From: Podarcis cretensis
Lineage: Eukaryota
Assembly: GCA_951804945.1 (NCBI GenBank)
Contig: OX638154.1
Coordinates: 67,952,001 to 68,016,000 of the forward strand
DNA: 64,000 bases
Reading direction: 5' to 3'
The number at the start of each line of letters is the position of its first letter. The first letter of the stretch is position 1. Below are positions 1 through 64,000 of the stretch, piece by piece. A program made the translations under genes and the position numbers. The notes beneath the pieces were generated by a model that saw only the letters and a list, made by a program, of their open reading frames with translations, searched no databases and had not been told where the DNA came from.

Positions 1-1603
1 CACCCCACCTTCAAAATCCTGCTAGAAGGATGTATTCACCTGCTTCCTAAAAAATTTAAATGAAGAGGCAGACAAATCTCAGCATGGAGGGATTCCACAG
101 TTGTGGAGCCACCATGAACCTCACCATGAATTAACCCAGCACAATTTCAACCAGCAGCTATTTTATAAAGGTTTACTTTTATTATATTTAGCTTTGTATT
201 AGTTTTATATTGGACTGGGCTAACATACCCAAGCAAGAAGGTCAAATTAGACAATTTTGCCAAGACTGTATGTAATCTGAGTAAGGGTTTGCTCGAGGAA
301 ATGGTCAAAATGCATGAAAACCATGTTTCTGATTCTGTTCAGTGAAGTATTCCATCGCAATATGGCACAAAGCAGCCAAACGAACCCACTGGGGATGTAT
401 TACTTTCTTTGTGCTGTAAAAATATTACTGTGACATTTCATCTGGTCAACCATCTTAAAGGTTAATTCTGTTTCCTGTATCAGATATTCCTTTAGGTGAA
501 CTGTTCTGTGCAGTTCCTATTTACCTATTCCAAACAATCCTCAAACTGTTTCATTGCTCACTCTCACTGTTAAGAACATATTGACTTACTGCCTGCTCTG
601 CTGTTTAATTCATTTATGCCGAGAGTCAGGCATGAAGACAGAATTTTAAATGTGACATTTGCAGGCTGCTGGGTCATTTGAAGCTCTGACAACACCAAGG
701 GAGTTCCTGACATACAAACTGGTCCTGATTTCCAATCTTCCATGTTCTGAACACATCAGATATTCTTCCCGGAGGTGCAGATTTCAGCCTAAAGTTTTAA
801 ATTTCCTTTGGGTTTAACATCTTGCAGAAAAGGCCTGTACACTTGAAAGTTTTAAAATAAAGCCCTTGTTTCCTTTAAGCTAAAGCTGGCATTGCCTCCA
901 GCGAGCAAATTCAACGGCAGGAAGCCACTTTGATTGACAAAGATATTTGGAAACAGACTTACAATAATAATTAATACCCAGAGGAAATTCCAAGCAACTT
1001 TGACGCTTGGTGGACTTCCATTTTTTTTCCTGTTGATCTATCCATGTTCAAAGACAGCTGTATCTGAAAGCCACAGCTGTAGATAATGGGCCATTTAGAT
1101 GGCAGCAGCGGTATCTGGCCTAGCTGGGTAGCAGTTAACTGTGGTAGCAACTAGGATGAAATACCTACATGCAAGACACTCCTTTTTTTGCAGTGACAGC
1201 AACTGAACTGAGAGCAGATTAAAAGTACTCAAGCTGGAGAATTACTCACATCTAAGTTCAGAGACCATTTCCCTGTTAAGTCTTGCTAACAGCAAAGAGT
1301 ACAGATGTACATTGCCTTGAGTAAGCAAGTCAGCAAGATGCAAACCTTTCTTAATAGAACAGATCACAAAAACAAGTAGTTATTCAAGTTTCCAACACAA
1401 GCTGGAGTCTACAGAGTACGGATTGCTTAGCCTCTTCTGCTGTGCTCTGAATAGTAAATTGCTATCTAAATAGAAATATATGCTCTTGTACAATTAAATA
1501 TTAAATAGAATATAAACTAGTAAGATTACCAAAAGTGTTTTATTGCTAAAACTAAATACCTTACGTATTCTTGAGTATTAACAAAAGAAATAAAGCAGCA
1601 TAC

Positions 1604-1679
1604 CTGATGTATTATTTGTGCTACAGGAAGTTGTTCTGCATATTTTAATGCCTCCGTTGCTACTTCATCCACAGCATGG
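1604..1679 (-). CDS. PIGK: PIGK next coding exon (human exon 10 equivalent), C+HAVDEVATEALKYAEQLPVAQIIHQ
   Basis: LKYAEQLPVAQIIHQ matches the recalled PIGK juxtamembrane sequence. Acceptor ctctttttttccAG, donor CAG|GTATGC. Length 76 nt starting in phase 2, so it joins the upstream exon as AG+C=Ser. Too short for the supplied ORF track. Confidence 0.95.
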
Positions 1680-2464
1680 CTGGAAAAAAAGAGATTTTAA
1701 TGAGACACTGTAAAAATTAGGAAAAAGATAAAACCCAATGGCAACTCACTTGCTTTTAGGCATACAAACCCAAGTCCCCAATCTATCTCAAATTCCACAG
1801 CTATTATTTTTAAATGCATTACATATTCGAATGCCATCCACTTCTTTTGAGCCTACCTCTCTCCGTTTTTTGGTCACGGTTTAAATTCTTCATAGCTATA
1901 ATACTAGCTTTAAGTCTTTCTGTTCCACATAAAAATTTGCAAAGGTCAGGTCTCCTGAATAGCCCAGAGACTTGGGGAGAGCTACTGAGAGAAATGGCAC
2001 AGGCACATGTTTCCATATTTCATTTGATTCCCATCCCACCCCCTGGCAATTGAAATGCAAGGAGCTGCATTCTGCACTCTAACATTCAACAAACTTGTGA
2101 ATGAGATAATTTATAGAAATTGATTGTATATCCCCCCAACTGATTTTCTATGTTGGAAGGCTGTTAGAAAATGTTCTAGATAAGAACAGAGGTGTTTTAG
2201 GATGCACACCCGTTGAGGAAGGCAGAGGACATAAGGAAATAATACTTGGCTGGTAAATTCAGCCAGGAGGAATCAATTTCCAGCAGTAAACTGGTGCAAA
2301 CCCAAATCTGATCGGAAGCATTTTCCAGATAGGCATCTCATAACTCTACCTTTTCTCCAAAATAAAAGCTTGTTTAAACATGTGACTAACTCTACATCTT
2401 GTTTGGCTATCTTTTAGCTACTGAACTGTCTAAGTACCTGAAATTAAAAGTGGAAACCTCTCCA

Positions 2465-2465
<1 letters not shown>

Positions 2466-2505
<40 letters not shown>

Positions 2506-2536
2506 GCCACCCATCTGACTGGGTTGTCCCAGCCAC
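2466..2536 (-). mobile_element. (ATT)n microsatellite plus the extreme 3' end of an L2-type LINE
   Basis: (ATT)~13 followed by ccacccatctgactgggttgtcccagccac, homologous to 12280-12310. Confidence 0.6.
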
Positions 2537-3308
2537 ATTTCAGTCCTTTTTTCTTCCTGTGCCAGGACTGTGGGCAAGAACCCTAAATTGTGGCAACATT
2601 TTGAAATTTGCAATCCCTTTGAGGGCAAAAAAATAGGTTTCTATGTAAAATACAAGTGTCAAGGCTTTGAGAGAGACAAGTTAGTTGGAGTGAAGAAAGA
2701 CCAAAGCAAAGAAAATGAAAACCAGGAACCGCACACTTCGGACAATTTCTTTGTCCATTCATTAACTAATCTTATTTCAGTGCCTTTGGGGTTTTATTTT
2801 TTCCTCGTATATAATTTGGGATTTGCCTACCACTCAGAAAAGAAACACCTGACCAGTCTCTCTTTAGGACAGTTATAGATTTTAAATGCAAGCACCAATC
2901 AGGACTTTGGATTTGCAGTAATCAGAGTAATGTTACTAACCACTGTGTGATTTCAAGGTAATAACTGCCATGATAATAGACATTCTTGCACTCTGATTGG
3001 CTACCAACTATTATTAGCCTACCAGGACAACAAGATCTGCATTTTGCATAGTTATTAAGAAACAACAGTAGAGTGATTATGTAAATCAAGTGCTCACAAC
3101 CAGAGTATAGGGAATTTCCACAGCTGTGGGTGGGAGAAGAGGAATGAATGCACAAACATTCTGGATTATTCATAAAATCAAAGCCATTTTATCAACATAA
3201 TGAAGATATTGAAAATAATTATAAAAATGCCTAGTGGTGTCTCAGTATATGAGAACCACAACCAGCCAGCAAGTCAGCTGCACAAATTAAGCTCTCCTGA
3301 GGTATATA

Positions 3309-4115
3309 CAGTGGTGCCCCGCAAAACGAATGCCTCGCAAGACTAAAAACCCGCTAGACGAAAGGGTTTTCCGTTTTGGAGGCGCGTCGCAAAACGAATT
3401 TCCCTATGGGCTTCCTTCGCAAAACGAAAGCCCATAGGGAAATCTCCGGGACAGCGGGGAAGAGCAGCCTTCCAAAGGCTGGCGGTGGGAGGTGGTCTCT
3501 CCGCCCCACCGCCAGCCTTCGGAAGGCTGCTCTGAAGGCTGGCGGCGGGAGGAGGGCTCTCCGCCCCACCGGCAGCCTTCGGAAGGCTCCTCCGAAGGCT
3601 GGCGGTGGGGCAGAGAGACCTCCTCCCCACCGGCAGCCTTCGGAAGGCTGCTCCGAAGGCTGGCGGTGGGGCAGAGAGACCTGCTCCGGCCGCCAGCCTT
3701 GGGATGGCTGCTCCAAAGGCTGGCAGTGGGGCGGAGAGACCTTTTCCCCGCGCCAGCCTTTGGATGGCTGTCCTGAAGACTTGCGGTGGGAGGAGGGTTT
3801 TCCTTCCCACCGCCAACTTTCAGAATGCTGTTCTGAATGTTGGCGTGGGGAGGAAAAACCCTCCTCCCACCACAAGCCCTGGAAACAGAGGAGAAGCGCT
3901 GCGCGCCTTCCCCTCTGTTCCCGTACCTGTCCTGAAGGCTTGCGGTGGGGAGAAAAGCCCTTCTCCGCACCGCCAGCCTGGCAAGCGGTCTCCATAGGAA
4001 CGCATTAATTAATTTTCAATGCATTCCTATGGGAAACCGTGCTTCGCAAGACGAAAAACTCGCAAGAAGAAAAAACTTGCGGAACGAATTAATTTCGTCT
4101 TGCGAGGCACCAATG
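3309..4115. mobile_element. Non-autonomous Tc1/mariner (pogo/Tigger-like) MITE with an internal ~60-bp hairpin minisatellite
   Basis: TA|CAGTGGTGCCCCGCAAAACGAA ... TTCGTCTTGCGAGGCACCAATG|TA gives TIRs plus a TA TSD. Same ends as 26154-26518. Confidence 0.88.
3465..3980. repeat. Tandem array of ~60-bp GC-rich palindromic units (about 8 copies, diverging rightwards)
   Basis: Repeated ccccaccgccagccttcggaaggctgctccgaaggctggcggtgggg. This explains the overlapping ORFs on both strands. Confidence 0.9.
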
Positions 4116-6379
4116 TATAGAGGATACACACCAACAAACTCAAAAAATATGCCAAATCCTCTTAAATATGGTGAATGTACACTCAAAATGACTGAGTCCT
4201 CAGTATGCCGAATTCAAAAAATGCCTATGAGCAACTTTCTATGGCCTTCTTATCATTGGGGGGGGGGGAAGGATTCTTGAAAGATCAGGACAACCATTTC
4301 ATGGGTTTAGCGATTCATTTTCTAAATGGCCCCCATGCTGTTAATCTAGGAAACTAGAAAATCAATATTACCCACTGCACACTTCAATTTTGCCTGCAAC
4401 TTGGTGTATCTGTGTATCATTCAGACAGAAGGGCACCACATTCAAGATAAAACTTTGCTTTTCAGTGTGTGCAATAAGACTTATGTATAACTAGTCCCAG
4501 GAAGATCACTGACAGATGTAGTATCAATTATCCAGCAACAACAGATACATACGTTCCTCTATTCAAACTCATATCTTTAAACACTGTGCTTAGGGAGAAA
4601 ATACTAACTGGGCTTTCAAATAACATTCCCATGATCTTCAAAACAGTTGCTCTACAAACTAGAAGAAATTCTGAAAATTGCACTTGGCTGCAGCTGCCCG
4701 GAACATATAAAATTACTATAAACAAAATACTAATGGGGAAAATATGGTTTTGCCTTTTTTCAATTTACTTTGGACAACTGGCAGCATTTGGGGTATAGCC
4801 AATATACCCCTCTCTCTATATTGTCATTCCTTTTTTTTTCTGACGGCAATAAAATCTTTACTAAAAATTCTGTGTGAGTGTGCACACACACGCACATATC
4901 AGTTTCAAGACAGGCATTTTTATAGGGTGCTATAAAAATCAAAATGAAGCTTTTAATTAGGTTTTTTAAAAATAAAATGACTATATATTCATTAGAAGTA
5001 ACTATTTACATTAATGTCCTTGCTCTGCATTCCTGAAACCTAATCGGTCAATTTACTTTCAGGCTATTAACACATTTAGTTGCTTTAGAGATAAACAGAA
5101 TGTATTCTAACATAAGTGTCCCTAAAACAATATTAAAACGTCTATCATTTATTTATTAAAAAAAATCTGTATTCATTAAAAATCAGTGATTTACACCAAC
5201 CATACACAGATACAATCAAAACAAGGTAAGAATTTAAAATCAGAGATCAACTATTGTCTGTTAGAGAAAGATGTTTTCTTAATTGCCTGCATAGATTTGG
5301 TGGCATGGAAAAGTTTGCACCAAATATTTAAAGGCTTAAAAAGAAGGCACCTGCCTGACAAGTCTCCTTATCACAAGCCCATGCAACTCTGATCTCCACT
5401 GATATTTTTTTTAAAAGAACAAGTTCAGATGTACCGTACTTTCTAGTTGATGAGCCTTTTCAGTCAAATGAGCATCTGTTGCCTAAATGCCGCATGAATG
5501 AAGAGTCCGTTAATCTTGAAAGAGACTCCACAACCAAAATTGCTCATACTGCTGTATGAAAACCCTCTGGAGGTGCATTTCAGCATAGCAAATGCTCACT
5601 AATAATCAAGAGACCCACAGAGAGTTTATGAAATCTGAGGACTCCCAGTGACTGAATTATGCCTCAGAACGCAGAATTATTCATTTGGGCAAGTACAGCT
5701 GGTTTAAATTATTTAGGCGCGACACCCCACAATATATCACTAAACTTTCCATATAACATTTTGTATATTTAGTTTATTTACAACTTTCGCAAAATATAGA
5801 CTTAATGAAGTCTTAGCAGCAGCAGCTCTCCACAGTGTACTAATATTACAAGATCTTGCCTGAGGCCTGCTACATTCCCACTTGCCGCCACAATTATTTT
5901 GGCAAGGGACGCAATTTATTTTTAGACTAATATAAGCTACTGCTGCTTTTTTCAAATATGCCCCCATACCCTACAGATGCCAGTCTGAGGGAAATGTCTT
6001 AATGTAAGCAATTTGTTCCTTTACATTTAAATACATTATCACTCACTACTGTAAATCAACATGGAGAAAAACAGCTTATAGATAAAGCCTTTGACTGGTC
6101 TCGCCAAGAGCTGAGGGGCAGGTTTTAGGCAGGGACTTCAGAACAAGATAAACTCTGCTTCACCAGAGGGTTATGACTGGGAAATAGGCATTGTCCCATA
6201 CCCTAAACACTTTGTTGAAATGTGAACTGTTAACTGATTAAATGCTCTTCAGTTAATTAACTTTCTTGATTTAAATCGATTAATGCTATGACAGCAAATA
6301 CCTTTGACACCTCTGGTTCTATAACTGTATTCATTTTCATACCAAAGTTTATTTGTGAGTGCAAGAATCGAGTGTAGAA

Positions 6380-6682
6380 AAAGCAGTGTCATACCACTTT
6401 AAACAGTTGTGCCTTCTCACAAAGAACCTTGGGAGCTGTAGTTTGCTAAGGGTGCTGAGAGTTGTTAGGAGACTCCTGTTCCCCTCACAGAGTTACAATT
6501 CTCGGAGTGGTTTAACAATCAATCCTTCTTCGAGGTAACTGGGAATTGTAGCTCTGTGAGGACAGAACTCTCCTAAAAAGGCACAGTGTCCCTAACAAAC
6601 TACAGTTCCCAAAATTAATTGAGGGATGCCATGAATGTTTGTAGAGGTTTGACACTTTTAAATATATCATGCAGATGGGCCT
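6380..6682. mobile_element. Fold-back (palindromic) MITE, old
   Basis: Arms are mutually complementary: gggagctgtagtttgctaaggg vs ccctaacaaactacagttccc, and cctcacagagttacaattc vs gaattgtagctctgtgagg. Confidence 0.7.
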
Positions 6683-8420
6683 CTGATTAATTTTGGATCA
6701 ATTTAGTATGAAATGGTCCAATTTTTCAAAATAACTGTGGTGCTTTCTGTTGGCCAGTCTTGGTGATTATCAATAGAACACACAGACAAATGATTTGAGC
6801 TCTTTAAATTGGTACCGGGACAAGAAGCATTTATAATATTGAGTGCCCCTTGATTTGATGATAACAGAAATGAATCAAAAAAAGGCACACATATAAGTGT
6901 GTTTCCTTATCTAGCTGACATTCAAGTCAAATGTTCTCCATCCAGGTTACATTCAATTTAAAAACAATTTCACAGATCCTTGATTAATGACAGGGACTGG
7001 GAAACAGAGACAGGACTGTCTTGCCAATGTAAACATCAAAGGCTGGGTCTGATGAACATTAGGTTTCTCCCTTATCAAACTTCCTAAGCATGAAAATTGT
7101 AGATATCCACAGGTGGTAGATGGAGACATCCATGCATTCTGGGACTATAGAAACTTTGGTGGACACTGTTGGGTAGTTCCATTCCACCTTTTGTTGCAGA
7201 CATGGGAATGTAGTGTGTCACATGTCTGTTTGCATTCCAGCACAGACTGCTGGGTCTCGTGAGCGGAACTTCCGCTCAGTGTATTGCTTTTGCTTTTGAG
7301 TCTCTCTCTGAGAAGACGGCAAGGAGAGACGACATGTTTCTTTGTTCTCATTTATGTAAAATAAATCCATAGTTTTAGTATGTATCCACAGCCTCCAGCC
7401 TCTTCTGTTGTGCAGTTTACTTTGCTACATATAGTGTGCTCAAGGCAGCAAGCTTGAGTTGCTGATTTACGTCGGAGCCAGAGTCAGAAGTAGCAGAGGT
7501 TGGAGCACTGCAGAATCTCATAACTTACTCACCCTCTGTGCCATCCCACTCCCTGACCACAGACTCACACACAAAAGGCCAAAATTCCCAGAAAAATGGT
7601 CCAGAAAGCAAGAGTGAGCCCACAGCATCCAGAGGGCCTCGAATTGACTCCAACATTAGCTTAGGCTAATCAAGGTTGCTTTCAAGATTTGAAACAAACT
7701 GGAAAGCTGCCCAAGGGAAACCCTGGTTAGCCTTAATGTCAGTTAACGTAAGTGCTGATGAATGAATCACCTAATCAGTCATGGGGTGGAAGTCATATTC
7801 CAGAAGAAAGGAAAGAGGGTCACACAGAGTATGATCCGCTCACAATTGTTCAACCATGGTTAAGCAATCAGGAGTGTTAACATACGCACTAGTCCAGCGT
7901 AATGAAAACAAAGTAGAACACATATTTCCAATGGATCACACAGGCTGATGAACATGTCATTCTGAAATGGACTGAGTCTATCTTATTACAATGGTTATTT
8001 ATATATCCTATTTGGTTTGCTCTAATGGAACAAATCTCTCAACAGTAAAACACAGGCAAGACTGTTTAAGTGATGCAATGCTACAAGTGTGGGGAAATGG
8101 TGCAGTTTTATGACAAGAATCAGGGTTTTTAGAGTACAAAAGAAAGAGGAATTGAAATGACTTTTAATTATTAAATCTATGTATCCCACTGTCTCAACCA
8201 TAAATAAACCACCGGGTGGTTGTTGCTTTTATTTTGGCCATTATTAATAAAAACAAAATGCCAGCACTAAATGAGAAAACACCATCAAGGTTTCCCAGAA
8301 AGCAAAGACTTAAGAAGCACTGTACCCGCTTTAAATGAATAGATTCAAAACCTGAGCATTGAAAAGTATATTTACAATAACCAGATGACAGGATATGAGG
8401 AACTGGGCTTTGGTTTAGGG

Positions 8421-8920
8421 CAGGGGTCTGCAACCTTTAAGACAAAAAGAGCCACTTGGACCCGTTTCCGAAGAAAAAAAAAACTGGGAGCCGCAAAACT
8501 CGTCATTATAAAAATAACTTTTTTGTCACTTTTTAAAATTATTTCTTTGTTTGACCCCTCAGAATTACTCCTCCTCATAGAAATAAACGTTAAATTAACA
8601 AGTTACCTTTTTGTGTGTGTGTGTTCTTCACTCCCCTTCAAAACAGTGACCAGCGTACATGCCCCCTTTCAATGCAGTGACCAGCGTACATGCCCCTTAC
8701 AATGTAGCGGGCGGGCGAGCGGGAAGGTGACGTCGGGACGGTGCGTGACTAACGCATGCACCGCCCCCATGCGACATCACAGCCAGTACAGCGCCCGCCA
8801 CAGTGGGGAGTGTTGGGGCGCACAATGTGCCTCCTCCCCTCGCTAGTATCCGCCCCGGAGCCGCGGCAAAGGTGTAAAAGAGCCACATGCGGCTCCGGAG
8901 CCGTGGGTTGCTGACCCCTG
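8421..8920. mobile_element. hAT (Charlie-like) MITE, 500 bp
   Basis: TIR CAGGGGTCTGCAACC / GGTTGCTGACCCCTG. Perfect 8-bp TSD GTTTAGGG at 8413-8420 and 8921-8928. Internal ~31-bp tandem duplication at 8644-8705. Confidence 0.92.
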
Positions 8921-9034
8921 GTTTAGGGTAACTATACAAAATAGTGGTGACTGCTTAATATAAACAAATTTGAAGTAAAAGAATGTGTGTTGAAATGAAA
9001 AAACCACATAGTTTTTGCCCTTGAAAAGCACATA

Positions 9035-9288
9035 CAGTCATACCTTGGGATAAATACGCTTCAGGCTGAGCACTATCAGGTTGCGCTCTGCCGCAACCCG
9101 GAAGTAACGGAGCGTGTTACTTCCAGGTTTCGCTGCTCGCACAGACAGTAAAAATGACGTTAAGTGCATGCACGGAAGTGGCAAAACGCAACCCGTGCAA
9201 GCGCAAACGTGCTGTTGCATCTTACATTCTGTTCCGGATGCGAACGGGGCTCTGGAACGGATCCCGTTCACATCCCGAGGTACCACTG
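9035..9288. mobile_element. Tc1/mariner MITE
   Basis: TA|CAGTCATACCTTGGGAT ... ATCCCGAGGTACCACTG|TA. Confidence 0.85.
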
Positions 9289-10348
9289 TAATAGCTAGGT
9301 ACAATGAGAACAAGCTGTAGGGAGTCTCTGAGTCAAGTATTTCCCTCCTTCCCTTTTCTTATGGAAGCTTTCACTGCTGCATTTGGTTAACTGCTGTTTG
9401 CCATGTTATCCAAACTGACAAACTGTAGTTGACATTGATTAAAAACTAACTTCAACCCATGGTTGCTTAAGCTGTCTGGTTTCAACTAACCCTAGTTAAT
9501 GTTAAACCATAGTTTCGGGTTTAGATGACACAATGAACTGTGGTTAACTAAAAGTGAAAACTTTTAGTTAAAAGTGTTGGAAATCTTCCTTGCGGTGGAA
9601 GGTAGTGCAGAGAAACCCAAGGTTCAGCACAACAGCTTACCACGGCCAATGAGAGAATCAGATGCTTACCAGTGTATTCTACTTCTAAGATGTGTTTAAA
9701 ATCTCCTATGATCTGCTCGTCTGCATTATTCATGATGAAACAAACAGAAACATTTGATCATAAAATGTGTGTTTGAAAACAGTATTATCCAATAAGAAAA
9801 GGTCAACTATGATAAATCAGTTGTTAAAAAGAATCACACTGTAGAAAATGTAATTTACTCCAAGTTAGTTCAGATTTCCATATTAGAATTCTGCTGCACC
9901 TATGAGAGAGAATAATTTGAGCTACTTTCCTGCACTATGCAGTGACAAAATGGACAGCTGGTAGCTTACCTTAGGTGACCTTGAATGACTATCTAACAGA
10001 ATGCTAATGTGAATCTTTTGCAAATCGTTACAGTGGAGCCTGAAAGTCATGTCTTTAATGGGCAAACAATTAGTGCATATTCAAAGACGAAGAAAGGCAA
10101 GAGATATGGTTGTTACAATAATATGTAGGTTTTTCACAATCCATAAATACAGCTAAGCATACCAAACTCTGCTTGAAGGATGATCTGCAATGACCCTTCT
10201 TCACAACACTTTAGGCCTCATCACACCTGATCTTTAAAATTACTTCAATCCAAATAGGTAGCAAATACTGCTATATCTTCTTGTAGGCAAAAACGTAGGA
10301 AGTGGAAGAGAAATCCAGTTTTTAAAAATAAATTAAGGTTGTAATGAA

Positions 10349-10702
10349 GGGACACAGGTGGCGCTGTGGGTTAAACCACAGAGCCTAGGACTTGCCAACC
10401 AGAAGGTTGGCGATTCGAATCCCCGCGGGCTAAGCTCCCATTGCTCGGTCCCTACTCCTGCCTACCTAGCAGTTCGAAAGCACGTCAAAGTGCAAGTAGA
10501 TAAATAGGTACCGCTCTGGCGGGAAGGTAAATGGCATTTCCGTGTGCTGCTCTGGTTTGCCAGAAGCGGCTTAATCATGCTGGCCACATGACCCGGAAGC
10601 TGTATGCCGGCTCCCTCGGCCAATAAAGCAAGATGAGTGCCACAACCCCAGAGTCGGTCACGACTGGACCTAATGGTCAGGGGTCCCTTTACCCTTTACC
10701 TT
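10349..10702 (+). mobile_element. Sauria SINE, full length
   Basis: tRNA-like head (ggtggcgctgtggg A box, gattcgaatcc B box), (ACCTTT)n tail, and 16-bp TSD TTAAGGTTGTAATGAA at 10333-10348 and 10703-10718. Confidence 0.92.
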
Positions 10703-12243
10703 TTAAGGTTGTAATGAATTTCCAAGAACAACTAAGGAGGTCCTCCTGTGTGTTCCTTTATATTCTGATGTTCAGTTGGTAAGGATACAGGACAGGGCCT
10801 TCTCTGGTGTAGCACCCAGGTGGTAAATTCACTGCCCTGGGCAGTTTAGTTGCCCTCCCCACATTTCTAACATTCCACATTCAGTATACCGTAAAAAAAA
10901 CATTCTCTGGCAAAATTTCAAGTTTTGCTGCTGCATAGTATTTTTCCTCTCATTTATTATTGGCTCTTCAAAAATTTTATTGCTACTTTTCCATTTTTTA
11001 TGGCTTCTTTGTTGTTTTTTTAGCTTTTCTTAGTATTGTTGCTGTTTTTACCCCATTTACCTCCTCTTTTGTTGGAGGGGGGCATGAGGGGGTATGTAAC
11101 TTCACAAAAGAAATAAATAAATAGCCAGCCACCTATCGATTGGGGCATTTTCATGTTTACATGCAGAATTAAGATGACCATGCTCTGAAGGGAACAAGAC
11201 TTCTGTTTCTTTAAGAACTTTAAGGAAGGCATTACAGAGGCAAACCTCATCCTGGAACATTGGAATAATAGGTAAAGCTTCACCTATAGCATCCCTTTCC
11301 CTTTCAGAATAAGACCAGTGAAGGTAAAAGCAATGAGTTTGTTTTTTTAAAAAAACATATCATTAAAACAGAATCCTAACCACGCACCTTGAAAGAACCA
11401 GTTCTGATCAGGTGACATGGCTCACAGTGGAACGCACAAGGGGCAGAGACTTCATTAGAGATTTTCCATTTAAGGTCATTTGAAAGGATTTTTTGAACAC
11501 CAGTTTTGTCCTAGTTTCTTAAAATGCATGCAAAGACATCTATTTCTCAGAAACCTAACTCACAAAAATACTCTGTCAGGATTTTCATAAGCATTACTAA
11601 AAGTGAGTTTTTTCTTTTTTCCACTCCTGAACTCTCTAATCTGTGGTTCGGTAATCTCAATAAAAATGGACCTTTGGAAGTATTTCCTGAGTAATCTGAC
11701 AGACAGAGCATACATTTCCCATTTTGTAATCCACTAGTAATTTCCTATCTGGAGAACTACAATTTCTCCAGAAATTGTTAATTTCTGCCAATCCATTTAT
11801 CCTTAACCAGCTCAAGCTCCCAAGATAGGACAGAAAGCCACAGAACACTATTTTCCATCACTAAACAATAAAGTCACCTGCACTTTCCACTTCTCAGAGC
11901 GTTTTTAAAAATAAAATCAAACAAAAGGCTCTGCAAAATTATAGAAGTAATCTGGATTCTCAAAGGCCACATAAGAAAAACAGTATAATCAGTAATAAAA
12001 CCGAATGGTACTTTAATAAATCAGAATTTACTGTTGGAATTGGGACGGCTTATAAGATGTTGCCATCTTGGTTTCAGGCTTGCTTATTTGTTTATTTTTA
12101 AAGTTTAAGAGTGCAAGACTATACTTAAAAAACAACAACAAATATGATGGGTATTATTAGCGCTGCTGTGAGTATATATTGATGCATTGCTATGCCAGCA
12201 TACTACTCCCTGGTGCACCTCTGTCAGTATAAGGTCAAAAACA

Positions 12244-12382
12244 AATAATAATATTATAATAATTTATTATTTATACCCCACCCATCTGGCTGGGTTTCCC
12301 CAGCCACTCTGGGCCGCTTCCAACAGAATATTAAAATACAATAGTCTATTAAACATTAAAACATTAAAAGCTTCCCTAAACA
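12244..12382 (-). mobile_element. L2-type LINE 3' end fragment
   Basis: The reverse strand reads ...gcggcccagagtggctggggaaacccagccagatgggtggggtataaataataa, an L2-style tail also seen at 2466. Confidence 0.6.
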
Positions 12383-12957
12383 AAGTGGAAACATAGGTGG
12401 GGTGTAGGAATGATAGAAAGGAGCACACTTACACCAAATCCTACGCTGCTTCAGACTCTATCCAGCTGCTTCAGACAAAGCCAATTTTTTAAAAATCACA
12501 AAGGAATCAATGGAGAGAGAACATATGTGTACACACAATGAATACAATAGTGTACAATACTCTCCTACCCTCCTGCACCAGCCCTGCCCACCTACCTACT
12601 GATGATGCTGGAGTAACTCTGCATTCAATTCACAACATTCCAACACGCACAGAAAATTCCTCCACTGATAGGGTGCACTGCCTAGAGCTACTATCTCTGC
12701 CTGGCTTGAGGTCATGTACATTTAGGAAGGACACAAAGGAGAACTCTGGTGACAGAAGCTAAGGGAAAGGAGCACTTTGCACAACAACCTGTCTTCAAGA
12801 CACAGAAAGTAACATCCTTCCTTCCTTCCATGTTGTTTGCTCAAATAGCAGAGTGTCTGCGCGCGCGCTGCATAGGGGGAGTTAAGCCACGGTGTGTACA
12901 ACTTTCCTGGAATCCAAGTGTTTTGGTTACTGCTGCCTGCGCTACAGACACTTAGAA

Positions 12958-13310
12958 CTGACATGGACCCTGCGACCGTCATCTGAGGCCCTTCTTCATG
13001 TTCCTCCTCCATGAAATATGCGGAGGGTGGCAACACAAGAACAGGCCTTTTTGTGGTGGCTCCCCATTTGTGGAATGCTCTTCCTAGGGAGGCTCGCTTG
13101 GTGCCTTCATTACATGTATTTACAGGTGAAAACATTTCTCTATAACCAGGCCTTTGGCTTATTAACATTCTATGCCCTTTTAAATGTGTTTGTGGGAGGG
13201 GTATTACTGGTTTGTTTTAGTTTTAGTGTGTATTTTGTGATCTCATTTTGTATATTTATATTGTGAACCGTTCTGTGATCCTTGGATGAAGGGCAGTATA
13301 CAAATTTAAT
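12958..13310 (+). mobile_element. L2 LINE 3' fragment (degenerate ORF2 C-terminus and 3' UTR)
   Basis: Degenerate RAF..VAPHLWNALP..F.QAFG-type coding, followed by a gtgaaccg...gatgaagggcagtatacaaat tail. Confidence 0.7.
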
Positions 13311-13377
13311 TTTTAAAAAAACCACACTCACAGGGGGGAAATCTCATGCCACTGTCATGCTGGATAGGTTGTGTTAT

Positions 13378-13581
13378 AAAGGTAAAAAAGGTAAAGGACT
13401 CCTGGACGGTTAAGACCAGTCAAAGGAGACTGTCGGGTGCGGCACTCATCTTGCTTCAGGTTGAGGGAGCCGGTGTTTGTCTGCAAACATCTTTCCAGGT
13501 CATGTAGCCAGCATGACTAAACTGCTTCTGGCGCAACAGGACAGAGTGACAAGTGCCAGAGTTCAAGGAAACGCCATTTAC
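13378..13581 (-). mobile_element. Sauria SINE 3' half (older subfamily)
   Basis: aaaggtaaaaaaggtaaagg tail and gggagccgg...catgtagccagcatgactaa body homologous to the other copies. Confidence 0.75.
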
Positions 13582-15289
13582 ATGGGTTGGGGCAAGAGTG
13601 TATCTCAAGGCTCTATGCTCACCACTGTTGAGTGCACTGATTCATTTCCTGGCTGCGTGACTGACATGAGGGTGTTAACACCACTGCAACCTGTGAACAC
13701 TAGGGGAAAGCAGTGCTGTCACTGATATTGGTGGTGTGGCTGGTGGTGCTATTCTGCTCCCCGTCACAGTACTTTTCAAGTCCCGTGTTGGGAGTATATA
13801 GGGTATGATGCCCATTAAACCAACAATTTGCCAGATTAAGTATCCTGGCATAAAGGATTGCTCAAACTATTCAGTAAGGGAATCCTAGCCACACTCACTT
13901 GAGATGAACTCAGTGCAGAGGACTAGCCTGCACAATCTTCCTCACTGAAAAATACATTGCTCATTGATTCACTAATGTAGGATGCTGAAGATCAGAGCCT
14001 TGATTCTGCCCTCCTCAAGGATCTTAGTTATGTAACTGCAGGTGCCAAAATGTGAACTGCAATAGTGGAACATTTTCATGGCACTTATTATTCCGCAGGC
14101 AGGGGAGACCAAATTTAAAACCTTGAATACAATATAATCTAGATGTGAAATCCTTCCAATGAGATTCTATTGGTACTATTGATTCTATCACTTCAATTCC
14201 CCCCCTCCCTTCCTTTCAGAATGTAAATGAACTTGCTCCTTCATAAAATCCCAAATACTAGTGTCAACTTATTTTTCCCCTACTGCACAATAAAGTCACA
14301 GTTAGTTAGATTCATTTGAGAATGAAGAGATGAGTACTTAACGCTAAACTGGTTAGAAAGTTTCAGCATTAAACAGATCCAAATCAGCCCAAAGCGCATT
14401 CCCTAGAAATACTGCAATGCTTTACCAAAATGGTATATACCGTGCACTAGTGGGGAACTATTTCCTTCCATTACAAATGCATGAAAGGACAAAATCTAAG
14501 GGTTCAAAAAAGCCAGGAACATCAGGATAAATATTGCTTATTAAGCTTGTTTGTGCAAAAACTATTTGCGCTGCTCCTTGCACTGGGGACATCACTGGGA
14601 AAAGCATATCACCAATAGCACTGTACTAGTGTAAGTATGTAAGTATTGGAGAAGTGATGAGAGCTGGCCTTCGTGTAGTCTTCATTTTCTTCTCCATTAG
14701 TCTGCCTTCATACCACAGCATAAAACTCTTGCACATGAAATAGTAGTACTTCCGGAGGTGGGGTGAAGAAAACTGGGCTCTTTATGGTCCCAGAGACCAC
14801 CACCTAAAGATGATGTAACATGAATCTCAAGGCACTGGAACTACTGTACACTGACAGAGGGTAGAACCAGCCAAGCCCATCTGTCCCCCCCACTCATTCA
14901 AGACACAAATTGTTGCTATGGCTATAGCAGTGGTTCTCTTTTTTATTTTTATTTTTTTTATTTTTTTTTATTTTCAATGCAGAATCATAACAAAAATTAC
15001 AAACATTGAATCCAAAATAATACTATACAAACAAACAAAACGGAACATACAAAAAAAAGCAGAAAAGGAAAAGGAAAAAAAGCAAAGGAAACAAAACAAA
15101 ACTAAACAAAAACGAAAAAGCACGCATCTACAGAAAAAAACCATATCATTACGTACATTTACACATATTGACTTCCTTCCTTTGTTCTAAGACCTCAAAA
15201 AATTTACTCTTACTATATTGTTGTGTCTGGTTAGATTCATTTTTTTTCTTTAACCCTGTAAAGCATCATTCATTACATACCAATATACT

Positions 15290-18200
15290 TACTCCAGAAC
15301 AATGTTTTTTTCATATACTCTTTAGCACAACCCCATTCTTTTAATAATTTCTGGTCCAATTGTCCCCTTATGAATGCTGTGAGTCTTGCCAGATTTCTGT
15401 ATTCACAAAATTTAATTTGCCAATCTTTTAATTTGCCAATCTGATGGAATTTTCCTCCCTTTCCAGGTTTTTTGCTATAACCATCCTGGCAGCTGTTGTT
15501 GCATATAGGAATACTTTCCTTTGATTTTCGGGAATATCATTTGTAATTAAACCTAAAAGGAATGCCTCCGGTTTTTTACTGAAAGATATTTTAAACATCT
15601 TTTTGAGTTCTTCGTAAATTTCGTTCCAGAATTGTTTAATAGGTCGGCATTCCCACCACATGTGAAACATTGTTCCTATTTCTTTTTTACATCTCCAACA
15701 GGTATTCGATTTTAATTTGTAAATTTTAGCCAATTTTACCGGCGTTAAGTACCATTGGTACACCATTTTCATAAAATTTTCTCTTATTGTATAACATGCC
15801 GTGAACTTAATATCATATTTCCATAATTTCTCCCATTGTTCCAGCCGAATCACATATCCTATATCATATGCCCATTTAATCATAACTTTTTACTTCTTCA
15901 TCCTTTAATTCCTATTCTAATAATAAATTATACATTTTGGATATATTCTTTTTTGAGTTTTGTAATAATACTTTTTGTAATTTTGATTCCTCTTTTTCAA
16001 ATCCTATTATTTTATCCTGATTAAATATTTGTGCAATTTGGTGATATTGTAACCATGTAGTACAGTATTGGGTCACCTCTTCATATGGTCTTAATTTTAA
16101 TTGGCCCTGTTCTTCCTTTAGGAGCTGCTGGTATGTCACCATTCTTCCTATAGTATTTTTCTTTTTAACCGATATTACTTCTAATGGTGAGACCCGCCAT
16201 GGGGTTTTCAGTTCTAACAACCTTCTATATCTCACCCAGACCTTGTATATCTCACCCAGACCATTTCTAATTACGTGGTTTAGAAATTCTTTATGTACTG
16301 CCACTTTGTTATAAATTAGGTAGGCATGCCAACCATATCTGTTGTTCCATCCCTCCAAGTCCAAAATGTCACTGTTATCCAATTTGATCCAATCCTTGAT
16401 CCAAGTAAAGCATGCCGCATTGTGATATAGTCTCAGGTCTGGGAGTCCGAAACCTCCCCGCTCTTTTATGTCGGTTAATAATTTATGTTTGATCCGTGGC
16501 TTTTTGCCTTGCCATATAAACTTTGTTAGGTCCGTTTTCCATTTTTTAAAACAATCATATTTACCTATTATGGGAATCATTTGAAAAAGGAACAAGAGTT
16601 TTGGTAAAATATTCATTTTAATAGCCGAAATTCTACCCCAGAGTGTTAAATTCAATCTTGTCCAAGTTTCCATTTCTCTTTTTGTATCTTCCCAATTTTT
16701 TTTATAATTATCTTCAAACAAATTTATATTTTTCATTGTTATTTGTATTCCTAAATATTTCACTTTTTTTACAATTTGTAATCCAAATTTTTCTACCAGT
16801 TCCTTTTTCTCTTGATCTCCCATGTTTTTTACCATGAGTTTCGTTTTTTCTTTATTCAAAGCAAAACCTGAGACCCTTCCAAAGTTTCCCATTTTTTCTA
16901 GAGCCTTTGCTATGCTTTCCTTTGGGTTTTCCACCATTAAGACTAAATCATCTGCAAATGCCCTTATTTTGTATATTTTCTCTCCTAGGGATATTCCATT
17001 TATTTCTTGATCCAGTCTGATTTCTTGATTTAATATTTCCAAAACCAAAATGAATAATAATGGTGAAAGTGGGCAACCTTGTCTGGTGCCCTTCTGTATT
17101 TTAAAATAATCAGACATGTCATTATTTATTATTATATTTGCTTCTTGTTGTTCATAAATTGCTTTTAGCCCTCTTGTAATTTGGTCTCCCATGTCCATCT
17201 GGTCTAATAATATTTTTAGAAATTTCCATGATACTTTGTCAAATGCCTTTTCCGCGTCCACAAAAACAAAGGCTACCTTCTTACTCGGTTTCATGTCTAA
17301 ATACTCAATCATATCAATCACTGTTCTTATATTATCACTCATTTTCCTGCCCGGCAAGAACCCTGCCTGCTCTTTATTTATGCAATCCTGCAAAACTGTC
17401 TTTAATCTTGTTGCCAATATTTGTGCATAGATCTTGTAATCATTATTTAGTAATGATATTGGTCTATAATTGGTTATAAACTCTTTATTTCGTCCTTGTT
17501 TTGGGATTACTACTATGTGAGCCTGTTTCCAGGTGTTGGGAATCGTCCCGTCTTCTAATATTCTATTTAAGAGTGTCTTCATAGGTGATAATAATGGTTC
17601 CTCTAATTTTTTGTAATGTATTGTGGTAAGACCATCTGGACCTGGGGATTTTCCCAGTTTCATCTTAATTATCGCTTGATGAAGCTCTGTCGTGGTTATT
17701 GGGGAGTTTAGATCTTGAATCTTTTCTTTCTTAATTTTAGGTATATCCTTTCCACATAAATACTCTTTTATTTCATCCTCTGTCTCATTTCCTGCTTTAT
17801 ATAGCTTATTATAATATTTTATAAAGCACTTTTTAACTTCTTCAGGATTATCTAAAGTTCTCCCTTCTTCCACTATTTTATCAATCACTTTTTCCTTTTG
17901 TCTTTTTTTTAATTGCCAGGCTAGCATCTTTCCGGGTTTATTTGCAAATTCAAACGACCTTTGTTTCATCTATTTAATATTGTCCTCAATTTCACTATTT
18001 AATATTGCTGAAGCCTCGGTTTGTAATATTTTTAGTTTTTGGTTTATTAATTCATTTTTTGGTTGTTTTGTTAATAATTTTTCATTTATTCCTATTTCTT
18101 TCCTTATTTGTTCTAGTTTTTGCTCTCTGTTTCTTTTCCTTATTGCACTTTGTTGTATGTAAAAGCCTCTTATGAAAGCTTTACTTGCATCCCATATTGT

Positions 18201-19035
18201 CCTGATGTCTGTATCCTGTTCTTTATTTAATTCAAAAAATTCTTTCATTAGTTCTTGCACTTTTTTCACAATCTTTTCGTCATTTAATATTCTTTCATTA
18301 AGTCTCCATCTTTTATTAGTTTTCTTGTATTCCTTTAATTCTAATGTGACTGGGTTGTGATCTGTAATAATTTTGGTCTGTATTTCTGCTTTTTTAATTT
18401 TAGTTGTTAAGTTATTTGATACCCATATGCTGTCAATTCTGCCGGCTGATTTTTTTACTTCCGAGAAATGTGTATACTGTCTTTCTCCTGGGTTTTTATA
18501 TCTCCATGTGTCAATCAAATTTAAGTTTTCTACCATCTGAAAGAAGGTATCTGGGAGTCTGCCTTTTTTTGATTTTCTTTCTCTCTCTGTCCTTTCTAAT
18601 TCTATTGATGTGACACCATTAAGGTCTCCCATCCGAATAATTTCCTCTTCTATAAATTCCAGTAAATTAGCTTCTACTTTCCTGAAGAATTCTGTTTTGT
18701 TACCATTCGGTGCATAAACTCCTACTATAATTAAATGTTCTTTACCTTTTGCTATTTTTACCCCTAATAATCTACCTTCATCATCCTTAAAGATTTTTTT
18801 TGCGTCTAGTTTAGGGTTCACATAGATCACAATTCCCCTTTTCTTTTTTTACATCTGATATAAATTCTTGACCCAATCTCTTGTTTTCTAAAACCCTTCT
18901 GTGATTTCTAGTCACATGGGTCTCCTGCAAGCATATGATATCCCATTGTTCTTTCCTCAATACATGTTCTATTTTATTTCTCTTCCTCTTATCATTTAAA
19001 CCGTTAACATTCCAAGATATAATTTTTAGATTCAT
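15290..19035 (-). pseudogene. L1 ORF2p (APE endonuclease, reverse transcriptase, C-terminal Cys/His knuckle), disrupted
   Basis: SWNVNGL, CLQETH, GVYAPN, GDLN, RIDSIW and TDH (endonuclease). KSPGPDG, YRPISLLN, QGCPLSP, FADD and YLG (RT). CWRC...HMWWEC. Frameshift at ~18840, stops at 17970 and 15912, further frameshifts at ~15887 and ~15470. The 3' boundary is approximate. Confidence 0.95.
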
Positions 19036-19130
19036 TAATCTTTATTTATTATCTACAAAGGTTTCATTGAGTAAATAAAAGAAAAAAGAAAAGAAAAAGA
19101 AAAAAACTCAGAGATTTTAGGATTTTGATA

Positions 19131-20171
19131 TTATGTTTCTTCCAATCTCCCCCCCCCCCTTGATACCCGCTTGTCTCTCTGTGCTTCTTGTGGCGTCTGC
19201 GTTGTTTCCTCTCGCTCCAATGTCGGATCTCCAGTTAGTTCTTTTTTATACTTCCTCCAGAATTTTCCCAGCTCGTCTACTGATCTAAAAGTTTTTCTTC
19301 TGTCCTTGTATGTGAAGGTGATGCCCTCAGGGAATTCCCACCGGAATCTAATCGAATTCGTCTTGAGTGCTTCTGTTACTGTCTTATAGTTCTGCCTTTT
19401 CTTCAAAATTCTTTTTGGGATTTCCTTACATATTTTGATAGGCCTATCTTCTATTATTAACTTCGCTTGTCCTTTTTGATGTAATATTTTGTCCTTTAAA
19501 AGTCTTGAGTTGAAAAAAATTAAGCAATCTCCTGGCCCTTTATAAGTGTCCGATCTTTCTGATTTGATCCTGAAAATTTTATCAATATCCAATAGCATCT
19601 CTTCTACTTCTACTCCCAACCAGTTTGCAATCTCCTGTGATAGTTTCTCTTGAATTTGTTCATCATAAGTTTGTGGTACGCCTCGGAAGCGGAGGACCAT
19701 CTCCTTCTGACGCATCTCCATCAATGATAAATAATCTAGCAGCTCTTCATGGGCTCTCTTTAAGTCGTTTATTTCTTCCTTCGTTGAATCTTATGATTTT
19801 TTAATGTCCTTATTTTCAATTTGCAATTTCTTCGTCATTTCCTCTTGTTTGGTGGATTTACTCTTGAGTTCTTGTACAGATTTATCCAGTTCTTTATTCT
19901 TAAGTGAGAGGTCACTTATTTGTGTTGTTAAGTCTATTATTAGCTTTGAGTCTTGTTGGATGTTGCCAGCTAATATGTCCAGCTTATCATTCAGGCTCTT
20001 TTCCATCCCCATTATAAGATCTTTTATGTCAGCATTGGGGTCTGTTTCAGCTGTTGATTGTCTTCTCACTTGTAGACCTGACCCAGATGTCAGTGTAGTT
20101 TGGGTATTTTTTAGAACCCATATTTGTCTTCTTCCTTTTGGTTCTGATCTAGATGTCTTTATTTCAATCAA
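19131..20171 (-). pseudogene. L1 ORF1p (coiled coil, RRM, CTD) with one in-frame stop at 19791-19793
   Basis: The heptad-rich N-part and the LRFRGVP...IDKIFRI...PGDCLIFF...FRWEFPEGITF part are in the same frame. The true start codon is uncertain. Confidence 0.85.
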
Positions 20172-22027
20172 GAATATATATATTCCTAAAACTTTGAAAA
20201 TGCTCTGTTTATAATTTGGTCCTTTTATTCCATCTGTTGGGATTGAAAGTCAGTTAGGATTCCGGTGGTTTACACTATATCATTACCAGTTCATCTCAAA
20301 TATTTAAAAAAAAATTAAAAAATCAAAGTTTTAATATGAATTTAGTTAAATATTTTGTTTTATTTTAATTACTTTGGCAGTTGTCAGAGAAAAATTCCTT
20401 CGCAGTACTTAACATCCGTCTTAAGAACTTATTTTCTAGAAGCTGAACTTGGTATTTCAGGTATTCCTTCATGTATAGCTAGTTTTCTTTATGGTTGTGC
20501 TTCAAGCCTGTGTCTTAGCAGCATTTTTAAAAATTATGGGAGTAATTTTATTTTCCGCCACTAGGTGGCGCGATTTTCCAATTTACTTGTGAGGTGGTCC
20601 TTCTTGTTTTGTTTCTCTAGCCTCTCTTTGTTGCAGTGACTGTTTCCGCCACTATTCTTCTTCCGGCTTTTTCCCTTCTGAGGGCAATGACTCACACTTC
20701 CCCCCCCAGCGCCATTTTCACCAACTGCTTTCTTCCTTATTACCGTCTTTTCCCTTCTTTTCCCTTCTCCTTTCTCTCCCTTCGTATATCTTTTCTTCTT
20801 CCCTTTCACTTCCTTATCTTAATCTTTATCTTCCCACCGCTGCCTGGTCTTCAAATCTTTTCTATTCCTTCTCTTTTCCACTGTCTCCTCCACGTTCCTC
20901 CCCCTCCTTTTTCTTTTCCACTCACCCTTTGTTTTACGCTGATCTCCTTCTTAATGGCCGCTGCTTTGTTGTCCCCGCTGCTGCTGCTTGTTATTTCAGC
21001 TCCTTGTCTCTCTCAACAGAGCGTCCCCCTGTAGAAGCAGGTACTCAGTGAAGTGAAGGCCCAAAACAGGTGTTGACCATTATGTGAGCTGTGCACAGGT
21101 GGTCTGAAGCGAGCGAGCTACCACCATTCCTGTGGAGCCTCTTTTTATTGAGACAAATATGCAAGCTAGGCAGATACATTTTTGGGCTGCGACCTTTACA
21201 TATCTTCCGTCCCGAAATCGTGGGGTGGTACAAAGCTATTTTGGCACCTGTTCCACAGCGTCATTTTCCCCTTGCACAATGTATGACGAATGGAGACAAA
21301 AGGTCTCAGGGAAAAACTTACAGACAGGACACCGCTGACTCTGAGACCGCAAAAGGTCAGACATAGGGGACGATGTTCTAGACAGCCATGACTTGTCTGA
21401 GGGGGAGTTTTTCCTGCACCCCAGGGTCACGCATGCAGGCAGACTGCGGCTGCCTGCTGGTGGGGAAGTGTGCTCCCTCCGGACCCCACTCCCCACTCCG
21501 CAATATCCCTACACTCAGTATGTCTCAGTTTTTATTTTCTGCCTCTTTACAAGGCTTATTTTCCACAACTTGATAAGTCTCAGAACGCTGAAGCTCCTCT
21601 CTCCATTAGCTTTACTGTCCTTTATAATATTAAGTTAGTCCGTGCTCCTTTTATTTAAATTTAAGCCAGCGTTATTGCCTTCTTGCTTCAGGAGTACTCT
21701 TGATTTTACAGTTTTAGTTTGGAGCAGCCTGGTGCTTTCTCATTCGGGTCTAAGGGGCGTCTCACGGTCGGGTGTGCAATCTTTCTGCGCTGAGGTTCTT
21801 CCACCTTCCTCCACTTTTTGTGCTGGAGCGGCAGAAAACCCCTTTATGCGCTGCTTGGATCGGTTTTCTTCAGTCTGGAACCTCCTCTCAGACCTCTTCA
21901 GGGTTTGCGTCGCCCTCGCTTACCCGTCTTTTTATCCCGTATCCGTGATTGGGAGTGCTCTTACTGCAGCAAAGCGCTTTCCCTGACCGGACGCTGAGCG
22001 CACCACACCAGGAAGTCCCGGCTATAG

Positions 22028-22700
22028 CAGTGGTTCTCAAAAGATGTGGCACACCACACTGGTGTGGAAGGAGAGGGTGCCAGGCACGGCAGGAAGATTC
22101 AAGGACAATCAAAGGAAACGTTTAAACATTTCAGTATAGTATAATATTGCATAGTATCAACATTTCTTATTTATTTGCAGAATATGGATAGATACATTTT
22201 CAAGTGATCGCACCTTGACAATGAAACACAGGAGTATGCTACTGGACTCTTTTTGGATACACAACCAGAAACAGTTTCCATGCCTCTCTTCAAGAGCACT
22301 GGCTATTCATCTACAGTTCGCCATGAGATGTTGTTGTGAACAGGGATTTTCAACTCTGACAAATACGAAGGATCAGAAAAGAGAGAGACTTCTTTGTGTT
22401 GATGAGATGAGAGTTGGTTTGTCTCAAATTAGACCGAATATAAATGAGATTACCCAGCAAAAGCAAGCTCACAACTCTCACTGACTGAGTTTGCATACAT
22501 GCTTAAGGTAAGAGCCTCACTTATATTTTGGGAATGATTCTTGTTCTTATGTAGCTGCATTGTTATGTATTCTGTGTTATAAATCGAACACTGCCAGGAG
22601 TTGCTTCTTTTTGTTTTCTGGTGTATTTCTTATCAATAAAAAAAATCAGTGTGGTATAAGCGAATTTTGGCCTTCTACCAAAATTGGTCCTTAAGACACC
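22028..22700 (+). mobile_element. hAT (Charlie/Buster-like) internally deleted element carrying the transposase C-terminal dimerisation-domain relic (22215-22484)
   Basis: Left TIR CAGTGGTTCTCAAA. Peptide FW...FPCLSSRAL...CEQGFSTLTNTKDQKRERL...IRPNI...KQAHNSH* is typical of the hAT C-terminus. No right TIR found, so the right end is approximate. Confidence 0.8.
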
Positions 22701-24734
22701 CTACAATGGCCTGATCAAGGTTCAGTTCAGTGAATGTCAAAGATGCTCAGTAATATCTCTAAAAGGATACTACTGGGCCAACTCTGAGGGATGAAAACTA
22801 GCATATTCAACCTTGCATTCACATACCTCTTCTGAAACACAGGTTTTACAACACAATACCAAAGTGGTAAGAATTAAACCCATTGGAGTTTAGAACTCCA
22901 TCTCCTTTTGCTGTCCAAGTCAAGAAATGTTGAATGCATATTAAGATTTCTAGTGTGTGTGGTTGGTGAATACTATGTAGTACTATAAATAAATCAATAA
23001 ACAAAACATTAAAACAAAACAGATGAAATACTGTGCTAGTGTGCAATTCAGTACATGGATTAAAAGTTTATAAAACTCATTTGTGTGGTCTTTGTGCTTA
23101 AGTGCTTTCCTTTCTGAGATGCGCATCTTCAATACACTGGAGAGGAAATGACTTTTTAAAAGGCACAAACAGCATTTAGTAAGCTAAAGAACACCTACCC
23201 ATAAAACCACAGTATGCAATTTCCAAACATTCAGACTCAGCAAAATCAAAAGTAGTTGCTTCCAGAACAAAGCCACACACACTACTTAAATATAGTGATC
23301 AGACCAAATTATATACATTCAAACTTCAGTCTTCAGGTAGAAGCCTATTCAGAAAAATGAACACTCACCCCCCCAAAAAAAAAAACCTAGGAAAGAATCT
23401 ATTTTCTCCTATTGTCCTCTCACTCAGAAAACAGCTTGACTGTTTATGTCCTTGTGCAGATAAATTCCAAGTGGGGTGAAGTACAGAACATTTCATCCCA
23501 AATGAGAACTATGGGCTTGAAAATGTATTTAATGGCATGAACCCTTAACTGTTACTGCTTTTTCCTCCTGTACAATTAGTATTAAACTTAACATTTATCT
23601 TTTTCTGACAGCAGCTCCTGCCATTAAATGAAATCATGCTCTCTTACTAATGTGGTTACAACCCACAGAGCAGTATATTAGCAGACCTGAATTACAACAT
23701 TGCACATGAATGGCTTCAAGTGGCAACAAACAAAAACAGTTTTAAAAGCCTGGAATGTCAGGCAACACACACAGCATTCTAAGACCATAATGCACATTCT
23801 TTCTTACACCCACACCCACCCAACATATATATTGTGTAAGAGAGAAGGAAATGTCACAAATGACATACAGAGGCCCCAGCAACAATCAAATTTTCTGTGC
23901 TATTCTTAATCACATAAAATGTGTAAGTCTCTTGACTGCATGCAGCATGATTCACAAATAATGGAACAACTGGAGCCTGCGTAGTGAAGTAGTTAATGTC
24001 AGACTAGGACCTATGGGACTAGGGCAACATCTGTATAATCCCTAGTTTAAAAACTCATTTTTGTTGGAAGCTGTCATCTCATAATTGCAGCATATTACTG
24101 TCAATAGCTATTAAGGAAGCAGTACAACGTCCATGAAACAGCAGACAAATATCCTAGCTCGGATACGGACAGTGGTGCACAAATACTCCATGCATACCAG
24201 ATTCATATGCCCCTCCCCACTCAACAGACAGCTGTCACTATCAAAGTTTATTCTAGGGCAGGGATCTACACATTTTGGCTCGGGACAGAGGCTATTTTGC
24301 TAGGTGATGTTTGGCTTTCTTGTTGCCTCCTCTACAGAAGCAAAATGTGTCTCTGCTGTATCCACTACCAGTTGAGGATTTGGGAAAGTGATTGTTTCTT
24401 TTACAAAAGTGGTGTGTTTCCTGTGTTTGCAGCAATCCCTCCATTCCACCCCCAAACAATGATGCTGTTTCCCAGCATCAGATGTATACAGGAATAATTT
24501 CGAAAGAGTAGTTTGGCCTGTGTGTGTGTGTGTGTAGGTAGGTAATTTTTAGAAATTCAGTATTCCCAAGGGGCAGCCAGGGCAGACAACAAACGCCAGC
24601 AAGCTGGGGGAGCTGGCTGTAACCTGGAGACTCCAAATAGCCACTGCTCGTTCATTGTGGCTCCATTGCTTAGGGACCGCTCTGAGCTGTGGCTGTTAGC
24701 ACACAGCAGGCTAAGAGCTTATCCTAGGTATCTC

Positions 24735-24962
24735 CTGTGGAAGAAGTGAGGGTAGTAGCATCATCAGTTGCTCAGAGCTGGAGCACATTAGCCACTCAAC
24801 AAGCCAAGACAGCATCTTTCTGTATACCAGCAGTTGGGAATCACAAATGGGGAGAATGCTGTTGAACTGATATGTTGACTGTGGGCTTCCCATAGTTATC
24901 TAGTTAGTTGCTGTGGGAACAAATGCTGGACTACTTGGACCTTTGGTCTAATCTAGCAGAAC
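24735..24962 (+). mobile_element. Old tRNA-derived SINE with a CR1-like tail
   Basis: Ends aatgctggactacttggacctttggtctaatctagcag. Reverse-orientation relatives at 45470-45620 and 52686-52850. Confidence 0.5.
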
Positions 24963-26153
24963 AAGAAACTAGACTAAAGTGAAACTAGTTATACATAAAA
25001 TGCCATGATTTTATAAACTTCCATGACTGAAAGAAGAAAGGACCAAAAGAATTGAGCCAAGGGGCCCACTGACACCCAGTTGGTAGAGAACCCACAAAAA
25101 ACTGTAGCCACCTTTCCTTGCTGGTTGCTAGGATTAAACTTCTATTTGCTGTTGACAACATTGCAGCTGGACTTGTGGAACCCTGTCACAATAGCCCAGA
25201 ATGATTTTGGGATTTACTGTACCATAGAGAAACAATAAATGAATCTCAGAATGAAAAGGGTCTATGATGCAAGTCAGTTAGTTACTTTTATAAATCCACA
25301 ACAAGAATTCCTGAGGTCTGCTTTTACAGATAGGAAGCCAAACCTTGATAACTCTGAAAGAATATGAAGATCCAGGAAGCGACACGATCATGAGGCACTG
25401 ACATAATCTAAAGTTCCTGTCTCCTTGCTGTGCTCCTACCATTGCAAATGATCGGGTGCATGACTTAGCTCAAGCTGGTGAAGAAACAGGCCGTAAGGAC
25501 CAGAAATACTACAGAGTAAGCTTTTTCCATGAGTAGGCCTTTGGTTCTAAAACAATATTTTTAAGTTGTAGCCCTTAAATTTCAATAAGTGCAGAATTCA
25601 GAAGAAAAACATGGTGTGATAGAAGGTTTGAGGGAAAGGCTCTCAAAAAAGAAACAAGAAATAGAAAGACGTGAAAATTGCTTGCACCATCTGGTGGATG
25701 CTGATTGAAACTGGAAAACAAATGAATTTTGATGTGTTTATGCCGGTGACCTGAAGGGTTTTTGAAATATTTCAACTCTCAATAAAGGAAGGCCATATGA
25801 ATTGCCTTGCATTGTCTATAATAATAGTAATAACACCAGCAAATAAAATGACTGCTTATTGCTAGTCTGATAAATAATGTCATTGAAAGAAGTATAACAA
25901 GCCTTAGGAAACAATTCCAATTTTACATGAAGATATGAAGCTAGAAAAGGTAAGTGGCTTGAATACTGAAACCATTACTTTAAACAAAGAATCAAAACAA
26001 GGTGAAAATGCTGCATATGCAGTTCACAAATTAATTAAAGGCCTGATGTATAATCCAATGAAATTCTACCTCAATTCAACAGAAGCAAACTGACTTTAAT
26101 TAAAGCAGCAGCTTTTTAATACATTTGTTGATAAGGCTACACACATCATAATA

Positions 26154-26518
26154 CAGTGGTGCCCCGCAAGACGAATGCCTCACAAGACGGAAAACTCGCT
26201 AGACGAAAGAGTTTTCCGTTTTGGAGGTGCTTCGCAAAACGAATTTCCTATGGGCTTGCTTCGCAAGACGAAAATGTCTTGCGAGTTCCTGCGGGTTTTT
26301 TCCCCTTCCCCCCCCCTTTTTCTAAGCCGCTAAGCCGCTTATCTGCTTATCCACTAATCTGCTAAGCCGCTAAAAGCCGCTAAAAGCCGCTAAAAGCCGC
26401 TAAGCCGCTAATAGTGCTAATCCGCCAATCCGTCAATGGGCTTGCTTCGCAAGATGAAAAAACCGCTAGACGAAGAGAATCGCGGAACGGATTCTTTTCG
26501 TCTTGCGAGGCACCACTG
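26154..26518. mobile_element. Tc1/mariner MITE, same family as 3309-4115, with an 8-10-bp (TAAGCCGC/TAAAAGCCGC)n core
   Basis: TA|CAGTGGTGCCCCGCAAGACGAA ... TTCGTCTTGCGAGGCACCACTG|TA. Confidence 0.9.
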
Positions 26519-26914
26519 TATAAAGCAAGTAAAATCGCTACAAAAACTTAACAATATTTTAACTAGTGTCACATACCATGAGGGTTACGTCACATTTGGT
26601 GACGCCTTCCTTTCCCCTTGAAAGTCTGAAGTTACAAAAAGATAATGGCAACTGAGATTTTGAAAAGCCAACAAGACAGAAGTGAATACAAGATGTTCGG
26701 TACCTCACAAGGTCTTCTACCAGCAGTATCAACCATCTTGGGCCCTACAATCAGTAAGTGAGGACCGGTTGGTGGTGCCATTGCGGGATACTACTCACTT
26801 TCCACTGACCTATGACAAGCTCTTCTCAGAGAGGTATCTCTGTCTTCCTTGTTATTAACATTCTGGAGGGGTTGAAAAGTATATCTGTTCACTTATGGAA
26901 TTTTATTTTTATTA

Positions 26915-27109
26915 TTTATGGTTATATCCCACCTCTCCTCCAAGGAGATCAAGGTATTACACATGGTTTCCTCCCTAACCATTTGATTCTCACAACCAAC
27001 CCAAGAGATAAGTTAGGTGAGGAGGTAACGGCTGATCCAAAGTCACCTATTAAGTTTCATAGGTTTCAATCCTGTTCTCCCAGGTCCTCAACCAACAACC
27101 TAACCAACA
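26915..27109 (-). mobile_element. Old MIR-like/squamate tRNA SINE fragment
   Basis: attctcacaaccaaccc...ccaaagtcacc...tctcccaggtcc layout, shared with 35100-35235 and (reverse) with 58591. Confidence 0.5.
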
Positions 27110-27940
27110 CAGTGGTACCTCGGGTTACATATGCTTCAGGTTACAGACTCCGCTAACCCAGAAATATTACCTCGGGTTAAGAACTTTGCTTCAGGATGAG
27201 AACAGAAATCGTGCAGCGGCAGCGCAGTGGCAGCAGGAGGCCCCATTAGCTAAAGTGGTTAAGAGTAGACGTCAAGAACGAATTACCGTATTTTTCACCC
27301 TATAGGGTGAAATGTGTGTGCGTCCTATGGGGTGAATGCAGGCTTTCGTTGAAGCCTGGAGAGCGAGAGGGGTCGGTGCGCACCAACCCCTCTCGCTCTC
27401 CAGGCTTCAGGAAGCTATCCGCAAGCCTTGGGAGCCTGCGGGAGTTCCCGCCGGGCTCCCACAGCTTGCAGAGAGCTGCCTGCATCCCGAAGCCTGGGCG
27501 CGCTGAGCAGTCACGCCCGGGCTTCGGGTAGCTCTGCGCAAGCCACGGGAGGCCTCCCACGGCTTGCGGAGAGCTGCCTCTATCCCGAAGCCCAGGCGCA
27601 CTGAGCAGTCGCGCCCGGGCTTCGGGTAGCTCTGCGCAAGCCGCGGGAGCCCTCCCATGGCTTGCGGAGAGCTGCCTCTATCCCGAAGCCTGGGCGCGCT
27701 GAGCAGTCGCGCCCGGGCTTCGGGTAGCTCTGCGCAAGCCACGGGAGGGCTCCCACGGCTTGCAGAGAGCAGCCTGTTCTGGGGGCTGGTGTTGGGGGAA
27801 GCTCGGGCTTCCCCCGCCCCAGCCCCGTGCCTGGGGGGGAAATAATTTGTTTTTCTTTATTTTCCCTCCCCAAAACTAGGTGCGCCCTATGGGCTGGTGC
27901 GCCCTATGGGGCGAAAAATACGATAATTACTTAAACGATG
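27110..27940. mobile_element. Tc1/mariner MITE (CAGTGGTACCTCGG family), interrupted by a nested element
   Basis: Left TIR CAGTGGTACCTCGGGTTA. The body is the reverse complement of 56387-56622. It is split at gaatTA, and the right TIR is degraded. Confidence 0.75.
27286..27923. mobile_element. Tc1/mariner (CCGTA-TIR, Tc2/pogo-like) MITE with a 98-bp double-hairpin tandem array
   Basis: TA|CCGTATTTTTCACCCTATAGGG ... CCCTATGGGGCGAAAAATACGA|TA. Units start at 27538, 27636 and 27734, with a longer variant at 27421. Confidence 0.88.
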
Positions 27941-29899
27941 CTGTTCTTGGCAACCACCACATTATTAGCTTTGAGGATATGCAAAATGTTCTTAAATGTT
28001 TTTGTGATTTTATTCTAATTGTGTTATTTTGCGGCCCTGTGCACCTTTGAGAAGAAGGGTGGGATAGGAGGTTAATAAATGAGTAAATAATTGCCCTGTG
28101 GGAAGGATTCAGAAGAAAGCAAAAGGCAGAAGATGACCACTTCAGATGGATTTCCCCACATGGCAAAATCTACCACCAACTGTCCCACGAGAATGATACT
28201 GATACCCTGGGTCTTGATATCTTACTCTGGTTTTGTTTTCATTACTATTTACTTGTAAACTGCTTTGGAAGCATTTGTATTCTGAATGATGTGATAGCAA
28301 TCACTGTAACAAACAAATAACACCGAATCAAGAGCATCTACACCACATTCCAGGCATGGAATGCTAGGGAAATTGTCCATGTGATCAGGGTGATCCACAT
28401 AGGTGGTAGTTATTCTCAATACACGGTCGCCATCTAACTTCAGCAATCCAATTAGTGTTGGGGCTGAGGGTGGAGGGAAAATGGAACACAAATAAAGGAA
28501 ATAATCAGCTATGCCCAGCATTTATTGTGTGAATGCTCTCACCTACCCCAAGTAATGTCCATGGGACACAACTGATGGAGCACCCTCTGTCACTTGCTAC
28601 CTAATTTCTCTTCCACAAATGAAATAAACCTTACCTTGGAAAAAGAAGTGATAGGCAAGCAGATGGCTAGCAAGCACACATGAGGAGCCCTACAAGTCGA
28701 AATTAGTCTTCTCAAATCAGCAGGGGGGCCTTGGGACTTTGCTGTGTGCAACAGAGCCTTCAACTGTCTGCTGTTGTTTTGCCTTTCTGCAAGGTAAGGC
28801 TAAAAGAGGGTTGGATGAGTCCAAGGAACAGCAAGGAGGAGGCCTGGCTGAGGTGAGACATGCCCAACTCATTTCTGCTGTCTTTCATTTGAGGAAGAAG
28901 GGGCTTTCCATTTGTGAGCACTTTGCTGCAAACAGTCCTATCCCTACATCTAATGAGAAAATGAAACTAATTTTTAAGCCCAAAGGGTCATGTGCCAGAA
29001 CCACATATATTTGCTCTTGACTCCTCTATAACCTATTTAACAAATGTATCAGATGCGCATTTATAAGCTATGTAGACCAGATATTGAGAGTCACATTCTG
29101 ATGGACCTACACCTTCAAGGATGTAAGAAAATGGTCAGCTGCTGTCAACTAGACAACAGCCACGTCAACGCAATTCTGAACTCTCTCCAAATTTTACCAA
29201 TCACTCCTTGCAGCAGTCAAGCATGGTGATAATTCCATTTCATTCTTTTGTCCATTAAAAAAACACACCAACAGTATTTGGTGCTAGATCCTAGAAAAAA
29301 GTAGCCAGAACTAAGACTTTACTTTCGAGAAAAAGCACTGAGTTGTCATTCAACTTTTAATTCTCTCTACCACCCTGCACTTCCCAAAGTGCTTGACAAT
29401 TTTCCAGTATTTTAGATGCACAGAAGATTGTGGAAGTAGACATTACGGCAACAAGCTCAGTTTGCATTCAGGAAGTACGCAAATGGTTCAAAAGGCAAAG
29501 CACATCCTGCATGTTCTCCTACGCTTGAGTGCAGAAAGCAAGCTGTGCAGGTGTATTTTCTAAATAGATTTGGCACTAATGCTTCTTAAACCTGTGCAAT
29601 GAATAAATTAGAGGACAATTGGAAGCCTTTGTGCAGAAGATTCACATAAATAATTCAGGATAAAGGAGGTCCTTCGAATGAACAGAGCCTGCACCACTGC
29701 CCATATGCTCAACCACATGCATCAACAGATAGTCAGTGCCTCTGCATTACACAGGAACAGACTGCTGAAGGCTGTAACACATTTGTTGACTCAACACCCC
29801 TTATAGGCAACAAACTAAAAAGGAACTAAGGATTCGTCTCTATCTCCTTTATATTAAAAGGAGGGGGGGAGAATGGCTCAGGTCCTGATCCACAATCTT

Positions 29900-30013
29900 G
29901 GATCAGTCAGTAGAGGATGTAGCTCCTAATCTCAGGGTTGTGGGTTTGCATTGCATGGGGTGGGCTGGATGATCCTCATGATCCCTTCCAATTTTCCAGT
30001 TCCATGATTCTAT
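29900..30013 (+). mobile_element. Degenerate short tRNA-SINE with a CR1-type tail
   Basis: tcagtagag...taatctcagggttgtgggtt head and gatcccttccaa...catgattcta tail resembling the CR1 end at 40000-40045. Confidence 0.55.
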
Positions 30014-30056
30014 TATCTTACTTCACATTTCATTAGCTTTAAGACAGTGCCTAGAC

Positions 30057-31222
30057 CGGAGCTTTCCAAACTTTTCTTTTCTTTTCTAATTAATTTTTAT
30101 TGAAGTTTTTATCTCTACAAAATAACAGAAATAAAGAAAGGTTTACACATATGTACATGTTAGTAACACAAAGAATCCCCCCACCTCACCCCACCACCAT
30201 TGGTTCGACATAACTCGAAATGTGAGTTAAAATCTGACTTCCTTCCATCATTGCTTGACCTTAATTCTATAACTTATCTTTACAGTTGTGTTGTTATATT
30301 GTATTTGACAAATATTCTGGTTTTACTTGCATTTGTAACCTTTTCCCCTTACAAACTTTGTTGTTTACATATCAATATTTCTATACCGGAGCAGTGTTTT
30401 TTCGTATATTCATTCACGCAACTCCATTCTTTTATTAAATTTTGATTTGTTTGACCTCTGACAGCTGCCATCATTTTGGCCAATTCAACAAATTCAATAA
30501 GTTTGATTTGCCAATCTATTATTGTGGGTATTTTGTCTCCTTTCCAGTTCTTTGCTATAAGAACTCTTGCGGGAGCGGATGCATATAAGAATATCCTTTT
30601 CTTATTTATGGGGATGTTGTTTGTTATTAATCTCAGAAGATACACTTCTGGTTTCTTGTTGAATGATTTTTAAAAAATCTTTATTATCACTTCATGGACT
30701 TTATTCCAAAAGGTTTTTATCACGCTACACCCCCACCACATATGATACATTATTCCTGTTTCGCTGTTGCATCTCCAGCACACATTGGTTTTTTGCTTAT
30801 AAATTTTTGCCAATTTCTCAGGGGTTAGACACCAGCGGTAGATCATTTTCATTAAGTTCTCCCTTATTGTGTAACATGCTATGAATTTGATGTCAATTTT
30901 CCACAGCTGTTCCCATTGTTCTAACATTATCTTATGTCTGAGGTCCTGCGCCCACTTTATCATAACCTTCTTTACCATCTCATCCTTGAGTTCCCATTCC
31001 AAAAGTAGGTCATACATCCTAGATAGGGTCTTTTTATTAATTTGTAGCTTTCCAAACTTTTCATGTTGGTGACACACTTTTTAGACCTGCATCATTTCAC
31101 AACACAGTAATTCAGTTTTACTAGCAAACCGTAGGTTAAACTAACCCCTTTCCAGCACAGGGAGCGTTTGTGCAACACACCTACACACTAATGTGTCGCG
31201 ACACACAGTTTGGAAAGCTCTG
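30057..31222. mobile_element. hAT MITE (~180 bp net) split by an L1 insertion
   Basis: TIR CGGAGCTTTCCAAACT / AGTTTGGAAAGCTCTG. 8-bp TSD GCCTAGAC / GTCCAGAC (6/8 match). Confidence 0.8.
30077..31045 (-). mobile_element. 5'-truncated L1 (ORF2 C-terminus and 3' UTR), related to but distinct from the 14939-22019 element
   Basis: MYDLLLEWELKDE...CWRC...HMWWGC...IAKNWKG homologous to the large L1. 17-bp TSD AGCTTTCCAAACTTTTC at 30060-30076 and 31046-31062. Confidence 0.92.
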
Positions 31223-31738
31223 GTCCAGACTTATTCTCTTGTCATTTTTCATTATGTCTCATGATGTCCTTGTGCTCTTGAGACCATGCATTTACGTGAA
31301 CATGGGTCACAGGGTCAGGGAACACACACAGAGACACATGAGCCAAATAAACCTGATGCGGTGCTGTGTGTTAAATTCTATATGCAGTGACAATAAGAGT
31401 GCTCAGGATGCTTGGAGCTCACAGCCACCCCTGACCTTCCTACAAGCACAGGTTTTATGGGGGTGAGTGCTGTTTGTTTGTATAGTTACTAACTATGCTT
31501 ACTAGACACCTAATAGCTGCCATTCCCTTGATGTCAGATAAAGATGATTTTTTTAATAATAAAAAAACAGAAATAGAAAAGAAGCGCTAAAGCAGTAACA
31601 TGAGCGGTAAAAAGCCATTAAACAAGCAGCAAAGTAAAAGCTTAAAAATGGCAGAGACTGCAACAAGCACGTAAAACAAGCAGAAACCAGGAATTAAAAG
31701 CTGCATATTTTAAAAGCTGGAGAGAATAAAAGGGTTTT

Positions 31739-32092
31739 AAAGGTAAAGGTAAAGGGACCCCTGACCATTAGGTCCAGTCGTGACCGACTCTGGGGTTGCG
31801 GCGCTCATCTCGCTTTATTGGCCAAGGGAGCCGGCGTACACTTCCGGGTCACGTGGCCAGCATGACTAAGCCGCTTCTGGCGAACCAGAGCAGCGCATGG
31901 AAACGCTGTTTACCTTCCCGCCGGAGCGGTACCTATTTATCTACTTGCACTTTGATGTGCTTTCGAACTGCTAGGTTGGCAGGAGCTGGGACCGAGCAAC
32001 AGGAGCTCACCCTGTCACGGGGATTCGAACCGCCGACCTTCTGATCAGCAAGTCCTAGGCTCTGTGGTTTAACCCACAGCGCCACCCGCGTC
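31739..32092 (-). mobile_element. Sauria SINE, full length
   Basis: aaggtaaaggtaaaggg tail and cccacagcgccacccgcgtc head. Confidence 0.9.
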
Positions 32093-33614
32093 TGTTATGG
32101 GCAGGTAAGGTAAAGGTAAAAGGTAAATGGGCAGGTACACATGGAAAGAGAGACTGCTACAAATACTGTGGCCCCAAGCCACAAAGAAACACTGTGAACT
32201 GGGCCCAGAAGCAGCTCTGAGGGAACAGGCTATACTACACAAATTCAACGTGAAAATATGTTTTTTAATAATTTCCCCAGTTATTGCAGAGGAAGGACAG
32301 AACAGTGACAGGGGCAACTTTTATCTCTAGATCACGAGGTCTGTAACGTGGTAATGAAGTAGAAGCTGGAAAGAAACATGCAAGTGGTCCATGAAGAAGT
32401 TCTAAGTTCCAAAAGCTCCCACTCTTTACTTCCCCCTCAGGATGATGTAAGGGGAAAGAACAGGGAAAGCTCCTTCCATCCTGCTTCCCACCACTGCCAT
32501 CTCCACTTGCTTTTAAGGGGAGGGTGATCAGCAGAGGATGCTTTCAGGGGCAAGTGGCTGGCGGGAAGAGGCTTTTCCCCAAGCATCTTGGTTCAGGTCC
32601 AGAAAATGAGCCAGATTTATTTCCCAAAGAAGGCCGGGGGGGGGGCATTGATTTCTGGATCAAACCAAGAAAAAAGATGTGGCAATCACTATTAAAAACC
32701 AACCCAGTGGCGATGAATTGCACAGCTTTCCCTGCCCACTTAGAGGAGACACACTTTAGACATCTGCATCATTTCGTTAGCCGTTCAAGGAAAGGTACTG
32801 GAAAACTGAATTTCCTTCAAGTTCAGCTCATTTCTCCTTCACATAAATATCTTCAGCATGCTCCCCCCCCCCCCACCTCTTGACAATTGCTCCAGAAGCC
32901 TGGTGCTAATTCACAGAATGGTTTTTACAACCGCATAAAATATGTATGAGAAATAAAATAACAAAAATCATGTTGATAGTGCTCGCAGGTTCATTCTGAT
33001 CTGTTGCACTTAAAACATTTTGTTCATATGCGTTCCATAATCATATTTTTCCTCCTTTCGGACCTTTTACTCAGGTTTCCCCCCCCCTTTCCTTTAAGCA
33101 CCAGTAGTTGCTATGGAAACTATATCTCTCTTCCTCCTTCCCAAGTTCACGCAGGTTTTCATCAAACCCAATAACTATTATTTTTGCAAAATCTCATCTA
33201 GTCCAGTAAAATTGTTCCTTGACAAAAATACAGTATCCACCAGGACCTCACTGATTCACACTAATGAAAAGTAGGATCATGAATTGCCAGATGCTGAGAA
33301 TTAGCAGCACAATTCATTCAAAAAAGAATAGACTGCTCATTGCTTGATTTAGATGTGTTAACCCTTCATAACATCACAATCAAATAAATGGCAGCATCAT
33401 TTGCAGAAAGTGATGGAAAACCCTGTGATATCTACAAATACTGTGATATCCACAATCTAGCAGAAGCAGAGTGACTGCAGAATTTTGAAGTATAACAAAA
33501 ATTACCTGGAAATTGTCACAATTACTGAAGTATTGGAAGACGAAAAGATTGGCGGTGTGGCTGGTCTTCAATTTCTCCATGACAAACATACACTGCCTAT
33601 CAGCACAGAAGGAG

Positions 33615-33616
<2 letters not shown>

Positions 33617-33664
<48 letters not shown>
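33617..33664. repeat. (AT)24 microsatellite
   Basis: Read directly from the sequence. Confidence 0.97.
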
Positions 33665-33666
<2 letters not shown>

Positions 33667-35099
33667 CCAGGGGTGGGGGGAGATAAAACCTGGGACTGTG
33701 CATCTATTAGTTTTAGGTTCCATTCTTTGTTTTAATGACATTTTTTGTTTCTGTTTTGTACACTGCTTAAGAGATTTTAAAATATATATATTAAGCATTT
33801 TATAGCTGTTTTTAAGTAAAAATATATAGTTAAAAATGGAATGCACCACCTTCTAAAAATAGAATGTGCAGTTCATAGCGAATACAACAATATAACTCCC
33901 TGTATTTTTCTTTCTCCTACCTTCCTGGAAAATGATGCAAATGTGTAGGCTGCTGGTAACTAGGAGGAGGCAAGTTACAGGTTCTTTTCAGTTCAGTTCT
34001 TCTTGTGGTGCAGATTGGGACATAATTCAAAGAATGTCGCCACCTTGTAACAGAACCCAGTAGAACAATGTGATGCACACCGCAAGAATGGGACCATGGT
34101 CACTAAGCAGTAATTTTGAGAGGAGTGAAACCTGAACTCTTATCAGCACCTTTCAGAAAAGGTGAGGAACAATGAGGTGGGGATTAGCAGTATACCTCAG
34201 CAGCTGCCAAGTGCAAACGTTCAATCCTTCAGTTATCCCTGCAGATAACGTACAGCGTTCACAACTCCCCAGCCTTAGAAAAATCAGACTTCCATCTTTC
34301 TTGCAAACCACAGCATTTCATATGGGCAACACTACATGAGTGATTAAAAATAAATAAAACAGGGTAGTGAGTCACCCTTCTCTACGACATGCCAAGCACG
34401 TCATAAAAGTGCTAAGAAACCTTTGAATGCTCAGGGTGCTCATTAACAGGCTCCCCCCCCCCCTTTAATTGCAAATTGAAACCCACCTCCCCCTCTCATA
34501 ATACAACCTCCAGAATACTGAGAAGCAGTTGGAAAAACAAGGAGCAATACAATTCCAGGGTCAACATCAAAGTTTGCTCCCAACTCTGGGACGGCTCCTG
34601 AGATCACAATAATTAAAACGCACAACCAATTCTATGCTTTATGTGCAAGAGAGCAATGCAAAATCTGTAACAGCAAGAAAGATGCCAGGATTCAAGGTAA
34701 TAATACTGCCTCATGTGGGAAGCCCTAAAATCCAAAGCTCTTTGCATGATGCTTAGTTGCAGTAGGCTGTGTTGATGCATCACTGAAAACCTACTGGGAA
34801 TTTTGCTAACCCTGCCCCCTAGGCCTATACACTTTATGTCTTGTGTATCAGACCACTGGATCAAGCTACAAGGGATATATGCTTTTCAAAGGAAGAAATT
34901 GAACTCTTTGTCTCTGAACCTTTTCAGACAATCCAGATTCAACAGGAATTGCGAATCACCCTTCTTGTCATAGAAACTCTCTTTTACTGCTGGTTTCTGC
35001 AGCCCAAGATCCAGAGAATGAGATTCCTCCACATGCACAAGGGAGCTGCTTTCACATGGCCATCTTTCCTATGACAGTAGCATATGTGTGAATAATACC

Positions 35100-35235
35100 A
35101 CGTGTTTCTCCCCCTCCTCGATGAATCCCCACAACAACCCTGAGAGCCAGCGACTGGCCCAAGCTCACTCAGTGCATTTCATGGCTGAGTGGGGACTCAA
35201 GTCCTGGTTTCACAGGTCCTAGTCAGACACTCTAG
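35100..35235 (-). mobile_element. Old MIR-like SINE fragment
   Basis: ccccacaacaaccctg...gactggcccaag...catggctgagtggggactc. Confidence 0.5.
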
Positions 35236-35293
35236 TATCTTAAGTTGAAAGCACTATGCCAGTAAAGGGTTAGAGAATGAAAATGCTGAATTA

Positions 35294-35543
35294 CCGTATT
35301 TTTCGCTCTATAAGACGCACCAGACCATAAGACACACCTAGTTTTTGGAGGAGGAAAACAAGAAAAAAAATATTCTGAATCCCAGAAGCCAGAACAGCAA
35401 GAGGGATCACGGTACAGCAATCACTCTTGCTGTTCTGGCTTCAACGATAGCTGCACAGCCTGCATTCACTCCATAAGACGCACACACATTTCCCCTTACT
35501 TTTTAGGAGGGAAAAGGTGCGACTTATAGAGCAAAAAATACGG
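35294..35543. mobile_element. CCGTA-TIR Tc1/mariner MITE, 250 bp, in opposite orientation to the 27286 copy
   Basis: TA|CCGTATTTTTCGCTCTATAAG ... CTTATAGAGCAAAAAATACGG|TA, with one central hairpin. Confidence 0.9.
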
Positions 35544-38500
35544 TACCTTCTATCCATCTGGTAGCAAATAGTTGACAAACCAGATGAAGCACACTGTGAC
35601 AACAGTTGGGAACATTCACATAATGTCCCAAGTTGGTGTTGGCCTGTTTTAGAAGGGAATATATTAAAAATGTCGACCTAGGAGCCCAAAAAAACATGGG
35701 GGATCCAGCAGAGGCAGTTGGGCAAAGAGCAGTGCAAGTAAAGTGTTCTAAGTTGGACAGTTGGACAAGGCTTCCATCACTGAACCTGAAGGATCTTGGG
35801 TCTTATCCCATAAGGGCCTGCACCCAACACAGTGTGGCAGCTGGTGCAGCATACTGGCCAAATATAACATGATAATCTGCCATACTGCCTGATTATCTCT
35901 ACATGCCAGAAACAAGCAGTCACTTGTTATCTGTGTCACCACAGAGCATCACCCATCATTTGCTCCACAGGCTCATTAAAAAAATAATTCCCAGAGATTT
36001 ATTCATAATGTAGCAGCGTGTGCGATTTGTTGGTGTTTTCTGCTTAAAGGCAATTAATCGTGTGAAAGACATTGATTTAAAACTAGCATTGTTCCAAACA
36101 AAGAGAAGCCATCGTTTCACCTGTTCCCCATGCAAAACCAAGCATCTTGCCTGAAACCAAAAGGTAATGTGTGTAACGACTTTGAATACACTATTATATA
36201 AATGCTAAGCATTGCTATTATCTAAAAGCTAAAAAGAGAACAGATATCAATGCATATTTCAAAGCAATTTCCCCACTTCTCATCAAGATGATTAAGATGC
36301 CCCTTGCATTTATTAAACTGTGCTATAAAACAATTGTATATATACACAATATTAAGAGAAATCATTCTGAAAAGCACAATTTTAGTACCATTTCTCCTAA
36401 TATATGTGACAAAGCAGTCATAACTTATCTTCAGCACTGCATGAACCATCATCTTTATACATAATTTAGATTATCCCACAGTCACACAGCTAAGAATGTC
36501 TCCATCCTTTCTGCTGTTCATTTAGGCTTGAGTAAAGCATTGTTTATATTAATATAAAGATGTGGCACATATACAACCAGATCACCAGACAATCTAAAAT
36601 TTCATGTGAGCATTGTTCATACCCACAGGCAAGAGTTCTTAAGAAGCCATCTTTCCTGCCTTTAATTACGTCTGTTTTCTGCGGGGGAATTAATTGGAAA
36701 AAAATTCTGCCCTACATCACTGCCCATTTTTGCACCTAAGGAAGCTATTCATTGATAGCCTGAACATGGGGGCTGGGTTCATGGCTCCAAATTCACTTCT
36801 CTCCTGGCACAAGTGTGATAAACAAATCAGGAAGCCTTGGATTCCCAATATGTCCAAATAAGGGGCTGTTGTTTGTTTCTTCCTAAGAAGCAACATTGGT
36901 AAGCCAACAATAGGACATGGCTTATGACTGTGTCTCCCTTGCAGGTCACAATCCTTGGTCTGGAAGCAACAGGTTTGGTGGCTTCCAGACTTGTTTATCT
37001 GAGCCAAACCAGAGCAGGACTGATTAGGCAGTGTGCACCCACACCCCACTTGTTCACAATAAACCACAATAACCCAGAAACTTTGGCTTATAACGCAGCC
37101 CATACCTTTGTGGCAAACTTGGTGTTATTTAACCCGTTGTCTGCTCATTTTCCATTACCTAAACGCCAAAAGGAATTAATTTAGCCTTATTCCCAATACT
37201 AGGAAGTTTTTTTACTTCCCCACACCATAACATATTTAAAAGCAACCAATTTTTTTTACAACTTTTTAGTGCCTCGGCACATTATTTTGTGAAGAACAGT
37301 CCAGTCCAGAGGTATGATATAAAATACATACCGTGCCCAAAAAAGACATACAATTTCAATATTGCAACACATTTTAAGTAGGCAACACTCGGTTGGGCAC
37401 TCAACTGTGAAATTTACATGGAAGGTTGCGTAGGTCTGGTTTTGAATATATATCAGTATGAGGATATATTTAATATTCAAATTTAACACCAATTTCAGTG
37501 AGGCGCAACCACAGTAATAAACACAGCGACACCTCGGAGGGTCTATTTAAAGCAGATTAATTTATATGATGGATGCTGCTAACTGGTTGCTTGAAACAAT
37601 AACTTTTCAAAATTTGTCATTTTGTGCGTACCCATGTGAAATAAAAAGAGTGAAACCACATAACCAACCTTCCCCTGGGCTAGTTCCACCCAAAACTCTG
37701 TTCAGGCATCCATGCTCAACAGATGGATGTCAGGAAGCAGGAATAATCCAGCCACACAACGTCAGGTGTAGAGCCAAGGGCAGGGCTAGACTCCTCCTCC
37801 ATCTATGCATGCTTAAGGCTTCAAAGCTGTTCCAGTTCAGACTATGAAAGGAGCTCTAAAGTTTGAACAAGAATGAGTCCTCTCCCCACAGAGCATTTGT
37901 AACAACCTGATAGTAATCGTACTTACACAGTTCCCTTCACTTTAATGGGATCGACTTTTAGGCAAGTATGGCTAGGACTGCCGCCTTACAATATTAAAAG
38001 CTGTTTATCCTAGGAAATGGTTTGCTTTGTGAAATGTAACCACACGTTTCTAGCGCCATCAATCCTATGAATAGTCTTGGAAGCGTACTCCTGTGAAATA
38101 CATTTCATGGTATGTGTGCCTTACTCTGACATTTTGCATTCTGTCCCTAAATACGTACAGAGGCAAGACTAAGAGAAGAAAATGTGTTTGTCCTTTTACA
38201 CTCCCTCTCCTACCCCTATTAACAAGGCTTTCCTTGTGAGATCTAACCGTGTGGCTCTGTGTTTAGAAGCAATCTTCCATGTTCCTGAATCAGGAACCAT
38301 GAAACTAAGTTTCCAAATACACATCCACAGAGATATTTCAACATGCACTTGGACATATATTCTAAGGTGAACTCCAGTGTGGATGAGAATCCATTAAAAG
38401 CAACGGACCACATCGCAGTTGGAACAAAGCTTGGATGTGCTTCTGATGGGCCCTCACTCCTTTAAGGAGGCATTTTCCCTTGAACATTAAATGATGTTCT

Positions 38501-38549
38501 AGGTATACATTCCACGAGAACAATTACTCCACCTGTGGTCCTTTAATCT

Positions 38550-40045
38550 GGCAGATGAACTGGCAGATGTGATCTCAGAACCACTGGCAGTCATCTTTGA
38601 GAATTCCTGGAGAACAGGCGACGTCCCGGCAGACTGGAGGAGGGCAAATGTTGTCCCTATTTTCAAAAAGGGGAAAAGAGAGGACCCAAATAATTATCGC
38701 CCAGTCAGTCTGACATCAATACCAGGGAAGATTCTGGAGCAGATCATTAAGCAAACAGTCTGTGAGCACCTAGAAAGGAATGCTGTGATCACCAATAGTC
38801 AGCATGAATTTCTGAAAAATAAGTCATGTCAGACTAACCTGATCTCGTTTTTTGACAGAATTACAAGCCTGGTAGATGAAGGGAATGCAGTGGATGTAGC
38901 CTACCTTGATTTCAGCAAGGCATTTGACAAGGTGCCCCATGATATTCTTGTAAAGAAGCTGGTAAAATGCGGTCTTGACTATGCTACCACTCAGTGGATT
39001 TGTAACTGGCTGACTGACCGAACCCAAAGGGTGCTCATCAATGGTTCCTCTTCATCCTGGAGAAGAGTGACTAGTGGGGGTGCCACAGGGTTCTGTCTTG
39101 GGCCCGGTCTTATTCAACATCTTTATCAACGACTTGGATGATGGACTCAAGGGCATCCTGATCAAATTTGCAGATGACACCAAACTGGGAGGGGTGGCTA
39201 ACACCTCAGAGGACAGGATCACACTTCAAAATGACCTTGACAGATTAGAGAACTGGGCCAAAACAAACAAGATGAACTTTAACAGGGAGAAATGTAAAGT
39301 ATTGCACTTGGGCAAAAAAAATGAGAGGCACAAATACAAGATGGGTGACACCTGGCTTGAGAGCAGTACATGTGAAAAGGATCTAGGAGTCTTGGTTGAC
39401 CACAAACTTGACATGAGCCAACAGTGTGACGCGGCAGCTAAAAAAGCCAATGCAATTCTGGGATGCATCAATAGGAGTATAGCATCTAGATCAAGGGAAG
39501 TAATAGTGCCACTGTATTCTGCTCTGGTCAGACCTCACCTGGAGTACTGTGTCCAGTTCTGGGCACCACAGTTCAAGAAGGACACTGACAAACTGGAACG
39601 TGTCCAGAGGAGGGCAACCAAAATGGTCAAAGGCCTGGAAACGATGCCTTATGAGGAACGGCTAAGGGAGCTGGGCATGTTTAGCCTGGAGAAGAGGAGG
39701 TTAAGGGGTGATATGATAGTCATGTTCAAATATATAAAAGGATGTCATATAGAGGAGGGAGAAAGGTTGTTTTCTGCTGCTCCAGAGAAGCGGACACGGA
39801 GCAATGGTTCCAAACTACAAGAAAGAAGATTCCACCTAAACATCAGGAAGAACTTCCTGACAGTAAGAGCTGTTCGACAGTGGAATTTGCTGCCAAGGAG
39901 TGTGGTGGAGTCTCCTTCTTTGGAGGTCTTTAAGCAGAGGCTTGACAACCATATGTCAGGAGTGCTCTGATGGTGTTTCCTGCTTGGCAGGGGGTTGGAC
40001 TCGATGGCCCTTGTGGTCTATTCCAACTCTCTGATTCTATGATTC
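38550..40045 (+). mobile_element. CR1 LINE, 5'-truncated (RT domain and 3' UTR), young
   Basis: [52 protein letters not shown] and CVQFWAP. One frameshift in the G run at ~39076-39080. Tail gattctatgattct. Probable 6-bp TSD TAATCT (38544-38549, 40046-40051). Confidence 0.95.
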
Positions 40046-41813
40046 TAATCTCTAAGGTGGACAGCCTCAGTCTTAAGTGATATATTCAGCAAGCCACTTG
40101 GCAACTTGACATGTGAGGGGTTGATTCTGCATTCTGCAGCCAAAACCATTGAGGTCATGCTGCATGTCAATCTTTGCCAGCTTTTTTTTGGTCCGGGTGG
40201 GGAGCAGAGCTTTCCCCCCAGTAGGATTTTCTTGCATACCCTTAGAATATACTTCCTATAGGGATACTTCCCTGTTTCTGTAGGTGATATGTAGTGTTAC
40301 ACAATGAAGCTGTATGGAAGTCAGACATTTTACTAATAAGGGTGTCATTTTTCATGAACATTTCTAAATATTTTAGATATTTGTCTGGACTTTAGAGCAT
40401 TTAGACTTTGATACGTGCATTAGGAGCGCAGGAGAACCCTGGGTGTACAAGAAATACCAATTCTTTCTGTCTCAGTTTTAATTGACTTGGTCAACTTGCA
40501 TCCAAGCAGTATCACGTCAGACTACAAGAGGAGGTGAGTGCCCTTTTATCAAGTTAGTCTCTTTACTAAGTACACCACCCAAACCCTGTACACTGAAAAC
40601 TAGATTTCATTGAGAAGAGTTTGAACCTAGCATTCACGTGAGAATTTAGCTTACCTGGGCGCAAGAATGTTTCTCCACAAACAAACATTCATTCATGTAA
40701 ATTCCCCAGTTTGCAACCCTGAGGTGTTAATCTGTGGCATAGCTTTACCACTTCAGTGACAACTATCTGGCTGCAATGGAAGAAACTAAGGTTACGTTTT
40801 CAATGACTAAGACTCAGTCTCAGTGAGTGGCTTTTCTGCTCCAATTCCCCAGATAAAATTTAGACCTGCAGGCAGCAGTCTTCATTCCTATTCTGTTCTA
40901 GCAACGCACACAAAGAGCACAGATTCTTAAATAACCAGCAGAAGCACATTCACTGGGGAGCTACCAAACCTAAACATTATGTTACACCTAAATTGAGGTA
41001 AATCATATAGTTATATAGATGTTATTGCAGAGTTCCCAACCAAACTAAAGATAATCCAAAAATCGCTTGATGCATGACGACAGAAAATTGTCTCCAACCA
41101 ATTCAGATAGAAAAACAATATTACTTAGATGTGAAAAAGCTTTTGAAATGTAGCTGTGGTAGCTTTCTCTGCAAGGCAGGAGCAGAATCCAGTCAGCTGT
41201 ACATTGCATTTTCCAAATGCCGCTCAGGCTGCTTATATGCAATTATATTAAATTCATACATGCCATCCCATTATCCAATTTAATCTGATCAAGCAAAGCT
41301 ACTGTAACTCATCAACCCCCCCAGCCTCACATACAAGCTTTCTCCATTGCTTTCCCCATTTTCATTTTCACTATCAAAAAAGATTAATAGTAAAAAAAAA
41401 CCCTTGAAAGTGTGCATTTGGGCATGACTCATTCAAAGGAAGAGACATCCTTAACTCTTCTCTTCCTCAATGGAAGTCTGAAAGTGTTCATTTTGGCTGC
41501 AGTATGCTCCTTTAATCTGCAATGGGTCATCCTGACCTAGCAGTTCCTTGTGGTCTAAAGAATAACTTTATGCAGTGCCTTTCTGCTTGGGGGAGCTGTC
41601 CCATTCACTTCAGTAGCCACTGGAGTACATTTAGGCTTCTGAATCAAGGCAAGGAGTACAAGTACGTTGTTAAGAACATAAAGCTCAGTTTCAATGGGAC
41701 TTTCAGAGGATTTCAGTAGGACTTGCAATGCAATCCTATAAACACTTACTTGGGAGTAAGCACCATTCAACTCAGTGGGGTTTGCTTCTTGAGGAATGTC
41801 CTTCACTATAGAT

Positions 41814-43400
41814 CAGAGTTCCCCAACCTGCAGCCCTCAAGCTGTTTCTATACAGCTCCCTGGCTGCTGCTGTCACCCTCCTGGCTTTTTTTCTGGTCTC
41901 CAAGCAGCTCCATGGCTGTTTCTGTTGGGCCCCTGTTATGTGCCGGCGTGGTTGCTCGAGAGCAAACAGGCAAGACTCCCACCTGTCTTTTCCAGGCTTT
42001 ATTATCTGTACAAAAACAGTTACAGTGCAGAGCGTCTCAAGTCCATGTCTGCTCAGTCGCTAGCAGAATCTGGGAGTGGGCGGTCCTTAAACCTTCCCCA
42101 GCATAACAGTCTTTTGACCCCCATCCTTCTCCTCCCCTCTCTGTGCGCAAACCGACTGCGCAGAGAGGGCATTGGCAAAGGGGGACTTGCCTCCCCTCCG
42201 CTTTGCTCAGGCTCGGTGTGGCAGCTCTCTCTAGCATCTTCTGATGCCTGCATCCCTTCCCCACTGGAGGCGGGGCTTTCCTCCTCGCCGGAAAAAGAGC
42301 TGCTTCGCATGATCTTCGGAGGCTCCCTGTAACACAACTGCCCTTCCACTTCTCGCCTCTGAGCTGATGGCAGTTACCGGTACCTGACAGCCCCCTTCTG
42401 GTCTTCTCCAAACTAGCATTCGCCAGCCACCAAACTTCAGAAACACATTCACTCAGCCTTCTCACTCCCTGCCCCCTCACAGTACCATGTCCGGGGGCGT
42501 TTTATGTGTGTGTAAGAAAGAGAAAGCAGCTGTGTGAATGGGTACTTTCACCTTTCATACCCATTCACTTATCTGCTTCAGCTCCCTCTTTTCCAACCTC
42601 TCTCGCCCGCTGTAGAGGGCTTGGGGGGGGGGCAGAGTGAATGGATATTTGCACTTTGTAGGAGCAGCAAAACTGCTAGTTTGGAAAAACGGGCAAAGAA
42701 TTGGTTGGCAGAAACAATAGCAAAGCCACTCTGAAAGCATAATAAACAGCACTCTTCCTGGTGTGTTTTTGCAAAGGGAGGGGAGGGACGGAGCGAGGGA
42801 GGGGGGTTAACTTATTTTTGCCAAAAAAAAAAAAGGCAGGAAAAGGACAGAAGAGAACACATAAAATATGCACATTGAAAATATACACATTAAAATGGGC
42901 TTGAGAAAGACAGAAAGAGATATTTTCTCAAATTTTTCTCTCAGAGATACATGCAGAATACAGAGTTGTGTTCTACCCTGAAGAAGTCAGGCAGCATAGC
43001 AGAGGCAAAGTCCTCAAATGGTTTTTTAGACTTTGTTATGTCTTTTTTGTGCAGAGAGGGAAAGGTCAAAAAGAACTTTCTGACCCTGAATGGATTTTTG
43101 ATTTGGCTTTCTTAACTGATACCACAGAGCATCTGAACACTTTGAATCTAAGGTTGCAGGAGAAAGGGAAAGTTTGTGTCTGACATGTATTCTTAGTTGA
43201 AAGTTTTGAAGCAAAACTAAACATTTTTATGAAGCAAGTTAGTAAAGGTAACTTTTTAAACATTTCATGCTGAAATGAACTAAAATCTGAGGATAGGAAT
43301 TCACTATTCCATGTCAAAAGATATATCAAAGCACTAAACCTATTGCAGGTGGAATTCCAGAACAGATTTGACTGATTGCCACAAGCATGGAAACACAGTA
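41814..43400 (+). mobile_element. Old hAT (Charlie/SPIN/GTF2IRD2-like) element: putative left end and transposase core relic (~42940-43400)
   Basis: EVRxxSRGKVL...LSDPEWIFDLAFLTDTTEHLNTLNLRLQ...FEAKL is recognisably hAT transposase. TIR-like CAGAGTTCCCCAACC at 41814. That these two pieces belong to one element is inferred. Confidence 0.65.
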
Positions 43401-43429
43401 ATAATTTTTCAGAATGTATTTGAAGATGC

Positions 43430-44090
43430 AAATGACCTCCCCAGGGTGCAAGCGTATGGGCAGTGCGCATGGATATCCTGGGCTGCCCAGATGACAAGAC
43501 ACCCCCCTCTTGGCCTCACTGATGCAATCCAAAGGAAAACAGAGTTAATACATTTGGCACCAGCTTGGTTACAGGAGATGCTGGAAGGAGGCATATAAGG
43601 CGTCCTCCAACCATCTTAGGGACTCCACTCCAGATTTATGTAGAGATTACTCCTTAACTTGCTCTTCTCCAGAAGATACCCCACAAGGCAGAGGATGTTT
43701 AGGACCTGGGTTTTCCTTCTCCTAGATGTGCTACTTTCCCAGGTTGATGAGCCCCATTTGCCCCTCAGGACCCTCTACAGCATTTGCAGAAACTGCCTTC
43801 TTGTCTGATGGATCCACTATTGTTCTGATCCGCTCAATCCACTGGAGTCTGTCTTAACATGCAGGGGAAGTCCCTGACTCACCAAGGGTTTGAGACCCAT
43901 TCACTGCCCTCGCCTGATTTAGCCAGCCAGCCAAAGCCGTTCCCAGGATGTGGCCATTGCCACATGCTGACAACTTCCAGGAGCCACAGGTGAGAGTGGG
44001 ACCCAAACTACCCCAGTCAGAGCATGAAGTGTCTCCCACCAGAGGTAGTACCCCCTCCCCCAACACCCATACATTCCACGCACAGACCAA
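43430..44090 (-). mobile_element. Probable RTE-clade LINE 5' region fragment
   Basis: The reverse strand contains gggtctcaaacccttggtgag, ctaggagaaggaaaac and ggagtggagtccctaag...ctggtgccaaatgta, resembling recalled vertebrate RTE 5' UTRs. Not verified. Confidence 0.45.
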
Positions 44091-45469
44091 TACAAAGTCT
44101 GCTGAATTTTTTCCTGGCCTGCCTGATCAACCTAAATATATTCAATGCCGGAATATTCACTGTCTTTGGAACCAGATAATCTATGAACGATCTTTTTCAA
44201 TGATGAAAACTGTGAAACCCATGTAGGTCAAGACTCACAGGTTAGCATTTACATGACATTTTAAGGGGGTTCATCACAAAACTTAATCTGAACATCAATG
44301 CCTTAGCTAACAGAAAACAGCCACAGAAATCACACTGACTAGGTAAGCATCTGTAGCTAAATAAGAACACAAGCGAGTCAATAGCACTTAGATATTGTTC
44401 CAAAATGGAGTGAGTTCAGGATAACTGACTTTTTACTTTTGACCTTTATTAGCAGGGACCCCTGAAACCTCTCACTGCTAGGAGATTGTGGTGCACATAA
44501 CAATAGCATATACTCCTGTTTGTTCATCAGATGACCCTCTGATGTTTCTAGACAACACCTGGAGCCTTGAGTTGCCTTTTCTGCAGTGGAAACAGATCAA
44601 AATGTTAACACAGTACCCCAAAGCAAAATGCATATTCCAAGAAAAGGAAGCCTTCTGTCTTGAATCTAGCTGACACTTATATCACTTATACTGTACCAAT
44701 AAGGCTAGAAAATATATTTGCTGGACCATTCTTCTGACAATTTCTTTAATTGAAAAACTGTGCGTGTATCTGTAAGTTAATGGCTATAGCCCAGCAAAGC
44801 ACTTAAATTCATGAGTGACATGAAGCATTTGAGCAGATCAGAGCAAATATCAACATATCACATATTTCTCCAACAGCAGAAATATTAAGCATGACCACTA
44901 ATTATAAAATGGCAGGTCGAGTTATAGGTACTGAGAAAGTACAAAAAGGAAAAGAAATTCATGTTATCAACAACTAGAATCATCACTGCAATCTAGATTT
45001 AGTGTTACCCAAGGAAAGCCAATGGATCCAATATTTCATTGCAAACTGACAAAAATGCACTTAACCTTACAAACACATGGCTTATAATACTTCAAATTTC
45101 AACGTAGCTATATATAGGGCTGTGTCTCTTATAACTTTAATGCTACCTACAGCTAACAGGCACAGTCCTAGGTATGACTACTCAGAGGTATGTCCTACTG
45201 AGTTAATGAGTATGGCATTGCAGCATCAATGTATTTTGATCTGAACCATGCAAAATGTGATCTGTATATAGTTTTAGATTGAACTCTTTTTTCCCCTGGC
45301 TACAGAAACCATCAGCAATACAATTTCCATTTCTAGATAGCCTGGCTTGTGGGGTCCCCCTTCCTTTAAGGAGGAGTAATGTCTAAAGCATGAGGAAGAA
45401 CCGGAATTCAGGTAAATCAAATACAGACTTTGTTTTCTTGAACCAAGGCTTTAGCCTTGCATGAAGCCA

Positions 45470-45620
45470 AGAACATAAAAAGAGCCCTACTGGAACAGGT
45501 CAAAGGTCCATCTAGTCCAGCATCCCTTTCTCACAGTGGCCAACCAAATGCCTCTGGGAAGATCTCAAACAGGACCCGAGTGCAACACCACTCTCCCTAT
45601 TTGCAATTCACATTAACCAG
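45470..45620 (-). mobile_element. CR1-tailed SINE/LINE 3' fragment
   Basis: aagaacataaaaagagccctactgg...catctagtccagcatcc, the same family as 52686-52850. Confidence 0.55.
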
Positions 45621-45765
45621 TAGGAGTGATCCTTCATCCTTTTCAAACTTCATACTCATTTTGAATGCAGCCCGACGCACAAGAGCCAAGCTTAATTGTC
45701 ATGGAGCATGTGCTTGCCTCATGACTTATTAACATTTTGCCCATAGAACACCCACAAATTGTTGA

Positions 45766-46182
45766 CAGTGGTGGAGCGTAAGCTACTGCTGCCCGGGGCA
45801 GGCACACAGGCCACACATCCGAGGAGTTCAGGGGACAGAGGGAGCTAAGGAGAGAGGCGGCAATGGTGCCGCCACTCTGTTCCACTCCGTCCCCGGGTCA
45901 GATGTGACCCAGAAGCAGAGCTGCAGCTGGGCAGCCCAGATGAAGAGAGGGGTGGCAACGCTGTCAACTCTCCTGTACTCAATCCCCGGTTTAGGCTTGA
46001 CCCAGGGATGAGCTGCTATGACTGGGCACAAGGGAGGTACCTCGGCAGCTGCTTCACACTCCAGAGTCAGGCTCCTATGAGAGAGTGTGATGTGGGAGTG
46101 CCTGGTTGCACCCCCTCCCAAAAATGTGCCTGGGACTACAGCCACCTCAGCCACCTCCCCCCCCCCCAACACTACGCCAGTG
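45766..46182. mobile_element. Old DNA-transposon MITE (CAGTGGCGTAGC-type TIR, probably hAT)
   Basis: CAGTGGTGGAGCGT ... ACACTACGCCAGTG imperfect TIRs around a GC-rich body. No clear TSD. Confidence 0.45.
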
Positions 46183-48449
46183 TCTGCATAATACAATTTG
46201 TATCCCATATAGAGATATGCTTAAAGGGCCCTATCCATGCAGTGGCAATTGTCCAATTGTTTCCAAATTAAATGAGTACACCAATTATAAATTAAAAACC
46301 ATTTACCTTTGCTGTATCTTCTCTTGCAGAGTGCTTAACAAAGAACTATAATTAGGACGAAACTTGCAATAATTAGAGAGTAAGCACCTTGTTCTGTCTT
46401 GTAACAGTTTTATGGCCGCTGAAATTCTTATGTATTGTACATTTTTGTTTAAACATCAACAATTGTCATTTCCTGCTCATAAAATTTGACATTTCACACA
46501 AAAGCCCACCTAGGATACGTGCTCCACAGATTAACTTCAACCTTTGGTCTGAGAGAATGAATCACATTTTTCTCATTCTGGAATATTTGAGATGAATTTG
46601 AACTTAATGTGGCCTAATCAGCCATTTAGTGAATTGCTGGCCAATTTAGCCAGATCCTTTAAAGATATAATTAGTCCCTACAGAGACAGTCAACTTTATT
46701 TTAGTAGAAATGCTAATCATTTCGAATTTGGTCAGCCTAGCTGTCAGTGTATGCCCTTGCTCACAAGGCACAGTCACTGCTTCCCCTGTGAATGTACAAT
46801 GACACCTCATCAGGATACAGGAGATAATGATCAAACTGGGTACAATACAAATTGTACTTCTGCTCAGGTTTCTCCAGCAACTCGCTACTGTAGTGATAAC
46901 CCAGAATTCCATGCTTTTAAAGCGTTGACCTTGCATGCTTACTTTGGTCATCTGCTTCACAAAGCAAACAGCTATTTGAACTGGTGATATCTAGTGGTTG
47001 TCTTAAAACAGGAAGCAAGGAAACAGTCCTCTAGGAACTCACTTCCTAAAAAAAAAAGCACATTGTATTGTGTTGAAGCTGAGGCAGCTCCAATTAGTAC
47101 CAATACTTGGAAGTAGTAGAGGCATAACGAGTAGACTCTCCCCTAGTTTCCCCTTCATATAGGCAGGTTTTTCATTGGGCCAACAGTTAGCCAAAACCAC
47201 ATCTCCAAAGCTTTCAAGTCTATTTCATCTATTGGAACCATCACATGGAAGCCTTGGGAACCATTTCAGCATAGGTGATGTAGCAAACCGTCATGTGTAA
47301 GAGTCATCTAACACAAGGAATATACACACGCTATGTAGAAAGTCAGAATAGGGGTAATGAATGTTAATGGTCAACATATGAATCTGCTACACTGTAATGA
47401 AGACAATGCTTCTGCACAATATGCCAGATTAGTAAACATACAAGGATATTTAAACAAAGAGGTTTTGTCACTACACTTTCTTTTCTAGAAGAGGTGTCTT
47501 CTCACCGAGTTGCTATAACACTTAATGGAAACAAGCAACCCTCTGTCCTATGGTTTTGCCTATTTTTCTAATTAATGCTTCATTTCCCCTTCTGTTAGAA
47601 GTATTTGGGGACAGAAGATTCTGCCTTAGTACTAGATGTTAGAAATACAGGATGCCTTCTTGGCTTTTATTTTTTCTTGACTATATTTCTGAGATGAATG
47701 AAAGGAGGCATTTATGCAGCTGTACATAACAAAAGCAATCTACAAACAAGCACTTTCACAGAGCTTTCAGCTTTATTGCCTATATAAATTCCTGTAATCC
47801 AACAGTACCATGGAAAGGTATTTTGATGATTATGACAAAATGAAATAAGACAGTAACCCTGTGGTAACTGGAGAGGCAAGATCAGAAATCTGTACATCTT
47901 CCTGCTCCCACAAGCATTGCTCTTAATATTGTAGTCAAATTTTAGATCCCAGCATACCAGCTGCCCGTTCCTAAACTAAATGTTAAGAAGTTAAATTATC
48001 AGACTCTATCACAGCCCCACAGGGAATGCAGTTCTACAATCTGACAAAGCAGAAGCTGTTGGGGACAGCAAGAAACCCAGCCAACACACTTGGCCCAAAG
48101 TACATCTGAGAACCTTATTTCCCCCCCAGCAAAGCCACTTCTCTCTTGAAAGCTAATGCTTTCAGTATCAAGCATTGTTCCTGCAGGCAAATGTCACACA
48201 TTCATTGCTACAAGGAACTGTTATCCTGGGTAGTGCTACCACACAGAGAGGAATGAAGCAGCTGGGCACCCTATCCCTGCCATCCAAGCTCTGACCGTCA
48301 AACTCATTCCTAAATGGCTGCATCTGAAGATACTGTGTCAGCATTTGAAAAAGAACAACCAGCTAAAATATTGTTTCATTAACCAGAGTTGTAACTATCG
48401 AAACACCAACTTAAATGTTCTGCTTTTGATTGATATTAAATGAATATTA

Positions 48450-48777
48450 AAGGTAAAGGTACCCCTGACCGTCAAGTCCCATCATGGACAACTCTGGGGT
48501 TGCGGCGCTCATCTCGCTCTATAGGCTAAGGGAGCCGGCGTTTGTGCACAGACAGCTTCCAGGCAAACCAGATGAGCACATAGAAATGCTGTTTACCTTC
48601 CTGCTGGAGCGGTACCTATTTATCTACTTGAACTTTGACATGCTTTCAAACTGCTAGGTGGGCAGGAGCAGGGACCAAACAATGGGAGCTCACCACCTCG
48701 CAGGGATTCGAACCACCGATCTTCTGATCAGCAAGCCCTAGGCTCAGTGGTTTAGACCACAGCGCCACCCGTGGCCC
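48450..48777 (-). mobile_element. Sauria SINE with an internal deletion
   Basis: Tail aggtaaaggt, head accacagcgccacccg, and 13-bp TSD TAAATGAATATTA / TAAATAAATATTA. Confidence 0.88.
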
Positions 48778-50122
48778 ATAAATAAATATTATTACAATAT
48801 TAAATTGATTTTTGTGACACTTCCAACATATGGATAGGTTTTTTTAAAATTTTATCTTATGTATTGTTGCTGGGGTGATACACGATCTATCCATTATCTT
48901 TTAACAGTTCAATTTATTTATCTGTTACATTTATATCACACCTTTCCATAAAATATGCCAGTTGCAGCTAGACAGAAAGCCATCATGTTTTCATCCTGGT
49001 TTTCAAAACACCTGTCAGCTTTAAATACAGACAGACAAAAAAACAATCACTGGACTTTCTTCACCATCAAATGTAGATGGAGCTAACACATTTGTGCCGT
49101 GAATTACCCGTCAGGCCCACCAATTAATCAGTGTGAACATTTTAAATCACAGATAAAGTTTTCATTCCTCAATCTACACTTTAAATCTTGATTTCAGCCC
49201 GAAAAACACATTAATTGCAATATGAACACATAGGTGACAATTTTCTGTGCAGTCCATCTCCCTGCCTCCTGCACCGGATCATGATGAGATAGAAATCTTC
49301 AGTGGAAGAAATTTCTGAGCATCTGGAAGGTAATCCTTTAGGCACTCGAAAACCAGAGCGTAAGCTTTTCCACAATATTGAGACAGGCAAAGATTGAGAA
49401 CACTTGCATATGGTTTAATGCCAAACAGAAAAATATTAAGGTTGCCCGCACCCTGCAGCTCTCTAGAATTTATGGTCATGTGCTCAGTTCCGTTTTCTTC
49501 GGGCAGAAAGGAATAGCGTAACACATGCTGATTGCTAAGAAGCCAGAGCATGGAAGAATTAAGAGATGAACCTCAGCAGCTTGCTACTTCGCTTTCACTA
49601 CACGAAGTGTGTGCTCCTGTTATCCCTTTGCTCTTACTAATCAGTGCCAGCAGCTTCAGTGGCAAACATCTTACTGCTGCTAACAGCTCAACAACAGGAC
49701 AGGCAACTGGCAGCCTCTGGGCTCAATCTGGCCGCCAGCATTACCCCAATCCCCAAGACCACCACCCCTAATTATGCATCTCACTGCTCTCTCAGAACTC
49801 TATTCAGAGGGAGCAGCTGAGACGCATAATAAAAAGAGGGCTTTGCCAAAGCCTTCCTTGCTGCTAATGCTGGAGAGGAAGGGATTAGAAAGGACTTTTC
49901 CTAAGGCTTAGTTTGCTGGGGGGTGGGGTGGGACTAGCAATGAAAATCATGTTGCTGGCTCAATTTAAAAAAGCATATCCCTGTTAAAAATTAGTTGCTC
50001 TACTACATGATATTCAAAGAGCAAGACTGTAAACGTGACATCTCTCACATCACACTATAGACAATCCAAACTACTACAAAAAGTAGTAAAGCAATGTGCT
50101 TGCAGAACTTCATGTGCTTCTA

Positions 50123-51118
50123 TGTCAGGGACTGGCAGGGTGGCAAGGAGTGGCTGGCAGAGGCCACGGGGCCGGATGCTGACCCAGGGAAAGTGGGATA
50201 AAGATTAGGAGGGTTTTGTACCTCCCACCAGGCAGGAGCCAGAGCTGGAAGGAGGGCAGGATGCACCAGGAATGGAGGAAGAGACGGCGCCTGAGAGAGA
50301 GTGGTGGTAGAATCCCCTCGGTCCCTTCCTACCCCAGAACCAGGAAGGGCTTGAAGAGACAGTGTGATGGACTGGCTGGACACAGAGGAATGACGGAAGG
50401 CACTAGCTGAGGAACTCCCAAGGGACAAAGGCTCAGAGCCTAGGGATTAGTGGTGGGACGACAATGAATGGTCACAAGGAGAAGACAGAGAAGCCTTGGA
50501 GCTTCAGAAGCTGAAGAGGTAACAGGGTTTAGCGAGCAGGGAGAGGCTACGGCAGAGAGAAGTCCACAAGCAGAAGCTGAGGTGGAAGCAGGAGAGCAGG
50601 GATGCCAAGAATTCCCCTTCCCCCCGGTCCTCCCAGACCAGGAAGAGGAAGGAGCAGAGACAGGTGTGTCGGTGTAGTCTCAGATTGCTTGGGAATGACC
50701 GGGGATGTGTGAAGGAGATTTAGGCAGCTATGGGGAGGCAAGGGCCACTGAGCAGGCCTTGTTTCTTCTAATACAGAGTTAACTTCACTTATTCCGCGTG
50801 ATTTATTGTTGGCTGGCTCCCTGGCAAGACAAGCACAGCAGCAACCTCTGTGTACGAGATGTCATAGGTTACTTCTGTGCGCCCCATCAGACAAGGGTAC
50901 TTAATTTGGGTGGAGACATGGTTACACTGTTGCTGCAACCATCCAGTTCAGAAGACAAGCCTGGGGAAGGAATGTCAGCTACTTAGTCGCCAGAAGCGTA
51001 TATGCGTGTTCAGTGCACCTTAGGAGCTACTGTAGGTATGTGCTTTGTCAATAAAGAATGAAACTACCAGTCGTTTGTCCATCTTGTGATGTGTGCGCTC
51101 GGGAAATTATCCTTGAAA
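50123..51118 (+). mobile_element. Solo LTR (outer), interrupted by a nested LTR
   Basis: Starts TGTCAGGGA and has AATAAA at ~51050. The sequence is continuous across the nested insert. Right end approximate, TSD not found. Confidence 0.6.
50363..50826 (+). mobile_element. Solo LTR (inner), same family as 59057-59667
   Basis: TG...CA termini flanked by AGACAG / AGACAA. Shares tgtgat..ctggctgga, gaagctgaaga.gtaacagggtttag and gagttaacttcact with 59057. Confidence 0.72.
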
Positions 51119-52218
51119 ATGAGAATGGAGATCATTACAGGCTTTTATTTTATTTATTTTTACTTGATGCAGAGAATTGCACACACAGGAACTTTCATTC
51201 GCATGCCTCAATATTTCAAGGAACTTTCACACTGCATCATGGTTTGTCTCTTTGCTAACAACCCTGGAAAATGCAGATGCAGAAATTCAGTTGGTGCTCA
51301 TACCCGATACCCTAGATATACACCAAAATTCATTCACATAATCTCCACGTTCAATGGAATTAACACATGATAAATCAATTTACAAATGGAATGCTAAACA
51401 GGCAAGTTAAACCAAAGGAGTCACTTTGCTTGGCTAATGAAATTTAAAAGGGGCACGAAAATAAATGAAGCAGTATATAAAAAGCAAAGAATGGCAACTT
51501 TCAAAAATCAATAATATGTTTTGTTGTATACCAGTGGGAGCACAAGGATATTCATAAGCTAAACTGCATAGAGATCACAAGTGTGTGTTGCTCAACACAG
51601 TATAAATACTGGGCTTATATAAACACTCTTCATCAGCTAAGCTAACAAGTTTTCAAACCCTAACATAGTTAATCTAATTGAGTATTTCTCTAGTGAACTG
51701 AGGTTTATTAAATCTTAAATGCAATCTTATGTAACTATCTAGCTTCTGTGCTGTCCCTATGAAGAGGAATCCCATTTGGGAGAAGAGGGGGGAATAAGAC
51801 AATCACTATGCCGTAAAAAGACTACATTAGTTGTTCTTTATGCGTTTGAAAGCAACTTTTCCCCTCAAGATGTCACTGAGTGGCTGTCGAAGAAGAGCAG
51901 ACTTTGTATCTAAAATTGAGATCCCTCAAGAAACAGTTACCTCAATTGTGGCAAGAATAAAATGATTTCCCCCAACCCTACCCAGTTGTCTGATTTCCCA
52001 TTTTGTTTTTGAGCTTCATTTTCCTATCCTATGCTTAGGTGTCAAGAGGTCTGGCAAAAAAATAACCCAACTTCCACCACAGGGCAAACAACTGCTTGGA
52101 AACTAATGTGTGTTAAACACCCCAGCGCCCATGATCTAAGCAGACTGGCAGTCCTTCAGAATTGCAATTCATTTTGTTTGTTTTTAAATGGAAATATAGC
52201 ATAGGTCTTTCATGTAAT

Positions 52219-52475
52219 TGTCGCTGACTGGTTGAATGCAGAGGAATGATGGGGAACCCCCAAGGGGGGGGGAAGCTGTGGAACCCCCAAGGGGGAAAAA
52301 GGCTCCGAGCTAGGGGATTGCTGCAGGGATGGCAATGAGTGGTCAGAAGGAGAAGACTGGAAGGAGGTGTCAGGGCTTAGTGAGAGGGGGGATTCTGTGG
52401 CAGAAGCTGAAGCAAGAGAGGAAGGAGACCAGGAGGCAGAGATGAGTCCAGCTGGAGAAGCAGCAAGTCCAGCAG
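52219..52475 (+). mobile_element. Partial LTR (5' part) of the same family
   Basis: tgtcgctgactggttgaatgcagaggaatgatgg...caatgagtggtcagaaggagaagac homology. Confidence 0.65.
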
Positions 52476-52685
52476 GTTATTTTCTCCCTTCCAATGAAAA
52501 TGAACACATACACACACAGAGAGAGAGAGCTTTAATCATTCCTCTTAATTTGTTCATTTTGTCATATTCTAAGAGGGGTGGGGAACCTTCCCCCCCCCTT
52601 AAGGTCTGCTTTCCCTTAGGGGTTATCTGTCACTGGTCACATGCTAGAGTGGGTGGGGACAGAGTCACAAGTGAGTGGTGCACCC

Positions 52686-52850
52686 ATAAGAAAAGCCCTG
52701 CTGGACCTTCGAGTCTAGCATCCTGTTCTCAAAGTGACCAAGCAAATGCCTCTAGGAAGCCCACAAGCAGAACATGAACTCTCAAACTCAAACTCTCAAA
52801 CTGCTTGAGATTCCTAGCAGCTGGTTTTCAGAAGCACACTGCCTCCAAAC
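52686..52850 (-). mobile_element. CR1-tailed SINE/LINE 3' fragment
   Basis: cataagaaaagccctgctgga...tctagcatcctgttctcaaagtgacc. Confidence 0.5.
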
Positions 52851-54572
52851 CTCTTTCTTTCCGCTACACCTTTTCTCTTTCTTTCTCTACCGGGCTAATT
52901 GTTTGTTTTACGTGCACCCGAGTAGGGAGAAGCAAGGTGGGCACAACCAGCGCACTCACATGCAAACACTGCCATTATAGGTTGCCTTCTGTGTCTGTGA
53001 CACAGAAAAACAGGGCATAGATATTTTTAGTAAATAAATATTACAGGTGTCCAGTTTTTCGGGGGGCCCCCCAACCATTAGAATATAAGACACGTTACTC
53101 TGCAAATCCTGTAGCAATGAACACGAAACCAGTTCAACCATATCAATCTAGCAGTGTGTGAAGGCATTTTGGTTATTTTCAGACTGGCAACTAACTCTAA
53201 CATTGTTTTTCTTTTCCACATTATAACCTAATGCTGCAAAGTAAATTAAAAACAGGAACAGTTATCTACAGTATCCAAATGTACTCAAAATCTAACCAGT
53301 CCCTTCATTTCCTTTTAAAGCTCTTGGGGTTCCTTCTCTGTCATTCTCATCAACTCATTTCCCTTGACTTTTTGATATGCAAATTCCACTCCACAATATT
53401 AATTGTGAAATGGTATTTGTTCTATTGATAAAATTGCTGCTCCTCACAGGATTTCTTCCCCATTGCTATTATATGTATGGTGCTGTATACAGCAGCTTTG
53501 CAAAGCCAATTAATTGCTAATCAGGAGAACAGGCAAGACAAATACCTCTGACACAGATTACAGGAGAGTCAAGCAATATTATCAGTGTTTAATACATGCA
53601 CGCTTTTAATAACACTTTTGCTACACAAGATATTTGCTGCACAAATATTTGCTGCCTAAGTCTCAAGTACCACATCCCCCAAAGTTCCATGTTCTTCAAC
53701 TAAGTTTGCTCCAGTCACAAAAAGCAGGCTGATGGGAAGCTACGGATATGGCAAATATCACCAAATGTGAAAACACAAGTGCCATAGCATTATGTGTTAT
53801 GCTTAACAGCATATTCATTTACTGTTCAAAACCAAACTATTATCTCACGGTTTACTGCAAGTTCATTATCCAATATAGCTGTAGAACATTTTTTGTGTGG
53901 GAGATTTAAGTTTTCAAGACTAGATCAAACCATTTTCATGGTAGCTGCTGCTATCAGCCAGTAGTTCACAGGATACAGTCTAAGGGCACACAAGGCCAAG
54001 GTGAAATTCTATTCACTAGATTAGACACCCCAAACTTGAAATGGCAGGATCCCACTCTGCTTCTTACATGTCAATGGGTACATCTCTCAAGACCTTAAGA
54101 GCCTCACCAGTCACTCACCAGTATGGCAGTTCTGGCCATACCAAAAGGTAAAGGAACAGCGAATTCCTGAGGATTAGGAGCAGAGGCAACCTGCTTTGGC
54201 TTGGTCCACTGCAGCAAGACACCTACCTTAGCACAATCACTCTTTATACTGCCATCCAGATCTGGTGCTTCAGAGGGAAATTCTGGCATGAAACCAGAAT
54301 GAATTTCCGGAATCCAGAAATTTAGTTCTATCACCTGTGCTTTGAATCAAGTTTACGGGTTTTTATCTCATCACATGCTGTTAATTAGCTAACCAACGCC
54401 AGGGTATCTATGTTATTGCCAATACCATCTTGTTAATGGTCCCTATAACTATTTTGCTTTAATGTAATTGGCACTATCTGTTCTTTATACAGTTTCTTCC
54501 CCCACGCCCCAACCTTACTCTTCTCCATTACATACACACACAAACACAAATTGTTTCCTTATTTGGAACTGT

Positions 54573-54654
54573 ACTTCATGCGTCTGAAGTGGACTCTAGT
54601 CCTTGGAAACTTATGTCATAATAAATTGTTGGTCCTTAAGGTGTCACAAGACTC
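54573..54654 (+). mobile_element. Penelope-like element terminal-repeat relic
   Basis: cttcatgcgtctgaagtggactctagtcc..gaaacttatgtcataataaattgttggtccttaaggtgtcacaagactc matches the recalled sauropsid Penelope end pattern. Confidence 0.6.
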
Positions 54655-54796
54655 AAATGAAACATAGAATTGTAAAATCATTGTGTGTTTCTTTCCTTTC
54701 CTTGTGAAACTAAACATTTTTGCCACCATTATTTAATGAACAGTTTCTAAGTTAGGTTGGTCCCTATTTCCGATAAATTTGCTACTAGGTACTACT

Positions 54797-55156
54797 GACG
54801 CAGGTGGCGCTGTGGGTTAAAGCCTCAGCGCCTAGGACTTGCCGATCGAAAGGTCGGCGGTTCGAATCCCTGCGGCGGGGTGCGCTCCCGCTGCTCGGTC
54901 CCAGCGCCTGCCAACCTAGCAGTTCGAAAGCACCTCCGGGTGCAAGTAGATAAATAGGGACCGCTTACCAGCGGGAAGGTAAACGGCGTTTCCGTGTGCG
55001 GCTCTGGCTCGCCAGAGCAGCGATGTCACGCTGGCCACGTGACCCGGAAGTGTCTCCGGACAGCGCTGGCCCCTGGCCTCTTAAGTGAGATGGGCGCACA
55101 ACCCCAGAGTCTGTCAAGACTGGCCCGTACGGGCAGGGGTACCTTTACCTTTACCT
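54797..55156 (+). mobile_element. Sauria SINE, CpG-rich (young) subfamily
   Basis: Intact A/B boxes (ggtggcgctgtggg, ggttcgaatcc), (ACCTTT)n tail, and TSD TACTACT(GA) on both sides. Confidence 0.92.
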
Positions 55157-56386
55157 TACTACTGATCTGATCAGATAATGTTGCTATTGTACTACAGGCT
55201 CTTTCCTCATAACCTCCAAATGTGACAGGGAGCTTATGCTTGAAAGGAGCACCAACTGAAATTTTCTGCTTGGCACAACTGCCATCTTCTGGTAAGACGT
55301 AGACATCTCTCATTCCGACCTAAAGCTTTTAAAGCAGATGGTAAGGAAAATGTACAATTTCCTTCTAATTACTAGACAAGAGTGTCATCTCTGGGATATG
55401 TGGCCACCAAGTCCTACTCTCTACAGCCTAAGTTTGGAAACAATTGGGTGATGCCTCAAAAATAAAAATAAAACACACACCCCATTTGGTTTTTTAAAAA
55501 CGCTGTCAGAGCATCTTTCTTTCAGGCATGACCTTGACTGATTCTAGAGCCTTACACGCTCTAGATTTGATCTTGAAAATGCTAAAATACTGCTAGTATT
55601 TTGTAAAATATAACCTTGGGCACCTTTTGGCAGAAAGGCAGAATCAGCATTTTAAATTACGCTAAGTCCTGACTCACATTTTTTAGAAAAAATAAAAATC
55701 AATAGCCGGTTTCAAACTATTCATGTTCATGGAAGTTTGACCTATAATCCAACACAGTATGGCAATTAATATGCAATTTCATAAGATTTGAAAGATAATT
55801 TTCAATTTATTGATGTGATAATTACAAGTGCTACAGTTGTACATTAAGGAGACATGTTTTCAATAGTGTACCAGAAAGTTCTCACTACAAACTGTAGATT
55901 AGTTTTATAACCTTAATTAATTTTGCTTTTCTTGAACTGACCACATTTCAACTGATGATTTCTGTTATTGTGATTGTCTACTTCAAGATCAAGCAAGCAA
56001 CAGACAAAGCATAAAACAGAAAACAAAAAAGATAGGGGTGGTGAACCTGGCAATGAAAGTTTCCAACTTAGGCACCAGAACTCACAACTAGTATCAGAGT
56101 CAAGCTGTGGCTCAAATACATCACAGTGTTTTCCAGGATGAAAAGAAAATGAAGGAAAATGTGTCATCGAGTATGAATAGACTTCCTATATGGCTTGCCT
56201 CTGGTCAAATACTCTAATGGCTTACACCACCTGCTTGCTGTTCACCAGTCCATATTTTAAGCTGCCAGCGAAGAACAACACATTTTGTCAACATATACAT
56301 ATATTCAGGCTCTGCTAAAGAGGGAGAGAGTTAAATTACTGAGAGACAATCTTTGAAGCCTACCTGAAGTTATACAAAAGGACGTG

Positions 56387-56622
56387 CAGTGGTATCGCTG
56401 GTTACGTACTTAATTTGTTCCAGAGGTCCGTTCTTAACCTGAAACTGTTCTTAACTTGAGGTACCACTTTAGCTAATGGGGCCTCCCGCCCTGCCACCTG
56501 AGCACAATTTCTGTTCTCATCCTGAGGTAAAGTTCTTAACCCGAGGTACTACTTCTGGGTTAGCAGAGTCTGTAACCTGAAGTGTTTGTAACCTGAAGCA
56601 TTTATAACCAGAGGTACTACTG
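56387..56622. mobile_element. Tc1/mariner MITE (CAGTGGTACCTC family)
   Basis: CAGTGGTATCGCTGGTTA ... TAACCAGAGGTACTACTG|TA, with internal (taacctgaa) subrepeats. Confidence 0.82.
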
Positions 56623-57969
56623 TATTTGAAAAATTATTACAAAGTTACAGCACTTTGCCACATAGATCAAAACACTCCCTTTTCATTTTTAAAAGAAAGT
56701 TTCAGAAAAGTTATCGAATGCGAGTTAAAATTAGAAATAGCTTTCTAATAAAGTTCATCCAACAGAAACTCACATAGAAACACAACCACATAGACAGAAT
56801 CCACATCTTAGAAAGCAGATTCTACAGTTCAAATCTTGTGAATGTTGCGCAGAAGCCACTATTTGGCTTTTCTAAATGTACAGATTCAGGAAGCCCGTGC
56901 ATGTCTGAAATCATTATTCCTCTCTACATAAAGTTTACAGTATGCATAAGAGCAGCGTGGGGTTTTCCTGTTGCAGAGTAAGTGGTTTGGACTAATGTTT
57001 GCACATAGGGCCCAGAAATATAGTCCAGAAGCTTCACGTGAGTTCAGATATGGCTATATGACTGCTAACTGGATATAAGTATATCATATTACAGGGGATG
57101 CCCTCTTTGGACTCCAAGGGGGAGCCTTCTTGCAAGCTGGAGGCACAGCAGGGCTTTGCTGAGGCTTTTCAGGTCTCGTCCCACCCCCCACTTCTGGGTT
57201 TCTGGGGCCACATGTATGCATGGTCATGTGTGAATTGAACACGTGCAAATGGGGGGGTGCCTGTATGTGAAGAGCTTTCCTGAAAGGGTTTGAGAACAAA
57301 CATGGTAGAGAAAATACAGAGTGGCGAGGGAGAAGGACCTCTATTGCTTTACAGGAACAGTTTACTCAGCAGCACCATAGTGAGATATGCCTGCTGATGC
57401 TAAAGGAAAATGCAGCATGTGATTGATTCAGGAAACATTTGAGTCCGAGCTCAGAGGGAGGAACCAATTAGGAGAGCAAGTAGAGTTTGAAAAACAACAC
57501 AAGTATCACAATGGGAATACAAACTCCACATCTATTCAAAATTAAATGAGCAGATTATTTTTGAAAACATTCATCCAAGTGGAATGTCAACTTTTCTCCC
57601 ACAAGTTTGTGCATGTCTATTATTATCCTATTCATCATACTTCTAAATCTGTTTACTATACTGTTTGAGACTGCACGCGCACACGCACACAGAGGCAATT
57701 CTTATACACGCATATGAAGGATGATATATTGGTATTAGCAGTCTACATTAATGAAGAACAGCCCTGCCCCTCCAATATAACTTCATGTAGTGCAATACAC
57801 TCCCCCTCCAGAGGTTACACAATTTATGGGCTGTAGCAACAAGGTGCAAAAATGCAACATTAAGAAAGCTGCTGGAATCCCTAGTCTGAATTCTGGTGCT
57901 TTAATGAGCTGAGCTACAGCTATAAACAATCCTAGAATTGCTTTTAGCAGAGGCTTCCTGGGCCAGAAA

Positions 57970-57970
<1 letters not shown>

Positions 57971-58005
<35 letters not shown>
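57971..58005. repeat. (TG)17 microsatellite
   Basis: Read directly from the sequence. Confidence 0.97.
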
Positions 58006-58007
<2 letters not shown>

Positions 58008-58590
58008 ATCCCCAATTCAAGGTCCAGACATTACCAGAAACTTGATATATACAGCAATACAGATCTTACCAGGAACAATAATGTCCTTCTTGGTGTGTTT
58101 ATATTTTGCCTTCCCTTCATGGGACTCAAGGCACAGGATTCCCAGGTGATCTCTGGCCCAGACCCTGAGCTGACCCAGACATGTTTAGCTTCAGCAAGAT
58201 TATTACATCATGTGTCTTCAGGCTACAATGTGGACCCATTAACACCTGCATAGCCATACCTTTTGGATGGGGAAACCACATAATTGACACTCTGGACAAA
58301 AAAGTCATAGCCAGGAATTCCTCATATCGGCATTCTGTCCATTTTCAAGCTCAGAACAGCTTTCGTGGAGATGATTCCCACATACTGAATAAAACACGGC
58401 CGTTATGTTCCTCAGCCTCTATTCTAGCCTACGCTGACTGAGTAGAAAAAATGGAGAAAGGTCTACACTCTATAAGCTTGCCCATTACCAAATTGGCAAT
58501 GGCTTTCTTCTCTCAGTCTAATATTACTATGGAACAGGGATATCTAACCTTTGAGCCAGTGGGTACATTGGAATTTTGAGAAAGTGCTGT

Positions 58591-58846
58591 GAGCACCAGT
58601 GTGGTGTAGCGGTTAAGAGCGGTAGATTCGTAATATGGGGAACCGGGTTCACGTCTCCGCTCCTCCACATGCAGCTGCTGGGTGACCTTGGGCCAGTCAC
58701 ACTTCTCTGAAGTCTCTCAGCCCCACTCACCTCACAGAGTGTTTGTTGTGGGGGAGGAAGGGAAAGGAGAATGTTAGCCGCTTTGAGACTCCTTCGGGTA
58801 GTGATAAAGCTGGATATCAGATCCAAACTCTTCTTCTACTCTCTTC
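58591..58846 (+). mobile_element. tRNA-derived SINE with MIR-like core and L2-like tail
   Basis: gtgtggtgtagcggttaagagc A box, gggttc B box, gggtgaccttgggccagtcac core, and gttagccgctttgag...(TCT)n tail. Confidence 0.8.
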
Positions 58847-59056
58847 ACCAGGCCCCAAGTGGTTGCTGTGGAGGGGTGGCATAACACAAAATGGCTGTCA
58901 TGTGGTAGGGGATAATGACTACCAAATGTCAAGAGAGCCACATGAAGGTGGGAAATCCTAGAATTCAATGAACTAAGGATACATTTAAGAGGTTACGTTC
59001 AATGTAGGAATGGCTAGACTTGAGTAAGAAGAGCAAACAAGTCTCTCATGTACTAT

Positions 59057-59667
59057 TGTGATAGCCTGGCTGGATGCTGTGGAGTGGTGGGTGGCACCAG
59101 CTGGGGAACCCCTAAGGAGCACCCCAGGGGAAGAAGGTTCAGAGCCAAGGGAATTGTGATGGGACAACAATGAGTGGTGAGAGGGAGAAGAGGAAGCAGG
59201 AGGGGGTGTTGGAAGCTGAAGAAGTAACAGGGTTTAGTGAACATGACGAGGCTGTGGCAGGGAATAGTCCAGACTCAGAGGCAGAAGCAGAGGCTGGAGT
59301 AGAAAGAGGTTAGGAGCTGGAGGGGCAGGCTGCTGAAGAAGCCAGAGAGTCTCCCCCGCCTGCTGCATCCAGCTCCCCTCCCCCTGGGTCTCTTAGGACA
59401 CACAGAAAAATCAAAAGCGCAGAGTTTAGTTGTGTGTGAACAGTCCGAGACTGCTTGGGAAAAGCCCGGGAGAGGAGGAGCCTTAGAGGGTGGTGGAAGG
59501 CAGGGACTTTCATTCCTCACAACTCCCTTATTGGAGCAAGACCTACTGGGGAAAGCTGCTGGAAACACTAGGCCTGTGGTGTTTTGATTTCTTGAATAAA
59601 GAGTTAACTTCACTGACACCATGGTTGGATTTGGTTGCTAACCTACGGTTGACTCCAGCTCCTGACA
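59057..59667 (+). mobile_element. Solo LTR, 611 bp (Gypsy-like by TSD length)
   Basis: TGTGA...TGACA termini, AATAAA at ~59595, and 5-bp TSD ACTAT / ACTGT. Confidence 0.8.
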
Positions 59668-60784
59668 ACTGTGGAGTTTTATGGGGATACTTACTAAGAC
59701 CTTTTGCAGGCACCACAGGAGGTACAGTCAGGCACACTGCTGTCCACCAGCACAACACTGTCTACCTCTGCTCTGTACTGAGCACAGCCAATGAGGAAGC
59801 AAAATAGTGGGCTAAAATTTCCTTTTGCACCTACATGCACCGTATAATGACCCTTAGCATCAACTTCAAGGATCAAGGTCCATGAAGAGGCAAATTGCAG
59901 AACCTAAGTTAATATGGCTGCTCCATCCCCCACTCCCCAAACACAATTACTATTCCGATGGGATAAAGAGATGGAAGTTTTTCAATGTTTATATGTAATA
60001 TGATAAAGAAGATTTATATTATTTGCAGCATGAGGGAATATGCTACATGGAAGGATTAAGATCAGTGGCTACAAACTGGACAAAATTCCACTTACTGCTT
60101 TGAAAGAGAACCACACATTTGAATAATTGGCTGTAAATGGTTTGTGTAAACATTTTGGTACTACATTAGAGGTAGATTTCTGTAGCATCTAAGTATGTGC
60201 ATGTATTAAAAGACTTTGGAATCCTTACAACCCAGTTCTTGCTTATCCAAAGTCCTTCCAATAGATGGCAATACAGCACCATGAATAAAATCAATCTACT
60301 GAAAGTTTAAATTCTCTAAATCCTCAATGCTTCAACAGAGGAATCCATTTTAAACTGTTTATTTCCATTGCATACACACTAGCCTATAAGGTAAGCACAA
60401 GATTTATAGCGTTCTGTCTAGAAACAGGACACACCTTCCCATTAGACTGAAACCACAATGTTTAGGTAGTATATTGAATTTGTGTGTCCCAGAATCAGAA
60501 AATCACTCTCATGTTGAAGTAGAAACAAAGAGCCTATATATGTACGTAGCTCATTCATATATACAGCTCATTCATCAACTGATGCCTTGTGAACTGCCAA
60601 ACTGCTTCTACAGAAAATATTGAGGTCCCTGTGGTGTTTGACCTGATTCACACATGCAAATCACCAGTTTGAAGTATGCCTGTGTGATCTCACCCCATGA
60701 GACCTTTCTAGTCCTCAATACATAGGGCTAGTAATGGACATACTGGTATCTTAGCACAATACTGGTTTCCCCTCTGCACTACAG

Positions 60785-60938
60785 CCTTTTAAATGCATCT
60801 GTTTGAGGGGGTTTATTGGTTTGTTTTGCTTTTGTTTTATTATGTATTTTGTGATTTCATTTCATATTTTTATGTTGTGAACCACCCTGTGATCTTCAGA
60901 TGAATGGTGTAATACAAAGTTAATAATAATAATAATAA
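60785..60938 (+). mobile_element. L2 3' UTR fragment ending in (AAT)n
   Basis: Homologous to 13175-13310. Confidence 0.6.
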
Positions 60939-61298
60939 TAAGGTAAAGGGGCCCCTGACCATTAGGTCCAGTCGTGACCGACTCTGGGATTACGGCGCTC
61001 ATCTCGCTTTATTGGCCGAGGGAGCCGGCGTACAGCTTCCGGGTGATGTGGCCAGCATGACTAAGCCGCTTCTGGCGAACCAGAGCAGCGCACAGAAACA
61101 CCTTTTACCTTCCCGCTGGAAGGTATATTTATCTACCTATTTATCCACCTATTTATCTACTTGCACTTTGACGAGCTTTCAAACTGCTAGGTTGGCAGGA
61201 GCAGGGACCGAGCAACAGGAACTCACCCCGTCGCGGGGATTCGAACCGCCGACCTTCTGATCAGCAAGTCATAGGCTCTGTGGTTTAACGCGCGTCCC
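60939..61298 (-). mobile_element. Sauria SINE inserted in an (AAT)n tract
   Basis: aaggtaaagggg tail and gcgcgtccc head. (AAT)n on both sides. Internal 12-bp unit triplicated at ~61124-61160. Confidence 0.9.
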
Positions 61299-61688
61299 AT
61301 AATAATAATAATAATAATAATAATAATGCTTCCATTGAGATCATTTGCATTGTCCTTCCTTTATTCCATGTAGCAATTTATCTTCTATTTATCCACAACC
61401 CCTACAGCCCCTGTGGCTCCCACAACAAAAGCACAAATACCAAAGTTAATATTCACAATAGAAAACAATTCATAAAACGAGCAATGATTTCTGCAAGTGC
61501 CATTCTAAGCACTGCCTACTGTTGCTTAGTAGGAACACCAAGCAGGTTTATACACACATTAACATTCTCAACACACACACACAAAAGACTTGAACTCTTA
61601 GAAAAATCACAAATGCCTCGGAATTTTTTTTTTTTTTTTTTTTTTTGCGTAATTAAGTCAAAACTTGGAAATAAAATAAGCAAGATAC

Positions 61689-61861
61689 CTGGTCTCTTGA
61701 GGTGCTAAATTAGGATCCAGAGAAATGGTCTCCGTTGTAATTTCTACTTTTCGTACACTTCCAAAGAAATCAGTTATCAGAACATTTTCAGGATCTCTCT
61801 GAAACAGATCTGTCCGATGTCCAGGTGTAGACACACACAAACTTTTAGGGCACACCTGAAA
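61689..61861 (-). CDS. PIGK: PIGK internal coding exon (equivalent to human exon 9 by recalled structure), FQVCPKSLCVSTPGHRTDLFQRDPENVLITDFFGSVRKVEITTETISLDPNLAPQET+AG
   Basis: Translation is nearly identical to the recalled vertebrate PIGK segment VCPKSLCVSTPGHRTDLFQRDPKNVLITDFFGSVRKVEITTET. Acceptor ctcctttatatAG, donor AG|GTATCT. Length 173 nt, ending in phase 2. Confidence 0.96.
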
Positions 61862-62141
61862 CTATATAAAGGAGGCAAATGTGCATTGGTCAAAACAGGT
61901 GCTTGCCCCAATACTACACTGGTAGGTGAGGGAGAGTCAAAGAGAAAACAACTGTCGACACTGTGTTCATTTCTACTGAATGTCAGTAAATATGGTCAAC
62001 GGCAAGCCTGCAGACTTTGCAACTTACCAAGCTTAATGCAGCCCACCGGCAACATCCAGGTTTTCATTCTGCTTTATTGATGAGCTTTTGTTCTGCTTTT
62101 AATGCCAAAGCCAAGCACACATTTCCCAGATTAACCTAAAT

Positions 62142-62275
62142 CAGGGGTGGCTAACCTTCAGCCTTCACCATGTTGTTCAGCTCCTCCTCTCCCACCCACA
62201 ACTGATAAGAAAAATGGCCATGCTGGCTGGGGACTTGGAGTCAACATCTGGAGCGCCATAGGTTAGCCATCCCTG
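62142..62275. mobile_element. hAT-Charlie-type MITE
   Basis: TIR CAGGGGTGGCTAACCT / AGGTTAGCCATCCCTG. TSD ACCTAAAT / ACCCAGAT. Confidence 0.8.
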
Positions 62276-62634
62276 ACCCAGATTAAAATTAAAAATTACT
62301 TCTGTGCCACTTCTTAGTGACTTCAAGTCACTTAAGGTAACTAAGCTACCTTAGTAGGTAGGTAGCTGCCATGTTAATGGATCAAAACAAAGCTTGCAGT
62401 GCTCGATTAATTGGGCACGTCTCCAAATTTACCCACACATTTTCCAACCTTCCATTTCATGTCCTCCGCTTGACTCGCCTCCACACCTCAGCTTGGTGCA
62501 TGTCAAAGCTTTAGTTTGTTGTTAAGTGAAAAGTGGGTAAGCAATAATTTTACCTTTAAACCAAGGTTTGATGCAACAGCAAACAAAGGTTTGCCCCTAC
62601 TAGGTACCGAGAGAGTAAACGACGGCTTATAAGG

Positions 62635-62757
62635 GAAGAAAAGAATGTGTGCACAAAGGACAAGATCGCAGAAGCCAAACCATCTTTTACAAAGAAGAAG
62701 AAAAGAATGTGTGCACAAAGGACAAGATCGCAGAAGCCAAACCATCTTTTACAAAGA
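62635..62757. repeat. 62-bp tandem duplication (2 copies)
   Basis: gaagaaaagaatgtgtgcacaaaggacaagatcgcagaagccaaaccatcttttacaaaga repeated exactly. Confidence 0.95.
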
Positions 62758-62997
62758 GTTTACCAACCCCTGTGCATGTGTAGTTTGAAAGAAGTCCTAC
62801 TGTGTTCATTGAAGCCTAACCCCAGAGGCACATGACACTGCAGCCTTAGTTTCCCCTAAATAAAAATTAACGTAGAACTTTAAGCCATGAAAGGAAACGG
62901 CTTGGAAATCTGTCCCACCATCAGCAAGTTACAGACTAAAATTTCTAACTGGTATATCATTTTCATACTGCCTTCCAGATGGCAGCTTACATACAGT

Positions 62998-63465
62998 AGT
63001 ACCCTCGTACCCTCGGGACTGCCTCTCCTGGTATGCCCCACAGAGGACCTTATGGCCCGCAAATAATAACATCTTGGAGGTCCCGAGCCTCAAGGAGATT
63101 AGACTGGCCCCAGCCCCGGCCTGGTGGAACACTCTGTCACAAGAGACCAGGGCCCTGCAGGATTTGACATCTTTCTGCAGGGCCTGCAAGATGGAGCTGT
63201 TCCGCCAGGCCTTTGGTTGGGGTTCAGTCTGACTCCCTCTCCCCTTTTATAAGAACTTGCATGAAAGTGGCCTCCCAGTTTTTCTCACAGGCTCATATAA
63301 GTTCAGCACAAACTAATCTGCAGGTTGCCATCTGATTGGATTTTATTCTGATCCTGATCTGATTTTAGGATGTATTTTAATTGATTGCCTGATTTTATGT
63401 TAATGTGTTATAAATTTGATGTTAGCCGCCCTGAGCCCAGTTTTGGCCGGGAAGGGCGGGGTATA

Positions 63466-63499
<34 letters not shown>
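62998..63499 (+). mobile_element. L2 LINE 3' fragment with (AAT)n tail
   Basis: Degenerate LSWYAPQRTL...ILEVP...PAWWNTL...ACKMELFRQAFG coding, then gttagccgccctgagccc...gggcggggtataaat(aat)n. Confidence 0.8.
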
Positions 63500-63502
<3 letters not shown>

Positions 63503-64000
63503 GCTCACTGCTGCTGAATTCTACAGACTATGAATTCCACAGAATACAGACAAAGTATAGCAGCCAATCTGATCAAAACTGCAAGATCAACTTAGTATTG
63601 TGCTACTTGGCTTGTACTCAAGATTCTTTATCCCATACTTGTGCCTTGTTAAGATAGCATTTGGCTGTAATTTAAAAATAAAAAGCTTTGTCCTCTCTGT
63701 AGTTAGAAGGCTGAGTATTAGTCACTGCCTCTGTTCTGTGTCACTACCAAACCTGTCAGCGTGGGCTGTTTATTACAAAATTAATGCCATCTTATTGAAC
63801 AATAAGACTTCACCAATCTCCATAGTCAAAATGCTGGTAAATTCTTTTGAACAGCTGTGCATTCTATTATGAAAATAATCAAATATTATATATCCACTTC
63901 ACAATTCGTATCTTTTAAAAGAGCATGCCAGTAACCCTTAATGTAAACTAAAACCCATCTCTAGAATCTGCAAGACAGGATATAAATGCATTACATGGAC

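What the first reader, a model, noticed from the sequence alone, without database searches (positions are those of the whole stretch)
50123..59667. Diverged solo LTRs appear to share a decayed protein-coding frame: Trp/acidic N-part plus SPRTRR...RRSxRLL basic tail
Seen: in four LTR copies the frame starting 4 nt inside the left end reads (R)DWQGGKEWLAE (50123), MDWLDTEE*RKALAEE (50363), ADWLNAEE*WG (52219) and IAWLDAVEWWVAPAGE (59057). Downstream, the family copies give GSEP..WDDNEWS.GE and EAEEVTGFSE, then a Pro-rich stretch. Three copies end in YPRTRKGLKRQAQQQPLCTRCHRLL (outer, in frame once the nested LTR is removed), SQTRKRKEQRQVCRCSLRLL (inner) and SLRTHRKIK...SPRLLGK (59057). The terminal RLL uses different synonymous codons (AGG TTA CTT, AGA TTG CTT, AGA CTG CTT), and several stops sit at expected Trp codons. 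Each copy needs frameshifts. Known: RRSxRL resembles the HMGN nucleosome-binding core RRSARLSA and basic tails of Gypsy integrases; Trp-studded acidic tracts typify activation domains; ORFs overlapping U3 exist in retroviruses (HIV nef, MMTV sag). Inference: this LTR family encodes a small chromatin-tethering or transactivator-like accessory protein in U3, or a long Pol tail running into the 3' LTR.
Basis: partly seen in the sequence, partly recalled or inferred. Interest (0 to 1): 0.7.

Follow-up and report, generated by a model that had tools for sequence, protein, structure and literature searches.

The report
Lizard retrotransposon LTRs encode integrase tail
These repeats are old leftover ends (solo LTRs) of lizard jumping genes, and the decayed reading frame in them is likely the tail of the element's integrase, which in young related elements runs straight into the LTR and ends in a short basic motif predicted, but not shown, to grip nucleosomes.

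Summary
The frame is real. The four copies belong to two old, related solo-LTR families (A, B; TG…CA ends, 5-bp target duplications). In A, changes shared between copies show purifying selection (pN/pS 0.26, against 0.55 for private changes), strongest in the Pro/basic end (0.08). In B this test is inconclusive.

It is most likely not a separate accessory gene. Young Tf1/sushi-type Gypsy elements in this genome carry Pol past the chromodomain, over the PPT and through U3 in the same frame (117–210 codons, acidic then basic, one family ending RRSARL). A related old family (E) shows the same in-frame junction in 4 of 6 loci. No internal region was found attached to A or B, so their link is inferred.

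Pol running into the 3′ LTR is known in plant chromoviruses. A U3-long tail with an HMGN/Dsup-like RRSxRL end, in addition to a chromodomain, was not found in 9 literature searches. Nucleosome binding is untested.

The parts
50123..50362 (+). Family B solo LTR, 5' part (U3; Trp/acidic head to PRTRK..KRQ), interrupted by a family A insertion; frame shifts twice
50363..50831 (+). Family A solo LTR nested in B, internally deleted; no target duplication recognisable; RLL at 50682-50690, stop TAG 50721-50723
50833..51106 (+). Family B solo LTR, 3' part; RLL 50866-50874, stop TAA 50902-50904 in a TATA-like TACTTAA, AATAAA further on; end approximate, flanks ttcta/ttatc (3 of 5)
52219..52480 (+). Family A 5' fragment (head and acidic part only; 3' end approximate)
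59057..59667 (+). Complete family A solo LTR, TG...CA, 5-bp target duplication actat/actgt
59058..59486 (+). Decayed U3 reading frame (likely Pol/integrase C-terminal tail): Trp/acidic, Pro-rich, basic; RLL 59448-59456, stop TAG 59484-59486; broken by stops and two shifts
59595..59600 (+). AATAAA polyadenylation-type signal of the LTR

Best explanation
The window's repeats are old solo LTRs, likely of chromoviral (Tf1/sushi-type) Gypsy retrotransposons, and their U3 frame is likely the decayed C-terminal tail of Pol/integrase, whose terminal RRSxRL-type motif would tether the integration complex to nucleosomes.

Shown: in young relatives the pol frame runs through the chromodomain, the PPT and the LTR's TG and ends at or near the TATA-like box. 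Shown: A and B have a stop-free frame of the same phase and layout, and A's is under purifying selection. Inferred: A and B were built the same way. Inferred: only the 3' LTR copy is transcribed and translated, so solo LTRs carry the frame as a silent relic. Predicted: the tail is disordered, stays on integrase after proteolysis, and binds the H2A-H2B acidic patch through two arginines (about 0.45 for this last step alone).
For: Young family C: chromodomain in frame with LTR offset +1 in 9 of 12 elements; the other 3 shift at the poly-G PPT. One 1544-aa ORF (gag, PR, RT, RH, IN, SH3, Chromo by Pfam) ends 117 codons inside the 3' LTR. 36 of 41 distinct C LTRs are open to the motif position, 29 with RRSARL/RRNARL. 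Family D: 2 of 3 in frame, 210 codons in the LTR. Family E (VRDW..EEWW..SPR[TS]RR): in frame with a chromodomain in 4 of 6 independent loci.

A: shared pN/pS 0.26 (0.16-0.47) vs private 0.55; ratio 0.48 (0.33-0.70); the other + frames give 1.15 and 1.43. This holds without CpG changes, with transitions only, with transversions only and with other reference copies. Pro/basic segment 0.08, ratio 0.22 (0.12-0.35); no signal downstream. A and B mostly stop 11-13 codons after RLL (14 of 21; 7 of 14). 5-bp duplications in 11 of 16 A and 6 of 12 B copies with both ends.

Chromodomain + G-x-x-V-M + acidic tail also occurs in proteins named from Rhineura and Salvator, and with terminal RRSARL in one unnamed ENA protein. 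HMGN and Dsup bind the acidic patch through RRSARLSA / PPRRSSRLT (PMC12487698, passages).
Against: No A or B LTR was found attached to an internal region. A-E homology is weak (4 of 29 at E<1e-3), and A/B-C or -D is undetectable. B's selection ratio (0.57, CI 0.32-1.09) and E's (0.74, CI 0.39-1.46) include 1. C tail dN/dS is 0.30-0.49 between the L126/L101 subgroup and the others but 0.5-1.2 among the others, on few sites. E has no RSxRL (0 of 26) and D ends in a different basic motif, so the motif is not universal. Only 2 of 92 single-chromodomain database hits have RSxRL downstream (0.47 expected by shuffling). Full RRSxRL survives in only 3 of 29 A and 5 of 17 B copies. Shared patterns in quartets are not independent events.
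Confidence: 0.78

Rival explanations
1. Same Pol tail, but the conserved basic end is a nuclear-localisation or DNA/RNA-binding signal rather than an acidic-patch anchor (a sub-case of the best explanation).
For: Two basic clusters about 10-15 residues apart (SPRTRR..KR and RRSxRL) resemble a bipartite NLS (recalled). D and E have basic ends without RSxRL. The Ty1 integrase C-terminus holds a small targeting domain (search listing and abstract start only, PMC7459421).
Against: The non-basic S and L of RRSxRL recur in A, B and C, which a plain NLS would not need. C has P-RRSARL-K, close to HMGN and Dsup.
Confidence: 0.35
2. A separate accessory protein (nef/sag-like) made from the LTR ATG or a spliced RNA, acting as a transactivator.
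For: ATG at codon 2 in 22 of 29 A and 39 of 41 C copies; very acidic, Trp-rich head. Gene models in public sets start at this ATG (P0010, P0032).
Against: No ATG in B, D or E; no stop between chromodomain and LTR in C, D, E. The selection signal is weak in the head (ratio 0.58, CI to 1.17).
Confidence: 0.08
3. The frame is a by-product of GA-rich promoter DNA and shared ancestry, never selected as protein.
For: Long open runs occur in all three frames of single copies; B and E selection tests are inconclusive; U3 also serves as promoter.
Against: Frame-specific lack of shared stops in A, B and E; A pN/pS 0.26 against a neutral expectation of 0.65-0.8; continuous Pol ORFs in young elements.
Confidence: 0.06
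4. A and B are LTRs of another LTR-element group (non-chromoviral Gypsy, BEL or ERV-L-like, also with 5-bp duplications, recalled) that carry a similar coding U3.
For: No internal region found; weak homology to E only.
Against: Same TGTCA(T/G)GGACTGG start, Trp/acidic head, SPRT motif and frame phase as chromodomain-linked family E.
Confidence: 0.08

Closest known systems
Plant chromoviruses, CRM clade group A (CR motif / CHDCR in the 3' LTR)
   Same: [quoted passage not shown]
   Different: CRM group A has the CR motif instead of a chromodomain (PMC6317226 passages). Here a canonical chromodomain is kept upstream and an acidic-to-basic low-complexity tail fills U3. No Pfam match for the A tail.
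Plant Reina-clade Bingo1-4 and Bingo7
   Same: Chromodomain upstream of the PPT, ORF extends into the flanking LTR.
   Different: The section read gives no length, selection or motif for the extension; plant type II chromodomain.
Tf1/sushi chromoviruses (V-clade: Sushi-ichi, Amn)
   Same: Family C has DUF4939 gag, SH3_Tf2-1 and Chromo domains, and a self-priming complement between R start and PBS (group traits).
   Different: No U3-encoded tail is described in the passages read. A and B membership is inferred from LTRs only.
HMGN / tardigrade Dsup nucleosome-binding motif
   Same: RRSxRL with arginines in the anchor positions, in a disordered context; C reads APRRSARLKA.
   Different: A and B have RRSLRLL / RRSHRLL-type ends without the upstream Pro; no homology outside the motif; binding untested.
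HIV nef / MMTV sag (U3-overlapping ORFs; recalled)
   Same: Coding sequence overlaps U3.
   Different: Those are separate genes from their own RNAs; here the frame is continuous with pol.

Membership tests
LTR retrotransposon solo LTR | TG...CA ends, target-site duplication, AATAAA near 3' end, dispersed copies | tested here: met
   3950 first-look candidates for A; 5-bp TSD 11 of 16 (A), 6 of 12 (B)
Chromovirus, Tf1/sushi group (young family C, same genome) | Gypsy-order pol with C-terminal chromodomain | tested here: met
   Pfam
Chromovirus, Tf1/sushi group (young family C, same genome) | Self-priming instead of tRNA PBS | tested here: met
   sequence after 5' LTR is complementary to GCGGGAGCAAC about 25 nt after the TATA-like box; priming itself not assayed
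Chromovirus, Tf1/sushi group (window families A and B) | Internal region with chromodomain integrase attached to the LTR | tested here: inconclusive
   none found; only weak LTR homology to chromodomain-linked family E
Chromovirus, Tf1/sushi group | RT/IN phylogeny with Sushi-ichi / Amn | not tested
   no reference sequences were fetched
CRM group A | Pol frame extends into 3' LTR | tested here: met
   families C, D, E; inferred for A/B
CRM group A | CR motif in place of a chromodomain | tested here: not met
   canonical Chromo kept in C; tail has no Pfam hit
HMGN-like acidic-patch binder | RRSxRL core | tested here: met
   34 of 41 C, 3 of 29 A, 5 of 17 B, 0 of 26 E; decayed in all window copies
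HMGN-like acidic-patch binder | Acidic-patch-dependent nucleosome binding | not testable with these tools
   needs a binding assay
Retroviral U3 accessory gene (nef/sag) | Own start codon and RNA, separate from pol | tested here: not met
   no ATG in B, D, E; frame continuous with pol in C, D, E; RNA not examined directly

The most novel reading that the evidence does not exclude
Squamate (and perhaps wider) chromoviral integrases carry a second targeting module encoded by the entire U3 promoter: a disordered acidic tail ending in an HMGN/Dsup-type arginine anchor that docks the intasome on the nucleosome acidic patch beside the chromodomain. Thousands of solo LTRs would then be ready-made coding cassettes, some drawn into host SCAN zinc-finger gene models.
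Probability: 0.4. Interest if true: 0.72.

Novelty: new variant of a known kind. Interest (0 to 1): 0.5.

Why it matters
How vertebrate Gypsy elements reach and choose chromatin is little studied (my knowledge). A conserved RRSxRL at the integrase end gives a small, direct test and would add a retrotransposon to the short list of HMGN-like acidic-patch binders. It also shows a promoter (U3) doubling as coding sequence over its whole length, which lets solo LTRs be read as fossils of protein selection even when no internal region survives. If the motif is only an import signal, this is a modest annotation point about chromovirus structure.

Tried and rejected
PPT+LTR pattern searches for A/B with an internal region: 0 hits, 18 matches, 32 matches; only family E hits had pol upstream. 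The purine-rich flank of L145 and the L239-L244 cluster looked like internal regions; the latter is an intron of a clustered SCAN-type gene family.

The A-tail profile against longer proteins found no polyprotein, only two SCAN-domain models; the E tail found nothing; the ESM Atlas gave no usable hit. Complex prediction of the C tail with H2A-H2B gave no answer (score 0.02); the cited paper also reports that AlphaFold 3 fails on HMGN2-nucleosome. Sequencing runs: no RNA holder listed; contigs of guessed-RNA runs cover the C junction, one with 31 or more letters on both sides, which is not taken as evidence.

Single-copy long open frames as evidence: rejected. Indel lengths: multiples of three are commoner in the frame region than downstream, but the pairwise counts are not independent, so no weight is given. 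Three look-ups in earlier findings returned nothing.

Full report
Setting. The window lies in a 1.5-Gb, 51-contig genome. A young element from it matches a UniRef protein named from Podarcis muralis at 93%, so the host is likely a lacertid lizard (inference).

Observation. The copies fall into family A (50363-50831, 52219-~52480, 59057-59667) and family B (50123-50362 plus 50833-~51106, split by A). Best genomic matches are only 73-82% identical for A and 69-82% for B, so both are old. Where both ends were found, 11 of 16 A and 6 of 12 B copies have a 5-bp target duplication with at least 4 of 5 matches. Nucleotide profiles link A and B (11 of 17 and 15 of 29 copies at E<1e-3; shuffles 0). Uninterrupted B copies read PRTRR..LKRQAQ..RRSxRLL across the place where A inserted.

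Is the frame real? I used natural copies only: 29 of 54 A loci with a start and a 3' anchor, 17 B (7 dropped for lack of an anchor; duplicates and the window copy left out), 26 E. In A, stop frequency is 1.4 / 2.8 / 5.5% in the three frames, and columns with a stop in at least 40% of copies number 0 / 3 / 7. B gives 0 / 1 / 7. E has only its terminal stop in this frame, against 8 and 5. In quartets of A copies, private changes give pN/pS 0.55 and shared (2:2) changes 0.26, ratio 0.48 (0.33-0.70); the other + frames give 1.15 and 1.43, and one reverse frame shadows the signal as expected. Neutral expectation with transition bias is 0.65-0.8. The result survives removal of CpG changes, transitions or transversions alone, other references and either subgroup. 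It is concentrated in the Pro/basic end (0.08; ratio 0.22, 0.12-0.35) and absent downstream. B (0.57, CI to 1.09) and E (0.74, CI to 1.46) are inconclusive. Long open runs in single copies are not frame-specific. A and B mostly stop 11-13 codons after RLL, at a TATA-like box.

What is the frame? A search for sushi-type gag gave young full-length elements, most with LTR pairs 96-99.9% identical. It continues about 117 codons, acidic and Pro-rich, to ELQRLRAERRRELVAPRRSARLKA, stopping just before the TATA-like box; 9 of 12 elements are in frame and 36 of 41 distinct LTRs are open. Family D does the same for 210 codons with another basic end (2 of 3). Old family E, whose LTR begins like A and B and reads VRDW..EEWW..SPR[TS]RR, is in frame with a chromodomain in 4 of 6 independent loci. 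C's primer site is complementary to a stretch just after the TATA-like box, so transcription likely starts after U3 and only the 3' LTR copy would be translated. An ATG at codon 2 exists only in A and C. C tail dN/dS is 0.30-0.49 between the L126/L101 subgroup and the others and 0.5-1.2 among the others. No A or B LTR was found on an internal region; their link rests on shared ends, phase, layout and weak homology to E (4 of 29).

Breadth. Among 150 database hits to chromodomain plus tail, 92 have one chromodomain. Proteins named from Rhineura and Salvator show G-x-x-V-M followed by an acidic tail, and one unnamed ENA protein ends in RRSARL; other hits (frog-named where looked up) show the GG-x-V junction without an acidic tail. 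Only 2 of 92 have RSxRL downstream.

Mechanism. Best reading: a disordered integrase tail encoded by U3. Its conserved end matches the RRSxRL core by which HMGN and Dsup bind the H2A-H2B acidic patch (PMC12487698, passages). I commit to nucleosome tethering at about 0.45, with nuclear import or nucleic-acid binding as the main rival. Binding was not tested.

Known versus new. Pol extending into the 3' LTR is described for plant CRM group A and some Reina elements (PMC3059260 passages; PMC3605345 passages and section 7; PMC6317226 passages). PMC3601003 (passages) models Sushi LTRs and has no occurrence of 'ORF'. Nine full-text searches (listings and abstract starts only, apart from the five papers named) showed no report of a U3-long tail or an HMGN-like motif in vertebrate chromoviruses. 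Repbase notes, subscription papers and supplements were not seen and may hold it. The nef/sag and NLS comparisons are recalled.

Verdict: a real feature, new variant of a known kind, interest 0.5.

Noticed in passing
L239-L244 (G000:C8:0.88-1.16 Mb); P0005, P0006: A family A LTR sits about 30 nt into an intron of a clustered SCAN-type gene family, in phase with the exon. Two Zootoca vivipara SCAN-protein models read through into the A frame (VMDWLGTEEW..), suggesting an insertion shared across lacertids and possible exonisation or a gene-model read-through.
   Followed up: partly
L131 (family D), about 130 codons before the 3' LTR: Family D Pol has a Trp/acidic stretch (WWDTQPEEEW..VTDWQ) before the PPT that resembles the A/B/E heads; no DNA homology detected.
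   Followed up: partly
L235, L238, L260, L052, L043, L233: Several A/E LTRs without pol have ..GGTGA directly 5' of TG, like the PPT end of attached E elements; four were selected by the pattern, so chance is not excluded.
   Followed up: no
G000:C8:14.9-15.7 Mb (L205-L227): Amplified cluster of decayed family E integrase/3' LTR ends.
   Followed up: no
P0100 (ENA, unnamed): Chromodomain, GDTVM junction, acidic tail and terminal RRSARL in a protein of unknown source: the same layout, possibly far from lizards.
   Followed up: partly
window 15428-20249 (-) and 38503-39970 (+): Long RT-like ORFs, by eye an L1/Tx1-type and a CR1-type LINE (labels recalled, not scanned).
   Followed up: no
window 3306-4122 and 27342-27928: 60-bp and 98-bp tandem arrays with internal inverted repeats inside MITE-like repeats.
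   Followed up: no
L121, L094, L116: Rearranged family C elements: chimeric or duplicated 5' LTRs and deletions joining pol to mid-U3.
   Followed up: no
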